DNA from: an uncultured virus (IMG/VR IMGVR_UViG_3300020048_000045) | Taxonomy: Duplodnaviria > Heunggongvirae > Uroviricota > Caudoviricetes | DNA length: 59,522 bases | Reading direction: 5' to 3' (one strand) | IMG/VR virus record: IMGVR_UViG_3300020048_000045 | Part shown: positions 1 through 59,522 of the stretch, one piece after another | Position numbering within the stretch: the first letter of the stretch is position 1 | Layout: each line of letters opens with the position of its first letter | The notes under the pieces: generated by a model | Seen by the model: the letters and a program-made list of their open reading frames with translations, nothing else | Databases searched by the model: none | Told to the model about the DNA's origin: nothing | Position numbers and translations under genes: made by a program

Positions 1-180
1 ATCACCTCTCCTGTTCCCTATAAGAAAAGAAGGATGTTTCTCATTTCTGAATGGAGAGAATGTCACCTGATTTATCTTCCAGTCTTTCTCTGGCATATAA
101 AACTTGAACACATCATATTCAGATATCTTATCCAGGACAGTTTGAGGAGTGAGTATGATTCTCTTTGTTCCTGTAATCAT
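1..180 (-). CDS. DNA primase, N-terminal part (runs off window)
   Basis: Manual translation from ATG at 180: MITGTKRIILTPQTVLDKISEYDVFKFY...FSPFRNEKHPSF; SPFR-E-PSF resembles the primase N-terminal zinc-binding region; replication-module context. Confidence 0.65.
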   Translation of the reverse strand, partial: MITGTKRIILTPQTVLDKISEYDVFKFYMPEKDWKINQVTFSPFRNEKHPSFLIGNRRGD

Positions 181-560
181 TTGTAATTGGTATAATCTTT
201 TACTTCAACTATTTCAGAATCAACGAGTTTATTAATCTGATCTTTCAATGCAAACCTGATATCATTTGTATAATACACTCGTCTTGCATTCTCGATAAAT
301 ACTCCACGAAATGACTGTTTCTTCTCACACTTTCTTAACTTATCCTCAGTTGTCCACAATATCTTGTTTACAGTAGTTAGCTGTTTGAATATTGCAGCGA
401 TCTCTGGATTAGTTAAAAAGGGAGCAGCCAATTCATTCAACTTAGCAGCTTCACGGTTTACATGTCTCAGCTTTTCAACATCTTTAATCTTAGATTGTTT
501 AATTCTAAGAATTGAAAGCTTGTCTATCAGTTCTCCAACACTTACTGGTATTTGTATCAT
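177..560 (-). CDS. Hypothetical protein (DUF6165-like)
   Basis: Start taken at MIQIPVSVGELIDKLSILRIK; ARRVYYTNDIRF motif; the upstream extension in the ORF track overlaps a terminator. Confidence 0.6.
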   Translation of the reverse strand: MIQIPVSVGELIDKLSILRIKQSKIKDVEKLRHVNREAAKLNELAAPFLTNPEIAAIFKQLTTVNKILWTTEDKLRKCEKKQSFRGVFIENARRVYYTNDIRFALKDQINKLVDSEIVEVKDYTNYK

Positions 561-569
561 AATAAAGAA

Positions 570-602
570 AATAAAGCCCCAACAGATTTCTCCATTGGGG
601 CC
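570..602 (-). terminator. Rho-independent terminator after SSB-like gene
   Basis: GCCCCAA...TTGGGGC hairpin followed by TTTATTTT on the minus strand. Confidence 0.7.
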
Positions 603-621
603 AAGTTCAAACAATTAAACA

Positions 622-1512
622 TTAATAGTCATCACCGTCACTAGTAATAACTTTATCAGAAGCAACCAAGTTATCGTCAGCATTATATTCCTTCAGATCC
701 CTTAACAGGAAGAACTCCCTGCATCCATGCTCACCAGTAACATTCAATACGAATCTTTCGTGAGGTTTTAGATCTTTTGGTTTCTTAGCACGAAGATTCC
801 TCAGGATGTTCTCGTCCATATAATTGACAAGTCTGAAGTTCTTCAAGCTATATGCAGGCAGGAAGCCTTTGTTATACACACCTTGATACTCTTTACTTTC
901 ACCTTCTTTGTCCTTAATAGACACGGTGGCCAGAGCAACAATGTTTGTACACCATTCACCATCAATCTGATCTTTCAGGTCTTTTGTGTTACCTTTCATC
1001 AGCTTCTTCCAATCCAACTCAAGAGTTGTCTCAGCTTTGCGATAATCAAGCTCACCAAGCCAGGTCCTTAAGAAACCATAAAGTTCCTCTTCACCAACTT
1101 TAGCAATACGATAATCACGAGCTGTAAACCACTCAGGTAAGTTGTTGGGATCATCAGCCCAAGCACAAGACCCTACAGCATTGATATACTGTGTCTTAGT
1201 CTGGTCCTTGTTCATACGCTCCTTGTTTTCCAGGAAGAATGTAACTTTAAACTTACCTTCACGTTTCTCTTCATCAGACTCATTCTTGATGTCTTGAAGC
1301 CACACATCCACTCTCAGATAAGTATTACCATCCTGGCTGGTACCCAAATACTCAACAGCCTTGCTGTCTTCCTTCAGTTCTGTACCAAGCAGTTCTTTGT
1401 ACTCTTCTGCATCTGGATTAATAGCTACTACTTTGGCTTCAAACAGGCCAACACTCTTTTTAAAATCTGGGAGATTTGTTCTCTCTTTTTTTGCTCCACC
1501 AATTGTACTCAT
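622..1512 (-). CDS. Putative single-stranded DNA-binding protein (crAss-like)
   Basis: 296 aa, acidic C-terminal tail (SDGDDY), located between AAA ATPase and primase. Confidence 0.5.
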   Translation of the reverse strand: MSTIGGAKKERTNLPDFKKSVGLFEAKVVAINPDAEEYKELLGTELKEDSKAVEYLGTSQDGNTYLRVDVWLQDIKNESDEEKREGKFKVTFFLENKERMNKDQTKTQYINAVGSCAWADDPNNLPEWFTARDYRIAKVGEEELYGFLRTWLGELDYRKAETTLELDWKKLMKGNTKDLKDQIDGEWCTNIVALATVSIKDKEGESKEYQGVYNKGFLPAYSLKNFRLVNYMDENILRNLRAKKPKDLKPHERFVLNVTGEHGCREFFLLRDLKEYNADDNLVASDKVITSDGDDY

Positions 1513-1528
1513 TTTCTAATTGAATTAA

Positions 1529-2200
1529 TTATTTATAATACTCATTTACTTTATCTACCACAAATTGTAGATTATTAGGGATCTTGACTTCATCAAACAT
1601 ACCACTTGGACTCTTAGCAGGATATTTCTTATAACGATTGGTGAGGAAGTTATACTCAGTGGTACCATCCTTCTTCTCCTCAACATTAGTGTACAAACAT
1701 ACAGTTAATAATCCTTCCAACAAGACTTGATTGTCGATTAATTTACCAGCAGTCTTGATCTTATATCCAATGATGCTGCCATCATCTTCAATTGTTTCAA
1801 GGTGAGTAAGATAAAAGACAATGATGTCTTCACGTAGTTTCCTGGCTTCTTTGAACAGATTCACCATTTCCTGTGCCATAACACTGAACTTAGTATATCC
1901 TACCTCAGTAGCCTTAGCCACCATGTTAAATCCCATAATGTAATTACTGTCCTCAATCACAATATTCTTGATGTGAGGAGCAGAATCAGAAATGGTTCTT
2001 AACCTTCTTGTGATCTCGTTTGCGTCATCAAGCTCTGCATAATTCTTACTGTCTCTGTTGTAGACTTTCTCTGATCCTTTAAATGGAAGCTCTTTCTTCG
2101 CTACATTAATAATGTACGTTTCTTTAGGGTCCAAAAACTTGATCGCTGTACTCTTGCCAGTCCCTGTTGGACCAACAATTCCAATTAACTTACTTGCCAT
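1529..2200 (-). CDS. AAA-family ATPase (AAA_24/Sak4-like recombination protein)
   Basis: Walker A GPTGTGKS, Walker B IVIEDS, YPAKSPSGMF C-terminal motif. Confidence 0.75.
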   Translation of the reverse strand: MASKLIGIVGPTGTGKSTAIKFLDPKETYIINVAKKELPFKGSEKVYNRDSKNYAELDDANEITRRLRTISDSAPHIKNIVIEDSNYIMGFNMVAKATEVGYTKFSVMAQEMVNLFKEARKLREDIIVFYLTHLETIEDDGSIIGYKIKTAGKLIDNQVLLEGLLTVCLYTNVEEKKDGTTEYNFLTNRYKKYPAKSPSGMFDEVKIPNNLQFVVDKVNEYYK

Positions 2201-2688
2201 GTTTACCTCATTTTTTAATTAATTAAGTTATAAATATACAAAATAATCTCCATAGTTACNNNNNNNNNNNNNNNNNNNNNNNNNNNNNNNNNNNNNNNNN
2301 NNNNNNNNNNNNNNNNNNNNNNNNNNNNNNNNNNNNNNNNNNNNNNNNNNNNNNNNNNNNNNNNNNNNNNNNNNNNNNNNNNNNNNNNNNNNNNNNNNNN
2401 NNNNNNNNNNNNNNNNNNNNNNNNNNNNNNNNNNNNNNNNNNNNNNNNNNNNNNNNNNNNNNNNNNNNNNNNNNNNNNNNNNNNNNNNNNNNNNNNNNNN
2501 NNNNNNNNNNNNNNNNNNNNNNNNNNNNNNNNNNNNNNNNNNNNNNNNNNNNNNNNNNNNNNNNNNNNNNNNNNNNNNNNNNNNNNNNNNNNNNNNNNNN
2601 NNNNNNNNNNNNNNNNNNNNNNNNNNNNNNNNNNNNNNNNNNNNNNNNNNNNNNNNNNNNNNNNNNNNNNNNNNNNNNNNNNNNNNNN

Positions 2689-3734
2689 AATTCAAGAGCT
2701 TTGTTAAGCCATTTCCTCTCCACTTCCTCATCACTTGTGATGATATAGATGTGAGCTTTCTTATCTGGATTATCATATTCCATGGACATGCATCTGTTAA
2801 TCTTCTGAGCCAGGTTCTCACTATTACTGTCAAAGTAATTGATAATCACCTTGTTCAATGGTTTGTAAGTTACACCAGTGTTTCCAATCTTTACAACAGC
2901 CATGTGATTCCCTTTACCATTCATAAAGTCTTCGAAGATGTTCTTCTCTGAACTCTTACTATGATAACTTGGAATGCCTAGGTTATCAGCTACTGCAGTC
3001 ACTCCACAGAATACAAGTATTCTATCATCAGGAGACTGTTTAAGAATAGCAGTTGTCTTTGCCTGTTTTGCAAGACTGCTCTGAATGATTCTCATTCTGG
3101 CCAGACGCATAAACATTGTATCACGTCCCTGCATCTCCATCTTGTTAATCACCCAGCCCAATTCATCAAATCTCTGTTTCTCAGTCTTGTACTTTCCCTT
3201 AAAATTCAGTTTTATTCTATTATCCAGGGAAACTTTAACAACAGCTATTTCATAATCTGCAACCACACCTTCAGCAATAGCTTGTTCAATTGGATATTCA
3301 GCCACCACATTTAGTCCCAGATTAATAGAAAGACTCTTTTCTGTCCACTTGGATAACGTTCCTGAAAGACCTAAGATATTTCTGTTAATCTCAATTACCT
3401 CTGCAGCAGCTTCCATCTGAGCAGGAGAAAGCAAATGTATCTCGTCAATAATAACAAGATCATATTCCTCTCCTTTGTGCTTCTTTAAGGAAAGATGTGT
3501 AGTGTAAGTAATTTCACTGTCCTTATACCCACGGGTCTCCAGGTCTGTTTCCCAGGAATGTTTGATCTTCTTGTCAGGATATGCAATTAAAACGTTTCTG
3601 GGCGTTAATTGCTCCATTATATTTATTGACGTATAAATCTTTCCAAACCTAGGACACAGATGCAGGATCCCAAATCTTCCCATGTTAAGCCAAGCCTTGG
3701 CAAATTCTGCCTGTCTTTGATCTCTTAAGCTCAT
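2689..3734 (-). CDS. Superfamily 2 (DExH) helicase; 3' end lost in N gap
   Basis: PRFGK Walker A variant, IIDEIH motif II, LSGT motif III, QKINR motif VI; gap at 2260-2688. Confidence 0.8.
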
Positions 3735-3892
3735 ACATCAACATAGATTGCCAGAGTCCAGAATAACCAGCCTATTCCCATTGCAAATCCTTCTTCAGGA
3801 TTCCTTGCGATGTCACATGTGGGAAGTATGCTAAATTCCCAGTATCCCCCATGCTTCTTGCTTGGGAAATTGTTAATTAATTGTATTTCCAT
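3731..3892 (-). CDS. Small hypothetical protein (53 aa)
   Basis: Manual ORF MEIQLINNFPSKKHGG...; fills the gap between genes with an ATGA overlap to the helicase. Confidence 0.5.
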   Translation of the reverse strand: MEIQLINNFPSKKHGGYWEFSILPTCDIARNPEEGFAMGIGWLFWTLAIYVDV

Positions 3893-3894
3893 AA

Positions 3895-4968
3895 TCATTG
3901 TTTAAAAAAGAATGTTTTGTTTCTAATTGCTTCATAATCACTCTCTGTAATCTTATCTTTTCTTGGAAGTTCTTTAAACATCCCTACCTGGCCTAAAAAT
4001 CCAAGCCCAATTCTCACATCGTCTCCTTCATAGGAATTCTTAATGAGTCTTAAGCTTCGATAATACTTAGCACCACTTGCATCCTTCAGCTTGTCCATAC
4101 TATATCCAGACTTGTCTGAAACATTATATCTCATGGGATCAAACAATGCAATAACAACATCAGCATCATCCTGGGTCTGACCACTCTCCTTGAAATCCTC
4201 AAGTTGTGGCTCCACATCTCCTGCTTTGATCCTAATGGGATTAGAAATATCTCTATTGAACTGACTGACACAAACAGGACTATATCCATAAAAATCCCTG
4301 GCATATCTAAGCTCATCAGACATCTTGTCTATTGCAGCTTTCTTTGTTACCAAATCTTTTGTAGGCTTCAATAGACCAATATGATCTAACACCACAAGAG
4401 TGATTTCATTGGGATCGTTGGGAATATACCTCTTGTTATATTCATCAATCTGCTCAATCCTGCCATTTTTCAATGCATGATCTTTAAGGTCTTTGGCAAT
4501 ACCTACAGGATTCTCTGGTCCATCGATGATAGTGATAACATTTTCCAGACCATCAATATAGTCTTTATATAAAACTACAAGATCGTGCTGATCCAATGTT
4601 AATTTATCATCTTTATTCCAGCTTAGCAACTTACCAATTGGTAGAATGACTCCATGCTCAAGAAAGATCTTTCTACTGGTCCACTTGGCAAGCTTATACA
4701 CTCTGCTTCTCTCCATAGATCGATAAATGATCCTCAGCTTAATGTTGGTTGTATTCTCTTTAGAGATATACCAATCATATGGATTCAAAACGAATGCATC
4801 ATCAAGAAAGGAAGTCTTTCCAGATCCAGTGAGTCCACCTATGAGATAATAGATTCTCTTTCTAATTCCTATGAATTTATTGAGTCTATTAAACCCCATA
4901 GGGATCCCACTGTTTCTTCCAGCCATCCCATGTTTTACCTCATCATATAGTTCATCAAAATTACTCAT
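3895..4968 (-). CDS. dnaB: Replicative DnaB-like helicase
   Basis: GGLTGSGKT Walker A, VVLDHIGLL, VSQFNRD, KESGQTQDDADVVIAL, IKNS motifs. Confidence 0.9.
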   Translation of the reverse strand: MSNFDELYDEVKHGMAGRNSGIPMGFNRLNKFIGIRKRIYYLIGGLTGSGKTSFLDDAFVLNPYDWYISKENTTNIKLRIIYRSMERSRVYKLAKWTSRKIFLEHGVILPIGKLLSWNKDDKLTLDQHDLVVLYKDYIDGLENVITIIDGPENPVGIAKDLKDHALKNGRIEQIDEYNKRYIPNDPNEITLVVLDHIGLLKPTKDLVTKKAAIDKMSDELRYARDFYGYSPVCVSQFNRDISNPIRIKAGDVEPQLEDFKESGQTQDDADVVIALFDPMRYNVSDKSGYSMDKLKDASGAKYYRSLRLIKNSYEGDDVRIGLGFLGQVGMFKELPRKDKITESDYEAIRNKTFFFKQ

Positions 4969-5296
4969 GTTCGTAGTTTAAATCTGTTACACACATTCCT
5001 ACTTGTGGATGATACTGGATAGCACAGTTGTACTGCTTTGCCAGATCAATAAACTTTTCATAGAACTCTTTGTGTCTTGGATTCTTGATATTGTTTGATA
5101 TGTGAATCCTCTGACCTTCAAGACTTGCCATGTGAAGTCCCTTCTCCATGCCATACTCAATACCTTGAAACCATGTCTCTCTCATGTCTGCCTGGGTGTA
5201 TGACGGTGAAAAGAACAGGAAGGATCTTCCTGTATACGATTTGTCATTCATCCTCTGCTCCATCATAGCTTGGATGATTCTTGCATCCTTACTCAT
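4961..5296 (-). CDS. Hypothetical protein
   Basis: ORF tightly packed with neighbours. Confidence 0.6.
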   Translation of the reverse strand: MSKDARIIQAMMEQRMNDKSYTGRSFLFFSPSYTQADMRETWFQGIEYGMEKGLHMASLEGQRIHISNNIKNPRHKEFYEKFIDLAKQYNCAIQYHPQVGMCVTDLNYEHE

Positions 5297-5505
5297 AGAT
5301 CTGGATTAAAAGTTGCAAGTAACATCTTGGCTAACAGAGCGTCATCCTCTCCCATGAGCGATGTCTCTTCAGGAATATAATACATAACACTTTCATAGAC
5401 AAAACAGTCTTCTGAACTTGTGTCTGTATCTATATCTACTTTCAAGCAGAAGTCTTTGATAAACTCCTTGATTTCATTTCTTACGTTATTAATTCTCTTT
5501 GACAT
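5293..5505 (-). CDS. Hypothetical protein
   Basis: ORF packing, overlap with downstream gene. Confidence 0.55.
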   Translation of the reverse strand: MSKRINNVRNEIKEFIKDFCLKVDIDTDTSSEDCFVYESVMYYIPEETSLMGEDDALLAKMLLATFNPDL

Positions 5506-5506
5506 T

Positions 5507-6133
5507 TTATATATCTGTTGTTCCTGTTACATAAGTTGATTCTGTAGCAATACTTCCTTCTTTAATGAGCTCAATGAACGGTTCATAGCTTCGCTGATTC
5601 AGATATGTCAGAGAATTCTGCATATAAGTCAGCTTATTCTTGTTCTGTTCCACTGAAGCATCTTTCTTCTGCTGGACATCAAGCTTGAGTGCATCTATCA
5701 GATCCTGAGCTGTATACTCACCCTCCAATAAAATCTTGTCAAATTTAATCCTGCAGTCATCCTTAGACACTCTCATACTTCTGGATCCACTGAATGTTTT
5801 TCCTTTGTATGAGAATGTATCTGTGCCAGGAAAAGCTTTCCACCACTCTTCGAAGATGGATATATCCACTTTCTTCTTTACTATCTTGCCTGGATCTTTT
5901 GTATCCATAAATACAAGAAGTTCAGTGCCCATGGTGGTAAGCTTGTCCCCTGCCTCTGTAATCAAACCTTTTCTTACAAGACTCTGTACAAGAGCAGTGA
6001 TCTTCACACTCTCTGTCATAAGAGGTAAAAGATCTAACTGCTCATGTATCATCTTCAACAAAAATATATGATCCAGAGAATACCCTTTAACAATGAGCTC
6101 CCTAAAATGGAAGCTCGTTAGATTCAACTTCAT
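5507..6133 (-). CDS. Putative replication initiator/helicase-loader-like protein
   Basis: wHTH-like N-terminus (SLVRKGLI), FEEWWKAFP and LTYLNQRSYE motifs typical of phage initiators; upstream of dnaB. Confidence 0.5.
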   Translation of the reverse strand: MKLNLTSFHFRELIVKGYSLDHIFLLKMIHEQLDLLPLMTESVKITALVQSLVRKGLITEAGDKLTTMGTELLVFMDTKDPGKIVKKKVDISIFEEWWKAFPGTDTFSYKGKTFSGSRSMRVSKDDCRIKFDKILLEGEYTAQDLIDALKLDVQQKKDASVEQNKNKLTYMQNSLTYLNQRSYEPFIELIKEGSIATESTYVTGTTDI

Positions 6134-6302
6134 TTTCTTTTGGTATTGGGGTTAATACAACAATTTCAGCAGGCCTTCTATTTTTCTCAGCCTGCTCTTC
6201 CTCCCACTGTTGCCATTCGACATACATCTCCATTTCTTTTTCTTGGAGATACATTTCTTCCATGGTCTTTGTTCTTTCGAAATCTTCAATTGGAAAACTC
6301 AT
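6102..6302 (-). CDS. Hypothetical acidic protein
   Basis: ORF packing; ends ELPF. Confidence 0.5.
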   Translation of the reverse strand: MSFPIEDFERTKTMEEMYLQEKEMEMYVEWQQWEEEQAEKNRRPAEIVVLTPIPKENEVESNELPF

Positions 6303-6547
6303 GATTGTTCTGTTTTAGGTTGTTGACCAAACTGTTCAATATCTTCAATAAAGAGGTCCAATATCAATTTTTTAATAACATAGACACCTTTTATTACCTC
6401 ATAATTGTTTGATATAATTTTGAGTCTATCCAATATCTCAGCATCCCTTTCAGTTATTCCCCATTTAGCTGCACGGAAGAATGTATCCTGATCTCTTGAA
6501 TAATCGGAATAACCTCTTGCTCTTGCCTTTATTTGTTCATCAGTCAT
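6299..6547 (-). CDS. Hypothetical protein (paralog of C-terminal half of 6544..7104)
   Basis: ERDAEILD and QQPKTEQS shared with the neighbouring ORF. Confidence 0.55.
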   Translation of the reverse strand: MTDEQIKARARGYSDYSRDQDTFFRAAKWGITERDAEILDRLKIISNNYEVIKGVYVIKKLILDLFIEDIEQFGQQPKTEQS

Positions 6548-7104
6548 GATTTCTCTATTTTAGGTTGTTGAATAAACTTCTTTACTTTCTCTAATGTCAT
6601 CAGTGCTGATTTAATAGCAAATGAATCCTTAATAATTGGTACTGAATTAATCATTGAATCTATCCAATCCAATATCTGTTTATCCCTTTCCTCTACGCAT
6701 TGGTCTGCGTAGTCTTGCATAGCTTCACAAGCTGTATCCACTCTTAAACTAACTCTTGGATTAATATATTCCATTTCAAGTCTCATAACTTTTGCAAGTA
6801 TTTCTTCTTTAGTCTTGCTCATTTCTTCTCCCTCCTTTCTTTCTTTTAGCCATTCGTCAAACAAGTTTTCAACCCCTTTATTATGACATCCATTAACTAA
6901 CCAATAAGTCCAAGTGATAACATCCTCCCTGCTGAACTCTTTGGGGGATGATTCGGGATCTGCGAGTTTCCAAATTTTGTCCTCATCGCATCTTAGTTTG
7001 ACGCATAGTTCACTACCTGTTTTTGCAACACATCCCGTACAATCATACGGGTCTTCATTACTTGGTGCAGTAACATACGTCACTCCGTTAATTGTCTTTT
7101 CCAT
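6544..7104 (-). CDS. Hypothetical protein, Cys-motif N-terminus, apparent fusion of small modules
   Basis: CTGC...C...C motif; internal MSKTKEEIL looks like a former start. Confidence 0.55.
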   Translation of the reverse strand: MEKTINGVTYVTAPSNEDPYDCTGCVAKTGSELCVKLRCDEDKIWKLADPESSPKEFSREDVITWTYWLVNGCHNKGVENLFDEWLKERKEGEEMSKTKEEILAKVMRLEMEYINPRVSLRVDTACEAMQDYADQCVEERDKQILDWIDSMINSVPIIKDSFAIKSALMTLEKVKKFIQQPKIEKS

Positions 7105-7106
7105 AG

Positions 7107-7457
7107 CTATTTCTCTTTTTGAAGTTCAATGTTATGTTTCCTGGCATACTCTTCAAGCATCTCCTGATAGGATATCTTGTATTTTCCGCCAAACCATCCA
7201 TATACCCAGTCAAATAACCATCCTCCAAGTCTTTTAGAGAACCAATAAGGCATCCCAGTGTAGCCTGACCTATTGAATTGTGGATATTCGATGGTGAAGT
7301 GTTCCTGCCTGACTGGCTGATCGCTTTCCTTACCAAAGAAATATTTGACAAGTTTTTCAAATGCTTCCTCTTTGCTGGTAGCTGTTACAGTATATTTGTA
7401 CTTATCTCCCACACAGCATACTTCCCAGGTTTCGAATACGAATTCTTTCTCTTTCAT
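7107..7457 (-). CDS. Hypothetical protein
   Basis: ORF packing. Confidence 0.55.
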   Translation of the reverse strand: MKEKEFVFETWEVCCVGDKYKYTVTATSKEEAFEKLVKYFFGKESDQPVRQEHFTIEYPQFNRSGYTGMPYWFSKRLGGWLFDWVYGWFGGKYKISYQEMLEEYARKHNIELQKEK

Positions 7458-7458
7458 A

Positions 7459-8013
7459 TCAATAACGTGCTACGCCAAAGAATACCCACTTACCCATCTT
7501 CTCATCCTTAGGATGGAGATAGGAGATCTCAGCTACAGTTGCAGAACCTTTCTCCAAGACTTTCTTCATTTGAATGAATGTTCTGCAGTTGTGTTTCTCA
7601 GAATACTTACGAGCATATTCCACAGCTTTACCCTTGGTATCAAACGATTCCAGCTCATCATCAAATGTCAATACAGCGTACTTCAGAAGCCACTTCATAG
7701 TGCCCTTGTTGACTACATGCTCCACCTTGGTCAGAGTCTTTCTTTTACTGGGCTTGTACTCTTGTGTACAGACAGCGAAACAAGTTCCTGTATCAGCATT
7801 GATATATCTATCAATGAATCCTGGTAGAGGCATTTTGCTCTCTTTATACTTCTTGGTAAGATCATACAGACTGTCTGTAGAGTTGATAGCTCCACTATAG
7901 CCTTCTTCATGTCCATGTTCTTCCCTAGCTTCTTCTACAGCCTTCTTATAGGCTTCATTCAGGGTTTTCCCTGTTCCGTTTGTTACAAATGTCATTCCTC
8001 CCATAACTTTCAA
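7459..8013 (-). CDS. Hypothetical phage protein
   Basis: ORF packing; HGHEEGYSGAI and WVFFGVA motifs. Confidence 0.65.
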   Translation of the reverse strand: MKVMGGMTFVTNGTGKTLNEAYKKAVEEAREEHGHEEGYSGAINSTDSLYDLTKKYKESKMPLPGFIDRYINADTGTCFAVCTQEYKPSKRKTLTKVEHVVNKGTMKWLLKYAVLTFDDELESFDTKGKAVEYARKYSEKHNCRTFIQMKKVLEKGSATVAEISYLHPKDEKMGKWVFFGVARY

Positions 8014-8279
8014 TTTTTAATTTTTAATCCAAAATGATTGTAAAACCACTCAAATGTGTCTAACGCTTTTTGTTTGCGATACTTAAAGACCTTTTTCAAC
8101 GTCTTTATAGAATAGTCCCTGAAGATATCATACTGGTTCCTTGTAAGGCTCCATTCTTTTCTCCAGTCTTCAACATCAAGCATATCAACTCTCTTCTTAC
8201 CAATCAATTCTAATTGATAATCCAGGAGATGATATGCAATGTTGATTCGATTAACTGATGTCAGCATCGTTTGTTCCAT
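8010..8279 (-). CDS. Hypothetical protein
   Basis: Start taken at MEQTML; ORF packing. Confidence 0.55.
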   Translation of the reverse strand: MEQTMLTSVNRINIAYHLLDYQLELIGKKRVDMLDVEDWRKEWSLTRNQYDIFRDYSIKTLKKVFKYRKQKALDTFEWFYNHFGLKIKN

Positions 8280-8454
8280 AGATCTCTGCTTCTTCTTCAA
8301 TGTTAATAATGTCACTCACTGATTTTTCAATGCTACCATCTGCCATATGAATATGTACAGGACGGTTGTTGTATTTCCTGTAGAGTTGATCTTTATTAAG
8401 CTCAGCTGATACTACCAGAGTTACATTCATCAAGATTCTTATTTCCTGGTTCAT
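8251..8454 (-). CDS. Hypothetical protein
   Basis: Begins 2 nt after the polymerase stop codon. Confidence 0.5.
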   Translation of the reverse strand: MNQEIRILMNVTLVVSAELNKDQLYRKYNNRPVHIHMADGSIEKSVSDIINIEEEAEIYGTNDADIS

Positions 8455-8455
8455 T

Positions 8456-10411
8456 TTAAAATAATGTTAATTGGTTTAAATCTCTTGGTTTATGTCTTCT
8501 TCCCTCATACAAGATCTTGTCTGCTATGAGATTAGCCTTCTCAATGTAATAATTACGATTGATATTCTCCATGGGATGATCTTTCGTAAGCTTATTACAT
8601 ACAGTGGCTACCCATTCCCCAGCATCTACTTGTGATACAGGATTAGCATTTGTAGTACATTCAGGATTCTTTATCTTCAACAGTTTCTCTCCTGTCTTGG
8701 ATATATAATACCTGATTAGTTTATTGTAGACTGTTTTCTCTCCTGTTTGCCTGTTGTGACCTTCGTAGTGGAAATCCCTTGATGCCTTCTGTCGAATGGC
8801 GAAATCAAAAATGTTACTATGAGAATTAATAGTCTGATCAATAGGGACACCATCAACGAAATAACGCTCCAGAGCAATAGGTACAACACGAGCAGACTTA
8901 TTTTTATGAAGTTCAAAGTCTGTGAGAAAATCTCCTTTCTTTTTAATTTCACCATCTGTCTTAATTGCTATGTAATCATTTACTGTTGAAAATACAATCT
9001 TTGCATAATCTGTACGTTCGAGCTCATATTGTGTCAGATCCATCCACCATTTATTGATTTCGTGCATCTTGTCAATTAAACTCTTATGTATCCTGATAGT
9101 CACACCATCTGTATTTGCAGATATTACAGGGATTCCTGCCAATTCGTAAGCTTCAATAAGCATCATCAGAGACAACTCTCCAGTGATAGTGGTGAACATA
9201 GTCAGCTGTCTGTCATAGATCCAGTTCTGCATATCAGAACTCTTTCCATAGACAGAATTAACTGCCAGCTTCAGAGCTCCAACAATACCTTTAATACGCT
9301 TATCCTTCTTAGCCAGTGGCTTCAGTTCAAGCCTACGATCAAACATCTGTTTATATCCCCTTAGAAACTCTCTTCCCAGGTGATGTGGAAACCTTCCATT
9401 GTTGATGATGATGGCAGGATAATACGAGCTTACATCCCAATCAATAATTAGATATTCAGAATCAGCTTCAAATACTTTTGGTGTATTGACAGAATGCAAA
9501 CCACCCTTGGCAAAGGTATATGTCTGACCATGAAAGACTATTTCCTCAAGAAATTCATCCTTCTGACGCATAACTCTTGCCCTGATCTTCTTATGAAAGT
9601 CTTTCAGCTGAGGTGTCTTGAATGCCACATAAGGAGCAATACAGTTCTTAACCTGGATCTCCTTCCTGAAATATCCCTTCTTAGGAAGATCAGAATAGTT
9701 TATCCTCTTCTCCTCACAATAGAACTTCTTAATCATCTCATCGCCAATCTTACTGTCAGAATAGTTCAGACATTTGATTCCAAATTCTTCCTCTATATCC
9801 TGTCTCAGTTCAATCTGGTTGTTCCCTTTATACAAAGGATGTTCAGTCTTGCCTATGGTGACTTTATAGAATTCATAAGTGGCCATGACATCATTCTTGC
9901 AATAATCTCTGGTCACTTGAAGATCTTCAGATGTCATATCCACCTTGGTATGGTGAATAGGCATCTCCTCGATATTCTCAAGGTCCATTTCGAACTCCAG
10001 ACGCTTCAGGGAGACCATCCTGTTTTTATTGTCATAGTGGTTTATCCTGAACAGATCGATTTGCTTGTAACTTAGATCTGTCTCACGATACTCTGGAAAC
10101 ACATCATAATTTGCATCATCTATGACATCATGAGCCTTCTGAGCTATCCTGGCAGCAATCTCCATGTTACTGAGTTCTCCCCAATATTGGTTATTACGTA
10201 GGATCCATTCCACAACCTGGCTATCAAACCTAAGATTGTTATATCCTACCCAATAAACATCCTCATGAGCTTCCATATATCTAAGCAGAGCATCAAGCTG
10301 ATACTTTTCCTTAGAAACTTCGAACTCAAAATATTGACGAATCTTAGGATTATAGATACCAATGAGAAACATCTCCTTGAGAGTCTCAATGTCATAGATT
10401 AGTACGTCCAT
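8456..10411 (-). CDS. polB: DNA polymerase family B with 3'-5' exonuclease
   Basis: Exo I YDIET, Exo II GYNNLRFD, Exo III YCKNDV; region II DWDVSSYYP, region III KLAVNSVYG, region I ANTDGV. Confidence 0.93.
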   Translation of the reverse strand: MDVLIYDIETLKEMFLIGIYNPKIRQYFEFEVSKEKYQLDALLRYMEAHEDVYWVGYNNLRFDSQVVEWILRNNQYWGELSNMEIAARIAQKAHDVIDDANYDVFPEYRETDLSYKQIDLFRINHYDNKNRMVSLKRLEFEMDLENIEEMPIHHTKVDMTSEDLQVTRDYCKNDVMATYEFYKVTIGKTEHPLYKGNNQIELRQDIEEEFGIKCLNYSDSKIGDEMIKKFYCEEKRINYSDLPKKGYFRKEIQVKNCIAPYVAFKTPQLKDFHKKIRARVMRQKDEFLEEIVFHGQTYTFAKGGLHSVNTPKVFEADSEYLIIDWDVSSYYPAIIINNGRFPHHLGREFLRGYKQMFDRRLELKPLAKKDKRIKGIVGALKLAVNSVYGKSSDMQNWIYDRQLTMFTTITGELSLMMLIEAYELAGIPVISANTDGVTIRIHKSLIDKMHEINKWWMDLTQYELERTDYAKIVFSTVNDYIAIKTDGEIKKKGDFLTDFELHKNKSARVVPIALERYFVDGVPIDQTINSHSNIFDFAIRQKASRDFHYEGHNRQTGEKTVYNKLIRYYISKTGEKLLKIKNPECTTNANPVSQVDAGEWVATVCNKLTKDHPMENINRNYYIEKANLIADKILYEGRRHKPRDLNQLTLF

Positions 10412-10578
10412 TATTTTCTGTCTTTATTGTCCCAATAATAATCACATTCTTTGGTTTCCTTGTTATAAGGTGTTTCAACAAAATAGGATTGCCTATATTC
10501 GCTGGGCTTAGCTGTAAATCTGTAACAGCTTTCCTTCAAGGGACAATCTTTGTCCTCACATTTAGTAATATCGGGCAT
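10411..10578 (-). CDS. Small Cys-rich hypothetical protein (55 aa)
   Basis: Manual ORF MPDITKCEDKDCPLKESCYRFTAK...CDYYW. Confidence 0.6.
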   Translation of the reverse strand: MPDITKCEDKDCPLKESCYRFTAKPSEYRQSYFVETPYNKETKECDYYWDNKDRK

Positions 10579-10580
10579 AA

Positions 10581-10961
10581 TTAAATCAGTTTAAGTGATT
10601 CTTCAATAGCTTTGTTTAAAGTTTCATAATAAGTCCATTTGAACTTTACTCCTCCTACTAAATCTTTAACAGATTTATAATGAGTAGTACTTATAAGAGC
10701 AAACATCCATCCATACCCAAATTGATTTAATGAAATATGAATATGAATATTGTGCTTTTCTCTGAACCAATCTACCACTTGTTGATAGAGAGGAGCTAAA
10801 CAATCACTGCTATTAGAATGAATGAATTTATATGTTTCAGGAACACTAGGATTACTCCACAAGCATCCTGCTATATATTTCTTAAAACATTCATCCTCAA
10901 ATCCTTTCTCCTTAAGCTTTAATGCAAGCTCATAGGGAACAAAATTGTCTTCGATTTTCAT
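10581..10961 (-). CDS. Hypothetical phage protein
   Basis: FVPYELALKLKEKGF...APLYQQVVDWFREKHNIHI, a pattern recalled from Bacteroidota phage proteins. Confidence 0.7.
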   Translation of the reverse strand: MKIEDNFVPYELALKLKEKGFEDECFKKYIAGCLWSNPSVPETYKFIHSNSSDCLAPLYQQVVDWFREKHNIHIHISLNQFGYGWMFALISTTHYKSVKDLVGGVKFKWTYYETLNKAIEESLKLI

Positions 10962-10963
10962 AA

Positions 10964-11419
10964 TTATCCATTTTTTATTTCATTTTCCCAGTTAAAGAAT
11001 TTATCAACATCCTTGTCTTTTTTCAAATGTAATTGCTTTGTGTATTTACATTTAGGATAGTTTTCACATCCCAGGAAGAAAGTCTTTGTCATCGAATTCA
11101 ATCTACGTTGCAAGAACCCATCACAATGACCACATTTACCATACTGTTCATGTTCAATTTTAGCTCTTTCACGCTGTCTGTCTCTCTTCTTTTCGCCTTT
11201 AGAGCGAAAATCTGTCTTACCTTCCTGAAGCTGATGATCATATCCTTCAGCTATCATTTTCAAGCAGGCCCTGCATGTCACATCTCCTAAGAGAATAGCT
11301 TCATGTCTATGAGAATGCCTACAATTAGCACCTGGAATGTGATAGATTGGTGTGTATCCCCTATATGGACGAGATGCTTTTACATCTTGCCAATATTCAG
11401 CAGTATCTGTTAAACTCAT
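10964..11419 (-). CDS. Protein with topoisomerase-type C4 zinc ribbon
   Basis: CGHCDG...FFLGCENYPKCKY motif. Confidence 0.65.
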   Translation of the reverse strand: MSLTDTAEYWQDVKASRPYRGYTPIYHIPGANCRHSHRHEAILLGDVTCRACLKMIAEGYDHQLQEGKTDFRSKGEKKRDRQRERAKIEHEQYGKCGHCDGFLQRRLNSMTKTFFLGCENYPKCKYTKQLHLKKDKDVDKFFNWENEIKNG

Positions 11420-11549
11420 GATTTCTTCTCCTTATCAATTAGTTGTCTTACAGCTTGTCTTTCTCCCTTCCAGAAGAACCTTTTTCCCCATTTTCTGAGA
11501 TGCCTTGCATACTCCATGGAGACAGTTAGCATTCCTTTCTTCTTTGTGC

Positions 11550-11753
11550 TCATAACTTCTCTGTTTGGCTTGTTTTTACTTCCTGATTTGGCTTCTTTTT
11601 ATTAGCCTCAAACCACTCAATTTCATACTTTAAAGTGCCATCAGTACAAATATGAAATCTATGTAATAGTTCTTTCACTTCTTCCTCTGTATACATGGTC
11701 TTTCTAAGGGCATTTTGCCCATCTTCCCATCCTCTGTCGTATGCTCCAAACAT
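11550..11753 (-). CDS. Hypothetical protein
   Basis: ORF packing; MYTEEEV motif. Confidence 0.5.
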   Translation of the reverse strand: MFGAYDRGWEDGQNALRKTMYTEEEVKELLHRFHICTDGTLKYEIEWFEANKKKPNQEVKTSQTEKL

Positions 11754-11755
11754 GG

Positions 11756-12067
11756 TTATTTCTTTTTACATTGTTCAAGAAACTTAGTTAAATCAAGCAG
11801 AGCATTGCTATAGCCAATCTGCCTCTCAGTGACCCGTGAATGAACAAGATCTGGTTGTGAGTCTGCTATCCATTTCTCCAGGTCTGTATACATTCCTTGT
11901 TTGTGGAATGCTTCAGCTTCAGGAGACATAGCCCCCACTTTAAAAGTGTCATACACTTTAATTGCAGTAGAATTAAAATAAGCTTCTTCTTCTAAATCAG
12001 CATGCTCTTTAATATGTGCATGTTTCAGGGCTGCTGTTTCTATTTTCTTTTTAAGAATGTCTTCCAT
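11756..12067 (-). CDS. Hypothetical protein
   Basis: ORF packing. Confidence 0.55.
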   Translation of the reverse strand: MEDILKKKIETAALKHAHIKEHADLEEEAYFNSTAIKVYDTFKVGAMSPEAEAFHKQGMYTDLEKWIADSQPDLVHSRVTERQIGYSNALLDLTKFLEQCKKK

Positions 12068-12075
12068 AGGATCAC

Positions 12076-12115
12076 AAATAAAAAGGTCTTGCCCTCAATC
12101 AAGAAGACAAGACCT
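12076..12115 (-). terminator. Rho-independent terminator
   Basis: AGGTCTTGTC...GGCAAGACCT hairpin then TTTTATTT. Confidence 0.75.
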
Positions 12116-12215
12116 ATGTTTAACAAATTAGTGCCATTTCTATCTAGTTTTCACCAAATATACCCACTTTTCACGACAAATCTGTCATATCGTTGTAAAA
12201 TTACACGAATCTGGG

Positions 12216-12422
12216 TTATTTTTTCTTGATGGCATACCTCATAGAATCACGCATGGCCTGCATTGAACATCTGTAAGCAGCAACGGTAGCACGAACTGTG
12301 ACAATGTCAGCACTTTTGTCAAAAGACTCTGAACATGCTTTGCCAATTTCATAACAGCTGTCCTCAATGTTCTTCAATTTGTCTACTCTACTCAGTTTAA
12401 CGGTTTCCTTACTTGCTTTCAT
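12216..12422 (-). CDS. Hypothetical protein
   Basis: ORF directly downstream of 12434..13177. Confidence 0.55.
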   Translation of the reverse strand: MKASKETVKLSRVDKLKNIEDSCYEIGKACSESFDKSADIVTVRATVAAYRCSMQAMRDSMRYAIKKK

Positions 12423-12433
12423 CTTGCTTGAAA

Positions 12434-13177
12434 TTAAAGTTGATTTATTAATTGTTTAATTGCTTCCAGGTGATTTAAAATCTCTTGCTTCTTTGTAGCA
12501 ATATTCTTCAGATCGTTGAGCAGTGTTTCTATTGCTCCTACAGGAGAGGAAACAGTTGCAGGAACAGCTGTTGCTGCTCTACGTTTCTCCCAACTTTTCT
12601 TCATTTTTTCACTGTGCAGCTTTGTCTTCAATTCTGCTTCAGTCAGTCCTGCAACACTTTCTGCAGCCAGTGTTGCAATAGACTGATCTGTAAGCTTCTC
12701 AGCTTTTCTCTTTCTCCACATCTCTTTCATCGAGTTGCTCATTTTTGCTTTTGTTAATTCGGGTGTGTTTGTTTTCATAACTTCTTCTTGTTTTGATTGA
12801 TTATTAATTACTTGTTTTAACTTTCTTACTGCTTTTATATTCTCTCTGTATCTCTCAATTTGCTCTTGTGTGATTTGAGACCTATCTATCTTTTCTCCTG
12901 TACTATTATAAATTGTAAGATAGATAGATTGTCTAATGTAATTGTCTGTTAGATTGTCACGTTCTTTTTGTCTTGCTCTGTTCAATGCTAATCTTCCTAC
13001 TGGAGTGTTTCGATATTTCAACATGTTTTTATTGTGCCTGTCTCTGTTATTAATTACCCACTCCCTTGCGATCCTATTGCTACAAGTCTTACATACAAAA
13101 TCTCCTGTCTTTCTTTTATACCACACATGATCTTTGCATTTCTTGCACTCTTTCTCTGGAATAGTTAACGCTGTCAT
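12434..13177 (-). CDS. Zn-finger protein with NUMOD3-like basic repeats
   Basis: CKKC...CKTC; TKAKMSNSMKEMWRKRK and HSEKMKKSWEKRR repeats. Confidence 0.55.
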   Translation of the reverse strand: MTALTIPEKECKKCKDHVWYKRKTGDFVCKTCSNRIAREWVINNRDRHNKNMLKYRNTPVGRLALNRARQKERDNLTDNYIRQSIYLTIYNSTGEKIDRSQITQEQIERYRENIKAVRKLKQVINNQSKQEEVMKTNTPELTKAKMSNSMKEMWRKRKAEKLTDQSIATLAAESVAGLTEAELKTKLHSEKMKKSWEKRRAATAVPATVSSPVGAIETLLNDLKNIATKKQEILNHLEAIKQLINQL

Positions 13178-13180
13178 AAT

Positions 13181-13609
13181 CTAAAACGCTCTTATTATTA
13201 CTTTTCCTTCATGTAGTATTGGATTTATTGCTTCATAATTCTCATCTAATTCATCTACCTCTATTTCTATAAATCCATCGTGTTCCTGGAAGATCTTGTT
13301 AATGTCTTTGAGCTCTATGTCCCTGTATTCATCAACATTATCTCCTTCATCGAACCAAGCAATCTGCTCGTGTCTTGCAAGCACCCAGCCATCATTAGGA
13401 TCAATGACCATAAGATGTACTGGATATCCATATTTATCAAAGACATCATCAATCTTGTTAAATCCTGCTTGACTAAAGCTTTTTTTAACTTGCCATAATT
13501 CAATCCTTGCCTTATCTGTACCTGGATTTAACGTATTCATAAACATCATTCCAGGCTCAATTGTCTCAGGTATGTAGTTTGACACTACTAGTTCTCCTAA
13601 ATAGTACAT
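13181..13609 (-). CDS. Hypothetical protein
   Basis: 142-aa ORF on the coding strand. Confidence 0.65.
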   Translation of the reverse strand: MYYLGELVVSNYIPETIEPGMMFMNTLNPGTDKARIELWQVKKSFSQAGFNKIDDVFDKYGYPVHLMVIDPNDGWVLARHEQIAWFDEGDNVDEYRDIELKDINKIFQEHDGFIEIEVDELDENYEAINPILHEGKVIIRAF

Positions 13610-13654
13610 ATCTTCATAGTTTTTGCATTATTTTTATAGCTGTGATAATAGAGC

Positions 13655-13689
13655 AAAAAAGAGGGGCCCCAAAACTGGTAGCCCCTCTC
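13655..13689 (-). terminator. Rho-independent terminator
   Basis: AGAGGGGC...GCCCCTCT hairpin followed by TTTTTT. Confidence 0.8.
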
Positions 13690-13709
13690 AACCCAAACCC
13701 AAATCTAAC

Positions 13710-14009
13710 CTATAACTCTTCTAATACCTTCTCTAGTTTATCAACTACGTCCTCATAACATGCTTTGCAATCTCTTGCAAAATTTGTACATGCATCATGA
13801 TGTTTACATAGATGTGCAGGGCCTTTTTTATCATCAATATTCTTAATCTGTTCCCTGTATATCCCTATAATAGCTTCAATGAGCCTCTTTCTCTCCCTAA
13901 GGTATTTCTCCATAGAGGGAACAATAAGATCATTGATGTATCCCTCATCCAAAATGACTTCCTTAGGATGATCTTTCATAAGCTGATGTAGTGTTTGCCA
14001 TTCCATCAT
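13710..14009 (-). CDS. Hypothetical protein
   Basis: 99-aa ORF with C/H cluster. Confidence 0.55.
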   Translation of the reverse strand: MMEWQTLHQLMKDHPKEVILDEGYINDLIVPSMEKYLRERKRLIEAIIGIYREQIKNIDDKKGPAHLCKHHDACTNFARDCKACYEDVVDKLEKVLEEL

Positions 14010-14178
14010 GCGAAATATCTAATCCATGTAAGAATGAGATGAGCGATGTGATGTCCCAATGTCCCCATGATCAAACCAAGAAGACATGAGAGAAAAATCG
14101 TTTCATATACATTGTAATGCTTTTCTGAAAAATTGTGTTTATTCATGTTTTATGATTTAAAGATTATAAGGGAGGTTG

Positions 14179-14251
14179 AGCCAGTAGTAGGATTCGAACC
14201 CACGACATACTGAATACAAATCAGCCATTCTACCATCTGAATTATACTGGC
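14179..14251 (-). tRNA. tRNA-Thr(UGU)
   Basis: Cloverleaf: GCCAGTA/TACTGGC acceptor, anticodon arm GCTGA-TTTGTAT-TCAGT, GTGGG-TTCGAAT-CCTAC T-arm. Confidence 0.92.
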
Positions 14252-14255
14252 ATAG

Positions 14256-14328
14256 TAACGCTGGCACGATTCGAACATGCGACCCAGGCTTATGCGATGC
14301 CCGTACTCTACCACTGAGCTACAGCGTT
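14256..14328 (-). tRNA. tRNA-like RNA with 9-nt non-canonical anticodon loop
   Basis: AACGCTG/CAGCGTT-A acceptor, intact D and T arms, anticodon stem CGGGC/GCCTG enclosing ATCGCATAA. Confidence 0.75.
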
Positions 14329-14332
14329 GTGT

Positions 14333-14474
14333 AATCCCCTTTAACGCAGGGGATCAGTTTCGTGCTTACGCAGCCAGTCTAACTGGTTGTAAAGCAAGTG
14401 TTCTTGTTTTGCCTGTTATGGCTTGATGCTTCTCTTACTATCTGCTTCATCGCCTGTCAAAACCAGTCACCCCC
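14333..14474 (-). ncRNA. ssrA: tmRNA coding piece (5' tRNA-like half plus tag reading frame) of a permuted ssrA
   Basis: Starts GGGGGTGACTGGTTTTGACAGGCG; ATAACA then tag frame 14413-14366 = GKTRTLALQPVRLAA*; terminal hairpin GATCCCCT/AGGGGATT. Confidence 0.9.
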
Positions 14475-14544
14475 TTATAAGGTTTAGGATACAGCAGTCA
14501 ATCTCATCTGTATCCTCTAACTTCAACAATTAATTGAACTGAAG

Positions 14545-14562
14545 TGGAGGTGAGGGGAGTCG
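14545..14562 (-). ncRNA. ssrA: tmRNA acceptor piece, exon 2 (3' T-arm and acceptor strand)
   Basis: CGACTCCCCTCACCTCCA; CACCTCC pairs with GGGGGTG giving G3-U70 and discriminator A. Confidence 0.9.
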
Positions 14563-14970
14563 CTATCCCTCTATTTGGAAGAATCTCATAACAAGAGTAT
14601 TTCTCTCTTGTTGTTCCTCATCTGTATACTTACCATTTCTTTTTGTCTTGGCTTGTATAAGATTGTAGGTTTCGATTCTGTGCTTCTTTTTAGGATGGAT
14701 GCTCATCAGCTTATTAGCAACTTTTAATCCACTTTGATAAGAATATTTAAGCTCAAAGGAGACTCCATGATGTTCTTTAAGTTTATCCTTTTTAGAGATA
14801 AAACCTTTAACACCTATGTCAATAAGAATAAACTTCTGGATTTCTTCAAGTATTGTCCTCTCATTGTTATGAAAACTTACCTGAATAGTCTTGTTCTTAC
14901 CCTTATTGTTACTAATTGCTGTGACACTTCCATCTGCGTCAAAGAAACCTGTGATATAATCCCAATTCAT
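14563..14970 (-). CDS. Single-motif LAGLIDADG homing endonuclease (135 aa)
   Basis: MNWDYITGFFDADGSV; located after P7/P9 inside the intron. Confidence 0.88.
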   Translation of the reverse strand: MNWDYITGFFDADGSVTAISNNKGKNKTIQVSFHNNERTILEEIQKFILIDIGVKGFISKKDKLKEHHGVSFELKYSYQSGLKVANKLMSIHPKKKHRIETYNLIQAKTKRNGKYTDEEQQERNTLVMRFFQIEG

Positions 14971-14987
14971 AGCTTTACAGTTTATTG

Positions 14988-15019
14988 TAAAGATAGGGGA
15001 AATATACATCACCTCCAAA
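14988..15019 (-). promoter_or_regulatory. Bacteroidota-type promoter inside the intron, upstream of the endonuclease
   Basis: TTTG-N20-TATCTTTA, 17 nt upstream of the ATG at 14970. Confidence 0.65.
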
Positions 15020-15228
15020 TATATTCTACAATTTCTTGTAGGATTGGACTATATCATCACCTGTTCTAGGTGTTGGATGCTGTAGGCTCACCGTAGTGTC
15101 CTTAGTCTCTGAACCTTCCTTGATCTTCCCCAAGGCTTGGCTGCTGATTACCTTATCTTCCCAGACTTAGGGTTCCAGCAATTCATCCAATTTTTAATTA
15201 TACATCCCTGTATAATGGGTCCAACTCG

Positions 15229-15262
15229 AACCCCTGTCCAAACGACTGCCTATAATCGTCAA
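15229..15262 (-). ncRNA. ssrA: tmRNA acceptor piece, exon 1 (5' end approximate)
   Basis: GTCGTTTGGACAGGGGTT; GTCGTTTG pairs with CAGGCGAT of the coding piece (helix 2). Confidence 0.85.
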
Positions 15263-15272
15263 CAAAACATCG

Positions 15273-15351
15273 TAACGCTAAATGGATTCGAACCACTGAC
15301 CCAGGCTAATGTTTGGCTGTGCCTGTACTCTACCAACTGAGTTATAGCGTT
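15273..15351 (-). tRNA. tRNA-like RNA with 14-nt non-canonical anticodon loop
   Basis: AACGCTA/TAGCGTT-A acceptor, D arm, CAGGC/GCCTG stem enclosing ACAGCCAAACATTA, AGTGG-TTCGAAT-CCATT T-arm. Confidence 0.75.
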
Positions 15352-15359
15352 ATATACCC

Positions 15360-15822
15360 TCCTCTCAAGCTATAATAAATAGCGGTGTCAGATTTGGGTT
15401 ATCTCTGTCTGTTCCAGAGTGTCAAAGAATAACAAATAATCAAATGATTAGCACCCTCTTGTCTTACTACACCAGCCCTTTATCAAAAAGGTTGAGGTTC
15501 TTATGTTAACTCTGGTTCATAATATCTGTTATAATAAGAGTAGGGTCACGATGATTTAGGTTGGCTCACCTTAAGGGTTAGTACTCTCATATCATCTTGC
15601 TTGAGACTCATTCGTGTTGTGATGTTTGTGGTCAGGGCTGTGTACGTTAGCCTCAAAGACACTTCTTAACACCTTCTAATCATGCACCCTTTCTCAAGGA
15701 GCAACACGTTACGACTTTCATCGTACATCTTTATGCGAATTGAAGGGAAGTTGTTGCCAACTGCATGCATTTCTGCATCTGCCACGACTTATTCACATCA
15801 GGGTCACTGTTTAGCCTGTTTA
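15360..15822 (-). ncRNA. Candidate large structured ncRNA (unassigned)
   Basis: No ORF of 60 aa or more; four GNRA-capped hairpins on the minus strand and further stems. Confidence 0.6.
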
Positions 15823-15828
15823 ATTTAA

Positions 15829-16010
15829 AAACTACCTGTCCACTTACTAAGTGTGGAATATATGGAATAGGAAATACCCACTGCTCCTATTTTCAAGAGT
15901 CATCCGACTCTTAGGTCTATCAATATCTTATCGCAAACAAACATCCTTCTTAGCAAGGATTATCGAACGCTTAAAGCAGATTCAACTGTTTGCATTTCAG
16001 CAGGCAGTTT
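15829..16010 (-). ncRNA. Candidate ~180-nt multi-stem ncRNA (unassigned)
   Basis: Closing helix AAACTGCCTG/CAGGTAGTTT enclosing at least four hairpins. Confidence 0.55.
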
Positions 16011-16014
16011 AAAA

Positions 16015-16290
16015 TTATTTCTTCAATGTTGCATTCAGACTGTCTAACATTTGAATAGCTTGTGGATAGGTTGTGTATCTATCCAATACAATACTTTCAT
16101 CTGCTTGCCAGTCTATATCAACAACAATTTTAGGAGATGCTCCATTATTGTTACACGTTGAATTAAGATAATAGCCTCTTACTTTATGATCAGCTGTAAA
16201 AGCTCTTATAATAACAGCAAATATAACAATACAGGCTAATGTTATAAAAAATGTAATAACATTGCCCCAAAAGTCTTCATCAAATTTCAT
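16015..16290 (-). CDS. Hypothetical membrane-anchored protein
   Basis: N-terminal hydrophobic helix. Confidence 0.6.
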   Translation of the reverse strand: MKFDEDFWGNVITFFITLACIVIFAVIIRAFTADHKVRGYYLNSTCNNNGASPKIVVDIDWQADESIVLDRYTTYPQAIQMLDSLNATLKK

Positions 16291-16850
16291 TTCAGAGTGT
16301 ATTTAACACCACCAACAATGAGGTATTGAATGGTCCTTGGATCCACCTGACGAATCCTTGATGAAGGATCATTAGCAGGAAGCTCCATATCCACGAACTT
16401 TACACGTCCCAGGTCATCGAGCTCACCATAATGGCGACCTTTCATAACCCTTAACTCTCCAGGGATAACCTTAGTGATAGGATTTTCAATCAGATCGTTC
16501 AACAGTCTTTCAACTTGTGAAACCTTGGCATTGCTTATCTCAGCAATCTTTGCAGCTTTCTCAGCTTCATAAGCTTTCCTTGTCTTGGATGTGTCTTTCT
16601 TCATGAAAGCTACAGTCATAGCAATACGTGGGCTATTCAGGAACAGTTCTGCAAGCTCTGTCATGCTTTTCTTCTCTTCTGATTCAAAGACATCTGCACT
16701 TGCCAAGACTTGCTCAACATACTTCTCACCAATAGTGACATCTCTGCCTGCATCATCAGTGACAATAATCTTGCCAACCTGAATCTCTTTCACAACATAG
16801 AAAGAGGTTTCACTCAATACACTTCCTTTTTTCAATGAACTTGTTTTCAT
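16287..16850 (-). CDS. Hypothetical protein
   Basis: 187-aa ORF downstream of the vWA gene; RQVDPRTIQYLIVGGVKY. Confidence 0.7.
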   Translation of the reverse strand: MKTSSLKKGSVLSETSFYVVKEIQVGKIIVTDDAGRDVTIGEKYVEQVLASADVFESEEKKSMTELAELFLNSPRIAMTVAFMKKDTSKTRKAYEAEKAAKIAEISNAKVSQVERLLNDLIENPITKVIPGELRVMKGRHYGELDDLGRVKFVDMELPANDPSSRIRQVDPRTIQYLIVGGVKYTLK

Positions 16851-16868
16851 ACGTAATTGTTTGCTAAA

Positions 16869-17660
16869 TTATTCAATGTTTTTGTAAAATCCAACACTTA
16901 CATCATTTCCTGCTACAACATTGGCTGCATAAGCTGTCCTGGCTGATCGTGTCTTTGCAAGACCTTTCTCAAGACCCTGTGCAGTACCATCATAGACATG
17001 TGTGTTACTTATGTCAATCTTCACTTGCTGATTGACAAACTTTACATCCTGCTCAGTACCAATGAATGTGACAGTCCAGCCATGTTTGGCACGATCCTCA
17101 ATCATCTGGGAGATTTCAGTTGCTCTGTATTCCATGGAATCATTCTCTCCACCATCTGTGTAGATGTTCATCAATACCTTGTCTCCTTTACGGAAATAAG
17201 CTGAAAGCTTGCTGAATGTCTTACCAATGGCATCCCACAAAGCTGTGTAACCATCAACATTGATATTAATTTCACAAACTTTCTCAGGATCGTTCATAAC
17301 ATGAGGAAACTCAATCTTGTTATGACTGGAGAATGCACACAATGTATATGTGTACTTTACAGCTCCCTGTTTCAGATCTCTCAATGATGCATTAATACCA
17401 TTATTGGCAGCCTTAATCTTCCCACCTTGCATAGATCCACTCTTGTCAAGAATATCGACAATATGGATTACGGGGACAGAAGCTCCAGGCTTCTTTCCTA
17501 CTTTTACTTTCACCTTCACCTCAATCTTTGGAGCTTCATTGGTAGAAAGGAAGTGAATGTACGCTGCTGCACTGGGATAACCTTCCCTGTTTGCTTTCTT
17601 TTCTCTCGCTGCTTTGTTTAGCTTGATAAAACTTGTTAGTAATTCTGCTTTTGTTTTCAT
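16869..17660 (-). CDS. von Willebrand factor A domain protein
   Basis: MIDAS DKSGSM, GYTALWDAI, YTDGGEN. Confidence 0.88.
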   Translation of the reverse strand: MKTKAELLTSFIKLNKAAREKKANREGYPSAAAYIHFLSTNEAPKIEVKVKVKVGKKPGASVPVIHIVDILDKSGSMQGGKIKAANNGINASLRDLKQGAVKYTYTLCAFSSHNKIEFPHVMNDPEKVCEININVDGYTALWDAIGKTFSKLSAYFRKGDKVLMNIYTDGGENDSMEYRATEISQMIEDRAKHGWTVTFIGTEQDVKFVNQQVKIDISNTHVYDGTAQGLEKGLAKTRSARTAYAANVVAGNDVSVGFYKNIE

Positions 17661-17683
17661 TAATAACTATTTTGATTATGTAA

Positions 17684-17715
17684 TAAAGATACAAATAATT
17701 TATAACATAAACAAT
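17684..17715 (-). promoter_or_regulatory. Bacteroidota-type promoter for the vWA operon (may also drive the RNA island)
   Basis: ATTG-N20-TATCTTTA just after a terminator. Confidence 0.55.
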
Positions 17716-17716
17716 T

Positions 17717-17753
17717 AAAATAGCCCTCATTTTTTTAATTAGAGGGCTATTTT
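17717..17753. terminator. Bidirectional rho-independent terminator
   Basis: AAAATAGCCCTC...GAGGGCTATTTT inverted repeat. Confidence 0.8.
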
Positions 17754-17760
17754 CAATTAT

Positions 17761-18132
17761 TTACAAGTTATCAAGCTCAGCCTGCAACTCTTCAAGACTC
17801 TTCGCAGAAAGGGCCTCATTTTGCTTCTGTGAGATCAATTCCATGATCTGAGCTTTACGTGCCTTCTTCTCAGCAGCCAGCTTCTTCACTTCAGCTTCTT
17901 CAAGTTTCACCTTGATGACATGCTTCACTATGTCAAATCCTAATTCCAATGTAGTATTGGATTTACTCTTGACAGTAATGAAACTCTCTTCAGCTTCAGC
18001 CTTGATCTTTCTGTTCAGATCCTTTGCAATACTATCCAGGCTGGTAAGGGTAAGATCCCAAAGATCTTCCACGTTAATAATTCCTACTGAGGAATTGAAA
18101 CGCAATTTTAATCTACTCGCTTTTTCAAACAT
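17761..18132 (-). CDS. Conserved phage coiled-coil protein
   Basis: MFEKASRLKLRF...VEDLWDL; recalled as the usual partner of the upstream large protein. Confidence 0.7.
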   Translation of the reverse strand: MFEKASRLKLRFNSSVGIINVEDLWDLTLTSLDSIAKDLNRKIKAEAEESFITVKSKSNTTLELGFDIVKHVIKVKLEEAEVKKLAAEKKARKAQIMELISQKQNEALSAKSLEELQAELDNL

Positions 18133-18143
18133 TGTAATTGGTT

Positions 18144-20168
18144 TTAGAAATTAACTTTTAATACCCTTGTAAATGCTCCTTCTACTCTGCATACAATGTG
18201 TGCTTTGTTGGTGGATGAGAAGCCAAGTCCACTCAACTGATCATCTGAAGGAGCAACTTTCATCTTATCCCCCAGTGCTTCAAACACACGTTTTTGTGCC
18301 ATCAGATCTTCCTTAAGGAATTCATTGAAGAATCCCCTTGGTGTTTCTGGATTCTTACACTTGTCCAGCATGAAGAATGTGTGCTTGTTTCCTACACCCT
18401 GACCATCCCAATAGTTGGGAGAAGCCATGATCATTGCTACCTTCTGAAACTGGTTTGTCTTAACGCCCCATACATCAGTGGATTTAACAGAACCAAGCTT
18501 GCTGTCAATCAATGATTTAACAGTGAATACACCATTCTCAAGTGTTACCTCAGCAATATTAATCACACCTTTGGCATTCCCTGTATAAGAGAAATTATAC
18601 ACCTGACCATCACACTCAACTTCAGCTGTGAATCCTGTGTTATGTCCTCCATCATAGTTATGAATAGACATTACATAGGTTCCGTTCAGCATTTTGTTGA
18701 GATCAGTCCAGGTGATGTTCTCTACACCAACTTTGGAAGGCCTGATCATATCCACATCAAGCATACCTGACATAGGCGTTTGTCTTCCCTTGAAAGTATT
18801 AAATGCAATATGTTGACCATTTCTGCCAGGCTCTTGTGCATGAGCATCAAAGTCACAGATCGAACGACCATCCTCATTCCACTGAATAGAGAACCTTAAC
18901 ACGCCTGAAACATTACCACCAGCAGCTTTAACACGTTCCTTCATGGAATCAGCAACATTGTTGTTGTATGCCCAGGAGAATCCATTGTTCCATTTGAATA
19001 ATGAAGGTGCATCTGATTTGGCAGGAGCAATCAAGCTTACAAGGTTCCCTGTATGCTGATTCTCTACAAGCACCTCAATGGTTGCAGCCTTAGGCACAAT
19101 CTTTTCAATAAAGTCATTTATTGAAACTTCTTCCACCTTTGAATAGGCCTTAGGATTAGTTGGCAACTCTTCCTTCAGGGATCCAAATACATCAGGAGCA
19201 TTGGCTTTCTTTGTCTCTCTGTCTACGAACAGGACATTGTTGACAGTGATGTCATCAACATGTGCATAACGTCTGCCCAGGGAATCAACCAATCCCATCT
19301 CCTGAAGCTTCAGCTGAGCTTCTTCAATCTGTTTCTTGGTCAGTAGAGCTGTAGGTCGTTTGTAATTTGCAGGAGCCATAATACGCTCAAATGCCCCAAC
19401 AGCATAGTCCAGTTCTTTTCCTTCAGATATATCTGTAAGAAGAGTACCAATAGCTGTGCTTCTGATCTTAACGACAGTTGCACCATGCTTGCTGTACTCA
19501 GCCCAGCAGTAATTGTCCTTCTGGTATGCAAGTTGCAGACTGTTGTAATTTTGTTTGAGTTTGAGGAATGCTTCAACCACACCCTTGAACTCAGCTCCCC
19601 TATAAATAGAGTTCTGCTCAATCAGTTCCAGGGTTGTGTTCAGTGCATCCACTGTGATCTCTTCAAGGCTACGCTTGAATGAATTACGTGTATCTCTTGC
19701 AAGACCACGTTTCTCATCCAATGATTCACCTCTGCCTAACCTTGTAACAAGATTGGCAGGCAGTATCACCTGGAAATGGTTCCAACGCTTCACTCCACCA
19801 CCTTCAAGTTGCTCAAAGTTATGGTCTGTTCCCAATTTGGGAACGTCAGAGACAAATATATCCCTGATTGGTGCTGATATAACCAATTGATTCAGGTGAG
19901 CAGCAACAGTCTTGAATGGCTCATCACAATCAATGTCCCACATAGATGTCACCTGGTTGTTCACAATAGCCACCACATTGGCGTAGGGCTTCAAGAACTG
20001 TCTGCATGAATTACAATTGTGATCTTGTCTTGTCTCCTCAGGAAACGCATTGAGATAGGTATCCCATATGAGATCTTTAGGAACATCTGTCAGATACAGT
20101 TGTGTCTGGCCAGTAATCATCAACTGGAACCTCTGCTGAAGTTTTGCTTTAAATTCTTCGAATGTCAT
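18144..20168 (-). CDS. Large conserved phage protein with YfaP-like domain
   Basis: Start taken at MTFEEF; HNCNSCRQF, DFDAHAQEP...LDVDM...VENITW, QLSGLGFSST motifs. Confidence 0.7.
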   Translation of the reverse strand: MTFEEFKAKLQQRFQLMITGQTQLYLTDVPKDLIWDTYLNAFPEETRQDHNCNSCRQFLKPYANVVAIVNNQVTSMWDIDCDEPFKTVAAHLNQLVISAPIRDIFVSDVPKLGTDHNFEQLEGGGVKRWNHFQVILPANLVTRLGRGESLDEKRGLARDTRNSFKRSLEEITVDALNTTLELIEQNSIYRGAEFKGVVEAFLKLKQNYNSLQLAYQKDNYCWAEYSKHGATVVKIRSTAIGTLLTDISEGKELDYAVGAFERIMAPANYKRPTALLTKKQIEEAQLKLQEMGLVDSLGRRYAHVDDITVNNVLFVDRETKKANAPDVFGSLKEELPTNPKAYSKVEEVSINDFIEKIVPKAATIEVLVENQHTGNLVSLIAPAKSDAPSLFKWNNGFSWAYNNNVADSMKERVKAAGGNVSGVLRFSIQWNEDGRSICDFDAHAQEPGRNGQHIAFNTFKGRQTPMSGMLDVDMIRPSKVGVENITWTDLNKMLNGTYVMSIHNYDGGHNTGFTAEVECDGQVYNFSYTGNAKGVINIAEVTLENGVFTVKSLIDSKLGSVKSTDVWGVKTNQFQKVAMIMASPNYWDGQGVGNKHTFFMLDKCKNPETPRGFFNEFLKEDLMAQKRVFEALGDKMKVAPSDDQLSGLGFSSTNKAHIVCRVEGAFTRVLKVNF

Positions 20169-20214
20169 ATTCTTAGGGTTTAAAAAGGGTGACATTTCTG
20201 CCACCCTTTGATTA

Positions 20215-20997
20215 TTACTTCATCAACAATGAAAATGGCTGATTGCCATACAATGGAACCTTTGTGTCCCTCCAAGCCTGGATCATTTCCCATTGCAATA
20301 TCTGGGGAGTTAATCCTCTTGAACGAATGATGTTCTGTTGTGCCTTCAGTTCCTCAAGTTCATTAAGCTTACGTTGCTCAGCTATCTGTTGATCCAACAC
20401 AGTCAGGTTTGTATTAACCTCGTTACGTTTATCAATCTTTTCTGTAACAGCAGAAGTAAATTCCAGCTGAGCTGAGAAAGACAACAAGTCCAATCCACGT
20501 TTATTAAATGCTTCCTTTACAATATCCTGAAGACGGTTCTCAAATGCTAAAGAGCCACCATCTGCCATCAACTGCTCAGTTTTGAACTTCCTGGATTCTT
20601 CCTTAATAAGATCATAGATCATAGGCTCAAGAACATTATCCATCAATGCATCCATAAAGTTATCATCAGATCCTAATTGCTTATTGTCAAAGACAACATC
20701 AACAGCTCTGCTTTCAATGATCCTGAATGAATACATAGGACGGGAAGAGAATGCTGTATTGTCTGCAGACTTCAAATTCAAGACCCTGTCACCAAATGTA
20801 CCACGCTGTTCCCATAAAGGGACAGTGAATAACTCTGTACCAGGAGCAGCTGTCCACACTTTTCCTTTCTGAAGGGAGAAGTCACTTTTCCCATTCTTAC
20901 CATAGTTGGTCATCAACACTCCCTGCTCATTAGGTCCTACACGCTCACAGCTCACAAGAGCAAATACGAACATCACAAATAACAATAACTTCTTCAT
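20215..20997 (-). CDS. SPFH/band 7 domain lipoprotein
   Basis: Lipobox LVSC, ERVGPNEQGV, SRGLTPQILQWEMIQAW. Confidence 0.85.
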   Translation of the reverse strand: MKKLLLFVMFVFALVSCERVGPNEQGVLMTNYGKNGKSDFSLQKGKVWTAAPGTELFTVPLWEQRGTFGDRVLNLKSADNTAFSSRPMYSFRIIESRAVDVVFDNKQLGSDDNFMDALMDNVLEPMIYDLIKEESRKFKTEQLMADGGSLAFENRLQDIVKEAFNKRGLDLLSFSAQLEFTSAVTEKIDKRNEVNTNLTVLDQQIAEQRKLNELEELKAQQNIIRSRGLTPQILQWEMIQAWRDTKVPLYGNQPFSLLMK

Positions 20998-21155
20998 TGG
21001 TTTTCTTTATTAAATTGTTTGAATAAATACACAAATAATGCGACCACATTTGTAAACACTATTCCAAGCCCTATCCATGCATCAATGTGATTAAATGATA
21101 GAAAGGCAACATACATAACCACCAGGAATAATCCCAGTGCAACGAAATACTTCAT
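20994..21155 (-). CDS. Small two-helix membrane protein (53 aa)
   Basis: Manual ORF MKYFVALGLFLVVMYVAF..., overlapping the SPFH start. Confidence 0.6.
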   Translation of the reverse strand: MKYFVALGLFLVVMYVAFLSFNHIDAWIGLGIVFTNVVALFVYLFKQFNKENQ

Positions 21156-21853
21156 AATAAGAGAATTAATAGGCGTTCATCATAACCACGATGTTTAACA
21201 AGATCTATCTGATAAGAAGCTCTGTTTATAACATACTGTAACTCTTGCATTTGCTTCAGAAGATGATCTTCATATGGATCTCTCAATAGATATCCTAACG
21301 GATTTACTTCCTTTGGAGACTTTGCAAATATAGCTGCCATTGTAGAATCATATAGATCAGATGTAAGATTACCAGGTTTATAAACAACGTCCTCATCAGA
21401 AATCATTTGCTTTACACCTACACCTCGCTTATCATTGTAATACTCAGTGATATGATCATCCTTGGCATTATGAGTATCAATTGTACCCTGAGGAAAATCA
21501 GTGGTTCCACCCATTCCAGAGAGTCTATCGCCTGAAATGACAGTCTGATACATGTAAGGCTTCTTGCTATGAGAGGGTGTATACCCCAACCATATCTTCT
21601 TGCTAAGACACATAGCAAGCCTAATCTCTGAACATGTTCCTCTGGGAAGAGATTCAATATGATGCTCCCACTTATTATCAGGAAGGATCACTACCACAGC
21701 ATCAGCATCTCGTAAAGGCTGATCATTGTAGGTTGATCCTCTTCTCCAATAATCAACGGCTGCTCCCATATCTACAAGTTTCTTTACATAAGAATTAAGT
21801 GTAGATATAGGAACAGACATTGGACATGATATATAGACCTTAAACTTGCTCAT
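21152..21853 (-). CDS. Nucleoside 2-deoxyribosyltransferase-like domain protein
   Basis: VYISCPMS...LRDADAVVVIL...RGTCSEIRLAMCLSKKI pattern. Confidence 0.5.
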   Translation of the reverse strand: MSKFKVYISCPMSVPISTLNSYVKKLVDMGAAVDYWRRGSTYNDQPLRDADAVVVILPDNKWEHHIESLPRGTCSEIRLAMCLSKKIWLGYTPSHSKKPYMYQTVISGDRLSGMGGTTDFPQGTIDTHNAKDDHITEYYNDKRGVGVKQMISDEDVVYKPGNLTSDLYDSTMAAIFAKSPKEVNPLGYLLRDPYEDHLLKQMQELQYVINRASYQIDLVKHRGYDERLLILLL

Positions 21854-22169
21854 CTTCAAAGAGATCATCAAATGCAGTCTTGGTAAGCTTCAGCTCAAGC
21901 TCAGCCAGGCCTTTGCTGTATTTGAGCTTGATGGCCTTGCGTACACGGTCCTCCACTTCAGGACGACTGATCTTATCAATCCCCTTATTCAGATCTGTAT
22001 TCAGGGAGAAGTCCAGTTGGTCCTCAATCTGGGTGTCAAGATTTGCAATCCTGTCCTCAATAGGCTGGATCATCTCTTTCCTAAGAGTTTCACGGATTCT
22101 CTTTTCGTAATCCTTAGCTTTGCTCTCAATTGAAGGAGCATGTTGTAAAAGACTCAAAACTTTGTTCAT
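21840..22169 (-). CDS. Hypothetical coiled-coil protein
   Basis: ORF packing. Confidence 0.6.
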   Translation of the reverse strand: MNKVLSLLQHAPSIESKAKDYEKRIRETLRKEMIQPIEDRIANLDTQIEDQLDFSLNTDLNKGIDKISRPEVEDRVRKAIKLKYSKGLAELELKLTKTAFDDLFEDEQV

Positions 22170-22171
22170 TT

Positions 22172-22729
22172 TTATTGGTTTTTGTGGGTAAATAATTCAT
22201 AATGCTGTGCAAATACTTCATCCTGTGGAAGAGGACAATTCTCAATCCAGGGATTGAATGTAATTCTCTTCCAGAATGCTGGTTTAATTCTCACACGATG
22301 CTCTACATCAGGGAACACCTGAAGACGCATTGAATGGTCTTTGAACATATTATCAAACAATTGCAATTGTTCTAACAGATCAAGCTCAAATTCGTCCACA
22401 TCTTCGTGAATAGTAATATGAAATCCATCAAAATATGCAAGGTCTGCTGTTTTGTTCAAACGCATAAATGTGTTCCAGAATGCCCTGATGTGTGCAGTGT
22501 ATAGATAGACCTTGATGTTAGGATTAAGGATTTTAATTGACTTGGCAAGATCTACTGTCTTATCAGGAAACAACAATGGCTCTCCTCCAGTGATAATCAC
22601 TTCATCATATTTGTCATATTCTTCAGTGATCATTACCTGAGGAAGGCCATTGAGATTCCATTCTTTATTGCAACATCCAGCACAGCTACGGTTACATAGC
22701 TGTGTGACCAGCAATCTCAGCTTTTTCAT
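22172..22729 (-). CDS. Radical SAM protein (short, activase/QueE-like fold)
   Basis: CNRSCAGC (CxxxCxxC), IITGGEPLL. Confidence 0.85.
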   Translation of the reverse strand: MKKLRLLVTQLCNRSCAGCCNKEWNLNGLPQVMITEEYDKYDEVIITGGEPLLFPDKTVDLAKSIKILNPNIKVYLYTAHIRAFWNTFMRLNKTADLAYFDGFHITIHEDVDEFELDLLEQLQLFDNMFKDHSMRLQVFPDVEHRVRIKPAFWKRITFNPWIENCPLPQDEVFAQHYELFTHKNQ

Positions 22730-23118
22730 TGATAGTTGTTCTTAAGAATCCGATATTGATACTGCATATCACTGTAGTGTATTCTAATCACCAGCTGTGT
22801 CTGCTGATACCAAAAATCAATCCGTATGGTTTGATACTTGCTATCTGTTGCCAGGGATGTATAATACTTTTGTCCACTGTCACCAGCATAACGCTCTTCC
22901 ATTGACACCCAGTCAATGATTTGCTCTTCCTTACTTTTGATGATCACACGTTTTTTGTCTAGATCTATCATAATAGGAATGCTACATAATTCCCACTTAT
23001 CAAACTCAGGCTGATATTCAGTTTTAAAGGAAATACCTTTGGCTGTGAACCATGTTTCCTCAGCTACGGCTGTCATACTAATGACAACCATAGCTATAAG
23101 TGCAATTAACTTTTTCAT
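22726..23118 (-). CDS. Hypothetical secreted protein
   Basis: Signal peptide MKKLIALIAMVVISMTAVA. Confidence 0.65.
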   Translation of the reverse strand: MKKLIALIAMVVISMTAVAEETWFTAKGISFKTEYQPEFDKWELCSIPIMIDLDKKRVIIKSKEEQIIDWVSMEERYAGDSGQKYYTSLATDSKYQTIRIDFWYQQTQLVIRIHYSDMQYQYRILKNNYQ

Positions 23119-23384
23119 GCTGCTTTCTTTTGCCAGCCTTTCAGCTTTCTACGCTGTATTACATTGGCAGGAGGAAGAGGAATAGTCCTCATTGTTCCAA
23201 AGCTGAATGTAGAGCCTGTCTTCTTATGCTTTGTAGCTTGTTCTTTCTTAGCTCTACGCCATTCCCATCTGTTAGTATAGCCATTTATTTGGGCTTCACC
23301 AATCTTTGGGATTACATTACCGTTTTTGTCCCTTTCTGCAGGGAAATACCTTTTACTCATCTCTTTGAAGTTTTTCAAGTTCAC
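23115..23384 (-). CDS. Hypothetical basic protein
   Basis: ORF packing. Confidence 0.55.
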   Translation of the reverse strand: MNLKNFKEMSKRYFPAERDKNGNVIPKIGEAQINGYTNRWEWRRAKKEQATKHKKTGSTFSFGTMRTIPLPPANVIQRRKLKGWQKKAA

Positions 23385-23709
23385 GTCTCATCATAGCTTT
23401 AGCAACGGGCTCATAAGCACGTAGATATACATAGTGCAAGAGTCCAATAATTCCCTGTATGGCAAACCATTGAAGGATAAAGTAGCATACATTGTAGAAC
23501 GTAAAGGTTATGTTTGTATCAAACACAAATAACAATCCCAATGTAATATAGTGACTTAAGCACCATGGACAATGTATCAGCTCCTCAAGCTTATGGTGTA
23601 CAGGAGCAATAAGCTCCCGTAACCATAAGAATATAGAGGTACTGGTAATCGTAAATGATATGCTGGCACTAGCCAGAGCAATCATAAACAACACAACTAT
23701 TGTTTCCAT
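23353..23709 (-). CDS. Membrane protein, DUF1360-like
   Basis: Hydrophobic helices with ELIHCPWCLS motif. Confidence 0.65.
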   Translation of the reverse strand: METIVVLFMIALASASISFTITSTSIFLWLRELIAPVHHKLEELIHCPWCLSHYITLGLLFVFDTNITFTFYNVCYFILQWFAIQGIIGLLHYVYLRAYEPVAKAMMRRELEKLQRDE

Positions 23710-23713
23710 ATTA

Positions 23714-23944
23714 TCACTTGTCGTTTTTCTCAAGTTTTTTAATACGATCACCATTTTTCAGTGGAGAATCGTAAGGAACTTCACGAGTTATATCAATATC
23801 GCTACACCCACATCCACAGCAAGACTTATACACAAGTCTTACAACCCTTGTTGCAGGCTGTTTTTCGATTTCTGCCAGCTTTGCAGCCAGATCAACATTG
23901 TTGGTAGATACACTCACTTCTGCTTGTTTTTTCACTTGTTTCAT
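23714..23944 (-). CDS. Hypothetical protein with CCGCGC motif
   Basis: YKSCCGCGCSD. Confidence 0.6.
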   Translation of the reverse strand: MKQVKKQAEVSVSTNNVDLAAKLAEIEKQPATRVVRLVYKSCCGCGCSDIDITREVPYDSPLKNGDRIKKLEKNDK

Positions 23945-23957
23945 AACACTTTTTGTT

Positions 23958-25049
23958 TTAATGATGGTTTGTTGCTTCTACAATATCTTGCAAGGTTACA
24001 CCTGATGCAATCTTGCTGTCGTTAATCTTACGAACAATTGCATTCTCTATTCCAAGATTAACAATTGATTCAATAAGAGCTCCAGAAATCTCTTCCTGAA
24101 GTTTATCCACACTGAACAGATAGGATGCTGCATCCTTAGCCAGTATATCCATATTTCCCAACACCTTTGTTTTCTTAAGGTGTATCTTGAAAATATCAAC
24201 ACAATCATCCTGGCTTGGTCTGCCAACATATATCTTCAGATCAATCCTACCAGGACGCTGAATTGCTTCATCAATCCTCTCCCTATAATTGGTGGCAAGG
24301 ATGACAAATGGATTATTGCCCTCAAATCCATCCATCTCTGAAAGGAACGTAGGCACAATGGTGGTATCAACATCCGAAGATGTTCTACTTCCTCGTGGAG
24401 GCAATAAAGCTTCAGCTTCATCAATGAATATGATAGGACGTTTCTTTGTCTTCACATATGTTTTGCGAGCACTGTCGAACATGTTCTTAATCCTGTTCTC
24501 AGCCTCACCAACCCACTTGCTCAACAATTCACCACCCTTGACATAAACAAATGCCTGCTGTGTTACTGTTCCCTCAATCATAGAGGAAGCAATAGCTTTT
24601 GCAATCATTGTCTTACCACATCCAGGAGGACCATAGAGCAAGATTCCTTTAGAAGATGGAAGTTTAAACTCTTTGTACAATTCCTTGTACTTGTGAGGAT
24701 ACTCCACTTTCTTCTGAATACTCTCAATCTGGCTCTTCATTCCACCAATATCACTCCAATTGATGCGTGTGAATTCTACTGTAGACTCTTCTGAACTAAT
24801 CAAAGATTCAGGAAGAACTTCCACAATCATACCATCCACAACAATAACATGCTGTCCTACCTTTGCAGCAAACTTAGGAGATGTTGCAATAATTTCTGAT
24901 CCATCAGATTTTATCTTGTAATATCCTTTATCTGGACCAGCTACTATCACTCCTTCTTTCTTAAGCTTTACTTCCATCATCTCTTTGAAAAGCTTGTCAT
25001 ACTTCTTTACTTTGTCAACTAATTCGTTATACTCACTCATTGTTGCCAT
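23958..25049 (-). CDS. Classical AAA+ ATPase, ARC/Mpa (proteasomal ATPase)-like
   Basis: GILLYGPPGCGKT, ELLSKWVGEAE pore loop, IFIDEAE, SSDVDTTIVPTFLSEMDG, IDEAIQRPGRID. Confidence 0.85.
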   Translation of the reverse strand: MATMSEYNELVDKVKKYDKLFKEMMEVKLKKEGVIVAGPDKGYYKIKSDGSEIIATSPKFAAKVGQHVIVVDGMIVEVLPESLISSEESTVEFTRINWSDIGGMKSQIESIQKKVEYPHKYKELYKEFKLPSSKGILLYGPPGCGKTMIAKAIASSMIEGTVTQQAFVYVKGGELLSKWVGEAENRIKNMFDSARKTYVKTKKRPIIFIDEAEALLPPRGSRTSSDVDTTIVPTFLSEMDGFEGNNPFVILATNYRERIDEAIQRPGRIDLKIYVGRPSQDDCVDIFKIHLKKTKVLGNMDILAKDAASYLFSVDKLQEEISGALIESIVNLGIENAIVRKINDSKIASGVTLQDIVEATNHH

Positions 25050-25064
25050 AATCTCTTTCTGGGT

Positions 25065-25625
25065 TTAGAATTTGCTTTTTAATTCTCTTTCTTGTATTAT
25101 TCTCTTCAACTTGCTGACATACTCTTTGTCCTGAGCATAGTATTGTGCCAGATAGCTGTAGTATTCATCTTCTGTATTTATAGAGGACAAATAGGTGGCT
25201 GAATAGAATGCCCTGTCATAGACAGAATCCATCCAGTTCTTATAAACTGCGTGGCCATTGTTAGTCCCTGTGCATGTTGTAATACGTACAACAGCTTCCT
25301 TCATGCCAAACAGATTATTATTCTCTTTAAAGATTGGAGATGTATAGTAGCCTGTCTCAATCATAGATTGTGCAAGTACTACGTGAGGAAATGGAAAATT
25401 AAGATTTTTGATCAGGGTGATCAATTTCTCCTCACTGAACTCATTTTGTTTCGCAATAATAACTTTAACTTCGTGTTCTTTGCGAGTCTTTTCTAATCCA
25501 GGTAGCATTGCTACCATGAAGAATATGCCAATAATTAATAAGCTACCAACAATCCCAATCTTTGTGATATGATCCATCCATTTGAGCTTAATAAACTCCA
25601 ATGTATGCTTATCAAATTTATACAT
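25065..25625 (-). CDS. Glucosaminidase (GH73-like) peptidoglycan hydrolase with membrane anchor
   Basis: AQSMIETGYY, NNLFGMK, YAQDKEY; N-terminal TM helix; start taken at MYKFDK. Confidence 0.8.
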   Translation of the reverse strand: MYKFDKHTLEFIKLKWMDHITKIGIVGSLLIIGIFFMVAMLPGLEKTRKEHEVKVIIAKQNEFSEEKLITLIKNLNFPFPHVVLAQSMIETGYYTSPIFKENNNLFGMKEAVVRITTCTGTNNGHAVYKNWMDSVYDRAFYSATYLSSINTEDEYYSYLAQYYAQDKEYVSKLKRIIQERELKSKF

Positions 25626-25739
25626 CTTTTCTTGGAATTGACACAACTGATCCACATTTAGGACACACAATATGGTAGTGATATGTGCCACAAGCAGCAC
25701 ACATCACACCATTTGTATTATCTGTAGATTCTGAGCTCA

Positions 25740-26033
25740 TTATTCTTCTTTCTTGGCAGCTTTCTTGGCAGCTTTAGCAGCCTTCTTTACAAGATCCTCA
25801 GCCTCAGCCTTCTCAATCATCTTGTCAAGAGCAGACATAAGAACATTAGCAAGCTCAGCAGCTGCTTCCTTTGGATTCTTTTTCATGTCCTGCATAAGCT
25901 GATCTTTAGCCCAGGCTATCATAGCTCCTGCTTCCATCTTGCTCACACGTTTGATGCTGAGTCCAAGACCAATTCCTTCTTCCTGACGATCAATAGTAAT
26001 AACTACTTTTCCTTTTTTTGCTTTTGCTTCCAT
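25740..26033 (-). CDS. Hypothetical protein
   Basis: ORF with A-rich leader. Confidence 0.6.
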   Translation of the reverse strand: MEAKAKKGKVVITIDRQEEGIGLGLSIKRVSKMEAGAMIAWAKDQLMQDMKKNPKEAAAELANVLMSALDKMIEKAEAEDLVKKAAKAAKKAAKKEE

Positions 26034-26058
26034 AATAATTATTTGGTTTTAAAAAATT

Positions 26059-26265
26059 TCATTCGTTGATACTACCAGATAACGCATCCAGTATTTCGTT
26101 TTGTGCAATTGTTGTTTTATCCATAGGTAATGGATTTGTACTAAGCCTGTGATTAGCAATCCAGGCATTCAGATATTCAACACTAACAAACTTCTGAGAC
26201 CTTGCCCGTGATGAATATTTAAAATCATTCACATGCTCCTTGTTGAGAAATACGAACTTTTCCAT
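26059..26265 (-). CDS. Hypothetical protein
   Basis: ORF packing. Confidence 0.5.
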   Translation of the reverse strand: MEKFVFLNKEHVNDFKYSSRARSQKFVSVEYLNAWIANHRLSTNPLPMDKTTIAQNEILDALSGSINE

Positions 26266-26270
26266 AGCTG

Positions 26271-26483
26271 TTAAATTAAATTCAGATGTAAATATACATC
26301 TTTATAAAACTCTAACATAATCTGATCAGCAAATCTTTGATTCAAGTGTTCAGCTAATGGCAATTCTTCAACTTTCTCTTCGTATTTATGGATGTGTGCA
26401 CTGCATTTAGCAAGAGCTTTATTCTTACCATACACTTTTATCATAACACGAGCAGTATCTGCTATTTGTTTTTGTGTTGTCAT
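26271..26483 (-). CDS. Hypothetical protein
   Basis: ORF packing. Confidence 0.55.
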   Translation of the reverse strand: MTTQKQIADTARVMIKVYGKNKALAKCSAHIHKYEEKVEELPLAEHLNQRFADQIMLEFYKDVYLHLNLI

Positions 26484-26758
26484 TTTACAGCTTTCAATAA
26501 GTTCTTAGCCATAGCCAGGTGAATCCTGGCATCATTAATCTCCTTATGTGCATGAATGCTGTATATTTCAGCAGTCTCATCCATCAGCACACTTAGTAAT
26601 GTATTACAATGCTTGAGCATCAGGTCAAAGTTCAGCTCTTCTGCATCGAGCACACCTATTCCAGCAGCCTCCTTCACATCTGTTTCAGGAGGACCAACAG
26701 GCTTGATCTCTCTTTGAGACCAGCCTGTCATATCCTTTGGAAAAGAAATATTACTCAT
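26480..26758 (-). CDS. Hypothetical protein
   Basis: ORF packing. Confidence 0.55.
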   Translation of the reverse strand: MSNISFPKDMTGWSQREIKPVGPPETDVKEAAGIGVLDAEELNFDLMLKHCNTLLSVLMDETAEIYSIHAHKEINDARIHLAMAKNLLKAVK

Positions 26759-26761
26759 TCT

Positions 26762-27178
26762 TTACAGTGTAGCTTTAACCTTCTTTGCACGAGGTTTAAT
26801 TGTCACTGAGAGCACACAATCGTTCTCATCCACCTGAGCAACATATCCCATCTGATCAATAGCTTCCTTGAAAGGAATATCATAGTTGTCAATGATAAGA
26901 ACACTCACTCCTGGTTTGATGTAAGCACAAGGATCTACTCTCTTGCCATCAATTCTTCTGATAGCCATGAATATGATCTCAACTGAGTCTTTCACAGCCT
27001 TCTTCATCTCATCAACAATCTCCTGAGCTGGAGTGTCATCCTTCTTAAGGGTGGCATGAATCTCTTTTGCATCAGCAACAAACTTTGATGGCTCGAAGGC
27101 TCCTACTGAATGCATCATATCATTGATCTCTTTGTATGCAGCAATAACGTCAACAACTGCCTTTTTGTCTTTTTTCAT
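26762..27178 (-). CDS. Hypothetical protein
   Basis: 138-aa ORF on the coding strand. Confidence 0.6.
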   Translation of the reverse strand: MKKDKKAVVDVIAAYKEINDMMHSVGAFEPSKFVADAKEIHATLKKDDTPAQEIVDEMKKAVKDSVEIIFMAIRRIDGKRVDPCAYIKPGVSVLIIDNYDIPFKEAIDQMGYVAQVDENDCVLSVTIKPRAKKVKATL

Positions 27179-27344
27179 GGGAATTTTATTAAGAGCTTCC
27201 GTCAGGGGCCATTATGCCCCATCAGGAAACCCAAATGTTTTTAAATGAATGTAATTATAAATCTCACGGCAAAATATGCAAAGCCTAACACCAGGATACC
27301 CTCTGTAAGAGTCTTATTCCTGAATATACTTTTCCTTCTCATGA

Positions 27345-27533
27345 TTAATTGAGACATAAAATATGTTCAGATCTGTATCTCTCAGCCAATGTTATCACTC
27401 TGATGAGTGCTGCACTACGTACATGATTCATTGCTGCATCACATTTAGCAGCTGTGATATCACGTTCTGTTTCCCTGGTATAAACCAATCCTTCCTTTTT
27501 CACTCTGCGTGAACTGTACAATTTTCTCCTCAT
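27345..27533 (-). CDS. Hypothetical protein
   Basis: Preceded by TAAAACCCAAACAAA leader. Confidence 0.5.
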   Translation of the reverse strand: MRRKLYSSRRVKKEGLVYTRETERDITAAKCDAAMNHVRSAALIRVITLAERYRSEHILCLN

Positions 27534-27774
27534 TTTGTTTGGGTTTTAAAAGTTTATAATACTACTGCATCAGAATCTCGCTCGTGATATCCTTACAGCA
27601 GTACGACCAGGCTATTGATGACCCTGGCTTAATAGAGATAATAATACACACTGTAGCGTCAATGTGTTTCCTATATAATATAGCTTTAGATGTTCAAGCT
27701 AATTACAATCATCAGTGTTAATACCATGATTATGAGCCCAAACCACAGCATACATTCGTGATAGCTAGTCTTTT

Positions 27775-28038
27775 TCATTGTAAGAGTCTTCCAAAGGTTG
27801 TATTAACAGTGTCACCTACTTCGTATGGGAGATCTGTACTCCAGAAATATAAATTTTTAGGAGCATTGATCGTATGTACTCTGAATCGTCTATATATGAC
27901 AGCTTTGTCAACATACTTATCAAGTACGATCTTTACAGGCATATTAGCCCTGGTTCCACTCTTGCTCTCACATGAGAAGAGCATTGTGATGGCCACACAA
28001 AACAGTATGACCATCAATGTAAATAGTTTACGATTCAT
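27775..28038 (-). CDS. Hypothetical lipoprotein
   Basis: Signal peptide ending LFSC. Confidence 0.55.
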   Translation of the reverse strand: MNRKLFTLMVILFCVAITMLFSCESKSGTRANMPVKIVLDKYVDKAVIYRRFRVHTINAPKNLYFWSTDLPYEVGDTVNTTFGRLLQ

Positions 28039-28357
28039 CTTTTCTCTCCTTTTCTAAGAGTTCAACGTATTTGTTAATAACATCCTCCTGTGCAGCAGTA
28101 TCCAACATCTGGATGAATTCATCAAGTGGTTGTGTCAGGTGCTTGAGGCTGAATATGCCATCCTCCATAAATACAATCTTAGTTGCATTCTTAAGGATCG
28201 TGTATTTGTTGTCATAGTTAAACCATGACACGTTCTCCCATGGTATTACTCCAATGGGTATAAGTACGTTATCTGTTGTCACAGCGTGTACGCTACGATC
28301 AATCAGCATAATACCACCATCTAATGACAGTATTGTTCCTGGTTCAATTACTTTCAT
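28028..28357 (-). CDS. Hypothetical protein
   Basis: ORF packing. Confidence 0.55.
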   Translation of the reverse strand: MKVIEPGTILSLDGGIMLIDRSVHAVTTDNVLIPIGVIPWENVSWFNYDNKYTILKNATKIVFMEDGIFSLKHLTQPLDEFIQMLDTAAQEDVINKYVELLEKERKDES

Positions 28358-28526
28358 CCTTTGAAATAAATTATCATGTCGTGAATAAATAGAAAGGTAG
28401 GATCTTCTGATATCCTTACGAGATCTAGTCTCTCATAGAATGCATGTGTGGATTTGAAACAAATCCTACCAAGTTTGAAAGGATCATCGACCCTCTCAAA
28501 CCTGTCTGCAGCAGCAATTAAATAGT

Positions 28527-28742
28527 TCATGCCTTCATAAGTTGTAAGTACAAAATAGCACTCATTGAATTAAGACTATTGTATGTTACATTCTGCAGGA
28601 ATTCTGCAGAGAATGGATCCTTTGCAAGACCTGCATTCATACCACCACAGAGAATACTTCCCAGGTTGAATACACTGAAATCAGTTGTACCAAGATCCTT
28701 GGTGATTCTCTCTTTTAATACTTCTAAAGCTCTCTCTTTCAT
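28527..28742 (-). CDS. Small early hypothetical protein
   Basis: Preceded by the repeated 22-bp leader. Confidence 0.55.
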   Translation of the reverse strand: MKERALEVLKERITKDLGTTDFSVFNLGSILCGGMNAGLAKDPFSAEFLQNVTYNSLNSMSAILYLQLMKA

Positions 28743-28752
28743 ATCTCTAAGT

Positions 28753-29048
28753 TTTAATGGGTTTCAAATTGAAAAATAGTAAGCACTTGTAAGCACTTAC
28801 TATTTTCTAAATTGTTAAGAAAGCAATGCAATCTCTTCTTTAAGTCCATTGATGAGCTCTAATTGCTCTCTTACCCACCAATTGAACTCTAAACGTTCCT
28901 GATATGCATCAGATATATCCTCAATATCTTCTGAAGTTACACGAGGAGCCACTGCAGTGTGCAATTCTTGTTCAGCTGCAGCCAATTCTGCTTTCAATTC
29001 TTCCAAAGTTTCCATATATGAAAAGGTTTAATGGGTTTCAAATTGAAA
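28753..29048. repeat. Two copies of 22-bp TTTAATGGGTTTCAAATTGAAA (28753-28774, 29027-29048)
   Basis: Identical direct repeats upstream of consecutive small ORFs; the second abuts an assembly gap. Confidence 0.85.
28815..29015 (-). CDS. Small acidic early hypothetical protein
   Basis: Preceded by the repeated leader and followed by a hairpin. Confidence 0.6.
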   Translation of the reverse strand: METLEELKAELAAAEQELHTAVAPRVTSEDIEDISDAYQERLEFNWWVREQLELINGLKEEIALLS

Positions 29049-29302
29049 NNNNNNNNNNNNNNNNNNNNNNNNNNNNNNNNNNNNNNNNNNNNNNNNNNNN
29101 NNNNNNNNNNNNNNNNNNNNNNNNNNNNNNNNNNNNNNNNNNNNNNNNNNNNNNNNNNNNNNNNNNNNNNNNNNNNNNNNNNNNNNNNNNNNNNNNNNAA
29201 TGATGTGCAAGACTGTTTAGTTCTTGCCAATGCTGAATAGGCATTGTGTCTTGAGGTGTCCCAATGGTAGGCCCATAACTATATTACACACATCATTATA
29301 CT

Positions 29303-29542
29303 TTAATCTTCGAATTCAATACTGAGAAAGAATCCTTCTCCATCAGGTGTCATACACTCAAGCACACAACCTGGCAACAGTTCTGATGTTATTGTCATCC
29401 CAAAATGATGAGACAACAGTCCATCCTGACATCCCAACAAAGCACTGCCAATGCAGTGCCCATTGGAATAGATCTTCATTCCTATAGCATTCTCTAAGCA
29501 AGTCATGCCATTTGCGTCATTAGTTCCTCTGGATAATTCCAA
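29303..29542 (-). CDS. Hypothetical protein
   Basis: ORF on the coding strand; start may be the internal MTCLEN. Confidence 0.45.
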   Translation of the reverse strand: MELSRGTNDANGMTCLENAIGMKIYSNGHCIGSALLGCQDGLLSHHFGMTITSELLPGCVLECMTPDGEGFFLSIEFED

Positions 29543-29691
29543 CGAATACCCTGACCAGGATAAGTCTTAATCCAACCAACAACAACACCATCTTTCATAA
29601 AATTGATGATGTATACACCATTCTCAGTGGTACGATCCTCTGTTGTATTGCCCATGTTATTCCACATGGCCAAAGCGTCAAATATATCCAT
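29503..29691 (-). CDS. Hypothetical protein
   Basis: AAACCCTTTAATTTACAAG leader. Confidence 0.5.
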   Translation of the reverse strand: MDIFDALAMWNNMGNTTEDRTTENGVYIINFMKDGVVVGWIKTYPGQGIRWNYPEELMTQMA

Positions 29692-29827
29692 ATACTTGTA
29701 AATTAAAGGGTTTGTGATCAGTGAGAGATTCGAACTCTCTTATATGCCTTGCACTTCTCCATTGGCTGATTGAGTGTCACGAGACCATATTGCAAAACTT
29801 TACCTATTGGGAACAACAACCCACCTG

Positions 29828-29865
29828 ATCTAATAATCAACGAGGAATCTAATAATCAACGAGGA
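29828..29865. repeat. Perfect 19-bp tandem duplication ATCTAATAATCAACGAGGA x2
   Basis: Read directly from the sequence. Confidence 0.9.
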
Positions 29866-30041
29866 AACACAAGCCTATATCCCACTTCATTATCCTCATC
29901 AATGAAGCGAACAACAACAACATTATTATCACCCTTGCCCTCAGCTGTGATAACAACACCCTGAAAGTCTCCATTAGAGAGAATATTATCTACCTCTAGA
30001 CGTTCAGACTGTGTAAGCATAGAATAATATTTATTTTCCAT
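29856..30041 (-). CDS. Hypothetical protein
   Basis: 61-aa ORF on the coding strand. Confidence 0.55.
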   Translation of the reverse strand: MENKYYSMLTQSERLEVDNILSNGDFQGVVITAEGKGDNNVVVVRFIDEDNEVGYRLVFPR

Positions 30042-30087
30042 AAGACTCTCTCTCTCTATAGTAACAAAAGACTAACGTTAATGCCAT

Positions 30088-30132
30088 AAAAGTAATAATG
30101 CCTGCTGAAGATTCAGGATCCTCAGCAAGCAT
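30088..30132 (-). terminator. 15-bp hairpin with T-rich tail
   Basis: ATGCTTGCTGAGGAT/ATCTTCAGCAGGCAT then TATTACTTTT. Confidence 0.6.
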
Positions 30133-30206
30133 ATTATTTTAGGCTATGGGTGACACCTCTCACTGTTCGTTCTCATTATCAAACAGTTACAATAAGCAGC
30201 ACAGAA

Positions 30207-30341
30207 GCTAAGAGGCACTCATAGTCATTACTAACCACGATAAAACTAAATATATATTAACCCAAACCATCGAGAACATTTAAAAATCCCCGAGGTAAAC
30301 TTTTTCACTGAGTTAATATATCGTTAGTTTAGCCTCTCAGC
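30207..30341 (-). ncRNA. Candidate three-way-junction ncRNA
   Basis: GCTGAGAGGC/GCCTCTTAGC closing stem, long ATATATTAACTCA/TGGGTTAATATAT arm, GTAA-capped side hairpin; G-U pairs work only on the minus strand. Confidence 0.6.
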
Positions 30342-30378
30342 ACCTATATAACCCCAACTAAGGGCCCCAAAGGGGCTC

Positions 30379-30783
30379 TTAGAAGGCAATCAGATCATCG
30401 TGCTCCACTGGCTCAACTGTTCTTTCGAACGCAACAGCCTTAGTCGCACCCACTGCAACTTCGATCAAGTCACCAGTCGCAACTGTTGGAAGAACGATAA
30501 CGTTAATCATGTCACCACTCCTGGTCAATTGCTCGGTGACTTGGAAGCCAATCAAGTGAGAAATCTTGACTTCCTTGCTCCTGACCATCTCAGAAAGCTT
30601 TTCGCTACAGAGAACCATGTCACTGTCGCCATTAGCCTTTTCGATGATCACTGCAACACGCTTGCCTTCATCAGCAAGATTCTTGGGAATGAACTTAATC
30701 TTGCCACCCTTGCCTGCCAAAGATGCAACTGTTCCCAACTCAACTCTGTCTTCTCTTTCGTACTTTTTAAAATTTAGTGCCAT
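30379..30783 (-). CDS. Hypothetical protein, first gene of the leftward arm
   Basis: 134 aa with acidic-aromatic tail (DDLIAF). Confidence 0.7.
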   Translation of the reverse strand: MALNFKKYEREDRVELGTVASLAGKGGKIKFIPKNLADEGKRVAVIIEKANGDSDMVLCSEKLSEMVRSKEVKISHLIGFQVTEQLTRSGDMINVIVLPTVATGDLIEVAVGATKAVAFERTVEPVEHDDLIAF

Positions 30784-30978
30784 AACTCAAATGATGATTA
30801 ATGGTGGGGAGGGTACCCCCGTTTGCCCAACTTTGCGTGGGGTTGCTGCTGGAAGTGGTCTCCCTTCACGTTCACACAAAAGATTTTTGAATAGGGGGTG
30901 ACGGGGGGTGATGTAATAGCAGTTATACAGGGAATGGAATTGTCCTCTGGAAAAAAAATAAAAAAATGTAAAATTTTG

Positions 30979-31011
30979 TTTGGAAATCTCCTTCGGAAGT
31001 TTGTACCTTTG
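30979..31011 (+). promoter_or_regulatory. Bacteroidota primary-sigma promoter for the rightward arm
   Basis: TTTG-N21-TACCTTTG, a full consensus match; second -7 box TATCTTTG at 31121-31128. Confidence 0.7.
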
Positions 31012-31145
31012 GGGTGGGTGGAGGGAGGATGATTATAGATTCCCTTTATAAGATGATAAAAAATCACATAATATGGCTATTGGATGTATAAAGTATAACG
31101 AATTCTGTTAGAAATTTATATATCTTTGTCATAAGTAAACTAAAT

Positions 31146-31505
31146 ATGACCAACAAGATTATTTTACAGAAGCTGAAATGTACATCAGAGGACAATTATG
31201 TTCTTGCTGAGAAGTATTACAGCATTCTGTCAGCTCTGAATGATCTGAAGCTGACACAGAGGGAGGTCCAGCTTGTGGCCTTTACAGCCGTCAGGGGAAA
31301 CATGTCTTATGCTAATGTGAAGGAGGAGTTTTGTAAGAGGTACAATTCATCCTCTCCCACAATTTCTAATATTGTTTCCAAGCTGAAGAAGATGCATGTA
31401 TTCGTTAAGGATGGGGGAAAGATAAAGGTGAATCCCATGATTGCTTTAAATTTTAATTCAGATGTACGTCTGGAAATAAATCTGACACATGGACAAACCA
31501 ATTAG
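31146..31505 (+). CDS. Winged-HTH DNA-binding protein
   Basis: LTQREVQLV...SSPTISNIVSKLKKMHVF pattern. Confidence 0.6.
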   Translation: MTNKIILQKLKCTSEDNYVLAEKYYSILSALNDLKLTQREVQLVAFTAVRGNMSYANVKEEFCKRYNSSSPTISNIVSKLKKMHVFVKDGGKIKVNPMIALNFNSDVRLEINLTHGQTN

Positions 31506-31836
31506 TCTTTCTGTAAAGAATTTTCTTATACGAAGGATGTCTGTTGATATGGCCATTCCTGAGAAGGTGATTGAAGCTGTTGTTAATCATCAGTTCAATG
31601 CTATGCTGGATGCCATGTCTACATGTAATAGTGTAGAGCTTTCTGGATTTGGGAAGTTTCTATTTAACAGTAAGAAAGCTGCAAGGGAGATGCAGAAGCA
31701 GCTGGTCTATAAGCAGGCTTGTGAAAACCTTCTCTCACAAGAGCTTACAGAACAAAAAAGGAAGAGTGTCCAGGCAAAGCTGGATACAGTGGAAGCAAAT
31801 ATTGCAGCGTTAAAACCAAAACTACATGAAGATTAA
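31489..31836 (+). CDS. HU/IHF-like DNA-binding protein
   Basis: SVELSGFGKF motif. Confidence 0.65.
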   Translation: MDKPISLSVKNFLIRRMSVDMAIPEKVIEAVVNHQFNAMLDAMSTCNSVELSGFGKFLFNSKKAAREMQKQLVYKQACENLLSQELTEQKRKSVQAKLDTVEANIAALKPKLHED

Positions 31837-32122
31837 TTTTAGGGAGATTTATGAGGGATGGAGGAATCACTTGGTTCCTCCAGAGCATTTAAAACAAAAG
31901 ATCAACGAGGTGTCAAAAGAAAGGCTGGAGATATGTAGGGCGTGTGCCTTTCATTCCAGTAATTTTCACACTCCTTTCAGGCCAGATGAACATTGCACGG
32001 ATTGTGGATGTCCATTGAGGGCGAAGACAAAGTGCCTGTCATGTGGATGTGATCAGCATCAATGGGAAGCTGTCATTACAGAAGAAGAAGAAGAATCTCT
32101 TAATAACGAAGATAATGAGTAA
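31826..32122 (+). CDS. Zn-binding hypothetical protein
   Basis: RLEICRAC...CTDCGCPLRAKT...C. Confidence 0.65.
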   Translation: MKINFREIYEGWRNHLVPPEHLKQKINEVSKERLEICRACAFHSSNFHTPFRPDEHCTDCGCPLRAKTKCLSCGCDQHQWEAVITEEEEESLNNEDNE

Positions 32123-32396
32123 GCAATTGAAGATTAGAATGATTCCTTTAGGGCACTTCATTGATACACTCATACAGATATATAATTCTGGAGCTGATTT
32201 CATTGATCTTGTAGGAGATCCTGCAGAAATGCAGGACAAGCTTGGGATCTTTGTGAAACAGGAATACATTAATAATAATAGGACAGAGGAGGAGACATAC
32301 ATTTTTGGATTTGAAGAAGAGTCTCCAGAGCAAAAGGAAGCAGATATAAAGATGCTTACAGATGATGATATAAACCAACTTTTAAATGATGAATAA
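32115..32396 (+). CDS. Hypothetical acidic protein
   Basis: Start taken at MSKQLK; overlaps neighbours. Confidence 0.6.
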   Translation: MSKQLKIRMIPLGHFIDTLIQIYNSGADFIDLVGDPAEMQDKLGIFVKQEYINNNRTEEETYIFGFEEESPEQKEADIKMLTDDDINQLLNDE

Positions 32397-32574
32397 TACA
32401 GCAACACAGGACGCATTTGCCGTCATTAGGGAATTGGCAGCTTTGTCTGCCACAAATGGTATCTCACAGGAAAATGTGATTGAGGCCAACAATATTATCA
32501 ACAAACTTTTGACAAAGGTGATTGAGCCAGCAGTACAAAAGCTTACAGCGACAAGTGTAGGATTGAAATTATGA
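32386..32574 (+). CDS. Hypothetical protein
   Basis: ORF packing. Confidence 0.55.
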   Translation: MMNNTATQDAFAVIRELAALSATNGISQENVIEANNIINKLLTKVIEPAVQKLTATSVGLKL

Positions 32575-32855
32575 AAGACTACTACAATAGGATTTTGGCT
32601 TCGCTCACAAAACTAAAGGAGCTCTATCCTAAGTATAATATGGGAAGGCATCTTGCCACCATATTGGATGATCAAGGTGACGTGTGGGGAATGACAGATA
32701 AAGCTCTGTTAAACGCTGTTGATGATTATATGAAGGCCCTGGTTCTTGACAAACCCCATGAAGACCAGGAAATTGAACAAATAATTAATGAGGGTCTGCA
32801 TCTGGACAGATATAAGTTGACAGAAGACCTGGATCCTCCAGAGGAAATATTCTAA
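32571..32855 (+). CDS. Hypothetical protein
   Basis: ORF packing. Confidence 0.6.
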   Translation: MKDYYNRILASLTKLKELYPKYNMGRHLATILDDQGDVWGMTDKALLNAVDDYMKALVLDKPHEDQEIEQIINEGLHLDRYKLTEDLDPPEEIF

Positions 32856-33166
32856 TGGCAGTAAAGAAGAATACATATATAGGGACAGAATTAGACTGGG
32901 CTGAACAACAACTACAAACTTGGAGAGCTTATGTGGATGCAAATCCTCTTCATGAATTGAAGGACAGGATTGAATGGAAGCAGACCAAGACAGGCATGAT
33001 GCCAATGGTGGTTGCTTCAATTGAGCAGCAAGGGAAGTTCATACAGGATACGATGAAAAACTATCTTGCTCTTCTTGAGGTGGTTAACAATCTACGTGAA
33101 AAGGAAGAAGCGAAGAAGGAAGCAAGAGGAAGAGCTGAGGTTCCCCATAGAATGCAAAATTCCTAA
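32855..33166 (+). CDS. Possible terminase small subunit
   Basis: Position immediately upstream of TerL; helical; inferred from synteny only. Confidence 0.4.
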   Translation: MAVKKNTYIGTELDWAEQQLQTWRAYVDANPLHELKDRIEWKQTKTGMMPMVVASIEQQGKFIQDTMKNYLALLEVVNNLREKEEAKKEARGRAEVPHRMQNS

Positions 33167-33188
33167 ATTGCAGCATATTTAATGCACA

Positions 33189-35219
33189 ATGGAAATAAAA
33201 AGTGACGAGTTCTTCAGAAACATGAAAAAGCTTCCTCCTCCTGGAACACAGGAGTTCGAAGACTTGATCAAGTGGGAAGAAGAGAAAATTAAGGGTGGGA
33301 TTACAGTCAATGGTGTATATTTTTCTGGCTGGCTCTACTGGCATCTTAATCATTGGAAGATTAGACTTGACCAGTTGGATCAGTATGGTAATGACATAAG
33401 GATAGAAAGTCTTCCTGATCTACGTGATAATGAGTGGATTAGGGCAGAAGCACTGGAACAGTGCAGAATTCAGAAGAAAGGATATATGGAGGTGGGCGGT
33501 AGGCAAGGTGGGAAGTCTGAAATGGAGGCTTCCTATTTTGGTATGAACGCCATCATGTATCAGAACACACAGAATGTTATTGTGTGTGGTAATGATAACG
33601 ACTTGTCTCTTCTCAAGGATAAGGTGGACTTTGGCCTGAAGAATCTATGGGAAGGATTGAACATACCACGTTTGGACAAAACATGGAGACTGAATCAGAT
33701 TAGGCTTGGATATAAGAAGCCAAGTGGTGATGACGAAGTGTGGAGTTATATTGTTATTCGTAATGCAAACGATGGTCGCAACACAGAGGTTGCAGCTGGT
33801 ACAACGGCAAGAACATTTATAATGGATGAGGTGGGGAAATATGCCTTTGCATCATCATTCAAAGCTGCTGAACCAGCATTTAAAGGGAAATTTGGTTGGA
33901 GGGCTGTTCCAATTCTTGTAGGAACAGGAGGATCGTTCGAGAATGGCAGGGATGCAGAGAACTTCTTCTATAACCCAGATGCCAACAACTTCCTGGCTTA
34001 TGAATATGAGGGGACAAAGATGAAGAGTGCACTATTCCTCTCTGGTCTGTATAGACAGGATTGTAAAGAGGAAATGCCTCTGAGTCAATGGTTTAGAGAA
34101 GAACGAGGGATGGATGTATCTGATCACTCAGAACTGGGTAAGATTATGATATATGCTTCCAATAAGGAAAAGGCAAAGGCTCTGATTGAAAAAGAAAGGA
34201 TCAATGCCAAGACAAACCCTGACAGGGCCCTCTATCTGAAACAAAAGATGTATTATCCTCTTACAGTGGAGGAATGTTTTCTTAGGGATAGCAACAACAT
34301 CTTTGATACAGAAGCAGCCAAGCGTCAAAAGTTCAGATTACAAGAGCAGGGAAAGACAGGAGTTCCTGTTATCCTTATACATAATGGTGAGAAAGTTGTT
34401 CATGAGTTCACAGATAAGCAGCCCATAAGTAATTTTCCATTAAGAAGTTCTGATAATAAAGATGCCCCCGTTGTGATTTATGAGTTTCCTGTGGAAAATC
34501 CACCTTATGGGCTGTATGTGGCTGGTGTGGACCCCTATCGTCAGGGACAGAGTGCCTATAGTCAATCCCTGGGATCAGTATACATATATAAGAGGATGCA
34601 TGATATTGCTGGAGAGAAGTACCAGGACATGTTTGTTGCTTCTTATTGTGCACGTCCAGACAAGAAGGAGACATGGGAAGAGCAGGCTCGATATTTGATT
34701 AAATACTACAATGCCAGGACCCTCTGTGAGAATGATGATATTTCGTTCATTGAATATATGAAAGCCAAGGGAGATGGCCATTACCTGGAGAAACAACCCC
34801 AGTGGCTGATGGAGATTGTCCCAAATACTACTGTTAAACGGGAGTATGGTGTGCATCGTAGTTCACAGAAGATTATTGACTATTTGCACACATGCTTTAA
34901 GAAATACATGGAGGAGATCATTTACACTGAGAAGAATGATAATGGGGAGGTCACCAGAGAGCTTACAGGCATCACTCGCATATTCGATCCTGTCCTTCTG
35001 GAAGAGGTGATACAATATGATGATGAAGGAAACTTTGACCGTATCATTGCTGCAGAGCTTGCTGTCGCCCAGGCACTCAGAATGGATCCCATAATGGGAA
35101 AGATAGGAGGATCAGGAGATCCAAGAGTTGAATCGTTATTTACTAAACGACCTAAGACTCATTTGTTTACAGATTCAAGAGGAATATTCCAGAGACCAAA
35201 ACATAAATTATTTACATAA
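33189..35219 (+). CDS. terL: Terminase large subunit
   Basis: GGRQGGKS Walker A, FIMDEVG Walker B, GTGG coupling motif, YVAGVDPY RNase H-fold nuclease, GNFDRI. Confidence 0.92.
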   Translation: MEIKSDEFFRNMKKLPPPGTQEFEDLIKWEEEKIKGGITVNGVYFSGWLYWHLNHWKIRLDQLDQYGNDIRIESLPDLRDNEWIRAEALEQCRIQKKGYMEVGGRQGGKSEMEASYFGMNAIMYQNTQNVIVCGNDNDLSLLKDKVDFGLKNLWEGLNIPRLDKTWRLNQIRLGYKKPSGDDEVWSYIVIRNANDGRNTEVAAGTTARTFIMDEVGKYAFASSFKAAEPAFKGKFGWRAVPILVGTGGSFENGRDAENFFYNPDANNFLAYEYEGTKMKSALFLSGLYRQDCKEEMPLSQWFREERGMDVSDHSELGKIMIYASNKEKAKALIEKERINAKTNPDRALYLKQKMYYPLTVEECFLRDSNNIFDTEAAKRQKFRLQEQGKTGVPVILIHNGEKVVHEFTDKQPISNFPLRSSDNKDAPVVIYEFPVENPPYGLYVAGVDPYRQGQSAYSQSLGSVYIYKRMHDIAGEKYQDMFVASYCARPDKKETWEEQARYLIKYYNARTLCENDDISFIEYMKAKGDGHYLEKQPQWLMEIVPNTTVKREYGVHRSSQKIIDYLHTCFKKYMEEIIYTEKNDNGEVTRELTGITRIFDPVLLEEVIQYDDEGNFDRIIAAELAVAQALRMDPIMGKIGGSGDPRVESLFTKRPKTHLFTDSRGIFQRPKHKLFT

Positions 35220-37804
35220 TGGCTATAATTAGATACACCAAAGATGCTACCATCAGGTACGCCTATCTAAACATCTTTCCTGACCAGTTCAAAACAGAGA
35301 AGGAGAAACAAGATGAGAGTTGGGTGAAGAATACAATGGATTACTTTGCAAACAAGGCTTATGCTGAGTATGTGAAGAATCGTGAAACATTTGTAAAAAA
35401 CTATGATCTGATGAAAGGGATCCTTCGTATGGAGGACTTTTATCAGGAACCTGATGTTAAAGACTTTACAGAGATGCTCCAGGCAGATCTATCACTTCCT
35501 TCCTATGTAAAGCACTATTCCATCATCACTACACCAGTCAATGAACTTGTGGGAGAGATCTCCAAGCGTCCTGACACATTCAGGGTGAAAGCATTTGATG
35601 ATGATAGCAGGGCAGAAGAACTGCAATTCAAGACAGATATTCTTCAGCAATATATAATGGCAAATGCTAAAAGGCAAATCCTGGAGAAAGCAATGATGCA
35701 AGGCATTGAGATTGAGGAAGATGAGCTTGAGCAGATGACAATGGACCAGGTGAAGGATGAACTGGACAGTTACACATCCATTGCTGAGAAGTGGGGAAAT
35801 CATACATTGACATGTCAGAAAGCTGAATTCAATCTGAAGGAAAAGAGTGAAGATGCCTTCAGGGACATGCTTGTATCTGCAAGACAATTCTACCATATAT
35901 ATGAAGACAACTCCAAGCTTGGATATAATATAGAAGTAGCCAATCCCAAGAACACATGGTTTTTGACAACCCCTGACAGAAAGTGGATCTCAGATCCTAC
36001 AGGCAGGGCAATAGGAGCGTATGCTGCTGGTACTGTGCAAGTTATGGAGCTCTCTGAAATAATTGAGAGTGTTCCAGACATGACTAAGGAAGAGATTGAT
36101 CACTTACGTTCATCTCTGCAAGACTATGGATTGATCAACGTTCGTGAATCGAATCTTGGTAATCCTAATGCTGCTCCAGGGATTGACTCAGTCCAGTATG
36201 ACACATATGATCCAGCTGTTCTCCAGACAAGGATGATCATTGAATCAGAGATGAAGGAGAACAATGATGGACTCAAAGACTTCCTGGGACTGACATCAAA
36301 TGTTTCCTCATTTGGATACAAATATGTTGTTGTCAGAAGTTATTGGATCTCTAAGAAGAAGATTGGAAAACTCATCTATCTGGATGAGGTGGGAAATGAG
36401 CAATCTATTCTTGTAGATGAGAATTACAAGAATGGCACTATTCCTACACAGCAATCATTGGAATGGGGCTGGATAAATCAATGGTATCAGGGCGTTAAGA
36501 TTGGACCTGACATCTATCACATCAAACCATTCAAACTTCTGCCATATTGTCCTATCATAGGAACTACCTATGAGGTGAAGAATACAGAAGCCAAGAGTCT
36601 TGTGGATCTGATGAAACCATTTCAGGTCTTGTACAATGTCTGTATGAATCAACTCTATCAACTGCTTGAAAAAGAGGTTGGTAAGGTTCAATTAATGTCA
36701 CTCAGGCACATTCCTATTCCTAAAGATGGTGATGCACAGGATGCTCTTGACATGTGGGAACTTGAAGCTCGTAAGCGTGGTGTGGTCTTTATTGATGACT
36801 CTCCTGAGAATCTGAAGAGTCCTTCCAGTTTCAATCAGTTCACAGCTCTTGATCTCACACGCACACAGGAAATACAATCACGTTATACCCTGGCCCAGCA
36901 ACTTAAGAATGAATGTTGGGAGCTAATTGGAATGTCCAGACAGCGTATGGGATCTATAACTTCCTCAGAATCAGCCACTGGCACAAACACAGCTATTCAA
37001 CAATCCTATTCACAAACAGAGCCATTGTTTATTGCACATGAATATGTAATGGGCCAGCTCTATCAGGCAATCATTGATGCTTCCCTATATGTAGAAAGTG
37101 CAAAACCTCAGAGCACATTATCATACATCACTTCTGAGGGAGAATCAGCATTTGTACAAGTGAATGGCTCTGATCTTAAACTCCGTGACCTGAAAGTCTT
37201 CCCAACCAATCGTCCTGAAGACACTCAGATGTTTAATGAACTTCGTTTGCTTGCACAACCTCTTATGCAGAACGGTGGGTCATTGTATGAAGTAGTTGAA
37301 CTCTACTCTACAAAGAGCATGAGGGAAATGAAGAAGACCTTCAAAGAACTGAAAGACAGACAACAAGCTTTACAAGATCAGCAAATGCAACAACAACAGC
37401 AGCAACTTGATCAACAAAGGCAAATTGCTGCAGCTCAAATGGAGCAAGCTCAACAACAGAAGGAGCAGGAAATGGCCAATGAGAACTATCAAGCTGAACT
37501 TGAAAGGATAAATAGGAAGGAGATTGCTCTCATCCAGGCTGAAAGTAAGTTTGGTCCTATGCCTGATGTTGACAAGAGTGGTACTGCTGATGTACTAGAA
37601 ATCAGTAAGTTGGCAACTGAACAGTCAAAAGCTGCCAAAGAATATGAAATGAAAATGTCTGATATTCATAACAAGAATATACAGAGCATGCAGAAGCTCC
37701 AATTGGAAAGAGAAAAGCTTCAAGTGGCAAGGGAGAATATGAAAAACGATCTTGAAATTGCCAAGGAGAATGCCAAAGGGAGAAATAAAACTGCTAAGAA
37801 ATAA
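35219..37804 (+). CDS. Portal protein (crAss-like)
   Basis: 861 aa after TerL; SLVDLMKPFQVLYN, LIGMSRQRMG; Gln-rich coiled-coil C-terminus. Confidence 0.88.
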   Translation: MAIIRYTKDATIRYAYLNIFPDQFKTEKEKQDESWVKNTMDYFANKAYAEYVKNRETFVKNYDLMKGILRMEDFYQEPDVKDFTEMLQADLSLPSYVKHYSIITTPVNELVGEISKRPDTFRVKAFDDDSRAEELQFKTDILQQYIMANAKRQILEKAMMQGIEIEEDELEQMTMDQVKDELDSYTSIAEKWGNHTLTCQKAEFNLKEKSEDAFRDMLVSARQFYHIYEDNSKLGYNIEVANPKNTWFLTTPDRKWISDPTGRAIGAYAAGTVQVMELSEIIESVPDMTKEEIDHLRSSLQDYGLINVRESNLGNPNAAPGIDSVQYDTYDPAVLQTRMIIESEMKENNDGLKDFLGLTSNVSSFGYKYVVVRSYWISKKKIGKLIYLDEVGNEQSILVDENYKNGTIPTQQSLEWGWINQWYQGVKIGPDIYHIKPFKLLPYCPIIGTTYEVKNTEAKSLVDLMKPFQVLYNVCMNQLYQLLEKEVGKVQLMSLRHIPIPKDGDAQDALDMWELEARKRGVVFIDDSPENLKSPSSFNQFTALDLTRTQEIQSRYTLAQQLKNECWELIGMSRQRMGSITSSESATGTNTAIQQSYSQTEPLFIAHEYVMGQLYQAIIDASLYVESAKPQSTLSYITSEGESAFVQVNGSDLKLRDLKVFPTNRPEDTQMFNELRLLAQPLMQNGGSLYEVVELYSTKSMREMKKTFKELKDRQQALQDQQMQQQQQQLDQQRQIAAAQMEQAQQQKEQEMANENYQAELERINRKEIALIQAESKFGPMPDVDKSGTADVLEISKLATEQSKAAKEYEMKMSDIHNKNIQSMQKLQLEREKLQVARENMKNDLEIAKENAKGRNKTAKK

Positions 37805-37875
37805 TTAAATTAGTTAAAAACGAAAATTTTAATGCTATATTATCCAGAATAATCACGGTTATGAGAGGTATTTAC

Positions 37876-37906
37876 TTTGATATGTAATACCTTTCATTTA
37901 CTTTTA
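37876..37906 (+). promoter_or_regulatory. Bacteroidota-type promoter upstream of scaffold/MCP
   Basis: TTTG-N19-TACTTTTA. Confidence 0.55.
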
Positions 37907-37936
37907 CCTTATAAAACCACATAATCATAACTACAT

Positions 37937-39178
37937 ATGGCAGAAATTACAGATAATCCATCATTTTCATTTGGTATTGAGAATACTATGGAAATGGGCA
38001 TGGGAAGTGCAGAATTAATAGAAGGTTTGTTAGGTCCAGAATCATCAACTGGTGATCCAGATAAATTAGAAAAGATCGTCAAAGAAGTGGACGATACACC
38101 TCCTCCTTCCCCTGGTAAGAAAGAACCTCTAAAAGGGCAAGATCCTAAAAAAGAGGAAGAAGAAGACAAAGGCCCGTCAGGTCAAGATCTGATTTCAGGT
38201 TTCCTGGGAGCAGATGAAGACGAAGAAGAGAACATTCAAGAAACTACTACCACCACTGGTAAAGAAAAGAATGTCGAAGATACTACTGAAGATGATAATT
38301 CTGAATCTCAATTCGCTGCATTGTCACGAGATCTTTTAAAACTCGGTGTCTTTACAAAGGAGGAGGATGAAGAAGATCTGGTTGTTAATACTCCTGAAGA
38401 GTTTCTTGAGAAGTTTAATAATGAGAAGAAGAAAGGGGCCATGGAGATTGTTAGCAATTTCATTGGTCAATTTGGTGAGGATTATCAACGTGCATTTGAT
38501 GCCATATATGTTAATGGTGTGGATCCGAGGGAATACTTCGGTACTTATAATAATATAGTTAAGTTCTCTGAATTAGATCTTACACAAGAAACAAATCAGA
38601 TAGCTGTAATTAAACAAGGATTGGCTGATCAGGGATTTGATGAAGAAGACATTGACCCTGAGATCGATAGGATTAAAAACTACGGTGATCTTGAAACAGT
38701 TGCTACAAAGCACCACAAAGTCTTAGTGAAGAAAGAAGCTGTAAAGCTTCAGGAACTGGAACAAAAGGCGAAAGTGGAGCAACAACAAAAGGTAGCATTC
38801 AAAAATCAGTACATCCAGAATGTAAACACAATTCTTCAGGAAAAACTGAAAACTAAAGAGTTTGATGGTATTCCCATTAATCCCAAACTCGCAAGCGAAC
38901 TACAAGACTTCCTCCTGGTTGATAAGTATAAGCTCAATGGTGAAACTCTCACAGATTTTGACCGTTCGATATTAGAGCTAAAAAGACCTGAGAACCATGC
39001 AACGAAAGTGAAAGTTGCATTACTTCTTAAAATCCTTGAAAAAGATCCTACTCTATCCACTATACAACAATCAGGCGTAAGTAAGAAGTCTGATAAGTTG
39101 TTTGGCGAGCTGGCAAGACAAACATCAAAAGTGAGTACTCCTGCCAAGCAAGGAAAAAGTAATTCATGGATTTTATAA
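37937..39178 (+). CDS. Acidic scaffold-like protein preceding MCP
   Basis: Very acidic disordered N-half; conserved position between portal and MCP in crAss-like phages. Confidence 0.6.
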   Translation: MAEITDNPSFSFGIENTMEMGMGSAELIEGLLGPESSTGDPDKLEKIVKEVDDTPPPSPGKKEPLKGQDPKKEEEEDKGPSGQDLISGFLGADEDEEENIQETTTTTGKEKNVEDTTEDDNSESQFAALSRDLLKLGVFTKEEDEEDLVVNTPEEFLEKFNNEKKKGAMEIVSNFIGQFGEDYQRAFDAIYVNGVDPREYFGTYNNIVKFSELDLTQETNQIAVIKQGLADQGFDEEDIDPEIDRIKNYGDLETVATKHHKVLVKKEAVKLQELEQKAKVEQQQKVAFKNQYIQNVNTILQEKLKTKEFDGIPINPKLASELQDFLLVDKYKLNGETLTDFDRSILELKRPENHATKVKVALLLKILEKDPTLSTIQQSGVSKKSDKLFGELARQTSKVSTPAKQGKSNSWIL

Positions 39179-39197
39179 CAATTAAAATTTAGACACA

Positions 39198-40748
39198 ATG
39201 ATTCAAACAATCCCAGGTTTAACTGGATTTACGTATGCTCGTGTTGCCTCAATGGACAAACGGGCTGTTGGTAAGCTTACCGACTCTAATCACCTGGAAT
39301 CATTCCACAGCACAGAGCCTGCTGATTATGACAAGAAGATCATCTCCTTGTACACTCAAAGTTCTCTGTACAGTAATGACTTCCTGGACATGATCAACAA
39401 AAGCACACCTTATTACATTGATAATAATAGTGATGCTTGGAAATGGCAGATCGCTGTTCCGTACAAATTCCCGAAGATTATTGACATTCCTACCAGCACA
39501 GCAGATCTGAGCAAACCTGGTATTGATGGTCAAGAATTCCAATTGGTACTTGACACTAACGAGTTCTCTAAGAACGCTATTGTTGCTGTTGGATCTCGTC
39601 AGTATGGTCCACGCTTGTATGTTATCAAGGATCCAGTGCCTTGGAATATGGGCTACCTCTACACCTTCACTCTGGTGTCAGATAACCCGATGATTGACTT
39701 TATTTCCAGTACCTTCCTGCAAGTTGGTATTGAACTGGAATTGGTTGATGCTGCTATTGGTGAATTTGATCAAGATCTTTTGGGTCTGCCACGTTTGGGT
39801 GAGCAAATTACCATGTTCGAATCTCTTGGCTCTGCCTATGGTTATGAGCACAAGATTACTGAATGGGCTGATGATAGGATGATGCGTGACGCTGCTGGTA
39901 AGCCACTTGACATTCTCGTCTATGCTCCTCAACGGAGGAATCAACTTCCTCTCACTCGCAACGATGTTAAATGGGAACCGTTTGTTGAGTTCTGGATGCG
40001 TAAGAGCATGCTTGAGCTGAAAGTTAAACGTATGATCTGGTCTAAGCCAGGTACAGTTAAAACTGATGGTTCTCGTCAAGAACTGAAACGTACATCTGCT
40101 GGTGTATACCACAGGATGCGTAACAATGGTAACCTGGTTCAATACAACCGTGGTGAATTCTCTGCCAACCTGATTCGTTCGGTGTTTGGTGATCTGTTCT
40201 ATAGGCGTGTTGATGTGAAAGACCGTAGGGTCAAAATGTACACCAACGAAGCTGGATTTGACGTATTCCAACAAGCTTTGAAGAATGACGCTCTCAACAG
40301 TGGTCTGACCTTCATGGCTGATTCTGGAAACCGTTACATGCAGGGCGAAGGCCAGCATATCACTTACAACTTTGCATTTGATGCAATGGTTACTCGTGAA
40401 ACTGGTCGTGTTGAACTGATCCACCTGAAAGAACTTGACTTGCCACAAAGCAATCTTGAGTTTGGACAGAATAAAAAATCTACTCCTGTCTTCATGGTAT
40501 TTGATGTTTCTCCTATGAGCGATGGCTCTATGATTAACAACATTCGTGAGGTAAGGCTGAAAGGTGCTCCTTCCATGACTTGGGGATATATCGATGGTAC
40601 TCGTCACCACTTAGGCTTTGCTAAGTCTCAAGGTATGAGCTCTGCCAACAAGTTCCCAGGATATGAAATCTGGATGAAAGACCGTTGTGATGTATTCATT
40701 GAAGACTTGTCTCGTACAGTCTTGATTGAAGAAATCCCACAATTCTAA
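39198..40748 (+). CDS. Major capsid protein (crAss-like)
   Basis: 516 aa, strong codon bias, position after portal/scaffold, followed by strong hairpins. Confidence 0.85.
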   Translation: MIQTIPGLTGFTYARVASMDKRAVGKLTDSNHLESFHSTEPADYDKKIISLYTQSSLYSNDFLDMINKSTPYYIDNNSDAWKWQIAVPYKFPKIIDIPTSTADLSKPGIDGQEFQLVLDTNEFSKNAIVAVGSRQYGPRLYVIKDPVPWNMGYLYTFTLVSDNPMIDFISSTFLQVGIELELVDAAIGEFDQDLLGLPRLGEQITMFESLGSAYGYEHKITEWADDRMMRDAAGKPLDILVYAPQRRNQLPLTRNDVKWEPFVEFWMRKSMLELKVKRMIWSKPGTVKTDGSRQELKRTSAGVYHRMRNNGNLVQYNRGEFSANLIRSVFGDLFYRRVDVKDRRVKMYTNEAGFDVFQQALKNDALNSGLTFMADSGNRYMQGEGQHITYNFAFDAMVTRETGRVELIHLKELDLPQSNLEFGQNKKSTPVFMVFDVSPMSDGSMINNIREVRLKGAPSMTWGYIDGTRHHLGFAKSQGMSSANKFPGYEIWMKDRCDVFIEDLSRTVLIEEIPQF

Positions 40749-40771
40749 GCTCCGTTTTTTACACCTCCCCA

Positions 40772-40819
40772 GAGAAGATCTCTACCTCCCCCTAGGTTTC
40801 TCCTAGGGGGGATCTTCTC
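40772..40819 (+). terminator. Hairpin after MCP
   Basis: GAGAAGATC...CCCCCTAGG-TTTCT-CCTAGGGGG...GATCTTCTC. Confidence 0.6.
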
Positions 40820-40903
40820 AAATTTAGAGATGACAAGATCGAAAGATGCTTAGAGGTTCGTTCCTCACATCTCACTGAAAACCAATATAATAAATAACTA
40901 CAT

Positions 40904-41869
40904 ATGGGTAAGATAGGCAAAATCTCAGTAATACGTAAAGAGTACGGATCCTCTTTACAGACTATGCAAAGTGAACTTGCAAGGCAAGGTATGACAAGGA
41001 TTCCTGGAACAGGAGTCTTTAAGTATCCTTACAAAGAGTTGGATGGCAAATACAGGACAGGACTAGATCCTGATGCTGCTTACATCAAACGAATTGCAGA
41101 TCCTCTGGAAAAAGAACTTGAAATCGAACGTGTCACTAAGCTCAGGAAGAAACTTGAGGAAGCTCTTGGTGATGTAGATCTTGGTCCTCGTTCAAGCTTC
41201 TGGAACTATGGGTTATCAACTTCTAGTGATGATCAACGACATGTACAGCCTGCAAAGCTGTTGGATGGTGACAATTTATTTGATCTTTCCATTCCTTTCC
41301 AAGAACTTGCATTTTCATGGCTTAGGGTCCATCCTACGATTGCATCAAGTCTTCAGGCTTATGAACGTGGGGAATATCCTGCAGAAACACAATTTTATGT
41401 TGCTGACGATGAGATCGAAAATGCAGTGATCTTCAGGAAGAAACAAATGATCAATAAGGCAATCGCCAAATTTGATTCCATGACACCTGATAAGAAACGT
41501 AAAGTTGCAAGGTTACTGGGATTACCAGTTACAGAAGACTCGAAAGAAGAAGTTGTATATAATCTGGTTGACAACACGCTTAAACAAACTGAATTCAAAA
41601 CTGGCAAATACCAGGGATTATCCACAATTGAAGTGTTTAATCGATTTGCTGATATGAAGGAAGACTTACTCCATGTGAAAGATTTAGTCAAACAAGCTAT
41701 TGCTCACTCTATTTACAGAGTACGCCCAAGTGGTAAAATCTATGAAGGAGAGTTTGAAGTGGCAAAAGATGAGGATGATCTGGTTAAATTCCTCATTGAT
41801 GACGATAACCAAGACGAATTGTTAACCTTGGAAGGCAAATTGAAAACTAAGAAAATAGCTGCAGTATGA
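40904..41869 (+). CDS. Conserved crAss-like morphogenesis protein
   Basis: 321 aa downstream of MCP; WLRVHPTIA motif. Confidence 0.65.
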   Translation: MGKIGKISVIRKEYGSSLQTMQSELARQGMTRIPGTGVFKYPYKELDGKYRTGLDPDAAYIKRIADPLEKELEIERVTKLRKKLEEALGDVDLGPRSSFWNYGLSTSSDDQRHVQPAKLLDGDNLFDLSIPFQELAFSWLRVHPTIASSLQAYERGEYPAETQFYVADDEIENAVIFRKKQMINKAIAKFDSMTPDKKRKVARLLGLPVTEDSKEEVVYNLVDNTLKQTEFKTGKYQGLSTIEVFNRFADMKEDLLHVKDLVKQAIAHSIYRVRPSGKIYEGEFEVAKDEDDLVKFLIDDDNQDELLTLEGKLKTKKIAAV

Positions 41870-42597
41870 TACCCGTAGATAGTTTATTATATAAGATTGA
41901 CCAGAAACTAAATAAGCTATCGACAAACGACCATCAGAGAATCCAGCTTGAAGATAAGATCTTAGCTCTTAATGAGGCACAGATAAAATTAATAAAGCAG
42001 AAGATGGACGGTACACCGACAGCTTCTGGTCTTGGGATGGACGCTTTCAAGAAGCGTTATGAGGATCTACAGAGGTTAATGGAAATGTATGAAGATCATA
42101 AACTTCCACTAACTCTCACAAATTCTGAACTAAATAAGTGGACAGCTTCCCTGATAGGAATCACGCCAGCCTACATGTTCTATGCAGATAGTTATGTATT
42201 AGCTGATAAAGGGAGATGTAAGAACAGGATTATCTGGATCAATCAGGACCTGGCAAAGCATGGTGATATATCTCTTCTTCTGAAGAACGATCACTACAAG
42301 CCATCCTTCGAATACCAGGAGACTTTCAACTTCATCTCATCTGATGAGATTTCTATATTTACAGATGGAACATTTACACCAACTGCCCTGTATCTTTCTT
42401 ATATAAGATATCCTAAGTATATCGATAAAGCAGGATACATTAAGCTTGATGGCACTCCCTCTGCAGATCAGGATTGTGAACTCAAGAACTATCTAGAGGA
42501 TGAACTTCTGGATCTTGCAGTTCAAAATCTTGCAATGTATACAGAGAACAGTGCTGCTGTCCAAAGTTCTCAGTTCAGAATACAAACAAATGAATAA
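41866..42597 (+). CDS. Putative head-tail connector ring protein
   Basis: LNEAQIKLIKQK, YLSYIRYP, CELKNYLEDELLDLAV pattern. Confidence 0.6.
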   Translation: MIPVDSLLYKIDQKLNKLSTNDHQRIQLEDKILALNEAQIKLIKQKMDGTPTASGLGMDAFKKRYEDLQRLMEMYEDHKLPLTLTNSELNKWTASLIGITPAYMFYADSYVLADKGRCKNRIIWINQDLAKHGDISLLLKNDHYKPSFEYQETFNFISSDEISIFTDGTFTPTALYLSYIRYPKYIDKAGYIKLDGTPSADQDCELKNYLEDELLDLAVQNLAMYTENSAAVQSSQFRIQTNE

Positions 42598-42636
42598 CTG
42601 GTTTTTATATATTCACACAATTTAAATTAAACAAAG

Positions 42637-43827
42637 ATGGATTTTTCTTTAACTACTGTGTTCGTAGTTCCAGTAGGGCAAACTACACTCCCTAGCTCTG
42701 GCTCTACGCAAGACCTTACTGCTGGTCAGGTTGGGGTCTTCTTGAATGACTATTCTGTAGCAACTGATGCAAACATCGCTGCAGCTCCTTATTTCTACAT
42801 TGCACAAGGTAGGAGCAATACCTATCTGCAAGGAAGTAAAAGGTCTGACAAAATTAAAGGCTGCACTATTGGTGCTCCCTGTAATTCTAATGTGACTGAA
42901 TGGTACAAAGTATCTGGATGTCCTACTCCTGTTAATCAGGTAACTGATGTTGCTGGTTGGAATGTAAAATGTGGTGACATTGTTACCCTGACTTTACGTG
43001 CTCACTCTAGCTATCTTGACACTCTGTATTTCAATGGTTTCACTCGTTCAGTAACTGTTCAGGCTCCTTGCTGCGATTGTGGTGGTGATCCTTGTACAAC
43101 TGTTGATGTTCCTGGTTTGATCGATGCATTCATTGCAAAATTGACTGCAACAGCTCCTGACTTCCTTGGCGGAGACACTACTGGAACGAACCCAGATAAC
43201 ATCAATCTGAATCAATTCTACCAATTCCAACGTGTTGGTGATGATGTAAACGCTATTCTGCGTATCTCTGGTAAGCCGTTAACCAAATATGGCCAGCCTT
43301 GTGACGTTGCTGCCTTCCCGTTTGAATATGACAGGATGTGGTTCCGTACATTCGTGTACAGTGGTCCTGCTACTACAGCTGACTTCATCGTTGCAGACAA
43401 CTGTAACATTGTTGCTGAGTCTATCGTTACTCAACGTGCTTCTTATGCCACTGGTACTTCTGAAGAGATCGCTCAACTTGAGAAGAACTACTACAGCTAT
43501 CAGGCTGGTTATCTGAAGCATCTGTACAGGATTTCTGGTTACAATGGTAACTTTGAAAGCTGGGTTTCTTCTGGCCAGGCGTATGACACCTACTACATCA
43601 AGTTTAACGACTTGAGTAAGTCTGCAGGAAACTGGGGCGACTATATCAAGGAAGATAGCATGGTGATCATTGCTGCTGTTGCTGGTGGTGCATTTGCTAC
43701 TGCTCTTCAAACTGTCCTGGAAGCTGCTCTTGGTGAAGTTGCTGATGATAACCTCTGTGTTACCACCACATCAACAACCACTCAGGCCTTCACTACTACA
43801 TCAACGACAACTACGTTGATTCCGTAA
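42637..43827 (+). CDS. Abundant virion structural protein (auxiliary capsid-like) with poly-Thr tail
   Basis: MCP-like codon bias, own terminator, C-terminal TTTSTTT tract. Confidence 0.6.
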   Translation: MDFSLTTVFVVPVGQTTLPSSGSTQDLTAGQVGVFLNDYSVATDANIAAAPYFYIAQGRSNTYLQGSKRSDKIKGCTIGAPCNSNVTEWYKVSGCPTPVNQVTDVAGWNVKCGDIVTLTLRAHSSYLDTLYFNGFTRSVTVQAPCCDCGGDPCTTVDVPGLIDAFIAKLTATAPDFLGGDTTGTNPDNINLNQFYQFQRVGDDVNAILRISGKPLTKYGQPCDVAAFPFEYDRMWFRTFVYSGPATTADFIVADNCNIVAESIVTQRASYATGTSEEIAQLEKNYYSYQAGYLKHLYRISGYNGNFESWVSSGQAYDTYYIKFNDLSKSAGNWGDYIKEDSMVIIAAVAGGAFATALQTVLEAALGEVADDNLCVTTTSTTTQAFTTTSTTTTLIP

Positions 43828-43853
43828 GGACCTTTCATAACTAGTATATAACC

Positions 43854-43904
43854 TATGCCAGAGGGTACGAGAGGATCTCTCAAATCCTCTGGCATAATTA
43901 TTTT
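43854..43904 (+). terminator. Rho-independent terminator
   Basis: TATGCCAGAGG...CCTCTGGCATA then ATTATTTT. Confidence 0.7.
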
Positions 43905-43910
43905 AAAGAC

Positions 43911-44480
43911 ATGTCAACTCCAGTACTTGATATACTTGTAATTCCAACATACAATACGAAGACTCTGGGGATAGCAGATGCTTCTACTTATCCTACTCCT
44001 CCTCCTGATGTATTGTCTCCCACTATTGAGATAACTGTTCCAGGTTTTGGGATGGTTTCTCTTGCATTTAACATGGATGACTTTAATGTTTACACATCCA
44101 GTACATTAGGTATTACTGCATTAGGAGATTCTTTACTACCTCTTCCTGATGGAATTTATCAGTTGAAATATCAAGCTCAATATAATGCTGTCTGGTATTC
44201 TGTAGAGAAATCAATTATGCGTGTTGATAAGATACAGGAGAAGTTTGATGCTGCATTTATGAAGCTTGATATGATGGAATGTGATAAGGCAATAAAGACT
44301 CAGGCCAAGGTAGATCTTAACAGTATTTATTTCTTCATTCAGGGAGCCGTAGCAGCTGCAAATAACTGTGCAGTGGTCGAAGCTGAGAAATTATATGCTA
44401 CGGCAGATAAGATGCTCAATCGCTTTATTTCGGGCAATTGTGGCTGTTCTGGAAATAACTATGTAATAAACTTTAATTAA
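43911..44480 (+). CDS. Virion structural protein (tail hub/fibre attachment-like)
   Basis: LPDGIYQLKY motif, C-terminal CGC; structural module. Confidence 0.55.
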   Translation: MSTPVLDILVIPTYNTKTLGIADASTYPTPPPDVLSPTIEITVPGFGMVSLAFNMDDFNVYTSSTLGITALGDSLLPLPDGIYQLKYQAQYNAVWYSVEKSIMRVDKIQEKFDAAFMKLDMMECDKAIKTQAKVDLNSIYFFIQGAVAAANNCAVVEAEKLYATADKMLNRFISGNCGCSGNNYVINFN

Positions 44481-44481
44481 T

Positions 44482-44580
44482 ATGGCAACGTGTAAAAAAT
44501 GTGGTGCCAACGTAGGGTGTGGGTGCCAATTGAAAAATGGACTATGTGCAGCATGTGCTGCTCAACAACCTAAAAAATAA
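44482..44580 (+). CDS. 32-aa Cys-rich peptide
   Basis: Manual ORF MATCKKCGANVGCGCQLKNGLCAACAAQQPKK exactly fills the intergenic space. Confidence 0.65.
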   Translation: MATCKKCGANVGCGCQLKNGLCAACAAQQPKK

Positions 44581-44585
44581 AGATC

Positions 44586-44852
44586 ATGCTAACACCTAGG
44601 CTTACTAATTGTACAGAATGTGCTTCGATTCCTGTTCTTCTTGCAGATATTGAATGTAAGATAGTGGAGTTGGCAAAGAAAATGTATAATAATACAATAT
44701 TCTCTTTAAACCAGCCCATAGACGGGAATGTCATGTTTGATCTCTTAAACTATAAGAGAATTTTGACATACAAATATTGCAATTCTGACTATGCCAGTAT
44801 ATTTACTGTTGACATGATAGCTAGTAAAGTTAAACTTTTAAAATTCAAATAA
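44586..44852 (+). CDS. Hypothetical structural protein
   Basis: ORF packing in the tail module. Confidence 0.6.
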   Translation: MLTPRLTNCTECASIPVLLADIECKIVELAKKMYNNTIFSLNQPIDGNVMFDLLNYKRILTYKYCNSDYASIFTVDMIASKVKLLKFK

Positions 44853-46004
44853 ATGAGTTGCTCAAATTGTTTTAATGGCTGTCCTGAGATTGTCTCAGAT
44901 CAGTGTGTCAAATATACAGGACTATCGATTCCAGCACTAGGAATAACCAATGGAGATACTCTCTCAAAAGTTGAGGAGCAATTGACCACATATCTGACAT
45001 CTGTGTTGGATGGAACAGGAATCTATCCAACATTCGATGCAGGGATAGTATGTACATTAATTTCTGATCTCTTTGCTGAATATCCCAATCCTAATCTGGT
45101 AGATGTATTGTCTATTCTAATCAGGGCTACTTGTGATCTTCAAGCACAGATTACAGATGTTGTGGCTGATGTAGCTACAATTGAAGCTGATTACACAGTT
45201 GGTTGTCTTGCTGGAGTTGTTCCATCCTCAGGAACACATGATATTCTTCAGGCTGTAATTACCAATCTGTGTGCGTTGAACACAAGTGTTGGAGCTCTTG
45301 CATTAAATCTTTCCACTAATTATTCCAGTAATGGTGCAGAATTAGATGCTTATATTGCTAATTATCTGACAGCACATACGAATAGTTCAACAAAGATGTA
45401 TAACAAGATGGTTCCCTATGTAGCCTATCCATTCTTTGGTGATATTACAGGGAAGTTTGGTGCCTATGGTGTTGGTATAGCAGGAACAGATTGGGAGAAG
45501 ATTTATCTCTGTAATGGATATAATAGTCTCACTCCTGATATGAGGGGAAGGATGCCTGTAGGAGATACAAATATGATGGGGGCTTTTCCAGCAGATGCTG
45601 CAGTTCTTCCAGGTGGATATAATCCTGTATATACAGCTACATTCTTAAACTGGGATAAGAGAGGTGCTAATTCAGTGTATCTTAATGCAAGCCAGATGCC
45701 TGAGCATACACATGCTCTAACAGTTATTCTTAACAATCCTACTCATACACACTACACCGTATTGAATAACGGTGCTTATTCTGCTCTTAGTAGTACAAAT
45801 ACTATTAAAAAGGCACATGTATATGGCTACAATGCAGATTATGATCTTGCAGGAACAATTGGAACACCAAATATTGGTATAACAAGTCCTGAATCTGCCA
45901 ATGTTTCTGTTGCTTCTGCAGTTGCTGCCAATGCTGGAAGTGGTCTTGCACATGCAAATAATCAACCAGCAATTGCTTGTTTCTATATAATGTATATTCC
46001 TTAA
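44853..46004 (+). CDS. Tail fibre protein with collar domain
   Basis: YLCNG...PDMRGRMPVG collar motif, QMPEHTH, HANNQP...FYIMYIP tip. Confidence 0.75.
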   Translation: MSCSNCFNGCPEIVSDQCVKYTGLSIPALGITNGDTLSKVEEQLTTYLTSVLDGTGIYPTFDAGIVCTLISDLFAEYPNPNLVDVLSILIRATCDLQAQITDVVADVATIEADYTVGCLAGVVPSSGTHDILQAVITNLCALNTSVGALALNLSTNYSSNGAELDAYIANYLTAHTNSSTKMYNKMVPYVAYPFFGDITGKFGAYGVGIAGTDWEKIYLCNGYNSLTPDMRGRMPVGDTNMMGAFPADAAVLPGGYNPVYTATFLNWDKRGANSVYLNASQMPEHTHALTVILNNPTHTHYTVLNNGAYSALSSTNTIKKAHVYGYNADYDLAGTIGTPNIGITSPESANVSVASAVAANAGSGLAHANNQPAIACFYIMYIP

Positions 46005-46005
46005 T

Positions 46006-46254
46006 ATGAAATATGTCGTAAGAGGAGGATTCATTGTTCCAGAGAACACCCCAACGGGGTGTCCTGGACAATGTGAAGCTAATCCTGTAAATACGTATGA
46101 TATTGTATATGCAGGGCCAAATCTTCCCTGTACAGGAGGACGTACATGTGAAGATCTTACCACTGTATTACAAAAAATGGACTCAAAGATTTGTGAATTG
46201 GTTATGGCCATTTACAATCTTACGAGTACAACTACTACAATGATACCAACATAA
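46006..46254 (+). CDS. Small tail-associated protein
   Basis: YAGPNLPCTG...DLTTVLQKMD resembles the N-terminus of the fibre (YTGLSIPALG...TLSKV). Confidence 0.55.
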   Translation: MKYVVRGGFIVPENTPTGCPGQCEANPVNTYDIVYAGPNLPCTGGRTCEDLTTVLQKMDSKICELVMAIYNLTSTTTTMIPT

Positions 46255-46264
46255 AACTAACAAA

Positions 46265-47329
46265 ATGGTAGTAAATGTAAAACTTACAAGTACAGGGATT
46301 GACACAGGCCCTACGTTTAATGTTTTTAGTTCCCCAGATAATTCTACATGGTCACTTGTAGCTTCAGGTGTGACAAAATCTTCACTTACAGCTGTTGCTG
46401 GAGTAGATTACACTGTAGCCAACGGTACATTATACATTAAGATTCAATCTATAGGAACATGTACAAACTTTGTAGTGTTGACAGTTGTTCTAACTACAAC
46501 AACAACATCTACTACTACAACATCGACCACAACCACAACAACCACAACTACAACATCAACAACAACCTCTACAACCACCACTCCTATTCCAAGTGGTACA
46601 GTATATTTCAACTTCTACAATAATGCTACAACCAGCACTGCCTGGATGCAGCCAGCTACTGTAGACGGTAATCAAATATGGTTTGGAGCTGATGTTGGCA
46701 AAGGTCTTTCTAAGAGTGTAACCTGGATATTGACAGATGGAAGTCATTCATTTGTAGAAGGATTGATCACAAGTTATAGTGACGATGGCAGATTTAAGAT
46801 ATTTAGAAATGGATCTCTTGTTTACAATTCTCTTGTAAACGGTAACCAAATCAAGAATACGAGTATTACAAGTGCTATTGGTGATACCTTTGATGTATAT
46901 CTTGAAGATGTAGCTGGTACAACTACCACTACCACCACTTCAACAACGACTAGCACTACTACCAGTACTACCACCACTGCTCTTCCTACAACTACTACAA
47001 CTACTACAACGACTAGTACAACTACCACATCTACAACAACTTCTACCACCACAACTACTACAACAACTACTGCACTTCCAGAATATTTCTATCTTGTAGA
47101 TGTCTACAGATGTTCTACATATGGTGGAAATGATTGTGCTTCAACAATGTATACAAACATTGGTGTTAAGAGTAGCGTACCTCTGACAGTTGGTAAGTGG
47201 TATTACGATACAGTTTATGCTGGTGAGATATACCATATATTATCTACAAATACTTATGGTAGCTTAATATATCCTTCTGCTGAATATGACACTTGTTCTG
47301 CTGCATTGACAGATGGTTGTCTTGCGTAA
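46265..47329 (+). CDS. Modular surface/adhesion protein with poly-Thr linkers
   Basis: Three beta-rich domains separated by long Thr/Ser tracts. Confidence 0.7.
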   Translation: MVVNVKLTSTGIDTGPTFNVFSSPDNSTWSLVASGVTKSSLTAVAGVDYTVANGTLYIKIQSIGTCTNFVVLTVVLTTTTTSTTTTSTTTTTTTTTTSTTTSTTTTPIPSGTVYFNFYNNATTSTAWMQPATVDGNQIWFGADVGKGLSKSVTWILTDGSHSFVEGLITSYSDDGRFKIFRNGSLVYNSLVNGNQIKNTSITSAIGDTFDVYLEDVAGTTTTTTTSTTTSTTTSTTTTALPTTTTTTTTTSTTTTSTTTSTTTTTTTTTALPEYFYLVDVYRCSTYGGNDCASTMYTNIGVKSSVPLTVGKWYYDTVYAGEIYHILSTNTYGSLIYPSAEYDTCSAALTDGCLA

Positions 47330-47336
47330 CTAACTA

Positions 47337-47404
47337 AAACATCCTGTTTTGTTGGTTTTACAGGATGTCTCCCCTGGGTGTAAGCTCAGGGGAGTTTATT
47401 TTTA
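47337..47404 (+). terminator. Double hairpin terminator
   Basis: ACATCCTGT/ACAGGATGT and CTCCCCTGGG/CTCAGGGGAG followed by TTTATTTTT. Confidence 0.75.
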
Positions 47405-47516
47405 ATTAAATTGATTATAATAAGTTATTGGAAGCTAACCACTTTCATTAAATTATTATTGACAAAGTCATTAGAAAAACATATCTTTACTGCAATTTTA
47501 ACTAATACCCTCTATC

Positions 47517-48770
47517 ATGATGGATAATCAAGAGCTATTGGGTCGGCTAAAAGCACTGCTTGTACATAAAAAAAGCAAACAGTATTATGCTGACAGATTA
47601 GGAATCAGTATCAATGAAATAAACAATCTTTTTAAGGAAATAAATAAAAGAGGAGTCTACTACACAGATAATCAGGAAGAACCAGACATTGAAGAATTAG
47701 AAGAAAGTGTAATTAAGTATTTTGAAGATCTAGAAAAAGGCACAGGAGAAGTAGTTTTTAAATCAGACACTGAAATTAAGACACTTGACGAACTGATCAA
47801 ACATTGTAAAATAGATACAGACAAGTGGGAAATACAAAGATACGTTCAGAATTATTGGGGAAATGCAAAGAATCCACACTGGCAAGTTAAAGCATGGCTT
47901 GGAGTAAAGAAGCAAGAGAAGAATTTCCAAGATGCATTTACTGATTTCCTAAAGACCTACAAACCTTCAGCAACTACAATTTATCCTCCACAAACAGAAG
48001 CTCATAAACCCTTTGGATGTCTTCTGATAAACAAACAAGATGCTCACTATAACAGGCATGATGGAGTGAATGAGGATAATGATATTTTTAAGAGATTTAA
48101 GAATATCTTCGACAAAACAACTACAATCATAGAACAGGCAAGACTTTCCAACAACCTGGACAACATTCTGTATATACTGGGATCAGATGCATTCAACAGT
48201 GAATCTACAGGAATGACAACAGGAGGTACACCACAGGAAAATTTTCTATCATTTCACGATGCATTTGAGAAAGTGTGCAATCATGAGGTAGAAATAATTA
48301 CTAAAATGCTGAAGAGCAGCAACAAGGTGGAAATTGTATTTATGCCTGGTAACCATGATGCATTTGCAGGATGGCACATGTTGAATTGGTTAAAAGTTTA
48401 TTTTAGGAATACTCCAAGAGTAACATTTGATATAGCCCCTTCATATAGAAAGTATGTGAGCTATGGCGTATCAGCAATGATGTTTAACCACGGAGATAAG
48501 ATTAAACCTGAACGTCTAGCTGCAATATTCCCAATAGAATTCAGGGAGAATTGGTCAGCTCATAAAAATTTCTATATCTTTACTGGAGACAAGCATACAG
48601 AGATGAGTCATGATTTCAATGGAATTGAGTTCTATAGGATATCAGCCTTCACCACAGTATCAAGTCAATGGGAAGACAGGAATGGATATATTGGAAGAAA
48701 GCCTGGAGTAACAGGGTTCCTAATAGACAATGTCAATGGAATAACAAATATTTTCAAACAGTATTTATAA
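47517..48770 (+). CDS. Calcineurin-like metallophosphoesterase with N-terminal HTH
   Basis: DAH, GSDAFN, GNHD, HGD, GDKH motifs; upstream TTG...TATCTTTA promoter-like box. Confidence 0.8.
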   Translation: MMDNQELLGRLKALLVHKKSKQYYADRLGISINEINNLFKEINKRGVYYTDNQEEPDIEELEESVIKYFEDLEKGTGEVVFKSDTEIKTLDELIKHCKIDTDKWEIQRYVQNYWGNAKNPHWQVKAWLGVKKQEKNFQDAFTDFLKTYKPSATTIYPPQTEAHKPFGCLLINKQDAHYNRHDGVNEDNDIFKRFKNIFDKTTTIIEQARLSNNLDNILYILGSDAFNSESTGMTTGGTPQENFLSFHDAFEKVCNHEVEIITKMLKSSNKVEIVFMPGNHDAFAGWHMLNWLKVYFRNTPRVTFDIAPSYRKYVSYGVSAMMFNHGDKIKPERLAAIFPIEFRENWSAHKNFYIFTGDKHTEMSHDFNGIEFYRISAFTTVSSQWEDRNGYIGRKPGVTGFLIDNVNGITNIFKQYL

Positions 48771-49498
48771 TGTCAACATTAAGAAAATTAGTTTCAGATG
48801 TACGCTCTACACATAAGATCTTGTCTACAGACAGTATTATTACTGATAGAGCTATTGCCTCTGAGATTAGGAACAACGCTCTTTTGCTAATCAAAAGGGA
48901 AACTAACCTCAGAAAACTCTGGGCTACAGATACACTGTTCACTACAATCCCTTGTTTAGAGATGTGCGAAGTTTCTATTTCTGAATGTTGTGATTATGTA
49001 GACCCATGTACTGTAGCAAGAAGTAAATATAAACTTCCTAGAATATCAGAAGGTAATTACCAGTATGTTATACAGGGAGTTTATTCTGTTAATGCGATGA
49101 GTGGCCAGGGTAAAAAGATCAAGGAGATCACAGTTAACAGATATGCAAATCTCCTAAGACTTCCCATCATCAAGAAAGAAGAATACTTTTGGATATCTAA
49201 TGACTATCTTTATGTCAGTAATCCAAATTTACAAGCTGTAAGATTTGTAGCATTGTTTGAACAAGATGTGTCAAATGAACTGATGTATCCTGATTGTGGA
49301 TGTGGAACACCTCAAGTGACTGATGATGATTGGTGTAAAAATCCTCTGGACAAACCATTTTCCCTTCCTGGATATCTGGAAAAGCAAGTCTTGGAATTAA
49401 CCTCACAAAAACTGCTACAAACTTATTTCAGAATTAAGAGTGATCTTACAGAAGACAATATAGATGGCCAGGCTCCAAATGCACCAAACTTGAAATAA
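48770..49498 (+). CDS. Putative tail ring protein
   Basis: Start MSTLRKLVSD (TAATG overlap); crAss-like tail module position. Confidence 0.55.
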   Translation: MSTLRKLVSDVRSTHKILSTDSIITDRAIASEIRNNALLLIKRETNLRKLWATDTLFTTIPCLEMCEVSISECCDYVDPCTVARSKYKLPRISEGNYQYVIQGVYSVNAMSGQGKKIKEITVNRYANLLRLPIIKKEEYFWISNDYLYVSNPNLQAVRFVALFEQDVSNELMYPDCGCGTPQVTDDDWCKNPLDKPFSLPGYLEKQVLELTSQKLLQTYFRIKSDLTEDNIDGQAPNAPNLK

Positions 49499-49974
49499 TG
49501 CGAGTAAAGATCGATTGGCGAAGTGCCAGTAAAGACAATTACATAGACTTCTGTAAAAAGAATCCCAATCTGAATCTCTCATATGACGAATGGAGAAATC
49601 TTGTATATACGTTTAATGAATCATTCAGAGAGTACATTCTTGAAACAGGAGATAAAGCTAAACTTCCTTTTGGAATTGGAGAGTTCTCCATTAATAAAAA
49701 GAAAAGGAAAAGGATAGTTGAATATGATGGGAAGCAATATGTATCTCTCCCAATCGATTGGCAGAAAACAAGAGCAAAAGGTAAATTAATATATAATTTT
49801 AACTACCATACTGAAGGATATTTCTTTGGATGGGTATGGTTCAAAAGAACAGCAAGGTTCAAACATTCAGATCTCTGGTATTTTAAACCTTGCAGAACAA
49901 CTTCCAGACTATTGTCGCACTACTTAAAGACCAACGACCAGTATCAACATTTATATTGTGAATGGAAAAAATAG
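49498..49974 (+). CDS. HU/IHF-like protein
   Basis: KAKLPFGIGEFSINKKK, IDWQKT, WYFKPCRT motifs. Confidence 0.6.
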   Translation: MRVKIDWRSASKDNYIDFCKKNPNLNLSYDEWRNLVYTFNESFREYILETGDKAKLPFGIGEFSINKKKRKRIVEYDGKQYVSLPIDWQKTRAKGKLIYNFNYHTEGYFFGWVWFKRTARFKHSDLWYFKPCRTTSRLLSHYLKTNDQYQHLYCEWKK

Positions 49975-49977
49975 ATT

Positions 49978-50949
49978 ATGAGCTACTATTACAAATATAA
50001 CTTTACATCGCCAGAGCTTGTATACGCTACAGTAAAGGAAGAGCTAAAAAGCTATTTCGATACAGGAGCTGTTGACGATCTTATGTTTCCCACTTATGTA
50101 GACAAGTGTCTTAGGAAACTTGGTAGGTCCTCTTACGTTATAAGCGAAGGGGCCTTGTACATTGAGGACTTCCAGGCCAGACTTCCTGACAACTTTTTTG
50201 CAGTGAGAGAAGCATGGAAGTGTGTAGAGATGGGAGCTCAACCGTATCAGACAGCAAACTCTTTTTATTCACAAACATTTTCTACAACCATTCAGGTATC
50301 TCCACTGACCATCAATGGAACTCCCTGTAACAATCCTAGTTGTACTGATCCTAATTGCACAGGAACTTGTTTGCCAGAAGTGATTCAGGCAGTGTACAAG
50401 ACCAATCATTCTGTTCCAAGGAGCTACAGAAAAGAATATTTGCTTAAGCCAGGAAACATTTCTGCAAGACAGAATTGTGATGTCAACTATGGTAGCAACT
50501 GGGAGTTCTATCAAGAGCTTCCTCCTACTAATGGATTTACTCCTGGAGCTGCAGCTTATGATTCATTTGACATTAGAGATAATAAATTTGTCACCAACTT
50601 CAGATGTGGTATTGTTCACTTGGTATTTTATTCTACAGAGTATGATCAGGCTGGTAATCAAATGATTCCAGACAATTATCGTATCAGGGAATACATTGAA
50701 GCATTCATCAAATACAAAGTGTTTGAAACTTTGACTAATCAGACAAATGATGAAACCTTCCAGCAACTACAACAGAAGTTAATCTATTACAAACAGCTTG
50801 CTGATGAAGCTTTCATCATGGCCATGATTGAGATTAAGAAACAAGATCCATATGCTAAGCAACGTAGAATCAGACAAGACTTAAATCGTTTCAATATGTA
50901 TGAACTGCCCAATCGTACTAATAGATATGGCTGGCGTAGAAATAATTAA
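49978..50949 (+). CDS. Putative tail ring/tubular protein
   Basis: ARLPDNF and QMIPDNYRIREYIEAFIKYK; precedes the muzzle gene. Confidence 0.6.
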   Translation: MSYYYKYNFTSPELVYATVKEELKSYFDTGAVDDLMFPTYVDKCLRKLGRSSYVISEGALYIEDFQARLPDNFFAVREAWKCVEMGAQPYQTANSFYSQTFSTTIQVSPLTINGTPCNNPSCTDPNCTGTCLPEVIQAVYKTNHSVPRSYRKEYLLKPGNISARQNCDVNYGSNWEFYQELPPTNGFTPGAAAYDSFDIRDNKFVTNFRCGIVHLVFYSTEYDQAGNQMIPDNYRIREYIEAFIKYKVFETLTNQTNDETFQQLQQKLIYYKQLADEAFIMAMIEIKKQDPYAKQRRIRQDLNRFNMYELPNRTNRYGWRRNN

Positions 50950-50954
50950 CTATT

Positions 50955-53900
50955 ATGGCTGAGCAGGAACAAGGTAATATAAGACAGGAGTATACAAATG
51001 CTACGGTGGGTCTTAACATGGACCAAACTCCCAATCAGATTAAGAAAGGGAGTCTTACGTATGCCTTAAATGCTGCTGTTGAAAACTTTGATGCCAATAG
51101 TGTAAACTATCAGAATGAGGAGGGTAATGAACTTTGTCTCACCTTCCCAGAAGGGTTTGTATTAATTGGTACACATTTTATTCTTGAGAAGAATAAGCAC
51201 ATATTCTTTTTGACCAATCCTGACACAAGAGCAAGTCAGATTGGATATATGGACAACAGTGATTGCCAGTACAAAGTCCTGGTTAATGCCCCATGTCTGA
51301 ATTTTGACATAAATCATCCTATTCACAAGACTGTACATAAGATAACTAACTGTGGTACAGAAATATACTGGACTGATGGATTCAATCCAAGAAGATATAT
51401 TGACATAGATGATATTCCCAAGATACTAAAATCAGGAAGTCCTTTATGTCATCCTGACTATACAGATGATCTTGACTGCAACCAAATCAAGATCGAACCT
51501 AATTTTTCTATTCCATCATTAGCAGTAACTGATGTTGTGAATGGTGGAAATCTTATTGCTGGTACATACCAGTTTGCTATTCAGTATTCTGATGCTAATG
51601 GTAATCCTTACACTTCCTACTTTTCAATCACCAATCCTACACCAATTGCAGACGTAAACATCACGTCTGTCAATTTCAATTATCCTGTAGGAAGATCAAT
51701 AGTTGTAGATGTTGCAAATCTTGATGTTACAGGACAATGGCAATATTTCAACCTGGCAGTCATTAAGACAATTAATGGAATCACATCTGTTGAATTAGTA
51801 GGAATCTATAGTATTGAGTCTGCTACAGAACAGATTACATACACTGGACAGAATGTTGAAAATCTAAGACTGTCAATTAATGATATCTTTGAGAAGTATC
51901 CATATTATGAGATAGCTGAGGATGTAACTACAGCTCAGGATATTTTAATCTGGGATGGACTTACAGCTGTTGATAGGATTAATTATCAGAAGATTGCCAG
52001 TAATATTGATCTTCAGTGGGAGAGTTGGAAAATTCCTGCTACAGAAAGTTATGCAGATGAAGTAAATGCTACAAATCTCAGAGGTTATCTCAGAGATGAA
52101 GTTTATGCATTTGAGATTGTGTTCCTTCTGAGAAATGGAAAACAAACAGATGGATTCCATATTCCTGGAAGAGCAAAGAATACAAATGAAGCATATCCTG
52201 ATGTTCCAAGTACAAATCCAGACTTTATTGGAGAACCTGAATATGTAGGAGGAAGTGTTGGATACTCTCCTTATTGGAAGATTTATAACACTGCATCTGT
52301 TGAAGGAACTTCTGAAGGATACGATCCTTCAAATTCTTCATACAAAGGACCATACCAATATGGAGATATGGCCTACTGGGAATCTACAGAAGAATATCCC
52401 TGCAATGAAGAAGTTTGGGGAGAACTTGCTGGCCAGAAGATTAGACATCACAAGTTTCCAGATGTAGCAATATCTCCAATATATGAATCAAAAATCTTTA
52501 CATCTGCTAATTCAATGGTTATGGGAAGAGATGCTATCTTCCCTCTTGGAGTTCGTATTGATGTAAATCAGGTAGTTGCACTAATTAATGGTTCAGGTCT
52601 TACAGTTGAACAGAAGGCTGCTATTGTAGGCTTTAAGATTGTAAGAGGGGACAGAGGTACAAACAAATCAATTGTAGCTAAAGGGATCCTCAGAAATGTA
52701 GGAACCTATACAAGAGAAGATCAGGAGTACTTCTATCCTAATTATCCGTACAATGATCTAAGAGAAGATCCTTTCCTTCTTGGAAAAAACAATGCCTATC
52801 AGGAAGAATGTCTTGAATACAATGTAGAGGTAGTTACCTCAGGTATCCTGCAATATACAGACTGTAATCTTGGTAAAGCTACACATAGAGACGTAGTTGC
52901 TGGAGAGACATTTAAGATATGTTCTATTGTATTTCCAACATTTGGAAATAATGCTACTGGACAGATTTCATATGTGAAATATGATCTTTGGAGAATTGCA
53001 TCCACTGGTGATTTTATTCAGTTTTGTCAAGGATGGCGAGCTGGATGGGTTGATGATACAAACACCTATCGTACAGAATGGGTAGAGGGATGGCCAATCA
53101 ACTCAGACTATGAGATAAGAGTTAAACTTGGAACAGAACCTAAATGTATTGAAAACTGTGATAGTTGTGGTATAACCATCTCATTTATTCAGACTGTAGG
53201 AGACAATGCTTGTGGAATTGAGATTCCTCTTCCTAAAGTCAGCGATAAACAAAGACAAATATTTAACTCTCCAGAGACATCTTTTGGACAACCCTTCCTT
53301 GGTCAGGTATTAAAGCTTGAGAGTGTAATGTTTGGTAAGGGAGTTGCTCACTTTACAGAGGTAAAGAACAATGCCAGATATAAACTTCTCACTGAAGAAG
53401 CTCAGAGAAAAGCTATTGATCTTTCTAATTCAATTGGTAATCAGACAGATCCTTTTGACATGGCTGCAATGTTCTCAGCATATCAGGCATATCTCCAGAT
53501 CTATCTGAACGGAATGTCAAGAAGAAACTTTGCATATTCCTTCAACTCTATGGCAGATTATGCTTATGGAGTTTCTGTTCCTAATGGAGTAGGAGTAAAG
53601 CAAAGACAAATTGACATAGCAAGATATTTGATTCCAGGAGTACAGAATGTAGGAGATATTCACAACATTAACAACTATCAACGTGAGACTTCTGTATACA
53701 TCAAAACAAATACAGAGTTACCCTTCCCAAGTGATAGTCCCAATCTTAATCCTGGTGGTTCTCCTCTTGTAACTGATTATTCCAGATTCACAATATCAGG
53801 AATCAACCATTGCTCTACTCCAGGGAAAGACGCTGACATTAGGGTTGTTTCCTACTATGCATCAATCAAAAATCAGATCGTCAACCAGTGGGGACAGATC

Positions 53901-55808
53901 TATTCATATAATGCTGTTGATACAGGATTTCAAAGACCTATAAGTCAAGGAGGAATAGCTACAGTATTTGGTGGAGATACGTTCATCAATAAATTTGCAT
54001 TCAAGACAAAGCTGCCATTCTTTACTGATAACAGGGTGAATGCTCCTGATGATAGTGATATATTCTATGATGAGATTGGTAACATTGCCTATCCAAAATA
54101 CTGGCATTCAGCTCGTTCTATTCAGAAGGATTATATGTCAAATGGTGGACTATTGTCAAATGTTATTTCATACAAGGCTCATAATTTTGATTGTCCTAAT
54201 GATGCAGTTACCACTACAGTTGTTCCAGTAGAGGATATAGATGAAAGTACTACAACTACCACCACAACCACTACTTCTACAAGCACTACTGTGAAAGCAG
54301 GAGTTGTTTCAGAAAGCAATACTCTTACATACTATGATGGCTATTTCTATATGTTTGCATATGGAGTGCCAAGTTTCTACTGTGAGAGTTCTTATAACGT
54401 AGACCTTCGTCAAGCATTCAATAATAGAGAAGGCGAATTCTGGCCACATGTTAGTACAGGGATTCCTGATGACTGGGTACAGGAAAGCTTTGTTCCAATT
54501 TCTCAGGACAACACATATTACTATAATACTACATTCTCAAAGCAAAACAAAGAGAATACATTTACACATCTTCCTGTAGATTGGGACAAACCTTGTCACA
54601 CCTACTATCCATTCAGAGCTATCTATTCAGATGTTCAGGATGGAAATGCAGATGCAAATGTGAACGCATGGCTTACATATAAAGCAACATCAATTTACGA
54701 TTTTCCACAAAACTTTGGGAAACTAACTTCCCTGGATGGAATACAGAATAGGGCTATTCTTGCAAGATTTGAAAATAAGACACTGCTTTACAATAGTCTT
54801 CTGACCATTGATACAAGCAATCCTCAGGCTGCATTTGTAGGTAACCCAAGAATGTTTGAGAATCCTCCCATTGATTTTGCAGAAACAGATCTTGGATATG
54901 TAGGAAGCCAGCACAAACTTTTGTTAAAGATTCCTCAGGGACAGATCAGTGTTGATGCCAAACGTGGACAGGTTTTTCTGATTACTGGTCAAGAGACAGT
55001 GGATCTTTCTGGATTTGGCTCAGGTATGAATAGATTCTTTACTGATCACCTGGCGTTTGAAATTTTAAGGTATTTTCCAGAAGTTGATGTAGATAATCAC
55101 TTCAATGGAATAGGTCTTCATGGTGTCTACGATTCGAAATATGACAGGGTCATTCTTACCAAGATTGATTACATTCCTATAAATGATTCTGTAAAGTATG
55201 ATTCAGTTACAAAAACATTTTATGTAGAAAAAATCATTGAAGTAGAAGATGATGTTACCACTACTACAACAACTACTTCTACAACAAGCACAAGCACAAG
55301 TACAAGTACAACAACAAGCACAAGTACGACAACAAGTACAACTACTACTAATCTTATTATAGGATATTCTTATAATGTAACAAGTTATGCATGTGGTACA
55401 TGTGGTGAAGCACCTACTGGCTTTGGTTCAATTACAACATTTGAAGCATTGACGGTTGATAAATGGTATTATTCTCCAGAACACAATCAAATATTTTACA
55501 TCACATCCTACACTGGATATATTGGTACGCCAAATTCTTCAATAGTAGATGCTGATAAGAAAGATAACTGTATAGACGTAATTTGTGGAACTACTACCAC
55601 TACGACTACTACCACCACTGCAATACCTTGTGATGAGTATTCTGTAACAAATAATACTGGTGGACCACTAACGTTCTTCTGGTTTGACTGTAACAGTATT
55701 GAACAATCTACAGAAGTTGCTGGAGGTGCTACCACATATGTCTGTTCTTCAAGTCAACCTACACAGATTAATTTTACTGTTGAGTATTTTGGTAATTGTG
55801 GAGGTTAA
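50955..55808 (+). CDS. Muzzle/tail stabilisation protein, main fragment, with appended poly-Thr modules
   Basis: GLNMDQ...YALNA N-terminus, IYWTDGFNPRR, GYLRDEVYAFEI, FGGDTFI, GVYDSKYDRVILTK; Thr tracts. Confidence 0.75.
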   Translation: MAEQEQGNIRQEYTNATVGLNMDQTPNQIKKGSLTYALNAAVENFDANSVNYQNEEGNELCLTFPEGFVLIGTHFILEKNKHIFFLTNPDTRASQIGYMDNSDCQYKVLVNAPCLNFDINHPIHKTVHKITNCGTEIYWTDGFNPRRYIDIDDIPKILKSGSPLCHPDYTDDLDCNQIKIEPNFSIPSLAVTDVVNGGNLIAGTYQFAIQYSDANGNPYTSYFSITNPTPIADVNITSVNFNYPVGRSIVVDVANLDVTGQWQYFNLAVIKTINGITSVELVGIYSIESATEQITYTGQNVENLRLSINDIFEKYPYYEIAEDVTTAQDILIWDGLTAVDRINYQKIASNIDLQWESWKIPATESYADEVNATNLRGYLRDEVYAFEIVFLLRNGKQTDGFHIPGRAKNTNEAYPDVPSTNPDFIGEPEYVGGSVGYSPYWKIYNTASVEGTSEGYDPSNSSYKGPYQYGDMAYWESTEEYPCNEEVWGELAGQKIRHHKFPDVAISPIYESKIFTSANSMVMGRDAIFPLGVRIDVNQVVALINGSGLTVEQKAAIVGFKIVRGDRGTNKSIVAKGILRNVGTYTREDQEYFYPNYPYNDLREDPFLLGKNNAYQEECLEYNVEVVTSGILQYTDCNLGKATHRDVVAGETFKICSIVFPTFGNNATGQISYVKYDLWRIASTGDFIQFCQGWRAGWVDDTNTYRTEWVEGWPINSDYEIRVKLGTEPKCIENCDSCGITISFIQTVGDNACGIEIPLPKVSDKQRQIFNSPETSFGQPFLGQVLKLESVMFGKGVAHFTEVKNNARYKLLTEEAQRKAIDLSNSIGNQTDPFDMAAMFSAYQAYLQIYLNGMSRRNFAYSFNSMADYAYGVSVPNGVGVKQRQIDIARYLIPGVQNVGDIHNINNYQRETSVYIKTNTELPFPSDSPNLNPGGSPLVTDYSRFTISGINHCSTPGKDADIRVVSYYASIKNQIVNQWGQIYSYNAVDTGFQRPISQGGIATVFGGDTFINKFAFKTKLPFFTDNRVNAPDDSDIFYDEIGNIAYPKYWHSARSIQKDYMSNGGLLSNVISYKAHNFDCPNDAVTTTVVPVEDIDESTTTTTTTTTSTSTTVKAGVVSESNTLTYYDGYFYMFAYGVPSFYCESSYNVDLRQAFNNREGEFWPHVSTGIPDDWVQESFVPISQDNTYYYNTTFSKQNKENTFTHLPVDWDKPCHTYYPFRAIYSDVQDGNADANVNAWLTYKATSIYDFPQNFGKLTSLDGIQNRAILARFENKTLLYNSLLTIDTSNPQAAFVGNPRMFENPPIDFAETDLGYVGSQHKLLLKIPQGQISVDAKRGQVFLITGQETVDLSGFGSGMNRFFTDHLAFEILRYFPEVDVDNHFNGIGLHGVYDSKYDRVILTKIDYIPINDSVKYDSVTKTFYVEKIIEVEDDVTTTTTTTSTTSTSTSTSTTTSTSTTTSTTTTNLIIGYSYNVTSYACGTCGEAPTGFGSITTFEALTVDKWYYSPEHNQIFYITSYTGYIGTPNSSIVDADKKDNCIDVICGTTTTTTTTTTAIPCDEYSVTNNTGGPLTFFWFDCNSIEQSTEVAGGATTYVCSSSQPTQINFTVEYFGNCGG

Positions 55809-55829
55809 TACAAGTATTAATATTAAGAT

Positions 55830-56513
55830 ATGGCACAGATTATAATAAGGACACCAGTTGAGTTAACAGATTCAGAATATTTCTGCAATAAAAGCTGGAC
55901 CTTGTCATTCAACATGAATACAAAGACCTGGATTTCATTTCATAGTTATATTCCTAACTGGTATATAGCTGAGAATAATTTCTTCTATTCAGGACAGAAT
56001 AACTGTTGTGATGGTCTTGATTTCATTGTAGGAGTGCCTGTACCAGATACAACTACAACCTCTACAACAACAGCGATTCCTGATTGTAACTTTGGAGATG
56101 CTACAATTGATGTGATTACTACCACTACAACTACAAGCACGAGCACAAGTACCACTACCACAACTACTACTATATTTATTCCAAGTGGTATAGTGTATTT
56201 TAACTTCTACAACAATGCTACAACAGACACTGCGTGGATGTTGCCAGCTACTGTAGATGGTCTTCCTTTGTGGACAGGGGCTGATGTTGGCAAAGGTGAA
56301 AACAAGAGTGTTACACCAGTACTAACAGAAGAAACACATTCATTTGTAGAAGGAGTTATTACAAGTTATCTTGGAGATGGAGTATTTGAAATATATAGAA
56401 ACAGTGTACTCGTATATAGTTCTGTAGTGAATGGAAATGATATATATTCTACCAATATCACAACTGCTATTGGGGACACGTTTGATGTCTATCTTAAGGA
56501 TGTAACTCCCTAG
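55830..56513 (+). CDS. Muzzle middle fragment plus poly-Thr linker and duplicated beta domain
   Basis: SWTLSFNMNTKTWISFHSYIPNWY is a muzzle-type motif; C-terminal domain paralogous to the middle domain of 46265..47329. Confidence 0.65.
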   Translation: MAQIIIRTPVELTDSEYFCNKSWTLSFNMNTKTWISFHSYIPNWYIAENNFFYSGQNNCCDGLDFIVGVPVPDTTTTSTTTAIPDCNFGDATIDVITTTTTTSTSTSTTTTTTTIFIPSGIVYFNFYNNATTDTAWMLPATVDGLPLWTGADVGKGENKSVTPVLTEETHSFVEGVITSYLGDGVFEIYRNSVLVYSSVVNGNDIYSTNITTAIGDTFDVYLKDVTP

Positions 56514-56549
56514 CAGTAATTGGTATATATGACTTAAATAAAGATTGAT

Positions 56550-57668
56550 ATGATAATAGAGATAACATACAGCACTCTTGGAGCTAATACTGGACCAGAC
56601 TTCACAATTACTTGTGATGTAGGAAATGCTGTGCCCCAAATTGTAACAAAGGCACAATTGCTTGCTGGTGTGCAGATTACGATAAACGATCTTGCAAATC
56701 AAATTACAGTGACATCTCAAGGATTGTGTGACACTTACGATATTAATTATATCACTCCTACCACAACCACTACTACAACAACAAGTACATCTACAAGTAC
56801 CACAACAAGTACAACAACAAGTACAACCAGTACTACCACTACATACATCACATATTATAATGTGTATATGTCTCAAGACTTTACACGGGATGATTGTGAA
56901 CCAGGGTACTTTGGATCAACAGTTACATATGTTGTGCCTGCATATAAGTATGAATCGTTAGTTTCTCAGGCTGCTGCAGATCAAATGGCTCAGGATGAGA
57001 TAGATACAAATGGTCAAATATTTGCCAACACTTATGGAAGTTGTGACAGCACTACCACAACAACTACAACAAGTACTACCACAACTAGTACCACTACAAC
57101 AAGCACTACAACAACAAGCACTACCACAACCAGTACAACAACAACCAGTACTACAACTAGCACTACAACGACCACTACTACAGCTTATGTTCCTCAGTGC
57201 AGTCCTTTGACTGGAGAAGCTAATGAATTATATAGTACTCCTTGTGGTACACCCACAAACTATAGTGGAGGACAGTCATATCCTGCAGAACAAACAGTTA
57301 CTGTAGGCAGTGGTTTGGGAACAGTTACATTGACTGCTGATGCTTATGCTGTACCTGATCAATTCGTTGTTATATTTGACGGAAATATTGTAATCAATAC
57401 TGGGTATAGAGGTACTTCTGATTATGACTTTGGTGGTGGCAACAGAGCAAGTTTCACTGCTGCTCTTAACGGTAAGGCAGATCCAATCAATGGAGGAACC
57501 TATCCAAACTTTACAAACTTCCCAGACGATGGTTATCCAAGAGTCACATCACCAGGAAGTACATCACCTACATTCTACAAAGGAACTACGGTAATTTCAG
57601 CTACAGTTAGAGTATATGGACCTATGAGTGGAACAGCCTGGGCATACACATTAAGTTGTCCTGTTTAA
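56550..57668 (+). CDS. Modular surface protein with DUF5977-like domain and poly-Thr linkers
   Basis: YYN...FTRDDC...GSTVTYVVPA.KY.S.VSQAAAD..AQ.EI..NGQ..AN..GSC. Confidence 0.7.
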   Translation: MIIEITYSTLGANTGPDFTITCDVGNAVPQIVTKAQLLAGVQITINDLANQITVTSQGLCDTYDINYITPTTTTTTTTSTSTSTTTSTTTSTTSTTTTYITYYNVYMSQDFTRDDCEPGYFGSTVTYVVPAYKYESLVSQAAADQMAQDEIDTNGQIFANTYGSCDSTTTTTTTSTTTTSTTTTSTTTTSTTTTSTTTTSTTTSTTTTTTTAYVPQCSPLTGEANELYSTPCGTPTNYSGGQSYPAEQTVTVGSGLGTVTLTADAYAVPDQFVVIFDGNIVINTGYRGTSDYDFGGGNRASFTAALNGKADPINGGTYPNFTNFPDDGYPRVTSPGSTSPTFYKGTTVISATVRVYGPMSGTAWAYTLSCPV

Positions 57669-57679
57669 AATGATATAAA

Positions 57680-58546
57680 ATGTCAAAGACAATTACCATA
57701 AAGTTGACCAAGGCCAGTAATAAAACTGGACCATTCACCATTACTGATGAGTATGGGAATGTCATAGCAACTGACGTGTCCATACGTACTCTCATTCAAG
57801 GGATTAGCTACTCTGTTGAAGATATCGCAACAATGGTTACATTAACTTCCACAGGAGATTGCAAAGTATCAAAGACTGTGAGTATAGCTACTTTGTCACC
57901 TATACAGATTGTAAACACTCCCTTTGTACAGACAAGATCAGCCTGTCTATGGAGACATCTTACAAATATCGAAACGCATAATTACTTCTATGGAAAGACT
58001 GAGCCTTATATTATTGAATATCCTTTTGCATATGATTTTCAAGATCAGATCTTACAGAATGTAAAAGATTATACTAAGGCCTATATTTATCTTCCCAATG
58101 GAAATGGTGTATTCTCAAATGCAGAAAAGATTGAGGTAGATGACAAGTGGTTTAACAAAGCAATTGTTTATAATGGTCAGCAGAGTTCAGGAATCCTGGA
58201 ATTAGTTCCAAAGCCTTTGCATAACATGAAAGCATATTTGGAATATCCAAAATACAACACTAACAGCAAGACAATCTTATATACAAAGAGTGATAACTTC
58301 TACCAATACAATACATTCTGGAATGTTGTGAAAGACAAATCTGCACAACTGTTTTTAACTTCCTGTAAATCACTATCATACGATAAGGAAGTTAATCAGT
58401 TTAATATGGACTATTCACAACGATCTTTCAGGAAGGATACAATAAGAGCTAAAGAACTGAAGGTAAGACACATCCTAGACAATAGATCTGATGTTCATTT
58501 AGTCTCCCAATTCATTTTAGCACCATCTCAAATTTCTTACAAATAA
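57680..58546 (+). CDS. Muzzle C-terminal fragment preceded by shared Ig-like domain
   Basis: LWRH...NYFYG, FNKAIVYNGQQSSG, IRAKELKVRHILDN. Confidence 0.6.
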   Translation: MSKTITIKLTKASNKTGPFTITDEYGNVIATDVSIRTLIQGISYSVEDIATMVTLTSTGDCKVSKTVSIATLSPIQIVNTPFVQTRSACLWRHLTNIETHNYFYGKTEPYIIEYPFAYDFQDQILQNVKDYTKAYIYLPNGNGVFSNAEKIEVDDKWFNKAIVYNGQQSSGILELVPKPLHNMKAYLEYPKYNTNSKTILYTKSDNFYQYNTFWNVVKDKSAQLFLTSCKSLSYDKEVNQFNMDYSQRSFRKDTIRAKELKVRHILDNRSDVHLVSQFILAPSQISYK

Positions 58547-59522
58547 TGGCAAAGAAATTAACCAAATCGAAAGCTAGGGAAATTCTCCATGACAAGGAAG
58601 TACATGGGCATCCTTTGACAGATAAACAGAGACGTTTCTTTGGTGCTGTAGCCAGTGGCCAGCCTGACTGGTTAAACAAGTATGAGACTGGTGGTGAGAC
58701 AAGTCCGTATGAGGAAATAACAAGTTACTCTCCTATTCCTAAAAGAAGAAACTCTACATTGCGTTATAGTGATATTCCTATGTTGAATTATACGATAAGT
58801 AAGCAACAAAGAGAATTGAGTGGTAGAAAAAAAGATCTTCAAATAGTTGATGAAAGAGATGTTCCTGCCAATAAAAGACTTAATCCAAACGTTAGCAGTG
58901 AAACTGTAAAAGCAATCATCAGAGAATCTACAAAAAAGGGAATAGATCCAAGTACAGTGTTAGCCATGGCATTGCAGGAAGGAAGTCTATCACGAAACTA
59001 TGCACCTTTAATTGGACATATAAACGTGGCTCCTTCTGGTGAGATAGAAGACATGGGAATTTCTTCTATGGAAAAGACAAACAATTGGGATTATCAAGGA
59101 AGCATCATAAGAGATGGTTTGGATCTTATTCAGGAGAAGATGGATTATGCAAAGCAGCTTGGTAAAACAGACGAAGCTGACATTCTTCAATCATTTAATG
59201 GTTATGGCAGAGTAAGAGGTGCTAAAATAAATCACCTTGGTCAACGAGGCAACTTTGGTATGTATGGTACTAAGGGTGAAATTGACATGAATGCCAATCC
59301 TATATATGGACAACGAATCATCGACATTAGAGATAATGTAATTAAAAAGACTCCTGGAATACAACAACTTATAAATCCTTCTGGACAAGAATTTAAAAAT
59401 GGTGGGAGTATGCAGGAGTATCAGGAGAACTACAACGATGCTTCTGTATCCCTACCTCCCAACTTTGTAGGAATGAATAACAATACAAAGGGATTTGATT
59501 ATAACTCTGCATGGGGAGGAAG
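58546..59522 (+). CDS. Putative virion cargo/ejection protein with lytic transglycosylase-like domain (partial)
   Basis: Manual ORF from ATG 58546 open to window end: MAKKLTKSKAREIL...GIDPSTVLAMALQEG...QSFNGYG; YETGG and FKNGG motifs. Confidence 0.6.
   Translation, partial: MAKKLTKSKAREILHDKEVHGHPLTDKQRRFFGAVASGQPDWLNKYETGGETSPYEEITSYSPIPKRRNSTLRYSDIPMLNYTISKQQRELSGRKKDLQIVDERDVPANKRLNPNVSSETVKAIIRESTKKGIDPSTVLAMALQEGSLSRNYAPLIGHINVAPSGEIEDMGISSMEKTNNWDYQGSIIRDGLDLIQEKMDYAKQLGKTDEADILQSFNGYGRVRGAKINHLGQRGNFGMYGTKGEIDMNANPIYGQRIIDIRDNVIKKTPGIQQLINPSGQEFKNGGSMQEYQENYNDASVSLPPNFVGMNNNTKGFDYNSAWGG

Follow-up and report, generated by a model that had tools for sequence, protein, structure and literature searches.

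Paired tRNA-shaped RNAs with enlarged anticodon loops flank a permuted, intron-split tmRNA in an uncultured phage and may act as processing handles

Two tRNA-shaped RNAs, termed A and B, flank a two-piece tmRNA in the DNA of an uncultured aquatic virus of the Caudoviricetes (IMG/VR record IMGVR_UViG_3300020048_000045). Both are complete cloverleaves in which only the anticodon loop is enlarged. They are interpreted tentatively, with a probability of about 0.4, as tRNA-derived, CAU-type, non-decoding processing handles. The features of the locus are listed in Table 1, with positions in the window, which is the whole 59,522-nt stretch of DNA that was analysed.

Table 1. Features of the tRNA-like and tmRNA cluster.
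Feature	Positions	Strand	Evidence
tRNA-like A	15273..15351	-	Cloverleaf; Rfam RF00005 52.7 bits, MFE fold
tmRNA acceptor piece, 5′ exon	15229..15272	-	Spliced-precursor fold; colinearity with 7 permuted tmRNAs from phages
Group I intron (666 nt) in tmRNA T-loop	14563..15228	-	Rfam RF00028; splice sites read from sequence
LAGLIDADG homing-endonuclease ORF	14563..15018	-	Pfam PF14528; PHROG endonuclease families; ORF list
tmRNA acceptor piece, 3′ exon	14544..14562	-	Spliced-precursor fold; alignment
Segment between acceptor and coding pieces; two hairpins	14475..14543	-	Spliced-precursor fold
tmRNA coding piece	14329..14474	-	RF04321 partial match; translation; alignment
tRNA-like B	14256..14328	-	Cloverleaf; Rfam RF00005 51.3 bits, MFE fold, pair counts
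tRNA-Thr(UGU), ordinary, 7-nt loop	14178..14251	-	ARAGORN; Rfam 65.7 bits

A and B are genuine cloverleaves. Searched over the whole window, Rfam RF00005 matched them with 52.7 and 51.3 bits, respectively (E-values of 1.7e-08 and 4.1e-08), both above the gathering score of 29 bits. The MFE fold of A leaves open a 14-nt anticodon loop (ACAGCCAAACAUUA, 15307–15320) and that of B a 9-nt loop (AUCGCAUAA, 14290–14298), the lengths proposed in the earlier note. Comparison of the two sequences confirmed that they have in common the AACGCU acceptor, A73, the anticodon stem C[A/G]GGC/GCCUG and the variable loop GGUC. The tertiary bases U8, A14, G18G19, A21, C48, and G53-C61, and the T-loop UUCGAAU, are found in both.

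In a canonical tRNA, the anticodon loop has seven nucleotides, of which position 33 is U and position 37 is a purine. The loop is of 14 nt in A, 9 nt in B, and 15 nt in a third homologue, variant C. In all three, a CAU triplet stands at the usual distance of the anticodon from the 3′ stem, two bases before it in A and B as first noticed, within CAUUA (A), CAUAA (B), and CAUAA (C) directly before GCCUG; C also has A73. CAU is preceded by A or G, and position 37 is occupied by U in A. The loops had been said to lack U33, which holds for the base directly 5′ of CAU but not for the loop of B as a whole, where the second base is U. The 2–8 extra bases are unpaired in all folds of A, B, and C.

ARAGORN missed A unless introns were allowed, and then found it with a 7-nt 'intron'. 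Its call of B as tRNA-Cys(GCA) was rejected, as it requires a shifted stem and an A.A mismatch, and the discriminator is A73; tRNA-Cys identity depends on U73. The best matches among 170 phage tRNAs were of mixed isotype and pointed to no single one. A protein-spliced intron of the bulge-helix-bulge type was also rejected, as no helix with two 3-nt bulges is formed by the unpaired extra bases. The 5′ half of A and the 3′ half of B are not exons of one tRNA around a giant intron: A and B are each complete, and joining the two halves would create an A.C mismatch at pair 7:66. Possible base pairing between the loops and the tmRNA amounted to 6–7-bp matches seen by eye, and the idea was dropped.

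On the minus strand, the order of genes is A, the intron-split acceptor piece of the tmRNA, the coding piece, B, and tRNA-Thr. The description of two tRNA-like RNAs bracketing the tmRNA thus stands, all elements having the same orientation. A had been placed some 10 nt before the acceptor piece. Its last base (15273) instead directly adjoins this piece, and helix P2 begins 2 nt further in the fold of the spliced precursor. The distance of 4 nt given between the coding piece and B was correct: the terminal hairpin (14333–14355) is followed by ACAC, then by B. Both elements are therefore placed exactly at an end of a neighbouring RNA, A at the start of P2 and B 4 nt past the hairpin. The ordinary tRNA-Thr(UGU) begins 4 nt after B. 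CCA is encoded at none of the four tRNA-like 3′ ends, the discriminator being followed at each only by C. No promoter or terminator signal stood above chance between the genes of the cluster. Upstream of A lies a 663-nt non-coding stretch, for which no Rfam match and no similarity to any of the loci compared were found; it has mild structure only (z −1.87). No defence or counter-defence gene was recognised beside the cluster, and the 53 ORFs of the early region included no recognisable RNA ligase, SmpB, or tRNA enzyme. The phage genes are long ORFs in the standard code.

To judge from its spliced sequence and fold, a real tmRNA of the permuted type lies between A and B. The 5′ exon of the acceptor piece runs from a P2 strand through GGAC and the 5′ strand of the T-stem (AGGGG) to the UU that opens the T-loop. 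The 3′ exon holds the remaining T-loop (CGACU), CCCCU, the acceptor strand CACCUCC, A73, and C. The acceptor strand GGGGGUG of the coding piece forms G3.U70 with the acceptor piece. The tag frame is translated as GKTRTLALQPVRLAA-stop, ending in QPVRLAA-stop with the TAA at 14366–14368, and the tag aligns nearly identically with that of another locus (L112). Once spliced, the sequence can be folded and is colinear in alignment with seven phage members of RF04321. The marks of a permuted tmRNA are all found: an acceptor piece before the coding piece, G3.U70, the T arm, and a tag ending with alanines and a stop. On the unspliced genomic sequence, RF04321 gave a partial match of 25.5 bits at 14366–14596, below 47 bits, because the intron splits the T arm.

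The intron matches Rfam RF00028 with 100.3 bits at 15239–15025 (threshold 50). It is inserted between UU and CGACU, and its splicing restores a 7-nt T-loop (UUCGACU). In P1, the exon sequence GGGUU pairs with GGACCC, with U.G at the splice site; in P10, GAGUUG pairs with CGACUC of the 3′ exon, and the last intron base is G. An intron is found at the same site in locus L097. The LAGLIDADG ORF lies after P9 and encodes 151 residues from a TTG, with an ATG at 14970. The G of its TAG stop is the last base of the intron, and its domain matches PF14528 with 31.6 bits (cut-off 22.5). The tmRNA had been described as consisting of permuted pieces. This is the case, with the amendment that the acceptor piece is further split by the intron. 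According to PMC11915505, tRNA-processing enzymes cleave the transcripts of permuted tmRNAs into two pieces, and introns in the T-psi-C loop as well as LAGLIDADG genes after P9 are catalogued features. The tmRNA of the window has the piece order, G3.U70, T arm, and LAA-stop tag ending of the permuted form (RF04321; PMC11915505). It differs from the forms in Table 3 of that source (standard, permuted, intron, and two CDS-less forms, with no permuted-plus-intron form) by combining permutation and intron in one phage gene.

Enlarged loops are rare among the viral cloverleaf frames scanned. The intron mode of ARAGORN is non-specific, re-reading many normal tRNAs with 2–7-nt 'introns', and a strict scan for cloverleaf frames was therefore used. 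It yielded three frames in the window, with loops of 14, 9, and 7 nt, and 94 distinct frames in 193 viral loci (2.45 Mb), 92 with a 7-nt loop, one with 8 nt and one with 13 nt. The layout recurs elsewhere. In two loci (L065 and L105), a 111-nt tRNA-shaped frame ends about 6 nt before the acceptor piece of a permuted tmRNA, and a true tRNA-Met(CAU) lies about 32 nt after the coding piece. In a third (L095), the acceptor piece is preceded at a distance of 10 nt by a tRNA-Ala. Of the 53 tmRNA-bearing loci, 10 (9 of 50 distinct contigs) have over-long tRNA-shaped frames (96–147 nt) no more than 800 nt from the tmRNA, among them three members (L180, L224, and L226) of the DNA-polymerase family of the window phage; none was found by the strict scan in the other 43. 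A tRNA-Met(CAU) is present in 18 of the 53 loci recovered with a tmRNA 5′ pattern.

Homologues of A and B were sought in several collections. The DNA polymerase led to 80 loci of its family with 67–76% identity, of which 11 have a tmRNA, all of standard form; blastn found no A/B-like sequence in the 80. The 686-residue protein led to 60 distant loci (39–49% identity) with neither tmRNA nor A/B-like gene, and the neighbouring VWA-like protein has no relative in IMG/VR. The GenBank phage collection returned matches to the group I intron core only, with no homologue of A, B, or C. Three IMG/VR patterns built on these RNAs gave 0, 0, and 7 chance coding matches, and a metagenome pattern search gave 3 unrelated tRNA fragments. 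Two relaxed pattern scans of a genome collection gave 0 matches and then 50 chance matches in GC-rich coding DNA, with no tRNA.

Variant C is a single third homologue, present in a minority variant of run X1, the probable source run. In addition to its 15-nt loop, it has a third version of the T stem, GUAGG/CCUAC, which is fully paired. Its T-loop is AUCGUAG, with bases 54 and 58 swapped (A..U). Large loops are thus neither an assembly error nor a fresh decay. Ordinary 7-nt loops in relatives had been proposed as the sign of such an origin; the opposite was observed, as C is the only relative found. The contigs of run X1 also reproduce positions 14233–15347 of the window without difference, and a second sample, X2, contains 14289–14453, including the loop of B. 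No contig of runs X3 and X4 covers A or B, and these runs are uninformative either way.

A, B, and the allele C probably descend from a tRNA with a CAU anticodon, of the Met or Ile2 type. They keep the whole L-shaped body, and the anticodon loop would have been enlarged 5′ of the former anticodon. With such loops, A, B, and C very probably no longer read codons. A, the tmRNA pieces, B, and tRNA-Thr would be co-transcribed in one co-oriented stable-RNA operon. The neighbouring RNAs would be released by host RNase P acting at the 5′ ends of A and B and by RNase Z-type cutting after A73 at their 3′ ends. Cleavage behind A would create the 5′ end of the acceptor piece, and that before B would trim the coding piece 4 nt past its protective hairpin and free the leader of tRNA-Thr.

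Processing punctuation had been suggested as a way to define the new ends that permutation creates. Similar layouts in L065, L105, and L095 argue for punctuation. Also in its favour are the published cutting of permuted tmRNA transcripts, the tRNA-Met(CAU) in 18 of 53 loci, and the lack of promoter or terminator signals above chance between the genes; the 43 of 53 loci in which the strict scan found no over-long frame count against it. C occurs with tRNA-Thr but without tmRNA, so that this element must be of use independently of the tmRNA and does not serve solely to define these ends. An ordinary tRNA is found in the same role in L065 and L105, and enlarged loops are thus not required for punctuation. 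RNase P and RNase Z need little beyond the acceptor and T arms. Processing therefore leaves unexplained the near-identity of D arm, anticodon stem, GGUC, and CAU(A/U)A beside a T stem that is free to change.

The conservation in sequence of these parts and of the acceptor stem fits recognition by a sequence-reading protein. A and B may have a job of their own as non-decoding mimics, serving as decoys or sponges for anticodon-loop nucleases or for CAU readers (MetRS, IleRS/TilS), or as chargeable donors used outside the ribosome, their adjacency to the tmRNA being incidental to the tRNA cluster. The persistence of C without tmRNA suits such a role, as does the action of phage tRNAs against tRNA-targeting defences reported in PMC10264068 and PMC11464382. 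This role is nevertheless considered unlikely: no such gene was recognised beside the cluster or in the early region, as given above, and recombination, rather than constraint, may have made the 5′ halves identical. Published phage tRNAs that escape host anticodon nucleases have loops that depart from those of the host, as in A and B, but these are reportedly substitutions in tRNAs that still decode, whereas A, B, and C carry 2–8 extra bases. Loop-insertion forms are not described in PMC10264068, from which the words 'insertion' and 'decoy' are absent. Also doubtful is a combined reading, by which A, B, and C are lineage-specific, selected, probably chargeable (A73 and CAU being kept), non-decoding decoys for CAU factors (nucleases, MetRS, IleRS, TilS), with conserved halves that also serve as recombination arms, the intron-bearing two-piece tmRNA being a swappable cassette polymorphic in the population.

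The pattern of substitutions bears on whether A and B are functional at all. Over 21 pairs, all 42 cells compared between A and B are paired. Five pairs are changed on both sides, namely four of the five T-stem pairs and the acceptor pair 7:66, and two are changed on one side. When the partners were slid by 1–3 columns as a control, only 24–38% of the cells paired. These counts agree with the proposal that compensatory changes in the acceptor and T stems result from selection on structure. They support the view of A and B as tRNA-shaped paralogues whose fold is under selection. Six of the seven acceptor pairs are identical between A and B. Near-identity across the copies extends to GGUC, CAU(A/U)A, the D arm, and the anticodon stem, whereas the T stem is variable, with the universal G53-C61 as its one pair constant in A, B, and C. 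No other homologue was found in the searched collections, so that the covariation is drawn from these three sequences. Stems that are kept and a loop length that is free (9, 14, and 15 nt) are what would be expected if decoding was lost but the body was still needed.

Alternatively, the RNAs could be remnants of duplicated tRNA-Met/Ile genes that lost their function through small insertions in the anticodon loop and are now being lost. Three different insertion lengths resemble uncorrected indels, U37 in A and the want of a U directly before CAU in any copy are in line with inactivation, and the lack of homologues elsewhere in the searched collections suggests that the family may be young and local. 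Decay should however break stems, whereas in the three copies all 21 pairs are intact and the universal tertiary bases are present, with T stems that differ on both sides at four of five pairs. Enlarged loops in all three are also unlikely to be independent recent accidents. Inactivation is accordingly held to be a minor possibility.

The tmRNA cassette itself appears to be polymorphic in the population. In run X1, a 99-nt contig joins position 14262 to 15318 through 39 other letters, at a depth of 2.6 versus 7.4. In this path, one tRNA-like gene stands in place of 1055 nt that comprise the tmRNA with its intron, the 3′ part of A, and most of B, and its flanking contigs are unbranched over 1.2 and 5.5 kb. 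The polymorphism is read from contigs, not from reads, and the depth is low. Near-identical tRNA-like genes could be homology arms by which the tmRNA-intron cassette moves through recombination, the loops being by-products. The cassette-free contig and the variable position and form of the tmRNA in the DNA-polymerase family, in which the 11 tmRNAs among 80 loci are all standard, are compatible with such movement. An origin of the additional loop bases as scars of cassette insertion was rejected, as the longest loop is in the cassette-free variant, and C is not a simple recombinant of A and B, because its loop and T arm match neither. With this, and evidence from low-depth contigs, the role of homology arms is judged improbable.

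That A and B still decode, as frameshift or multi-base readers or after removal of the extra bases from the RNA, is the least probable reading and can hardly be sustained: the spacing of CAU from the 3′ stem is canonical and natural 8-nt loops decode, as in yeast mitochondrial tRNA-Thr1 (PMC3113583, PMC7609411), but loops of 9, 14, and 15 nt far exceed those of any decoding tRNA found described in the literature searched, their extra bases form no helix usable by a splicing endonuclease, the phage genes read in the standard code, and loop length varies among homologues. The yeast tRNA is, like A and B, a natural selected tRNA with an enlarged loop; it has one extra base and is proven to decode, whereas B, A, and C have 2, 7, and 8, a variable number.

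The relation of A and B to canonical tRNA-Met/Ile2(CAU) is apparent in the cloverleaf, the tertiary bases, A73, the spacing of CAU, and membership of a tRNA cluster. The RNAs differ by their loops of 9, 14, and 15 nt and, in all three copies, by a base other than U immediately before CAU; U37 in A and the 4-nt variable loop further set A and B apart. The over-long frames near other phage tmRNAs are similar in their acceptor, T, and D arms, in an aberrant anticodon region, and in lying a few to a few hundred nucleotides from a tmRNA. They are unrelated in sequence and have Leu-like or irregular interiors with total lengths of 96–147 nt, whereas A and B are otherwise perfect class-I cloverleaves in which the loop only is enlarged.

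Close in concept to the proposed processing handles are the elements of tRNA punctuation, such as those of the mitochondrial punctuation model, the t-elements of plant mitochondria, and mascRNA-type 3′ ends. In these, a non-decoding tRNA-shaped module sits at an RNA boundary, and RNase P and RNase Z define the ends. A and B are likewise placed exactly at the boundary of another RNA. They differ in keeping a complete anticodon stem and CAU and in flanking a two-piece phage tmRNA, and their cleavage is putative.

Phage tRNA genes are usually thought of as supplementing codon usage or as replacing the tRNAs that host defences destroy. A tRNA body under selection with a codon-reading loop that was let go points to the use of the tRNA shape itself, here as a handle for the host enzymes that mature the ribosome-rescue RNA of the phage, or possibly as a decoy. 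The locus also offers a tmRNA that is both permuted and intron-split, and the natural presence/absence polymorphism of the whole cassette makes the question approachable by experiment. If borne out by end-mapping, the processing handles would be a bacterial-virus counterpart of organellar tRNA punctuation and would explain how the outer ends of two-piece tmRNAs are formed inside a phage operon.

All features lie on the minus strand of the window and are listed in the table. For this region, ARAGORN reports a tRNA-Thr(UGU) and, at the tRNA-like element B, a 'tRNA-Cys(GCA)' only. The latter assignment was rejected, as it needs the anticodon arm to be shifted and to contain an A.A mismatch. The second tRNA-like element, A, is picked up only when a 7-nt 'intron' is permitted. 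In the minimum-free-energy and centroid structures, both elements form cloverleaves with an unpaired loop of 14 nt in A (ACAGCCAAACAUUA) and 9 nt in B (AUCGCAUAA). The universal tertiary bases are found in both, and each of the four tRNA-like 3′ ends lacks an encoded CCA. The Rfam matches, folds and A/B alignment bear out the earlier note's description of the two elements but for one point: U33 was said to be lacking from both loops, yet the second loop base of B is U.

Features of the tmRNA locus
Feature	Coordinates	Strand	Evidence
A, tRNA model match	15351-15273	-	Rfam, 52.7 bits
tmRNA gene, permuted, T-loop split by 666-nt group I intron	14329-15272	-	Model matches, fold, alignment
Group I intron core	15239-15025	-	Rfam, 100.3 bits
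B, tRNA model match	14328-14256	-	Rfam, 51.3 bits
tRNA-Thr, tRNA model match	14251-14179	-	Rfam, 65.7 bits

The tmRNA gene between A and B scores only 25.5 bits with the permuted-tmRNA model (Rfam RF04321, 14596-14366) versus a gathering score of 47, because the intron interrupts the gene. The 5′ exon, with the sequence ...GGACAGGGGUU, ends at 15229, directly before the intron, whose final base is the G at 14563. As read from the sequence, the internal guide GGACCC pairs with exon GGGUU, which puts the splice site at a U.G pair, and the P10 guide GAGUUG pairs with 3′ exon CGACUC. With 15228-14563 removed in silico, CACCUCC-A comes after a restored T arm, AGGGG-UUCGACU-CCCCU. The predicted fold of the spliced precursor contains the same T arm, an acceptor stem GGGGGUG/CACCUCC with G3.U70, and a long P2 helix starting 2 nt past the last base of A. 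The spliced sequence is colinear with seven phage permuted tmRNAs (55–67 bits with RF04321), and the tag frame, GKTRTLALQPVRLAA-stop, nearly matches that of one viral locus fetched for comparison (L112). A LAGLIDADG ORF (Pfam, 31.6 bits) lies on the sense strand of the intron, after P9, and its stop codon ends on the last intron base, a G.

The available part of the tmRNA database paper describes three gene forms, 79 phage sequences, and introns confined to four subsites of the T-psi-C loop, with LAGLIDADG genes in P7.1 or following P9; 'position 3', the site just past the second T-loop base, is given for Bacteroidia only (PMC11915505). Its Table 3, as available, has permuted and intron-bearing forms separately and none combined, whereas the window tmRNA is both. 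The intron core of a standard-form phage tmRNA (L097:1998-3030) is 81% identical over 228 aligned nt and occupies the same T-loop site, between TT and CGACT, which argues for one intron family in standard and permuted phage tmRNA genes.

In the A/B alignment, the cloverleaf comprises 21 pairs, and all 42 cells are standard pairs. Five pairs, namely acceptor pair 7:66 and all but one of the five in the T stem, have changed on both sides, and two on one side only, A-U having become G.U. If the 3′ partners are shifted by 1–3 columns, pairing falls to 24–38%. A shuffle control, weak with two sequences, reached the observed value in 16 of 500 shuffles.

No close relative was found in the GenBank phage, IMG/VR, metagenome and genome collections searched. 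Contigs of sequencing run X1, probably from the source sample of the window, are identical to it over 14233-15347, and X2, a second sample of that study, covers 14289-14453, including the loop of B. A 99-nt X1 contig (depth 2.6 versus 7.4) has exactly 30 bases in common with each side and links 14262 to 15318 via 39 different letters. On this path, a single tRNA-like gene, C, stands in place of 1055 nt that span the 3′ part of A, the tmRNA with its intron, and most of B. Read on the minus strand, C has the 5′ half of A, a 15-nt loop (ACACCGCAAACAUAA), the same GCCUG and GGUC, and a third version of the T arm, GUAGG-AUCGUAG-CCUAC; its acceptor strand and downstream tRNA-Thr are those found after B. 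The predicted fold of C is a cloverleaf as well. The three T-stem sequences differ, with G53-C61 alone constant, and all are fully paired, while loop length varies freely (14, 9 and 15 nt). This third homologue makes a stronger case for selection on the fold than the A/B pair alone. As the contigs on either side continue for 1.2 and 5.5 kb with no branch, the simplest reading makes C an allele in an almost identical genome from which the tmRNA, its intron and one of the tRNA-like copies are absent; this reading is provisional owing to the low depth of the contigs. The whole tmRNA cassette would then show presence/absence polymorphism in an apparently single phage population.

In run X4, which belongs to another study, contigs are 97–98% similar to the HEG end, the 3′ exon and the intervening segment, so the intron-bearing form occurs in more than one study. 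In an X4 contig compared with 14361-14488, the coding-piece ends match and the 67-nt middle (tag region) has diverged at equal length, which suggests that the tag changes more rapidly than the tRNA-like parts do.

Fifty-three IMG/VR contigs, most with a tmRNA, contain the first 19 bases of the coding piece; tRNA-Met(CAU) occurs in 18 of these 53 loci, and permuted tmRNAs in 11 of 20 loci examined with Rfam. In L065 and L105, the acceptor piece is preceded, at a distance of about 6 nt, by a 111-nt tRNA-shaped frame, and about 32 nt separate the tag stop from a normal tRNA-Met(CAU) that follows it; in L095, the acceptor piece is preceded by a tRNA-Ala at a distance of 10 nt. A strict frame scan (7/7 acceptor pairs, 5/5 T-stem pairs, T-loop motif, D arm) finds only A, B and tRNA-Thr in the window, with 0.3 matches per shuffled window. 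In 10 of 53 tmRNA-bearing loci (9 of 50 distinct contigs), it detects over-long frames (96–147 nt) no more than 800 nt from the tmRNA; the other 43 have none. Enlarged loops in otherwise perfect cloverleaves are rare, occurring in two of 94 distinct frames (2.45 Mb of viral loci), with 8 and 13 nt. The 13-nt loop (L031:14292-14371) has no CAU; tRNA-Thr(UGU) and tRNA-Asp accompany its frame in a small cluster, and the locus yielded no tmRNA. A phage tRNA with a 4-base ARAGORN anticodon (8-nt loop; L056:12570-12644) is the top-scoring match to A among 170 phage tRNAs, and its acceptor stem also begins AAC, which may be coincidence.

Judged from its DNA-polymerase relatives (best 80 of 236, 67–76% identity), the phage belongs to a family of phages of approximately 115 kb. 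Among these best 80 of 236 loci, 11 have a standard tmRNA, several with over-long frames (L180, L224, L226), and blastn found no A/B-like sequence. Two recurring families of tRNA-Leu-like frames of 97–118 nt with irregular interiors were also seen, GATTGAG... (L062, L090, L216, L226, L237, L239) and AGTCAGG... (L090, L190, L205); several adjoin standard tmRNAs in phages of this polymerase family.

A, the tmRNA pieces, B and tRNA-Thr lie close together in one orientation, with no above-chance promoter or terminator signal detected between them. It is presumed that they form a single precursor, in which the tRNA-shaped modules would be the sites cut by RNase P of the host and by an RNase Z-type activity. 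Splicing would have to come first, being needed to rebuild the T arm. Cleavage after A73 of A would create the 5′ end of the acceptor piece, and RNase P at B would trim the coding piece just past its terminal hairpin. The two inner ends would be made by the same enzymes on the tmRNA's own tRNA-like domain, as described for permuted tmRNAs in the available text of PMC11915505. The 663 nt upstream of A (15352-16014, minus strand) have no ORF of at least 40 aa on the gene strand, mild predicted structure only (z -1.87), no Rfam match and no similarity to any fetched locus; they may hold the operon promoter or another RNA.

We tentatively favor, at a probability of roughly 0.4, that A and B are non-decoding processing modules that need a tRNA body and descend from a CAU-type tRNA. 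Free loop length with kept stems fits a needed body and dispensable decoding. The CAU motif, and the frequent presence of tRNA-Met(CAU) beside phage tmRNAs, suggest descent from a tRNA-Met(CAU)-like tRNA. Processing leaves unexplained the exact retention of the D arm, anticodon stem, GGUC and CAU, and the existence of C without a tmRNA, and these two points keep other readings in play. That A and B act as decoys or titrators is unlikely; the words 'insertion' and 'decoy' are absent from a paper on phage tRNAs escaping anticodon nucleases (PMC10264068). Simple decay is given equally little credence. Ordinary 7-nt loops in relatives, which the earlier note named as refuting its interpretation (recent decay or assembly error), did not turn up: the only relative found, C, has its 15-nt loop. 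It is improbable that they are recombination arms of a mobile cassette, and residual decoding is the most doubtful reading.

The enlarged anticodon loops returned by full-text literature searches were limited to natural loops of 8 nt and engineered frameshift suppressors, and nothing was found on tRNA look-alikes flanking phage tmRNAs. A tRNA-derived, non-decoding module is a known kind of element, of which A and B would be a variant. The value of the locus is raised by its tmRNA, both permuted and intron-split, and by the cassette polymorphism.

What the first reader, a model, noticed from the sequence alone, without database searches (positions are those of the whole stretch)
14333..15262. 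Phage-encoded circularly permuted (two-piece) tmRNA that must also be spliced
Seen, in minus-strand order: the 3' tRNA-like half comes first (GGACAGGGGTT, intron, CGACTCCCCTCACCTCCA ending 14545), then a ~70-nt intervening segment with its own hairpin (AGGATACAG/CTGTATCCT), then the 5' half (GGGGGTGACTGGTTTTGAC from 14474) with a tag ORF. The halves form a 7-bp acceptor stem with the G3-U70 alanine determinant and a helix-2 pairing (CAGGCGAT/GTCGTTTG). Established: permuted tmRNAs occur in some alpha/betaproteobacteria and cyanobacteria, and group I introns occur in the T-loop of some tmRNAs. Inference: a gene that is both permuted and intron-split, in a crAss-like phage, is a combination I do not know to be described, and standard tRNA/tmRNA finders would likely miss it.
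Basis: partly seen in the sequence, partly recalled or inferred. Interest (0 to 1): 0.95.

Follow-up and report, generated by a model that had tools for sequence, protein, structure and literature searches.

The report
Split-and-spliced phage tmRNA gene
A crAss-like phage carries its ribosome-rescue RNA (tmRNA) as a reordered two-piece gene that is also interrupted by a self-splicing intron carrying a homing nuclease gene, a combination of two known oddities that standard gene finders miss.

Summary
On the minus strand the order is: a tRNA-like gene; the tmRNA acceptor piece (15272-15229), cut after the first two U of its T-loop by a 666-nt group I intron (15228-14563; Rfam RF00028, 100.3 bits) that holds a LAGLIDADG gene; the 3' exon (14562-14545); a 70-nt spacer; the coding piece (14474-14329) with tag GKTRTLALQPVRLAA; then two tRNAs.

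ARAGORN calls nothing on the native DNA. With the intron removed it makes one call, a permuted tmRNA (0 of 500 shuffles give any call).

The gene body is homologous to intron-less permuted tmRNAs of other viral contigs, which pass Rfam RF04321. The intron is orthologous to introns at the same T-loop site in one-piece tmRNAs of related phages (L241, L242).

Each part is already published: phage two-piece tmRNAs, and T-loop introns at this subsite in Bacteroidia. The combination is absent from the five form classes of the 2025 tmRNA database and from my paper searches. I found one further candidate, on a truncated contig (L289).

Verdict: real, probably functional, and a new variant of a known kind. 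No RNA data exist. This scan has noted phage two-piece tmRNAs before on other DNA, none with an intron.

The parts
15273..15351 (-). tRNA-like gene with a 14-nt anticodon loop, directly upstream. Its 3' end probably defines the 5' end of the acceptor piece.
   Evidence: Rfam RF00005 52.7 bits. ARAGORN misses it without the intron option. A similar odd tRNA precedes the permuted tmRNA of L121.
15229..15272 (-). Acceptor piece, 5' exon: leader that forms the 3' strands of helix P2, then GGAC, the T-stem 5' strand, and the first two T-loop bases (UU).
   Evidence: Sequence. ARAGORN places the first part of its 3' tRNA domain at 15246-15229. The cofold pairs 15272-15239 with coding-piece nt 19-50.
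14563..15228 (-). Group I intron, 666 nt. The ribozyme core lies in the first ~205 nt and the ORF fills the rest. It ends in the terminal G at 14563.
   Evidence: RF00028 100.3 bits at 15239-15025. P1 is GGGUU|C with G-GACCC, including the U.G pair at the splice site. P10 is CGACU/AGUUG (read). Orthologous introns of 667 and 664 nt sit in L241 and L242.
14563..14970 (-). LAGLIDADG homing endonuclease ORF (135 aa) placed after P9. Its TAG stop ends on the intron's last G.
   Evidence: Pfam PF14528 LAGLIDADG_3, 32 bits (cut-off 22.5). 45% and 49% identical proteins occupy the same place in L241 and L242.
14545..14562 (-). Acceptor piece, 3' exon: the last five T-loop bases, the T-stem 3' strand, the acceptor 3' strand with U70, and discriminator A. 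CCA is not encoded.
   Evidence: Sequence. Second part of ARAGORN's 3' tRNA domain.
14475..14544 (-). Intervening segment, 70 nt, with two hairpins and no ORF. Presumed to be removed by tRNA end-processing.
   Evidence: Sequence. Spacers of 18-75 nt in the eight permuted relatives measured.
14329..14474 (-). Coding piece: 5' tRNA-like domain 14474-14449, P2 5' strands to about 14425, tag ORF 14413-14366 (15 codons plus TAA), post-tag hairpin 14354-14334.
   Evidence: ARAGORN domains and tag. Cofold. Homology to L118, L121 and L067.
14178..14328 (-). tRNA-Cys(GCA) at 14328-14255 and tRNA-Thr(TGT) at 14251-14178, directly downstream. The 5' end of tRNA-Cys probably defines the 3' end of the coding piece.
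   Evidence: ARAGORN, Rfam. No terminator-like site in 13900-16100.

Best explanation
This is a working tmRNA gene of a crAss-like phage, probably one that infects a Bacteroidota host. [quoted passage not shown]

Inferred pathway:
1. The tRNA-like gene, both tmRNA pieces and the two downstream tRNAs are transcribed as one precursor.
2. The intron splices itself out between U 15229 and C 14562 and restores a 7-nt T-loop. Its LAGLIDADG protein serves only the intron's own spread.
3. The restored tRNA-like domain is cut by RNase P before G 14474, trimmed after A 14545, and given CCA by the host enzyme. The 70-nt spacer is discarded.
4. This leaves two RNAs, about 62 nt plus CCA and about 146 nt. 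They are held together by the 7-bp acceptor stem and about 23 bp of helix P2.
5. The pair is charged with alanine through G3-U70, binds host SmpB, and tags stalled nascent chains with (A)GKTRTLALQPVRLAA.

Shown here: the DNA architecture, the family memberships and the homologies. Inferred: transcription, splicing, processing, charging and tagging.

The intron most likely entered by homing from the one-piece tmRNA gene of a related phage. The T-arm target is contiguous in both gene forms.
For: - ARAGORN: one permuted tmRNA call in the window once the intron is deleted. None before deletion, and 0 of 500 shuffles give a call.
- Intron: RF00028 100.3 bits. U(-1).G in P1, terminal G, 5-bp P10. 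Intact LAGLIDADG ORF.
- Folding: the cofold recovers the acceptor stem with G3-U, the T arm, and 23 intermolecular P2 pairs. Five of the eight relatives folded show comparably long P2 pairing (33-44 intermolecular pairs).
- Homology of the gene body: the coding piece matches L118 at 86 of 103 positions. Its alignment score is 47 against a maximum of 10 in 200 shuffles.
- Relatives pass the family model: L118, L121, L067, L069, L116 and L001 pass RF04321 at 53.8-94.2 bits (gathering score 47).
- Tag: the ...PVRLAA ending is shared with L118, L067/L107 and L121.
- Intron relatives: the same intron at the same T-loop site interrupts one-piece tmRNAs next to the DNA polymerase gene in L241 (polymerase 72.8% identical) and L242 (40%). 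The ribozyme part is 78% and 72% identical. The homing site differs from L241's at 1 of 22 bases (read).
- Host signal: the 5' 19-mer occurs in 27 one-piece bacterial tmRNAs, 20 of them from genera I know as Bacteroidota.
- Independent sample: a unitig from another study shows the same junction of intron end, 3' exon and spacer.
Against: - No RNA evidence of any kind.
- RF04321 on the native DNA scores only 25.5 bits (gathering score 47), and that alignment misplaces the 5' part. No tool here could score the spliced sequence with a covariance model.
- The cofold energy is only modestly better than with a shuffled acceptor piece: z -2.3, and 6 of 200 shuffles reach it.
- No pseudoknot was identified.
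- ARAGORN tolerates junction shifts of +-2 nt, so the exact boundaries rest on group I intron rules rather than on that call.
- A minor haplotype in the probable source run (depth 2.6 against 7.4) lacks the whole cassette, so the phage can do without it.
- Of the 80 DNA-polymerase relatives, the 11 in which ARAGORN called a tmRNA all carry one-piece genes, none permuted.
- No SmpB or CCA-adding enzyme among the 56 window ORFs scanned.
Confidence: 0.8

Rival explanations
1. The architecture is real DNA but the gene is dead or decaying. On this view the intron invasion, or the loss of pseudoknots, has left a relic, or at most a tRNA-like decoy that soaks up SmpB.
For: - A haplotype without the cassette coexists in the probable source run.
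- No pseudoknot was recognised, and the region between P2 and the resume codon is short.
- RF04321 is below gathering score on native DNA.
- A phage sequence that is little more than the tRNA-like domain is on record (mycobacteriophage DS6A; PMC4131195 passages).
Against: - Every element that could have decayed is intact: acceptor stem with G3-U70, T arm, 23-bp P2, a 15-codon tag ending LAA with a stop, a full-scoring ribozyme core with correct P1 and P10, and an open endonuclease frame.
- Intron-less homologues have the same short body and still pass RF04321.
Confidence: 0.12
2. It is not a permuted gene. Two unrelated fragments lie side by side: the 3' remnant of a one-piece tmRNA, with its intron, and the 5' part of another. 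Such remnants arise when elements integrate into tmRNA genes.
For: - Close DNA-polymerase relatives carry one-piece genes with the same intron.
- The cassette is flanked by two similar tRNA-like genes, and a haplotype has a single tRNA in their place.
Against: - The 44-nt leader of the upstream fragment is complementary to nt 19-50 of the downstream fragment (23 bp), and the acceptor strands match with G3-U70.
- The downstream part ends about 35 nt after the tag stop, with no 3' tRNA-like domain of its own.
- Eleven viral loci with the same 5' 19-mer have this same order without any intron. ARAGORN calls nine of the eleven as permuted, and L067 passes RF04321.
Confidence: 0.04
3. Assembly artefact: a chimeric join of reads from a one-piece intron-bearing tmRNA and a permuted tmRNA of co-occurring phages.
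For: - The T-arm and acceptor sequences are near-identical between forms and could mislead an assembler.
- Repeats (the flanking tRNA paralogues) create a bubble in the assembly graph.
Against: - One unitig of the probable source run covers 14233-15347 without a break.
- A 151-nt unitig from a different study bridges intron end, 3' exon and spacer (14517-14663).
Confidence: 0.03

Closest known systems
Intron-form tmRNA genes with a group I intron in the T-loop, subsite 3 (reported only from class Bacteroidia); PMC11915505, Results section read
   Same: - Group I intron after the second U of the T-loop, with -1 U paired to G in P1 and a terminal G.
- Length under 700 nt.
- LAGLIDADG gene after P9, a placement the paper reports for 4 of 23 endonuclease-bearing introns.
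- Orthologous introns interrupt one-piece phage tmRNAs in L241 and L242.
   Different: - All 883 catalogued intron forms are counted apart from the permuted forms. Here the interrupted gene is permuted.
- That this is 'subsite 3' is my reading of the paper's 1-8 numbering.
Phage-encoded two-piece (permuted) tmRNAs: OM43 phage Melnitz, and 53 two-piece among 133 unique phage tmRNA structures called by ARAGORN; PMC9004378, passages read
   Same: - Phage-borne gene with the acceptor piece upstream of the coding piece.
- Aquatic origin.
- No CCA dependence on the phage.
   Different: - Those genes are uninterrupted, and Melnitz's is of alphaproteobacterial type.
- This one has a Bacteroidota-like tRNA domain.
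- Its intron-less relatives reach gathering score only for the generic RF04321, not for the alpha, beta or cyano models. The exception is L001, which also passes the alpha model RF01849.
- This one carries an intron.
Two-piece tmRNA of Caulobacter and other Alphaproteobacteria, one betaproteobacterial lineage and some cyanobacteria (Keiler 2000 and Sharkady 2004, seen only as references in PMC9004378; Rfam RF01849-51 and RF04321)
   Same: - Permuted order.
- Maturation by tRNA end-processing.
- Two RNAs held together by the acceptor stem and P2.
   Different: - Bacterial chromosomal genes without introns.
- Different tRNA-domain sequence, for example the UGCGAAU T-loop in the alpha-type loci.
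Circularly permuted tRNA genes of Cyanidioschyzon merolae, some of which I recall also carry introns (PMC3978253, search listing and abstract only)
   Same: A tRNA-shaped RNA whose gene is both permuted and interrupted, so several processing steps must cooperate.
   Different: - Eukaryotic nuclear tRNAs.
- Protein-spliced bulge-helix-bulge introns and a circular intermediate.
- Not tmRNA and not group I.

Membership tests
tmRNA, permuted form (Rfam RF04321 tmRNA_permuted) | Score at or above the family's gathering score (47 bits) | tested here: not met
   Native DNA scores 25.5 bits, E 0.0068, with the 5' part misaligned into the intron. The spliced sequence could not be given to the tool. The homologues L118, L121, L067, L069, L116 and L001 score 53.8-94.2 bits.
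tmRNA, permuted form | tRNA-like domain: 7-bp acceptor stem with G3-U70 and discriminator A, plus a T arm with a 7-nt loop | tested here: met
   Met after in-silico splicing.
tmRNA, permuted form | Gene order: acceptor (3') piece upstream, intervening segment, coding (5') piece; the pieces joined by helix P2 | tested here: met
   The order is read. ARAGORN labels it 'Permuted'. 23 intermolecular P2 pairs.
tmRNA, permuted form | Tag reading frame with a resume codon and a stop, ending in a hydrophobic/Ala-Ala degron | tested here: met
   GKTRTLALQPVRLAA* at 14413-14366. Relatives share ...PVRLAA. A G-first tag is also seen in Bacteroidota one-piece genes.
tmRNA, permuted form | Two mature RNAs, alanylation, SmpB-dependent tagging | not testable with these tools
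   No RNA run holds the stretch. These need bench tests.
Group I intron (Rfam RF00028) | Score at or above the gathering score (50 bits), covering the whole model | tested here: met
   100.3 bits, model positions 1-253 of 253.
Group I intron | -1 U paired with G in P1, terminal G, P10 with the 3' exon | tested here: met
   U 15229 pairs with G in GGGUU|C / G-GACCC. G 14563 is the last intron base. CGACU pairs with AGUUG (read).
Group I intron | Self-splicing activity | not testable with these tools
   No RNA data.
LAGLIDADG homing endonuclease (Pfam PF14528 LAGLIDADG_3) | Score above the curated cut-off | tested here: met
   32 bits against 22.5. PF00961 scores 20.9 against 23.1, which is not met. 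The protein has a single motif, so I infer a homodimeric type.
Crassvirales-like phage (context) | crAss-type capsid and tail ring proteins | tested here: met
   PF23898 Crass_capsid 94.3 bits, PF25702 66 bits, PF24228 36.8 bits. The large terminase is 27-41% identical to crAss-like and related phages.

The most novel reading that the evidence does not exclude
The intron and its endonuclease have moved between one-piece and two-piece tmRNA genes of related crAss-like phages ('cross-form homing'). The two-piece genes with a Bacteroidota-type tRNA domain would be a phage-borne permutation lineage separate from the alpha, beta and cyanobacterial ones. The resulting RNA would then be the first tmRNA known to need three maturation systems acting together: self-splicing, tRNA end-processing, and assembly of two pieces. 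Splicing would gate formation of the RNase P substrate.
Probability: 0.4. Interest if true: 0.65.

Novelty: new variant of a known kind. Interest (0 to 1): 0.55.

Why it matters
- **A gap in the catalogue.** The three textbook tmRNA gene forms (standard, intron, permuted) turn out not to be mutually exclusive. The largest curated catalogue (97,179 sequences) has no class for the combination.
- **A blind spot in the tools.** ARAGORN and the Rfam models miss such genes, so phage and metagenome annotation will undercount them.
- **A test case for RNA maturation.** The tRNA-like domain that RNase P, the 3' trimming enzymes, the CCA enzyme, AlaRS and SmpB must recognise does not exist until the ribozyme has acted.
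- **A natural example of homing.** A homing endonuclease here follows a conserved RNA-gene target across two different gene architectures.
- **Limits.** It opens no long-standing question. A specialist would find it neat rather than shocking.

Tried and rejected
- **RNA evidence.** No RNA holder was listed for the stretch, so expression and splicing could not be examined.
- **Whole genome.** None is held for this window.
- **Phage GenBank collection.** A distant DNA search with 14100-15500 matched only the intron core (116 records, none covering 80% of the query). No relative of the tmRNA appeared.
- **Closest cultured relative.** By terminase this is Leptolyngbya phage Lbo-JY46, at 41% identity. 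It has no tmRNA above cut-off.
- **Neighbour-protein searches.** The vWA-like protein found no viral relatives. The 686-aa protein found 60 loci at 39-49% identity, with no tmRNA in them.
- **Endonuclease in bacterial genomes.** No relative found.
- **Metagenome search for the same architecture.** The pattern asks for G before CGAMT in the 3' exon, a 45-75 nt gap, then GGGGSTGA.
  - It gave 94 matches, of which I examined 80.
  - 57 have a contiguous T arm. These are mostly alpha-type genes whose loop reads UGCGAAU, so the leading G was not intron-specific.
  - 23 do not. Of those, only L289 is tmRNA-like.
- **Viral search for the intron-3' exon junction.** It gave 19 matches. Eight are one-piece tmRNAs with the intron. 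None has a 5' domain within 200 nt downstream.
- **ARAGORN as a boundary test.** It still calls the gene with the junction shifted by up to 2 nt, so it does not fix the boundaries.
- **Promoter and terminator scan.** Five promoter-like sites against 6.2 expected, and 0 terminators. Uninformative.
- **Supplement of PMC11915505.** The text held is cut to covariance-model files. The taxonomic/form table S2 could not be seen. I therefore cannot exclude that single entries combine both features.
- **ARAGORN with the intron option.** On the odd tRNA it gave forced, unconvincing calls.
- **Earlier notes of this scan.** They list other phage two-piece tmRNAs, none with an intron.

Full report
**What is in the sequence**

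Read on the minus strand, the region holds these elements in order:
- a tRNA-like gene at 15351-15273 (Rfam tRNA, 52.7 bits);
- a 44-nt stretch at 15272-15229 that ends in GGAC, a five-base T-stem strand and two T;
- 666 nt at 15228-14563;
- 18 nt at 14562-14545 that supply the other five T-loop bases, the T-stem partner, a seven-base acceptor strand and a discriminator A;
- a 70-nt spacer at 14544-14475 with two hairpins;
- a 146-nt stretch at 14474-14329 that begins with the complementary acceptor strand and holds a 15-codon frame with a stop;
- tRNA-Cys and tRNA-Thr.

**The insert is a group I intron**

- Rfam scores 15239-15025 at 100.3 bits against a gathering score of 50, over the whole model.
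- The last exon base is a U. It pairs with a G inside P1.
- The insert ends in G.
- The first five bases of the 3' exon can pair with the P1 loop to give a P10.
- The rest of the insert is an open 135-codon frame, and its TAG stop ends on the terminal G. The protein matches Pfam LAGLIDADG_3 at 32 bits against a cut-off of 22.5.

**The two exons and the downstream piece make a permuted tmRNA**

- ARAGORN finds no tmRNA in the native window. Rfam finds none at gathering score.
- RF04321 reaches only 25.5 bits on native DNA, with its 5' part misaligned into the intron.
- After 15228-14563 is removed in a script, ARAGORN makes exactly one tmRNA call in the window. It labels it Permuted, with tag GKTRTLALQPVRLAA*.
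- None of 500 dinucleotide-preserving shuffles of the spliced stretch gives a call.
- ARAGORN still calls the gene with the junction moved by up to 2 nt. The exact boundaries therefore rest on the group I rules.
- An RNAcofold of the two predicted mature pieces recovers three features. These are the 7-bp acceptor stem with G3-U, the T arm, and 23 intermolecular pairs in four segments. Those pairs link the whole 44-nt leader to nt 19-50 of the coding piece, forming a long P2.
- The energy gain over a shuffled acceptor piece is modest: z -2.3, and 6 of 200 shuffles reach it.
- Five of the eight permuted viral tmRNAs folded the same way show comparably long P2 pairing (33-44 intermolecular pairs).

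**Relatives of the gene body**

- The 5' 19-mer occurs in 53 viral loci. In 11 of them the acceptor 3' strand and an uninterrupted T arm lie within 130 nt upstream. ARAGORN of those 11 as permuted and 33 of the other loci as standard.
- A search for the tag end found one more permuted gene, in L121. It follows a tRNA array.
- Six intron-less loci pass RF04321: L001 94.2, L116 60.1, L067 59.6, L069 57.2, L118 55.3 and L121 53.8 bits.
- Beyond the shared 19-mer, the window's coding piece is most like L121, L118 and L067/L107, all permuted.
- It matches L118 at 86 of 103 aligned positions. The alignment score is 47 against a maximum of 10 in 200 shuffles.
- The tags of these loci end ...PVRLAA like the window's.

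**Relatives of the phage and of the intron**

- The window is crAss-like: Pfam Crass_capsid 94.3 bits and both crAss tail-ring families. The terminase is 27-41% identical to crAss-like and related phages.
- Eighty viral loci encode a DNA polymerase 67-76% identical to the window's. ARAGORN finds a tmRNA upstream of the polymerase in 11 of the 80, always one-piece.
- The endonuclease has two viral relatives, L241 (45%) and L242 (49%).
- Both sit in introns of 667 and 664 nt that split the T-loop of a one-piece tmRNA after the same two bases, just upstream of a DNA polymerase gene.
- The polymerase is 72.8% identical to the window's in L241 and 40% in L242.
- The ribozyme part of the intron is 78% and 72% identical to the window's. 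The endonuclease DNA is 55-58% identical.
- The exon bases around the insertion site differ from L241's at 1 of 22 positions (read).

So the gene body belongs to a permuted phage lineage, while the intron belongs to a lineage that otherwise sits in one-piece genes of related phages. Homing across gene forms is the simplest account, because the T-arm target is contiguous in both.

**Host**

- The 19-mer occurs in 37 bacterial or archaeal genome loci.
- ARAGORN one-piece tmRNAs and 1 permuted tmRNA among them.
- Twenty of the 27 are from genera I know as Bacteroidota.
- Their tags also start with G.

**How rare is the combination?**

- A metagenome pattern for the 3' exon preceded by G, a 45-75 nt spacer and the 5' strand gave 94 matches. 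I examined 80.
  - 57 have a contiguous T arm, because alpha-type loops read UGCGAAU.
  - 23 do not, and only L289 among them looks like tmRNA.
- L289 is a 1039-nt contig. Its permuted tmRNA has a different tag, and its 3' exon is preceded by 31 nt that resemble the 3' end of endonuclease-less introns in viral tmRNAs. The contig ends there, so this is only a candidate.
- A viral pattern for the junction of intron and 3' exon gave 19 matches. Eight are one-piece genes with the intron, and none has a 5' domain downstream.

**DNA reality**

- In the probable source run, one unitig covers 14233-15347.
- A run from another study holds a 151-nt unitig across 14517-14663.
- A third unitig has the same 5' domain and post-tag hairpin, but a diverged stretch of equal length over the tag.
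- No RNA run holds the stretch.

**Comparison with what is known**

- PMC11915505 (abstract, Results and passages read) lists five form classes that add up to all 97,179 sequences: standard, permuted, intron, and two classes without a coding sequence. None is combined.
- The same paper reports introns at four T-loop subsites. Subsite 3 is found only in Bacteroidia. 36 of 883 introns carry endonuclease genes.
- PMC9004378 (passages read) describes the two-piece tmRNA of phage Melnitz. It counts 53 two-piece forms among 133 unique phage tmRNA structures.
- Full-text searches for tmRNA with permuted, phage and group I intron (13 papers), and for 'permuted tmRNA' with intron (4 papers), gave no description of a permuted tmRNA with an intron. 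Apart from PMC11915505, I saw those papers only as listings or abstracts.
- The database's supplementary table S2 could not be read.

**Verdict**

Each component is known. The combination is a new variant, it is rare, and it is invisible to standard finders. Function remains inferred.

Noticed in passing
window 15351-15273 (-), window 14328-14255 (-), L121 2327-2251 (-): The tRNA-like gene just upstream of the tmRNA has a 14-nt anticodon loop. ARAGORN misses it; Rfam gives 52.7 bits. A tRNA-like gene with a similar oversized loop (shared ..CCA.AAACAT.A) sits just upstream of the permuted tmRNA in L121. The downstream tRNA-Cys is a paralogue of the upstream gene, with an A.A mismatch closing its anticodon stem and C rather than U at position 33. 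The nature of these genes is unknown.
   Followed up: partly
window 14262 to 15318 (run X1): A 99-nt unitig (depth 2.6 against 7.4) joins 14262 to 15318 with 39 other letters between. This is a coexisting haplotype with one tRNA-like gene in place of upstream tRNA + tmRNA + intron + tRNA-Cys. The 1055-nt cassette is therefore flanked by tRNA paralogues and is present or absent among strains.
   Followed up: no
L289 (1039-nt metagenome contig), match at 926-1008 (-): A second candidate for a permuted tmRNA with an interrupted T-loop. It has a different tRNA domain and tag (ends AIAA). Its 3' exon is preceded by an intron-like 3' end, but the contig stops 31 nt upstream.
   Followed up: partly
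window 15460-15448 (-); L137, L183, L070, L076, L078, L096 upstream of their tmRNAs: The motif AAGAGGGTGCTAA lies about 100 nt upstream of the tRNA-tmRNA cluster. The same motif, or at least its GAGGGTGCTAA core, recurs 90-130 nt upstream of one-piece tmRNAs in related viral contigs. In some of those it is followed by a conserved hairpin just before G1. It may be a promoter or a leader element.
   Followed up: no
L137, L165, L166, L177, L181, L183 and many of L068-L119: One-piece tmRNAs of this phage group encode unusually long tags of 18-31 residues, for example ...ANMNKVFSLL.EEVAVAA. These are far longer than the 8-10 residue tags of the Bacteroidota genomes that share the same 5' end.
   Followed up: no
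window 14385-14451 (run X4): A unitig from another study keeps the 5' tRNA-like domain and the post-tag hairpin, but has a diverged stretch of equal length over the tag region. This suggests tag variation between strains.
   Followed up: no
L241 about 3325 onward: The DNA polymerase match to the window stops at residue 389, and stop codons follow in that frame. This may be an interruption of the polymerase gene. Group I introns in DNA polymerase genes of other phages matched the window's intron core.
   Followed up: no
L212 1892-2187 (+): A 4-kb contig binned as a Flavobacterium MAG carries a one-piece tmRNA with the same 5' 19-mer and resume region, plus a group I intron (RF00028, 83.5 bits). 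It is probably phage DNA.
   Followed up: partly

What the first reader, a model, noticed from the sequence alone, without database searches (positions are those of the whole stretch)
14563..15228. Group I intron in the tmRNA T-loop whose endonuclease stop codon is the 3' splice site
Seen: P1 GGGTTC/GGACCC puts a U-G pair at the last exon U (15229); the guide GAGTTG pairs with 3' exon CGACTC (P10); catalytic core motifs are intact; splicing restores GGGG-TTCGACT-CCCC. The LAGLIDADG ORF lies downstream of P7/P9, and the G of its TAG stop (14563) is exactly the intron's terminal G, so coding and splicing constraints overlap at one base.
Basis: partly seen in the sequence, partly recalled or inferred. 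Interest (0 to 1): 0.8.

Follow-up and report, generated by a model that had tools for sequence, protein, structure and literature searches.

The report
Self-splicing intron inside a phage two-piece tmRNA gene

Summary
On the minus strand, Rfam's group I intron model matches 15239..15025 (100.3 bits). U15229 pairs with G in P1, and GAGTTG pairs with the 3' exon CGACTC (P10). A 135-aa single-motif LAGLIDADG ORF (14970..14563) follows P9, and the G of its TAG is the intron's last base.

Removing 15228..14563 in silico restores GGGG-TTCGACT-CCCC. An uninterrupted homologue from metagenomes aligns across the junction without a gap.

- **Permuted host gene.** The order is acceptor piece, about 70-nt spacer, then coding piece with tag GKTRTLALQPVRLAA.
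- **Phage context.** The gene lies in a roughly 120-kb phage contig, flanked by tRNA-like genes.
- **The stop/3'-splice-site overlap is a family habit.** In 14 related same-strand introns the stop lies 0-6 nt from the 3' exon, and the G is shared in 7.

Group I introns in the tmRNA T-loop, including this position and LAGLIDADG genes after P9, were published in 2025. All 17 related intron-bearing genes that I could classify are standard one-piece genes; only this one is permuted. Splicing is inferred, because no RNA data exist. I rate it a new variant of a known kind, of moderate interest.

The parts
15273..15351 (-). tRNA-like element directly upstream of the acceptor piece. It is a paralogue of the downstream tRNA-Cys and has a 14-nt anticodon loop. 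Its probable role is as a processing signal that sets the 5' end of the acceptor piece.
   Evidence: Rfam tRNA 52.7 bits with 14 nt in place of the 7-nt loop. ARAGORN does not call it. The uninterrupted homologue L254 also has a tRNA-like 3' end directly before CGAT.... The processing role is inferred.
15229..15272 (-). 5' exon: the 5' part of the tmRNA acceptor piece. It holds the P2 strand GUCGUUUG, the T-stem 5' strand AGGGG (15235..15231) and T-loop bases 1-2 (UU).
   Evidence: Read. Aligns without a gap to L254. RNAcofold gives P2a and a longer inter-piece helix.
14563..15228 (-). Group I intron, 666 nt, inserted between T-loop bases 2 and 3.
   Evidence: Rfam RF00028 at 100.3 bits. Boundaries come from U-1/G, the terminal G, P10 and the empty-site homologue.
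15025..15228 (-). Ribozyme part, P1 to P9, with a hairpin between P7 and P3' as in subgroup IA.
   Evidence: Rfam alignment. RNAalifold on 10 related introns gives 60 pairs, 30 of them with compensatory double changes.
14971..15024 (-). Conserved block between P9 and the endonuclease start codon (TTTGGAGGTGATGTATATTTCCCCTATCTTT...). Its function is unknown.
   Evidence: Conserved in 6 of 10 aligned introns. It resembles the recalled Bacteroidota promoter TTTG-N19-21-TAnnTTTG, but that motif is not enriched in the window: 3 matches against 1.36 expected.
14563..14970 (-). Single-motif LAGLIDADG homing endonuclease gene, 135 aa. The TAG stop is 14565..14563, and its G is the intron's terminal G.
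   Evidence: Pfam LAGLIDADG_3 at 32 bits. 199 homologues at E<=1e-3. Homodimer model score 0.69 against a best control of 0.00.
14545..14562 (-). 3' exon as far as the discriminator: T-loop bases 3-7 (CGACT), T-stem 3' strand CCCCT, acceptor 3' strand CACCTCC, and discriminator A14545. Only one C of CCA is encoded.
   Evidence: Read. The 19-mer starting here is directly preceded by ...GTT in 120 of 120 viral-contig matches.
14475..14544 (-). Intervening spacer between the acceptor piece and the coding piece. It would be removed by tRNA-type processing.
   Evidence: ARAGORN permuted call. Alignment with 17 uninterrupted permuted phage tmRNAs and with L254.
14329..14474 (-). Coding piece: GGGGGTG (acceptor 5' strand, G3 opposite U70), a D-arm analogue, P2, the tag reading frame 14413..14366 (GKTRTLALQPVRLAA, stop TAA) and a 3' hairpin.
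   Evidence: ARAGORN after in-silico splicing. Rfam tmRNA_permuted partial match at 25.5 bits on unspliced DNA. Cofold.
14178..14328 (-). tRNA-Cys (14328..14255) and tRNA-Thr (14251..14178) directly downstream. RNase P cleavage at tRNA-Cys would set the 3' end of the coding piece.
   Evidence: ARAGORN and Rfam. The processing role is inferred.

Best explanation
A phage of about 120 kb carries a circularly permuted tmRNA gene. The acceptor piece of that gene is interrupted, between T-loop bases 2 and 3, by a mobile group I intron.

Inferred maturation:
1. One precursor is transcribed: tRNA-like element, acceptor-piece 5' exon, intron, 3' exon, spacer, coding piece, tRNA-Cys, tRNA-Thr.
2. The intron folds. 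Its guide 5'-GAGUUG|GACCC-3' lines up both exons through P1 (with U-1 opposite G) and P10. Guanosine attacks after U15229, and the terminal G14563 then directs exon ligation. This rebuilds the T arm AGGGG-UUCGACU-CCCCU.
3. Only then can the acceptor/T-arm stack form with GGGGGUG, 70 nt downstream. RNase P, 3' processing and CCA addition can then release a two-piece tmRNA.

The intron's 135-aa LAGLIDADG protein, probably a homodimer, would cut intron-less tmRNA genes at the T-arm DNA and so copy the intron in. That target is contiguous in both standard and permuted genes, which explains how an intron family otherwise seen in one-piece tmRNA genes of Bacteroidota and their phages entered a permuted gene.

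The ORF fills the whole segment between P9 and the 3' splice site, so its TAG ends on the terminal G.

Shown here: the anatomy, family membership, the exon junction by comparison, and covariation in the core. Inferred: splicing, processing order, endonuclease activity and target.
For: - Intron: Rfam RF00028 at 100.3 bits. P1, the U-G pair, P10 and the terminal G were read directly.
- Core: 10 related introns share P1-P9, with 30 of 60 pairs showing compensatory double changes.
- Host gene: ARAGORN finds no tmRNA in the DNA as it stands. After removal of 15228..14563 it finds a permuted tmRNA.
- Empty site: two metagenome contigs (L254, L255) hold an uninterrupted permuted homologue, scoring 64 bits against RF04321 (gathering 47). 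It aligns gap-free across the junction, and its T stem shows a compensatory change, GGAG/CUCC against GGGG/CCCC.
- Uninterrupted sites elsewhere: the 3'-exon 19-mer is directly preceded by ...GTT in 120 of 120 viral-contig matches, by GGGGTT in 109.
- Two-piece fold: cofolding the two pieces gives the 7-bp acceptor stem, the T arm and P2.
- Endonuclease: Pfam LAGLIDADG_3 and 199 homologues. The homodimer model scores 0.69 against a best control of 0.00; the mark was reached by 20 of 30 proteins solved as pairs and 1 of 23 solved as single chains; runs agree in >=96% of contacts; pLDDT >=82. The interface lies on residues 1-14, the LAGLIDADG helix. The pass may reflect likeness to solved LAGLIDADG dimers.
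- Relatives: viral and Bacteroidota loci have homologous introns at the same T-loop position with the same gene after P9.
- Second study: a 151-nt contig from a freshwater metagenome covers 14517-14663, across the 3' splice site, with 3 differences and 1 gap.
- Phage context: terminase, portal, major head protein and DNA polymerase.
Against: - There is no RNA evidence.
- Rfam's tmRNA_permuted model scores only 25.5 bits on the window (gathering 47), because the intron removes the 5' half of the T arm.
- ARAGORN tolerates junction shifts of +-2, so its call does not fix the junction.
- CCA is not encoded beyond one C. ARAGORN reports the tag as 'not identified'.
- The phages that share a neighbouring 187-aa gene (46-66% identity; four of the five loci, the fifth being a 22-residue match of 86%) have no tmRNA or intron in the stretches fetched.
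- A minor 99-nt contig in the probable source sample bypasses the whole cassette, so the cassette is dispensable or recent.
- No intron-less allele of this same phage was found.
Confidence: 0.82

Rival explanations
1. The locus is a decaying relic. Either the intron no longer splices or the permuted tmRNA is not functional, so the arrangement is a dead end left by a homing event.
For: - The cassette is absent from syntenic relatives.
- A minor contig in the probable source sample bypasses it.
- The tag is unusual and CCA is not encoded.
- The tag-proximal region 14385-14451 has diverged in the second study's contig.
Against: - Every core helix is intact in the window's copy and P10 has 6 bp.
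- The ORF is full length, with all 25 family-invariant residues.
- The acceptor stem, G3-U70, the T arm and P2 are all complementary.
- The same layout passes Rfam's cut-off in the uninterrupted homologue.
Confidence: 0.1
2. The overlap of the stop codon with the 3' splice site is itself selected. For example, it could couple the end of translation to 3' splice-site use, or limit endonuclease synthesis from the excised intron, which would end exactly on UAG.
For: The ORF ends within 0-6 nt of the 3' exon in 14 of 14 distinct same-strand relatives, and the G is shared in 7 of them. A review states that ORFs which extend into core sequences require controlled expression (PMC3984707, passages).
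Against: - The other 7 relatives place TAA, TAG or TGA 1-6 nt upstream of the terminal G, so the shared base is not required.
- Three of the 7 sharing cases (L138-L140) are close relatives.
- The same endonuclease family also sits antisense after P7/P9, or outside the gene. The family therefore does not depend on this layout.
Confidence: 0.15
3. Assembly artefact: the cassette 14263..15317 comes from another genome and was joined in through shared tRNA 30-mers.
For: In the probable source run the cassette is a separate 1115-nt contig. It is bounded by 30-mers that an alternative 99-nt contig also shares.
Against: - Cassette depth (7.4) matches its flanks (8.26 and 7.89), while the alternative path has depth 2.6.
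- A run from another study holds pieces of both the flank (14072-14222, identical) and the cassette.
- The uninterrupted homologue L254 has the same layout of tRNA-like element followed by the acceptor piece.
Confidence: 0.03

Closest known systems
Intron-form tmRNA genes: a group I intron in the T-loop. First reported for Clostridium botulinum (Williams 2002, recalled; it is reference 11 of PMC11915505). Extended to 883 sequences in PMC11915505.
   Same: A group I intron in the T-loop, bounded by U-1 and a terminal G. It sits at internucleotide position 3, one of the four published subsites, which the paper reports only from Bacteroidia. It carries a LAGLIDADG gene after P9; the paper reports 4 of 23 endonuclease genes there (passages).
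   Different: The published form is a standard one-piece gene, and the paper's Table 3 lists Standard, Permuted and Intron as separate forms. Here the interrupted gene is permuted and lies in a phage. The stop/terminal-G overlap is not mentioned in the passages I read.
Permuted (two-piece) tmRNA genes, Rfam RF04321 tmRNA_permuted. Found in Alpha- and Betaproteobacteria and Cyanobacteria, and in a marine methylophage (PMC9004378, search listing only).
   Same: The gene order is acceptor piece, spacer, coding piece. The acceptor stem forms between the two pieces, and a tag frame ends in LAA. The uninterrupted homologue L254 scores 64 bits. ARAGORN called 34 uninterrupted permuted tmRNAs with the identical T arm among 120 viral loci.
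   Different: This copy is split by an intron, so the Rfam model reaches only 25.5 bits. Maturation therefore needs splicing before tRNA-type processing.
Phage group I introns whose ORF lies 3' of the catalytic core (phage T4 nrdD/sunY intron; recalled, not read here).
   Same: The ORF lies between P9 and a distant 3' splice site, which P10 has to bring back to the core.
   Different: The host here is a structural RNA gene, not a protein-coding gene. The endonuclease is a single-motif LAGLIDADG protein, and the ORF runs to the last base of the intron.
Homodimeric single-motif LAGLIDADG homing endonucleases (I-CreI type; recalled).
   Same: The size is about 135 aa with one LAGLIDADG motif. The predicted dimer interface lies on that helix. 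The target region contains an inverted repeat (the T stem) around TCGA.
   Different: Sequence similarity to solved structures is weak: best E 0.013, to one half of I-OnuI-type monomers. Cleavage and the target site are untested.

Membership tests
Group I intron (Rfam RF00028) | Match to the covariance model above the gathering score | tested here: met
   100.3 bits against 50, over the full model 1-253.
Group I intron (Rfam RF00028) | U at -1 in a U-G wobble pair in P1, and a G as the last intron base | tested here: met
   U15229 lies opposite G15221 within GGGUUC/GGACCC, and G14563 is the last base. Among the shifted junctions tried, this is the only one with both features and a 7-nt T-loop.
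Group I intron (Rfam RF00028) | Conserved core helices P3-P9 supported by covariation | tested here: met
   RNAalifold on 10 introns gives 60 pairs, 30 with compensatory changes. P7 itself is invariant, so it carries no information. RNAalifold paired the exon's UGGAC with GUCCA instead of forming the canonical P7.
Group I intron (Rfam RF00028) | Self-splicing with guanosine and Mg2+ | not testable with these tools
   No RNA run is listed for the locus.
Permuted tmRNA (Rfam RF04321) | Match above the gathering score (47 bits) | tested here: not met
   The window's DNA as it stands scores 25.5 bits, because the intron removes the 5' half of the T arm. The uninterrupted homologue L254 scores 64 bits. 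The spliced sequence could not be given to the Rfam tool.
Permuted tmRNA (Rfam RF04321) | Acceptor piece before coding piece; a 7-bp acceptor stem with G3-U70; a T arm; a tag frame with a stop codon | tested here: met
   ARAGORN calls a permuted tmRNA after in-silico splicing. CACCUCC pairs with GGGGGUG, and cofolding supports this. The tag is GKTRTLALQPVRLAA followed by a stop.
Permuted tmRNA (Rfam RF04321) | Encoded CCA tail | tested here: not met
   The discriminator A is followed by CTT, so CCA would have to be added after transcription. The homologue L254 also lacks it.
Intron-form tmRNA gene (PMC11915505) | Group I intron at T-loop internucleotide position 2, 3, 7 or 8 | tested here: met
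   Position 3, TT^CGACT.
Intron-form tmRNA gene (PMC11915505) | Otherwise standard one-piece gene order | tested here: not met
   This gene is permuted. Of 21 related intron-bearing loci, 17 were called as standard and 4 gave no call.
LAGLIDADG homing endonuclease | Pfam LAGLIDADG domain above the cut-off, with the acidic motif residues kept | tested here: met
   PF14528 at 32 bits against 22.5. GFFDADGS is invariant in 30 homologues.
LAGLIDADG homing endonuclease | Site-specific cleavage of the intron-less allele | not testable with these tools
   Only the candidate target, the uninterrupted T-arm DNA, is known.

The most novel reading that the evidence does not exclude
After splicing, the free intron is an mRNA whose last three bases are its own stop codon, with no 3' UTR at all. 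A ribosome finishing the endonuclease on that RNA sits at an RNA 3' end, which is the kind of complex that tmRNA-SmpB acts on (recalled). If so, the yield or tagging of the endonuclease could be gated by trans-translation, the very function the intron interrupts and restores. That would be a feedback loop between a mobile intron and its host RNA. Separately, this would be the first described tmRNA gene that needs both self-splicing and tRNA-type cleavage, a fourth gene form.
Probability: 0.1. Interest if true: 0.8.

Novelty: new variant of a known kind. Interest (0 to 1): 0.5.

Why it matters
tmRNA genes are catalogued in three forms: standard, permuted and intron-split. This locus combines the last two. 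That shows a homing endonuclease aimed at the T-arm DNA can cross between gene architectures and between cells and phages.

It also gives a natural test of processing order. The RNase P and 3'-processing substrate cannot form until the ribozyme has ligated the T-loop.

In practice, neither ARAGORN nor Rfam's gathering threshold finds this gene as it stands. Such genes will therefore be missed in phage and metagenome annotation.

Tried and rejected
- **Whole genome:** none is held for this window.
- **Close phage relatives in GenBank:** megablast of 12000-21000 found nothing.
- **Leptolyngbya phage Lbo-JY46:** it is the best terminase hit (41% identity) but has no tmRNA_permuted or group I intron match above cut-off.
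- **Synteny relatives:** the five loci found through the 187-aa neighbour gene showed no tmRNA or intron in the stretches fetched.
- **RNA evidence:** no RNA holder is listed. Laying four DNA runs gave no joint at the splice sites, and so no intron-less allele of this phage.
- **ARAGORN as a junction test:** it tolerates shifts of +-2.
- **Bacteroidota-type promoter reading of the block after P9:** the motif is not enriched in the window, with 3 matches against 1.36 expected and 15 of 100 shuffles reaching 3.
- **Pairing of that block with the intron's 3' end:** 8 bp form in the window, but the pairing is not kept in L129 by eye, so I dropped it.
- **Solved structures by sequence:** only weak hits, best E 0.013.
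- **Supplement of PMC11915505:** the text as held was cut, and my term search hit only model and alignment files. I did not see Table S2, which might list a permuted gene with an intron under another label.
- **Loci left out of the stop-to-exon count:** L133 (ORF broken after residue 96), L134, L181, L196 and L197 (no recognisable 3' exon), L137 (contig end), L143 and L144 (partial matches).

Full report
**Observation**

The finding lies on the minus strand.
- The 5' exon ends ...GTCGTTTGGACAGGGGTT at U15229.
- The intron begins CGAGTTGGACCC and ends ...GAGGGATAG at G14563.
- The 3' exon begins CGACTCCCCTCACCTCCAC.

Rfam's Intron_gpI model matches 15239..15025 at 100.3 bits (gathering 50, E 8e-25) over its whole length.
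- P1 is GGGUUC/GGACCC, with U15229 opposite G.
- The adjacent guide GAGUUG pairs with CGACUC of the 3' exon (P10: 6 bp, one G-U).
- The intron's guide 5'-GAGUUG|GACCC-3' is therefore complementary to 11 contiguous bases of the ligated exons.

I shifted both splice sites by -4 to +4, giving 81 combinations.
- ARAGORN still called a tmRNA for many neighbouring junctions, so it does not fix the junction.
- Because CGA is repeated at the start of both the intron and the 3' exon, three other diagonal shifts give the same product. They lack U-1 or the terminal G.

**The endonuclease gene**

The ORF 14970..14563 encodes 135 aa.
- It matches Pfam LAGLIDADG_3 at 32 bits against a cut-off of 22.5.
- It has 199 homologues at E<=1e-3, mostly of 133 aa.
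- In an alignment of 30 homologues the start MNW and the motif GFFDADGS are conserved.
- Similarity to solved structures is weak, best E 0.013, and covers one half of I-OnuI-type monomers.
- A two-copy model scored 0.69 against a best control of 0.00. The mark was reached by 20 of 30 proteins solved as pairs and 1 of 23 solved as single chains. The runs agree in >=96% of contacts, and pLDDT is >=82. The interface lies on residues 1-14, the LAGLIDADG helix.
- Homodimeric LAGLIDADG structures are solved, so this pass may only show likeness to them.

**What the host gene is**

ARAGORN finds no tmRNA in the DNA as it stands. After removal of 15228..14563 in a script it calls a permuted tmRNA with tag GKTRTLALQPVRLAA.

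The order on the minus strand is:
1. tRNA-like element, 15351..15273
2. acceptor-piece 5' exon, 15272..15229
3. intron
4. T-loop remainder, T-stem 3' strand, acceptor 3' strand and discriminator A14545
5. spacer of about 70 nt
6. coding piece starting at GGGGGTG, 14474
7. tag frame, 14413..14366
8. a hairpin
9. tRNA-Cys and tRNA-Thr

On the unspliced DNA, Rfam's tmRNA_permuted model reaches only 25.5 bits, below its 47-bit cut-off.

Cofolding the in-silico-spliced acceptor piece with the coding piece gave several helices at -69.5 kcal/mol:
- the T arm
- the 7-bp acceptor stem (G3 opposite U70)
- P2a, GUCGUUUG/CAGGCGAU
- a further inter-piece helix

**Comparative proof of the junction**

In 120 of 120 it is directly preceded by ...GTT, in 109 by GGGGTT and in 84 by GGACAGGGGTT, which is an uninterrupted T arm.
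- *Gene forms among them.* ARAGORN called 34 of these loci as permuted tmRNAs and 19 as standard, with no call in 67, many of which hold only about 600 bases.
- *A closer homologue.* A 24-mer from the coding piece found two metagenome contigs, L254 and L255. They hold an uninterrupted permuted tmRNA with tag GNTNSMMKAAA, scoring 64 bits against RF04321.
- *Alignment.* It aligns to the window's joined exons at 71% identity over 267 positions. There is no gap at the junction: GTCGTTTGGACAGGGGTT|CGACTCCCCTCACCTCCA against GTCGTTTGGACAGGAGTTCGATTCTCCTCACCTCCA. The T stem shows a compensatory change.
- *Shared layout.* It too is preceded by a tRNA-like 3' end followed by CGAT.

**The intron family**

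Searching with an alignment of the endonuclease found 36 loci in bacterial and archaeal genomes.
- The 14 best (E<=7e-9) are all Bacteroidota by record title: Prolixibacteraceae, Saprospiraceae, Flavobacteriales, Vicingaceae, Marinoscillum, Ekhidna, Flavobacteriaceae and Phaeodactylibacter.
- The other 22 are weak partial matches.
- The same search found 49 viral loci, 31 of them at E<=1e-10.

I examined 47 of these loci plus the window. Ten same-strand introns align at 75% mean column identity. RNAalifold gives 60 pairs, 30 of which have compensatory double changes. These cover P1, P2, P3, P4, P5, P6/P6a, a hairpin between P7 and P3' (as in subgroup IA), P8 and P9. RNAalifold paired the exon's UGGAC with GUCCA instead of forming the invariant P7. 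I read that as an artefact.

**The stop codon at the splice site**

In the 14 distinct same-strand relatives with a recognisable 3' exon, the stop codon lies 0-6 nt from the exon.

| Bases between stop codon and 3' exon | Loci |
|---|---|
| 0 (G of TAG is the terminal G) | window, L129, L132, L138, L139, L140, L170 |
| 1 | L130, L136 |
| 2 | L169 |
| 3 | L135 |
| 5 | L131 |
| 6 | L167, L173 |

- L138-L140 are close relatives of one another.
- L168 shows the same sequence as L167 over the stretches printed, but on another contig. L176 and L195 are re-fetches of L129 and L130.
- Eight loci were left out of the count; they are listed under Tried and rejected.

The ORF thus always fills the segment between P9 and the 3' splice site, and sharing the G is common but not required. 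The same endonuclease family also occurs antisense after P7/P9 in tmRNA introns, and as a convergent gene abutting the 3' end of an intron-bearing tmRNA gene.

**Gene form of the relatives**

After in-silico splicing, ARAGORN classified 17 of 21 related loci as standard one-piece tmRNA genes and gave no call for 4 (L129, L174, L178, L194). Only the window is permuted. L129 reads as standard by eye.

**Context**

- The window encodes terminase, portal, major head protein, DNA polymerase and helicases.
- The endonuclease's own contig is 121,522 bp.
- The best terminase match is a Leptolyngbya phage (41%), followed by crAss-like and Cellulophaga phages. The host is therefore unresolved.
- The Gly-first tag and the Bacteroidota relatives of the intron point weakly to Bacteroidota.
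- The probable source is an aquatic metagenome. A freshwater run from another study holds a 151-nt contig across the 3' splice site with 3 differences and 1 gap.

**Literature**

PMC11915505 (passages) describes three tmRNA gene forms.
- It reports 883 intron-form sequences, with introns at T-loop positions 7, 2, 3 and 8. Position 3 is reported only in Bacteroidia.
- LAGLIDADG genes occur in 23 of 844 introns, 4 of them after P9.
- Its Table 3 has no permuted-plus-intron class.
- I did not see its Table S2.

Other sources:
- The preprint 10.1101/2020.01.27.920355 (part 1 of the text) gives the boundary rules.
- PMC3984707 (passages) states that endonuclease ORFs can extend into core sequences.
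- PMC4383926 (passages) adds nothing on this.
- Searches for tmRNA with group I intron, permuted tmRNA with phage, tmRNA with LAGLIDADG, and two-piece tmRNA with intron listed no paper on an intron in a permuted tmRNA gene (listings only).

**Verdict**

The intron-in-T-loop theme, the insertion position and the endonuclease placement are already published. The stop/splice-site overlap is a recurrent by-product of a compact 3' end. What appears new is the combination with a permuted, phage-borne tmRNA gene.

Noticed in passing
window 15273-15351 (-), and L254 about 320-385: A tRNA-like element with a 14-nt anticodon loop lies directly upstream of the acceptor piece. It is a paralogue of the downstream tRNA-Cys (both start AACGCT). 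Rfam scores it 52.7 bits, but ARAGORN does not call it. The uninterrupted homologue L254 has a comparable uncalled tRNA-like end in the same place.
   Followed up: partly
window 14262 to 15318 (run X1): In the probable source sample, a minor 99-nt contig (depth 2.6 against 7.4) joins the two tRNA paralogues through 39 other bases. It skips the whole tmRNA-intron-tRNA-Cys cassette. This suggests a co-occurring strain without the cassette.
   Followed up: no
L171, L172, L177, L178, L180; L141, L142, L174, L175, L179, L182-L194: The same LAGLIDADG family occurs in two other layouts. In one it is antisense inside tmRNA T-loop introns after P7/P9, at loop positions 3, 7 and 8. In the other it is a convergent free-standing gene whose stop abuts the 3' end of an intron-bearing tmRNA gene.
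   Followed up: partly
L005-L123, L216-L253: Many viral contigs carry tmRNA genes with exactly this T arm and acceptor end. ARAGORN called 34 as permuted and 19 as standard among 120 loci. Another 30 of 38 loci that share the window's 22-base 5' domain were called as standard. Several permuted ones have Bacteroidota-like tags ending in YALAA.
   Followed up: partly
window 14971-15024 (-): A block between P9 and the endonuclease start codon is conserved in 6 of 10 related introns. It resembles a recalled Bacteroidota promoter consensus, but that motif is not enriched in the window. Its role is unexplained.
   Followed up: partly
window 2260-2688 and 29049-29198: Two runs of N (masked stretches) lie in the window, far from the finding.
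   Followed up: no
L125 10167-10270: A syntenic relative holds a 104-nt match to the tRNA model (37.2 bits). It may be an interrupted or unusually long tRNA.
   Followed up: no

What the first reader, a model, noticed from the sequence alone, without database searches (positions are those of the whole stretch)
15360..15822. Unassigned ~460-nt GNRA-rich structured RNA upstream of the tRNA/tmRNA cluster
Seen: an ORF-free stretch in an otherwise densely coding arm. It has four GNRA-capped hairpins, all on the minus strand: TGCA-GAAA-TGCA (15766-15777), AGTTG-GCAA-CAACT (15749-15762), TACGAT-GAAA-GTCGTA (15710-15725) and CCTT-GAGA-AAGG (~15688-15699). Further stems include CAACCTTT/AAAGGGCTG and AGAGTA/TACTCT. 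Established: large phage ncRNAs such as GOLLD and ROOL often sit beside tRNA genes. I cannot assign this one to a family, so it may be a new class.
Basis: partly seen in the sequence, partly recalled or inferred. Interest (0 to 1): 0.75.

Follow-up and report, generated by a model that had tools for sequence, protein, structure and literature searches.

The report
Uncatalogued folded phage RNA gene
The gene-free stretch encodes one copy of a widespread, intricately folded phage RNA that no RNA catalogue lists and whose job is unknown, placed at the head of a row of tRNA and tmRNA genes.

Summary
Window 15352-16014 has no credible ORF, and four GNRA-capped hairpins lie on the minus strand (0 of 5000 shuffles reach four; no such cluster in 1.24 Mb of control phage DNA).

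The region is not an orphan. A covariance model built from this one sequence led to homologs. One conserved block then matched 86 IMG/VR phage contigs, and a profile hit all 80 that were fetched. A profile built without the window hits 15745-15431 (minus) at E 4e-21.

An alignment of 67 sequences supports eight helices, including a pseudoknot: 92.6% of cells paired against 84.4% in shuffles, and 28 pairs with compensatory changes (0 of 500 shuffles reach either value).

Rfam 15 has no match. The fourth is, across the family, a covarying stem whose 9-nt loop forms the pseudoknot. The first two are specific to this lineage.

A member lies in Cellulophaga phage phi14:2, in a gap that probably corresponds to a reported abundant, persistent "long non-coding RNA". 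Function is unknown. My best guess is a stable trans-acting RNA cut out of an RNA-gene transcript.

This scan has met the family before on other DNA.

In passing: the adjacent tmRNA gene is circularly permuted and also carries a group I intron with a homing endonuclease.

The parts
15786..15818 (-). Conserved motif upstream of the RNA (GGCTAAACA.TGA..CCT..TGT.AAT type). Candidate promoter or 5' leader signal.
   Evidence: blastn of window 16014-15780 finds it upstream of the element in 8 loci. A regex for a core of this motif (AAACAGG[C/T]TAAACA type) finds 12 occurrences in the held loci. A low-coverage relative in run X5 shares 15787-15842 and then diverges. Its function was not tested.
15749..15778 (-). 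Specific to this lineage and not part of the family core.
   Evidence: No aligned counterpart in the other 66 sequences of alignment A2.
15726..15737 (-). Conserved 5' block (CGCATAAAGATG; family consensus ACATAAAGATA).
15710..15725 (-).
   Evidence: All 6 stem pairs show both-side changes and 89.8% of cells are paired. The loop G and A are invariant in 67 of 67 sequences. Loop types are GUAA 50, GAAA 5, GAGA 5, GUGA 2, GGAA 1 of the 63 parsed.
15702..15708 (-). 5' strand of long-range helix PA (CGTGTTG), pairing with 15613-15619.
   Evidence: 100% of cells paired in 67 sequences. The first pair is U-A in 60 and C-G in 7, the window among the 7, and is never broken.
15684..15701 (-). Loop bases 15692-15698 form the 5' strand of the pseudoknot.
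   Evidence: Stem: 4 of 4 pairs have both-side changes and 93.6% of cells are paired. Compensated loop/partner variants occur in L151, L193 and L173.
15620..15683 (-). Variable insert between the loop hairpin and PA 3'. Its length and sequence differ in every member.
15600..15619 (-). Most conserved block: PA 3' strand CAACACG (15613-15619), unpaired AATGAG, then pseudoknot 3' strand TCTCAAG (15600-15606).
   Evidence: The pattern from this block matched 86 IMG/VR contigs. In the window the pseudoknot is 7 bp, shifted by two bases from the family register.
15550..15596 (-). Helix H5 (GATGATAT 15589-15596 with AAATCATC 15550-15557) enclosing a variable hairpin.
   Evidence: 92.5% of cells paired and 6 of 8 pairs have both-side changes. 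The window's strands differ from the consensus GTAGTTAA/TTAACTAC yet still pair at 7 of 8 positions.
15453..15546 (-). Helix H6 (ACCCTACTCTTAT 15534-15546 with GTAAGACAAGAGGGT 15453-15467) enclosing a long lineage-specific insert.
   Evidence: H6a is 97.3% paired and H6b 78.3% paired, with both-side changes.
15446..15456 (-). Conserved 3' block GGGTGCTAATC (probable 3' end region of the RNA).
   Evidence: In 6 of 64 unique members a tRNA, tmRNA or tRNA-like 5' half starts 5-14 nt after this block.
15352..15445 (-). 94-nt tail between the RNA core and the tRNA-like gene. No homolog was found.
15273..15351 (-). tRNA-like gene with a 14-nt anticodon loop, directly downstream. Probable processing signal that frees the upstream RNA and the tmRNA acceptor piece.
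   Evidence: Rfam tRNA 52.7 bits. ARAGORN does not call it. The processing role is inferred.

Best explanation
Window 15737-15446 (minus strand) is a gene for a stable, elaborately folded non-coding RNA. It belongs to a widespread RNA family found almost only in phages and absent from Rfam.

The fold, in 5' to 3' order:
- a GNRA-capped hairpin;
- a long-range helix, CGUGUUG with CAACACG;
- a stem whose conserved 9-nt loop pairs with a downstream strand to form a pseudoknot;
- two further long-range helices that enclose variable inserts.
Strictly conserved unpaired stretches lie between these helices.

Proposed mechanism (inferred). The RNA is the first gene of a minus-strand RNA operon: ncRNA, tRNA-like gene, intron-bearing permuted tmRNA, tRNA-Cys-like gene, tRNA-Thr. 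The operon may be driven from the conserved motif at 15818-15786. The RNA would be released from the precursor by the host's tRNA-processing enzymes acting on the adjacent tRNA-like gene. It would then act in trans as an abundant, long-lived RNA, most likely by binding a host or phage protein as a scaffold or decoy.

Shown: family membership, conserved structure, strand, and co-orientation with tRNA/tmRNA genes. Probable, from the literature plus my own mapping: high and persistent expression of the phi14:2 member. Inferred only: promoter, processing, trans action and protein binding.
For: Homology:
- A single-sequence covariance model of 15790-15680 hit four phage loci upstream of their tmRNA genes, on the same strand: L074 at 37.9 bits (E 4e-7), and L067, L066 and L087.
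- Extended blocks align over about 300 nt in 5 loci.
- The block pattern matched 86 IMG/VR contigs. A profile hit 80 of the 80 fetched, giving 69 unique sequences.
- A profile built from those 69 without the window gives one hit in the window, 15745-15431 minus, E 4.3e-21.

Structure, with 43 pairs in 8 helices counted on 67 sequences:
- 92.6% of cells paired against 84.4 +/- 0.3 in shuffles (0 of 500 reach it).
- 28 pairs with both-side changes against 17.0 +/- 2.3 (0 of 500).
- Covariation score 0.250 against 0.109 (0 of 500).
- Slid controls: 38.5-47.1% paired, covariation 0.043-0.084.
- Pseudoknot compensations: UGGAAA/UUUCCA in L151, UGAGCA/UGCUCA in L193, GGCAU/GUGCC in L173.

Not a leader of one gene: the largest cluster of neighbouring proteins holds 4 of 80 loci.

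Orientation: all 22 tRNA/tmRNA genes within 600 nt lie on the RNA's strand, in 20 of 80 loci. 15 of 64 unique members have one downstream, all on the same strand, and 6 of those 64 have one starting 5-14 nt after the 3' block.

Phage restriction: 86 viral contigs carry the pattern. Among one genome for each of 185,579 prokaryote species it matched only 4 MAG contigs, whose taxonomy labels disagree.

Expression of a relative:
- A family member matches Cellulophaga phage phi14:2 at 3119-3290, plus strand.
- Locus L177 is that same genome, matching the phi14:2 gap at E 4e-197.
- The member lies in the 685-nt gap between gp006 and gp010.
- The Drobysheva et al. preprint reports two long intergenic regions transcribed rightward above most genes, early and persistently, and calls them long non-coding RNAs of undetermined function (passages read).
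Against: Nothing bears directly on function.
- No RNA data exist for this phage, so transcription, ends and stability of the window's copy are untested.
- Predicted folding energy of the window's copy is not better than shuffles.
- The structure I tested was derived from the same sequences, which favours it in the slid-partner control.
- The MAFFT alignment is poor in the variable inserts, and some rows are one column out of register at the loop hairpin.
- No promoter or terminator consensus stands out: 8 sigma-70-like sites against 7.8 expected, and 0 terminators.
- The closest relatives of this phage by a neighbouring protein (63-66% identity) have no copy at the syntenic place or anywhere in their contigs, so the gene is dispensable or mobile.
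Confidence: 0.6

Rival explanations
1. It is a cis-acting 5' leader of the tRNA/tmRNA operon. On this view it has no role of its own, and controls transcription read-through, processing or stability of the RNA genes behind it.
For: In the window it sits directly upstream of, and on the same strand as, a tRNA-like gene, a tmRNA and two tRNAs, with no terminator-like site between them. In 20 of 80 family loci a tRNA or tmRNA lies within 600 nt, always on the same strand. In some loci the next gene starts 5-14 nt after the 3' block.
Against: 49 of 64 unique members have no ARAGORN-called tRNA or tmRNA within 600 nt downstream. The flanking genes are otherwise unrelated to each other. The phi14:2 member is followed by protein-coding genes, and the reported transcript accumulates as an abundant species in its own right.
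Confidence: 0.15
2. It is a ribozyme. It would either cut itself out of the precursor or act on other RNAs, for example in tRNA or tmRNA maturation.
For: It has a compact pseudoknotted core with strictly invariant unpaired nucleotides: AAUGAGU, GCAAG and GAC are invariant and GGGU.CU nearly so, 35 of the 36 invariant columns lying in these blocks, helix PA or the two ends of the GNRA loop. It recurs beside RNA genes that need processing. A self-splicing ribozyme lies next door.
Against: No Rfam ribozyme or intron model matches, even at E<=10. No conserved cleavage-site context was identified. Invariant unpaired bases are equally typical of protein- or ligand-binding RNAs.
Confidence: 0.12
3. 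One reading: one roughly 460-nt GNRA-rich RNA of the GOLLD/ROOL kind covers the whole flagged stretch.
For: The four GNRA hairpins are a real and rare cluster. The whole 663-nt gap is ORF-free. Predicted long-range helices could close larger domains.
Against: Conservation covers only about 290 nt. Hairpins 1 and 2 and the 94-nt tail have no counterparts in other members. The 15818-15786 segment recurs as a separate upstream motif. GOLLD and ROOL models do not match.
Confidence: 0.1
4. It is non-functional spacer: debris of a decayed intron, a tmRNA body or a gene, left in a recombination hot spot.
For: The tRNA island is variable among relatives, and synteny with the closest IMG/VR relatives ends at 16287. 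A near-identical relative diverges at 15787. Similarity to the neighbouring intron is weak: 69% over 45 nt, E 0.25. Folding energy is unremarkable.
Against: The profile match to 69 sequences from unrelated phage contigs has E 4e-21. Compensatory changes keep eight helices. No protein or RNA family remnant was detected.
Confidence: 0.02

Closest known systems
Abundant 'long non-coding RNA' of an early-region intergenic gap of Cellulophaga phage phi14:2 (Drobysheva et al., bioRxiv 10.1101/2020.03.07.982082; passages read)
   Same: The sequences are homologous. A family member matches phi14:2 at 3119-3290, plus strand. The phi14:2 gap aligns to about 40 family loci over its positions 215-460. It also shares exact blocks with window 15550-15532 and 15469-15447. 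The strand agrees with the reported rightward transcription. Neither RNA is in Rfam.
   Different: The paper reports only transcript abundance and timing, with no structure, family or function. That its 'g004-g005 junction' is this gap is my inference. The window's copy has two extra 5' GNRA hairpins and longer inserts, and it precedes tRNA-like and tmRNA genes rather than protein genes. Its expression is untested.
GOLLD and ROOL RNAs
   Same: They are large structured RNAs of unknown function carried by phages and often beside tRNA genes.
   Different: Neither family's Rfam model matches at gathering score or at E<=10. The conserved core here is about 290 nt. No shared motifs were seen.
Small stable RNAs co-transcribed with the phage T4 tRNA cluster (recalled from memory; no call)
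   Same: These are phage RNAs of unknown function that lie within a tRNA gene cluster and would be released from a common precursor by tRNA-processing enzymes.
   Different: No sequence or structural relation was tested. The present family is larger, pseudoknotted and mostly found away from tRNA genes (49 of 64 unique members).
Group I intron (RF00028), such as the one 110 nt downstream
   Same: It is rich in GNRA loops, carried by a phage and mobile-looking in its distribution. There is one weak local similarity, 15604-15560 against 15123-15082 (E 0.25).
   Different: RF00028 scores 100.3 bits on 15239-15025 but gives nothing on the flagged region at E<=10. The family's helices do not correspond to a group I core.

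Membership tests
Uncatalogued phage RNA family that includes the phi14:2 intergenic RNA | Significant match to a sequence profile built from other members only | tested here: met
   nhmmer profile of 69 unique IMG/VR members. It gives one hit in the window, 15745-15431 minus, E 4.3e-21, 69.3 bits.
Uncatalogued phage RNA family that includes the phi14:2 intergenic RNA | The conserved blocks occur in the family's order: 5' block, GNRA hairpin, GUGUUG, loop hairpin, ACAACAC.AAUGAGU.....GCAAG, GACCCUACUCUUA, GGGUGCUA | tested here: met
   All are located in order on the minus strand.
Uncatalogued phage RNA family that includes the phi14:2 intergenic RNA | The covarying helices (GNRA hairpin, PA, H5, H6) and the loop-to-strand pseudoknot can all form | tested here: met
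   Window values: hairpin 6 of 6 pairs, PA 7 of 7 (with the C-G variant), H5 7 of 8, pseudoknot 7 of 7 in a register shifted by two bases, H6 formable. The loop-hairpin stem is only 3 pairs in the family register, and a 5-pair GAGA-tetraloop register competes with it.
Uncatalogued phage RNA family that includes the phi14:2 intergenic RNA | Transcribed as a discrete, abundant RNA | not testable with these tools
   No RNA run holds the stretch. Only the phi14:2 relative has published transcript data.
GOLLD / ROOL / other large Rfam ncRNAs | Match to the family's covariance model | tested here: not met
   No Rfam 15 family reaches its gathering score in 15352-16014. At E<=10 only four chance-level hits appear, the best at E 0.27. 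The same holds for 20 family loci and one typical member.
Group I intron | Match to RF00028, with the conserved P3-P8 core | tested here: not met
   No hit on the region. The positive control next door scores 100.3 bits.
tmRNA body or remnant | Match to tmRNA models, or similarity to the bodies of related phage tmRNAs | tested here: not met
   No tmRNA model hit upstream of 15272. No blastn similarity to 38 + 9 phage tmRNA loci outside the new family's blocks.
Cis-regulatory leader (riboswitch-like) | A conserved downstream gene family across members | tested here: not met
   The largest cluster of flanking proteins holds 4 of 80 loci.

The most novel reading that the evidence does not exclude
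The family is a new functional RNA class, either a ribozyme or the RNA core of a ribonucleoprotein. Phages of Bacteroidota-type hosts would make it in bulk from the first minutes of infection to take over or protect the translation machinery. It would work alongside phage tRNAs and tmRNA, for example by processing them or by decoying a host nuclease or defence factor that targets them.
Probability: 0.15. Interest if true: 0.9.

Novelty: categorically new. Interest (0 to 1): 0.68.

Why it matters
Large, conserved, pseudoknotted RNAs with invariant unpaired cores are rare. Each class solved so far has turned out to be a ribozyme, a riboswitch or the heart of an RNA-protein machine.

This family has several features that make it worth pursuing:
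- It occurs in at least 86 phage contigs.
- It is missing from Rfam.
- It has a member in a cultivable model phage, where the matching region is reported as one of the most abundant transcripts.

The question "what does it do?" can therefore be tested at the bench now.

The window adds a divergent member with extra hairpins and a shifted pseudoknot register. That helps to define which parts are essential. It also places the RNA at the head of an operon with an unusual tmRNA.

Caveats: the function is unknown, and the scan has already met this family on other DNA, so this window is one more instance rather than the first sighting.

Tried and rejected
Searches that found no homolog before the covariance-model step:
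- blastn of 15000-16020 against 50,697 GenBank phage records. All 113 matching records hit only the intron core, query positions 23-196.
- 60 loci around distant relatives of the 686-aa neighbour.
- 5 loci around relatives of the 187-aa neighbour, where synteny stops at 16287, and the whole contigs of 5 relatives.
- The 91-aa neighbour as anchor in IMG/VR, with 0 relatives, and in JGI metagenomes, with one spurious locus.
- Two exact-pattern scans of IMG/VR, each with 0 matches.
- blastn against 38 phage tmRNA loci at word size 9.
- No whole genome is held for the window.

Sequencing runs:
- No RNA holder is listed. Only the probable source run holds the stretch.
- Contigs of four other runs cover mainly the intron core plus short fragments and never span the region.

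Readings rejected:
- Protein-coding under table 11, TAG=Q or TGA=W.
- An internal duplicate of the downstream intron/tmRNA unit: Smith-Waterman score 21 against a shuffle mean of 22.5.
- A paralog elsewhere in the window.
- A tandem duplication of 16014-15880 against 15800-15600: only weak support, with 15 of 500 shuffles as good, and one 20-nt repeat at 85%.
- Replication origin: no repeats or skew change.
- Homologs of the second phi14:2 intergenic gap in the window: none.

Literature: searches found no paper describing the family. I read listings, not every paper. A 2026 preprint on noncoding sequence space (10.64898/2026.10.21.760802) was seen only in a listing and was not read.

Not done:
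- R-scape.
- A full-family covariance model, because alignment A2 has 621 columns and the limit is 400.
- Complex prediction, structure prediction and the protein searches, which were not relevant.

Full report
**Setting.** The window is phage DNA, with a terminase, a portal, a DNA polymerase and large virion proteins. Its terminase is 30-41% identical to those of crAss-like, Flavobacterium and Cellulophaga phages. No whole genome is held for it. Genes up to about 30.8 kb run on the minus strand.

**The RNA gene cluster.** Between the 91-aa ORF ending at 16015 and the ORF at 14009 lies a cluster of RNA genes on the minus strand:
- the flagged stretch;
- a tRNA-like gene, 15351-15273 (Rfam 52.7 bits; 14-nt anticodon loop; missed by ARAGORN);
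- a group I intron, 15239-15025 (RF00028, 100.3 bits);
- a LAGLIDADG endonuclease ORF, 15018-14563 (PF14528, 31.6 bits against a cut-off of 22.5);
- a weak permuted-tmRNA match, 14596-14366 (RF04321, 25.5 bits against a gathering score of 47);
- tRNA-Cys, 14328-14256;
- tRNA-Thr, 14251-14179.

**Checking the observation.**
- The stretch is ORF-free under table 11 and under TAG or TGA reassignment.
- Its 15 longest six-frame fragments match no Pfam family and, at E<=0.1, no PHROG.
- The four GNRA hairpins are real and lie on the minus strand only.
- Four in about 80 nt is far beyond chance: 0 of 5000 shuffles reach it (mean 0.38).
- With stems of 5 pairs or more, there is no cluster of four in 1.24 Mb of other phage DNA read on both strands.
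- Thermodynamics does not help. The z-score is -1.08 on minus and -0.17 on plus, and about 0 in 150-nt windows over the hairpins.
- Rfam 15 gives nothing at gathering score and nothing credible at E<=10 on 2.4 kb or on 681 nt alone.

**Finding relatives.** Ordinary routes failed. These were GenBank phages, 65 syntenic or related IMG/VR loci, whole contigs of relatives, protein anchors in IMG/VR and JGI metagenomes, exact patterns and public runs.

The closest relatives by the 187-aa neighbour (63-66% identity) have coding sequence where the window has its RNA island, and synteny stops at 16287.

The breakthrough was a covariance model built from the window alone, covering 15790-15680 with four hairpins and a closing helix. 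Searched over 368 kb of held loci, it hit L074 (37.9 bits, E 4e-7), L067, L066 and L087. Each hit lay 220-480 nt upstream of a phage tmRNA gene and on its strand.

Reading those loci showed conserved blocks over about 300 nt, and a profile found 5 loci. A 25-nt pattern from the most conserved block then matched 86 IMG/VR contigs. All 80 fetched loci were confirmed by the profile, giving 69 unique sequences.

A profile built from those 69 without the window finds the window once, at 15745-15431 minus, E 4.3e-21.

The same pattern matched only 4 contigs among one genome for each of 185,579 prokaryote species. All four are MAG contigs with mutually inconsistent taxon labels, so they are probably mis-binned phage DNA.

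**Structure.** In the 67-sequence alignment A2, conserved blocks alternate with inserts of very different length. RNAalifold recovered three helices, with 7 of its 16 pairs showing both-side changes.

I wrote a fuller structure with eight helices:
- a GNRA hairpin;
- long-range helix PA;
- a stem with a 9-nt loop;
- a pseudoknot between that loop and the strand after AAUGAG;
- H5;
- H6a, a single isolated pair and H6b.

The pair counts were as follows.

| Measure | Observed | Shuffles | Shuffles reaching observed |
|---|---|---|---|
| Cells paired | 92.6% | 84.4 +/- 0.3% | 0 of 500 |
| Pairs with both-side changes | 28 of 43 | 17.0 +/- 2.3 | 0 of 500 |
| Covariation score | 0.250 | 0.109 | 0 of 500 |

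Sliding the partners by 1-3 columns drops pairing to 38.5-47.1% and covariation to 0.043-0.084.

Clean examples:
- The first PA pair is U-A in 60 sequences and C-G in 7, and is never broken.
- The pseudoknot reads UGAGAA/UUCUCA in most members. It is compensated as UGGAAA/UUUCCA in L151, UGAGCA/UGCUCA in L193 and GGCAU/GUGCC in L173.

Caveats: the structure was derived from these sequences, the relatedness of the sequences inflates the shuffle test, and the alignment is rough in the inserts.

**The window's copy.** Coordinates are.
- 5' block, 15737-15726.
- GNRA hairpin, 15725-15710.
- PA, 15708-15702 with 15619-15613, using the C-G variant.
- Loop hairpin, 15701-15684.
- Pseudoknot, 15698-15692 with 15606-15600: 7 pairs, two bases out of the usual register.
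- H5, 15596-15589 with 15557-15550. Both strands differ from the consensus yet pair at 7 of 8 positions.
- H6, 15546-15534 with 15467-15453.
- 3' block, 15456-15446.

Across the family, however, covariation supports the outer stem and the pseudoknot, and two of the three variant loops are no longer GNRA.

Hairpins 1 and 2 (15778-15749) and the 94-nt tail (15445-15352) have no counterparts elsewhere.

**Upstream of the core.** The segment 15818-15786 carries a motif that recurs upstream of the element in other loci: 8 by blastn, and 12 occurrences by a regex for a core of the motif. A low-coverage relative in run X5 shares 15787-15842 and 15924-16182 and then continues with unrelated sequence. 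This fits a portable promoter or leader signal, but I did not test it, and the sigma-70 scan shows nothing above chance.

**Context and function.**
- Flanking proteins are not conserved; the largest cluster holds 4 of 80 loci. A dedicated leader of one gene is therefore unlikely.
- tRNA or tmRNA genes lie within 600 nt in 20 of 80 loci, and all 22 such genes are on the RNA's strand.
- Among 64 unique members, 15 have one downstream, and in 6 a tRNA, tmRNA or tRNA-like 5' half begins 5-14 nt after the 3' block. RNase P cleavage of the neighbour would then make the RNA's 3' end; that step is inferred.

After reaching this point I consulted the scan's earlier notes. Other agents had met the same family in at least 13 other genomes. 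They linked it to an abundant unexplained transcript of Cellulophaga phage phi14:2.

I checked that lead:
- A family member matches phi14:2 (KC821624.1) at 3119-3290, plus strand, at 70.2% identity and E 2e-8.
- Locus L177 is that genome.
- The member lies in a 685-nt gap between gp006 and gp010 that GenBank fills with three tiny antisense ORFs, features that RefSeq has removed.
- The preprint states that two long intergenic regions (the g004-g005 and g005-g006 junctions) are transcribed rightward above most protein genes. They are present from the earliest time point and do not decline, and the authors call them long non-coding RNAs of undetermined function (passages only).

GenBank shows exactly two long gaps there, 2905-3589 and 4102-4601, flanking a short coding stretch, so the identification is likely. 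It remains my inference, because the supplementary tables were closed.

**Verdict.** The flagged stretch is a genuine structured RNA gene of an uncatalogued phage family. Identity is near certain. Function is unknown.

I favour a stable trans-acting RNA released from an RNA-gene precursor and acting through a bound protein. Debris is excluded by the covariation.

**In passing: the tmRNA.** This part rests on reading the sequences, on homology and on the weak Rfam hit. It was not tested further.

Exon junctions and the intron:
- By homology with L093, a phage tmRNA in standard gene order carries an intron 80.7% identical to the window's over 228 nt.
- By the boundary rules quoted in PMC11915505, the intron runs 15228-14563.
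- It sits in the T-loop. The 5' exon ends ...CAGGGGUU at 15229, and the 3' exon starts CGACUCCCCUCACCUCCA at 14562.
- The endonuclease ORF ends exactly at the intron's last base.

Permuted order:
- The 3' acceptor strand (14552-14546) lies upstream of the 5' acceptor GGGGGUG (14474-14468). Together they form a G3:U70 pair.
- The tag reading frame ends ...RLAA, with its stop codon at 14368-14366.
- The gene is therefore circularly permuted.

Helix next to the acceptor stem:
- It pairs UCGUUUG with CAGGCGA. It is kept relative to L093 by changes on both strands.

Comparison with other phage tmRNAs and the literature:
- All 9 IMG/VR phage tmRNAs found with the same exon-intron junction are in standard order.
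- Two phage loci, L165 and L133, match the window's 5' acceptor region; in L165 Rfam scores a permuted tmRNA without an intron (RF04321, 64.1 bits).
- The tmRNA database paper lists standard, permuted and intron forms but no form that is both permuted and intron-bearing (Table 3 as quoted).

Noticed in passing
window 14330-15272 (minus): The tmRNA gene appears to be both circularly permuted and interrupted in its T-loop by a 666-nt group I intron (15228-14563) that encodes a LAGLIDADG endonuclease. The acceptor piece lies at 15272-14545 and the coding piece at 14474 to about 14330, with a tag ending ...RLAA. A 2025 tmRNA database paper lists standard, permuted and intron forms but none that combines the last two.
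   Followed up: partly
window 15273-15351 and 14256-14328 (minus): Two paralogous tRNA-like genes share the same acceptor ends and have enlarged anticodon loops of 14 nt and 9 nt. They bracket the two tmRNA pieces. They could serve as processing punctuation or decode unusually. ARAGORN calls only the second, as tRNA-Cys.
   Followed up: no
window 15786-15818 (minus); also L135, L146, L147, L161, L174, L178, L179, L200 and others: A conserved motif of about 30 nt recurs upstream of the RNA family in many phage contigs. It is a candidate promoter or leader signal. It does not fit a sigma-70 consensus.
   Followed up: partly
window 15830-16014 (minus): The first 185 nt after the 91-aa ORF fold stably (-53 kcal/mol; window z-scores -2 to -3 on minus) into a closed domain with three hairpins. 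This domain is shared with a near-identical relative in run X5. Apart from its last 45-75 nt, which carry the upstream motif, no homolog was found in held loci.
   Followed up: partly
window 14385-14451 (run X4 contig): A close relative in another freshwater metagenome keeps the flanks of the tmRNA coding piece. It has a diverged segment of equal length, 67 nt, over the region upstream of and including the start of the tag frame.
   Followed up: no
L167 (= L086) about 90-230 nt after the RNA's 3' block; L087 upstream of the element: tRNA genes with the 5' half GUCAGGUGG..GAA and a normal 3' half are separated by an insert of about 70 nt in the anticodon region. ARAGORN does not call them. They sit directly beside family members.
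   Followed up: no
L165 2033-2295 and L133: In L165 a permuted tmRNA (RF04321, 64.1 bits) lies a few hundred nt downstream of a family member; L133 matches the window's tmRNA 5' region (85% over 47 nt). Two-piece tmRNAs therefore do occur in this phage group.
   Followed up: partly
KC821624.1 3106-3431 (L208 1607-1932): Three antisense 'hypothetical proteins' of 34-39 aa (gp007-gp009), annotated in the GenBank record of phi14:2, overlie the RNA gene and are probably spurious. RefSeq has removed at least two of them.
   Followed up: partly
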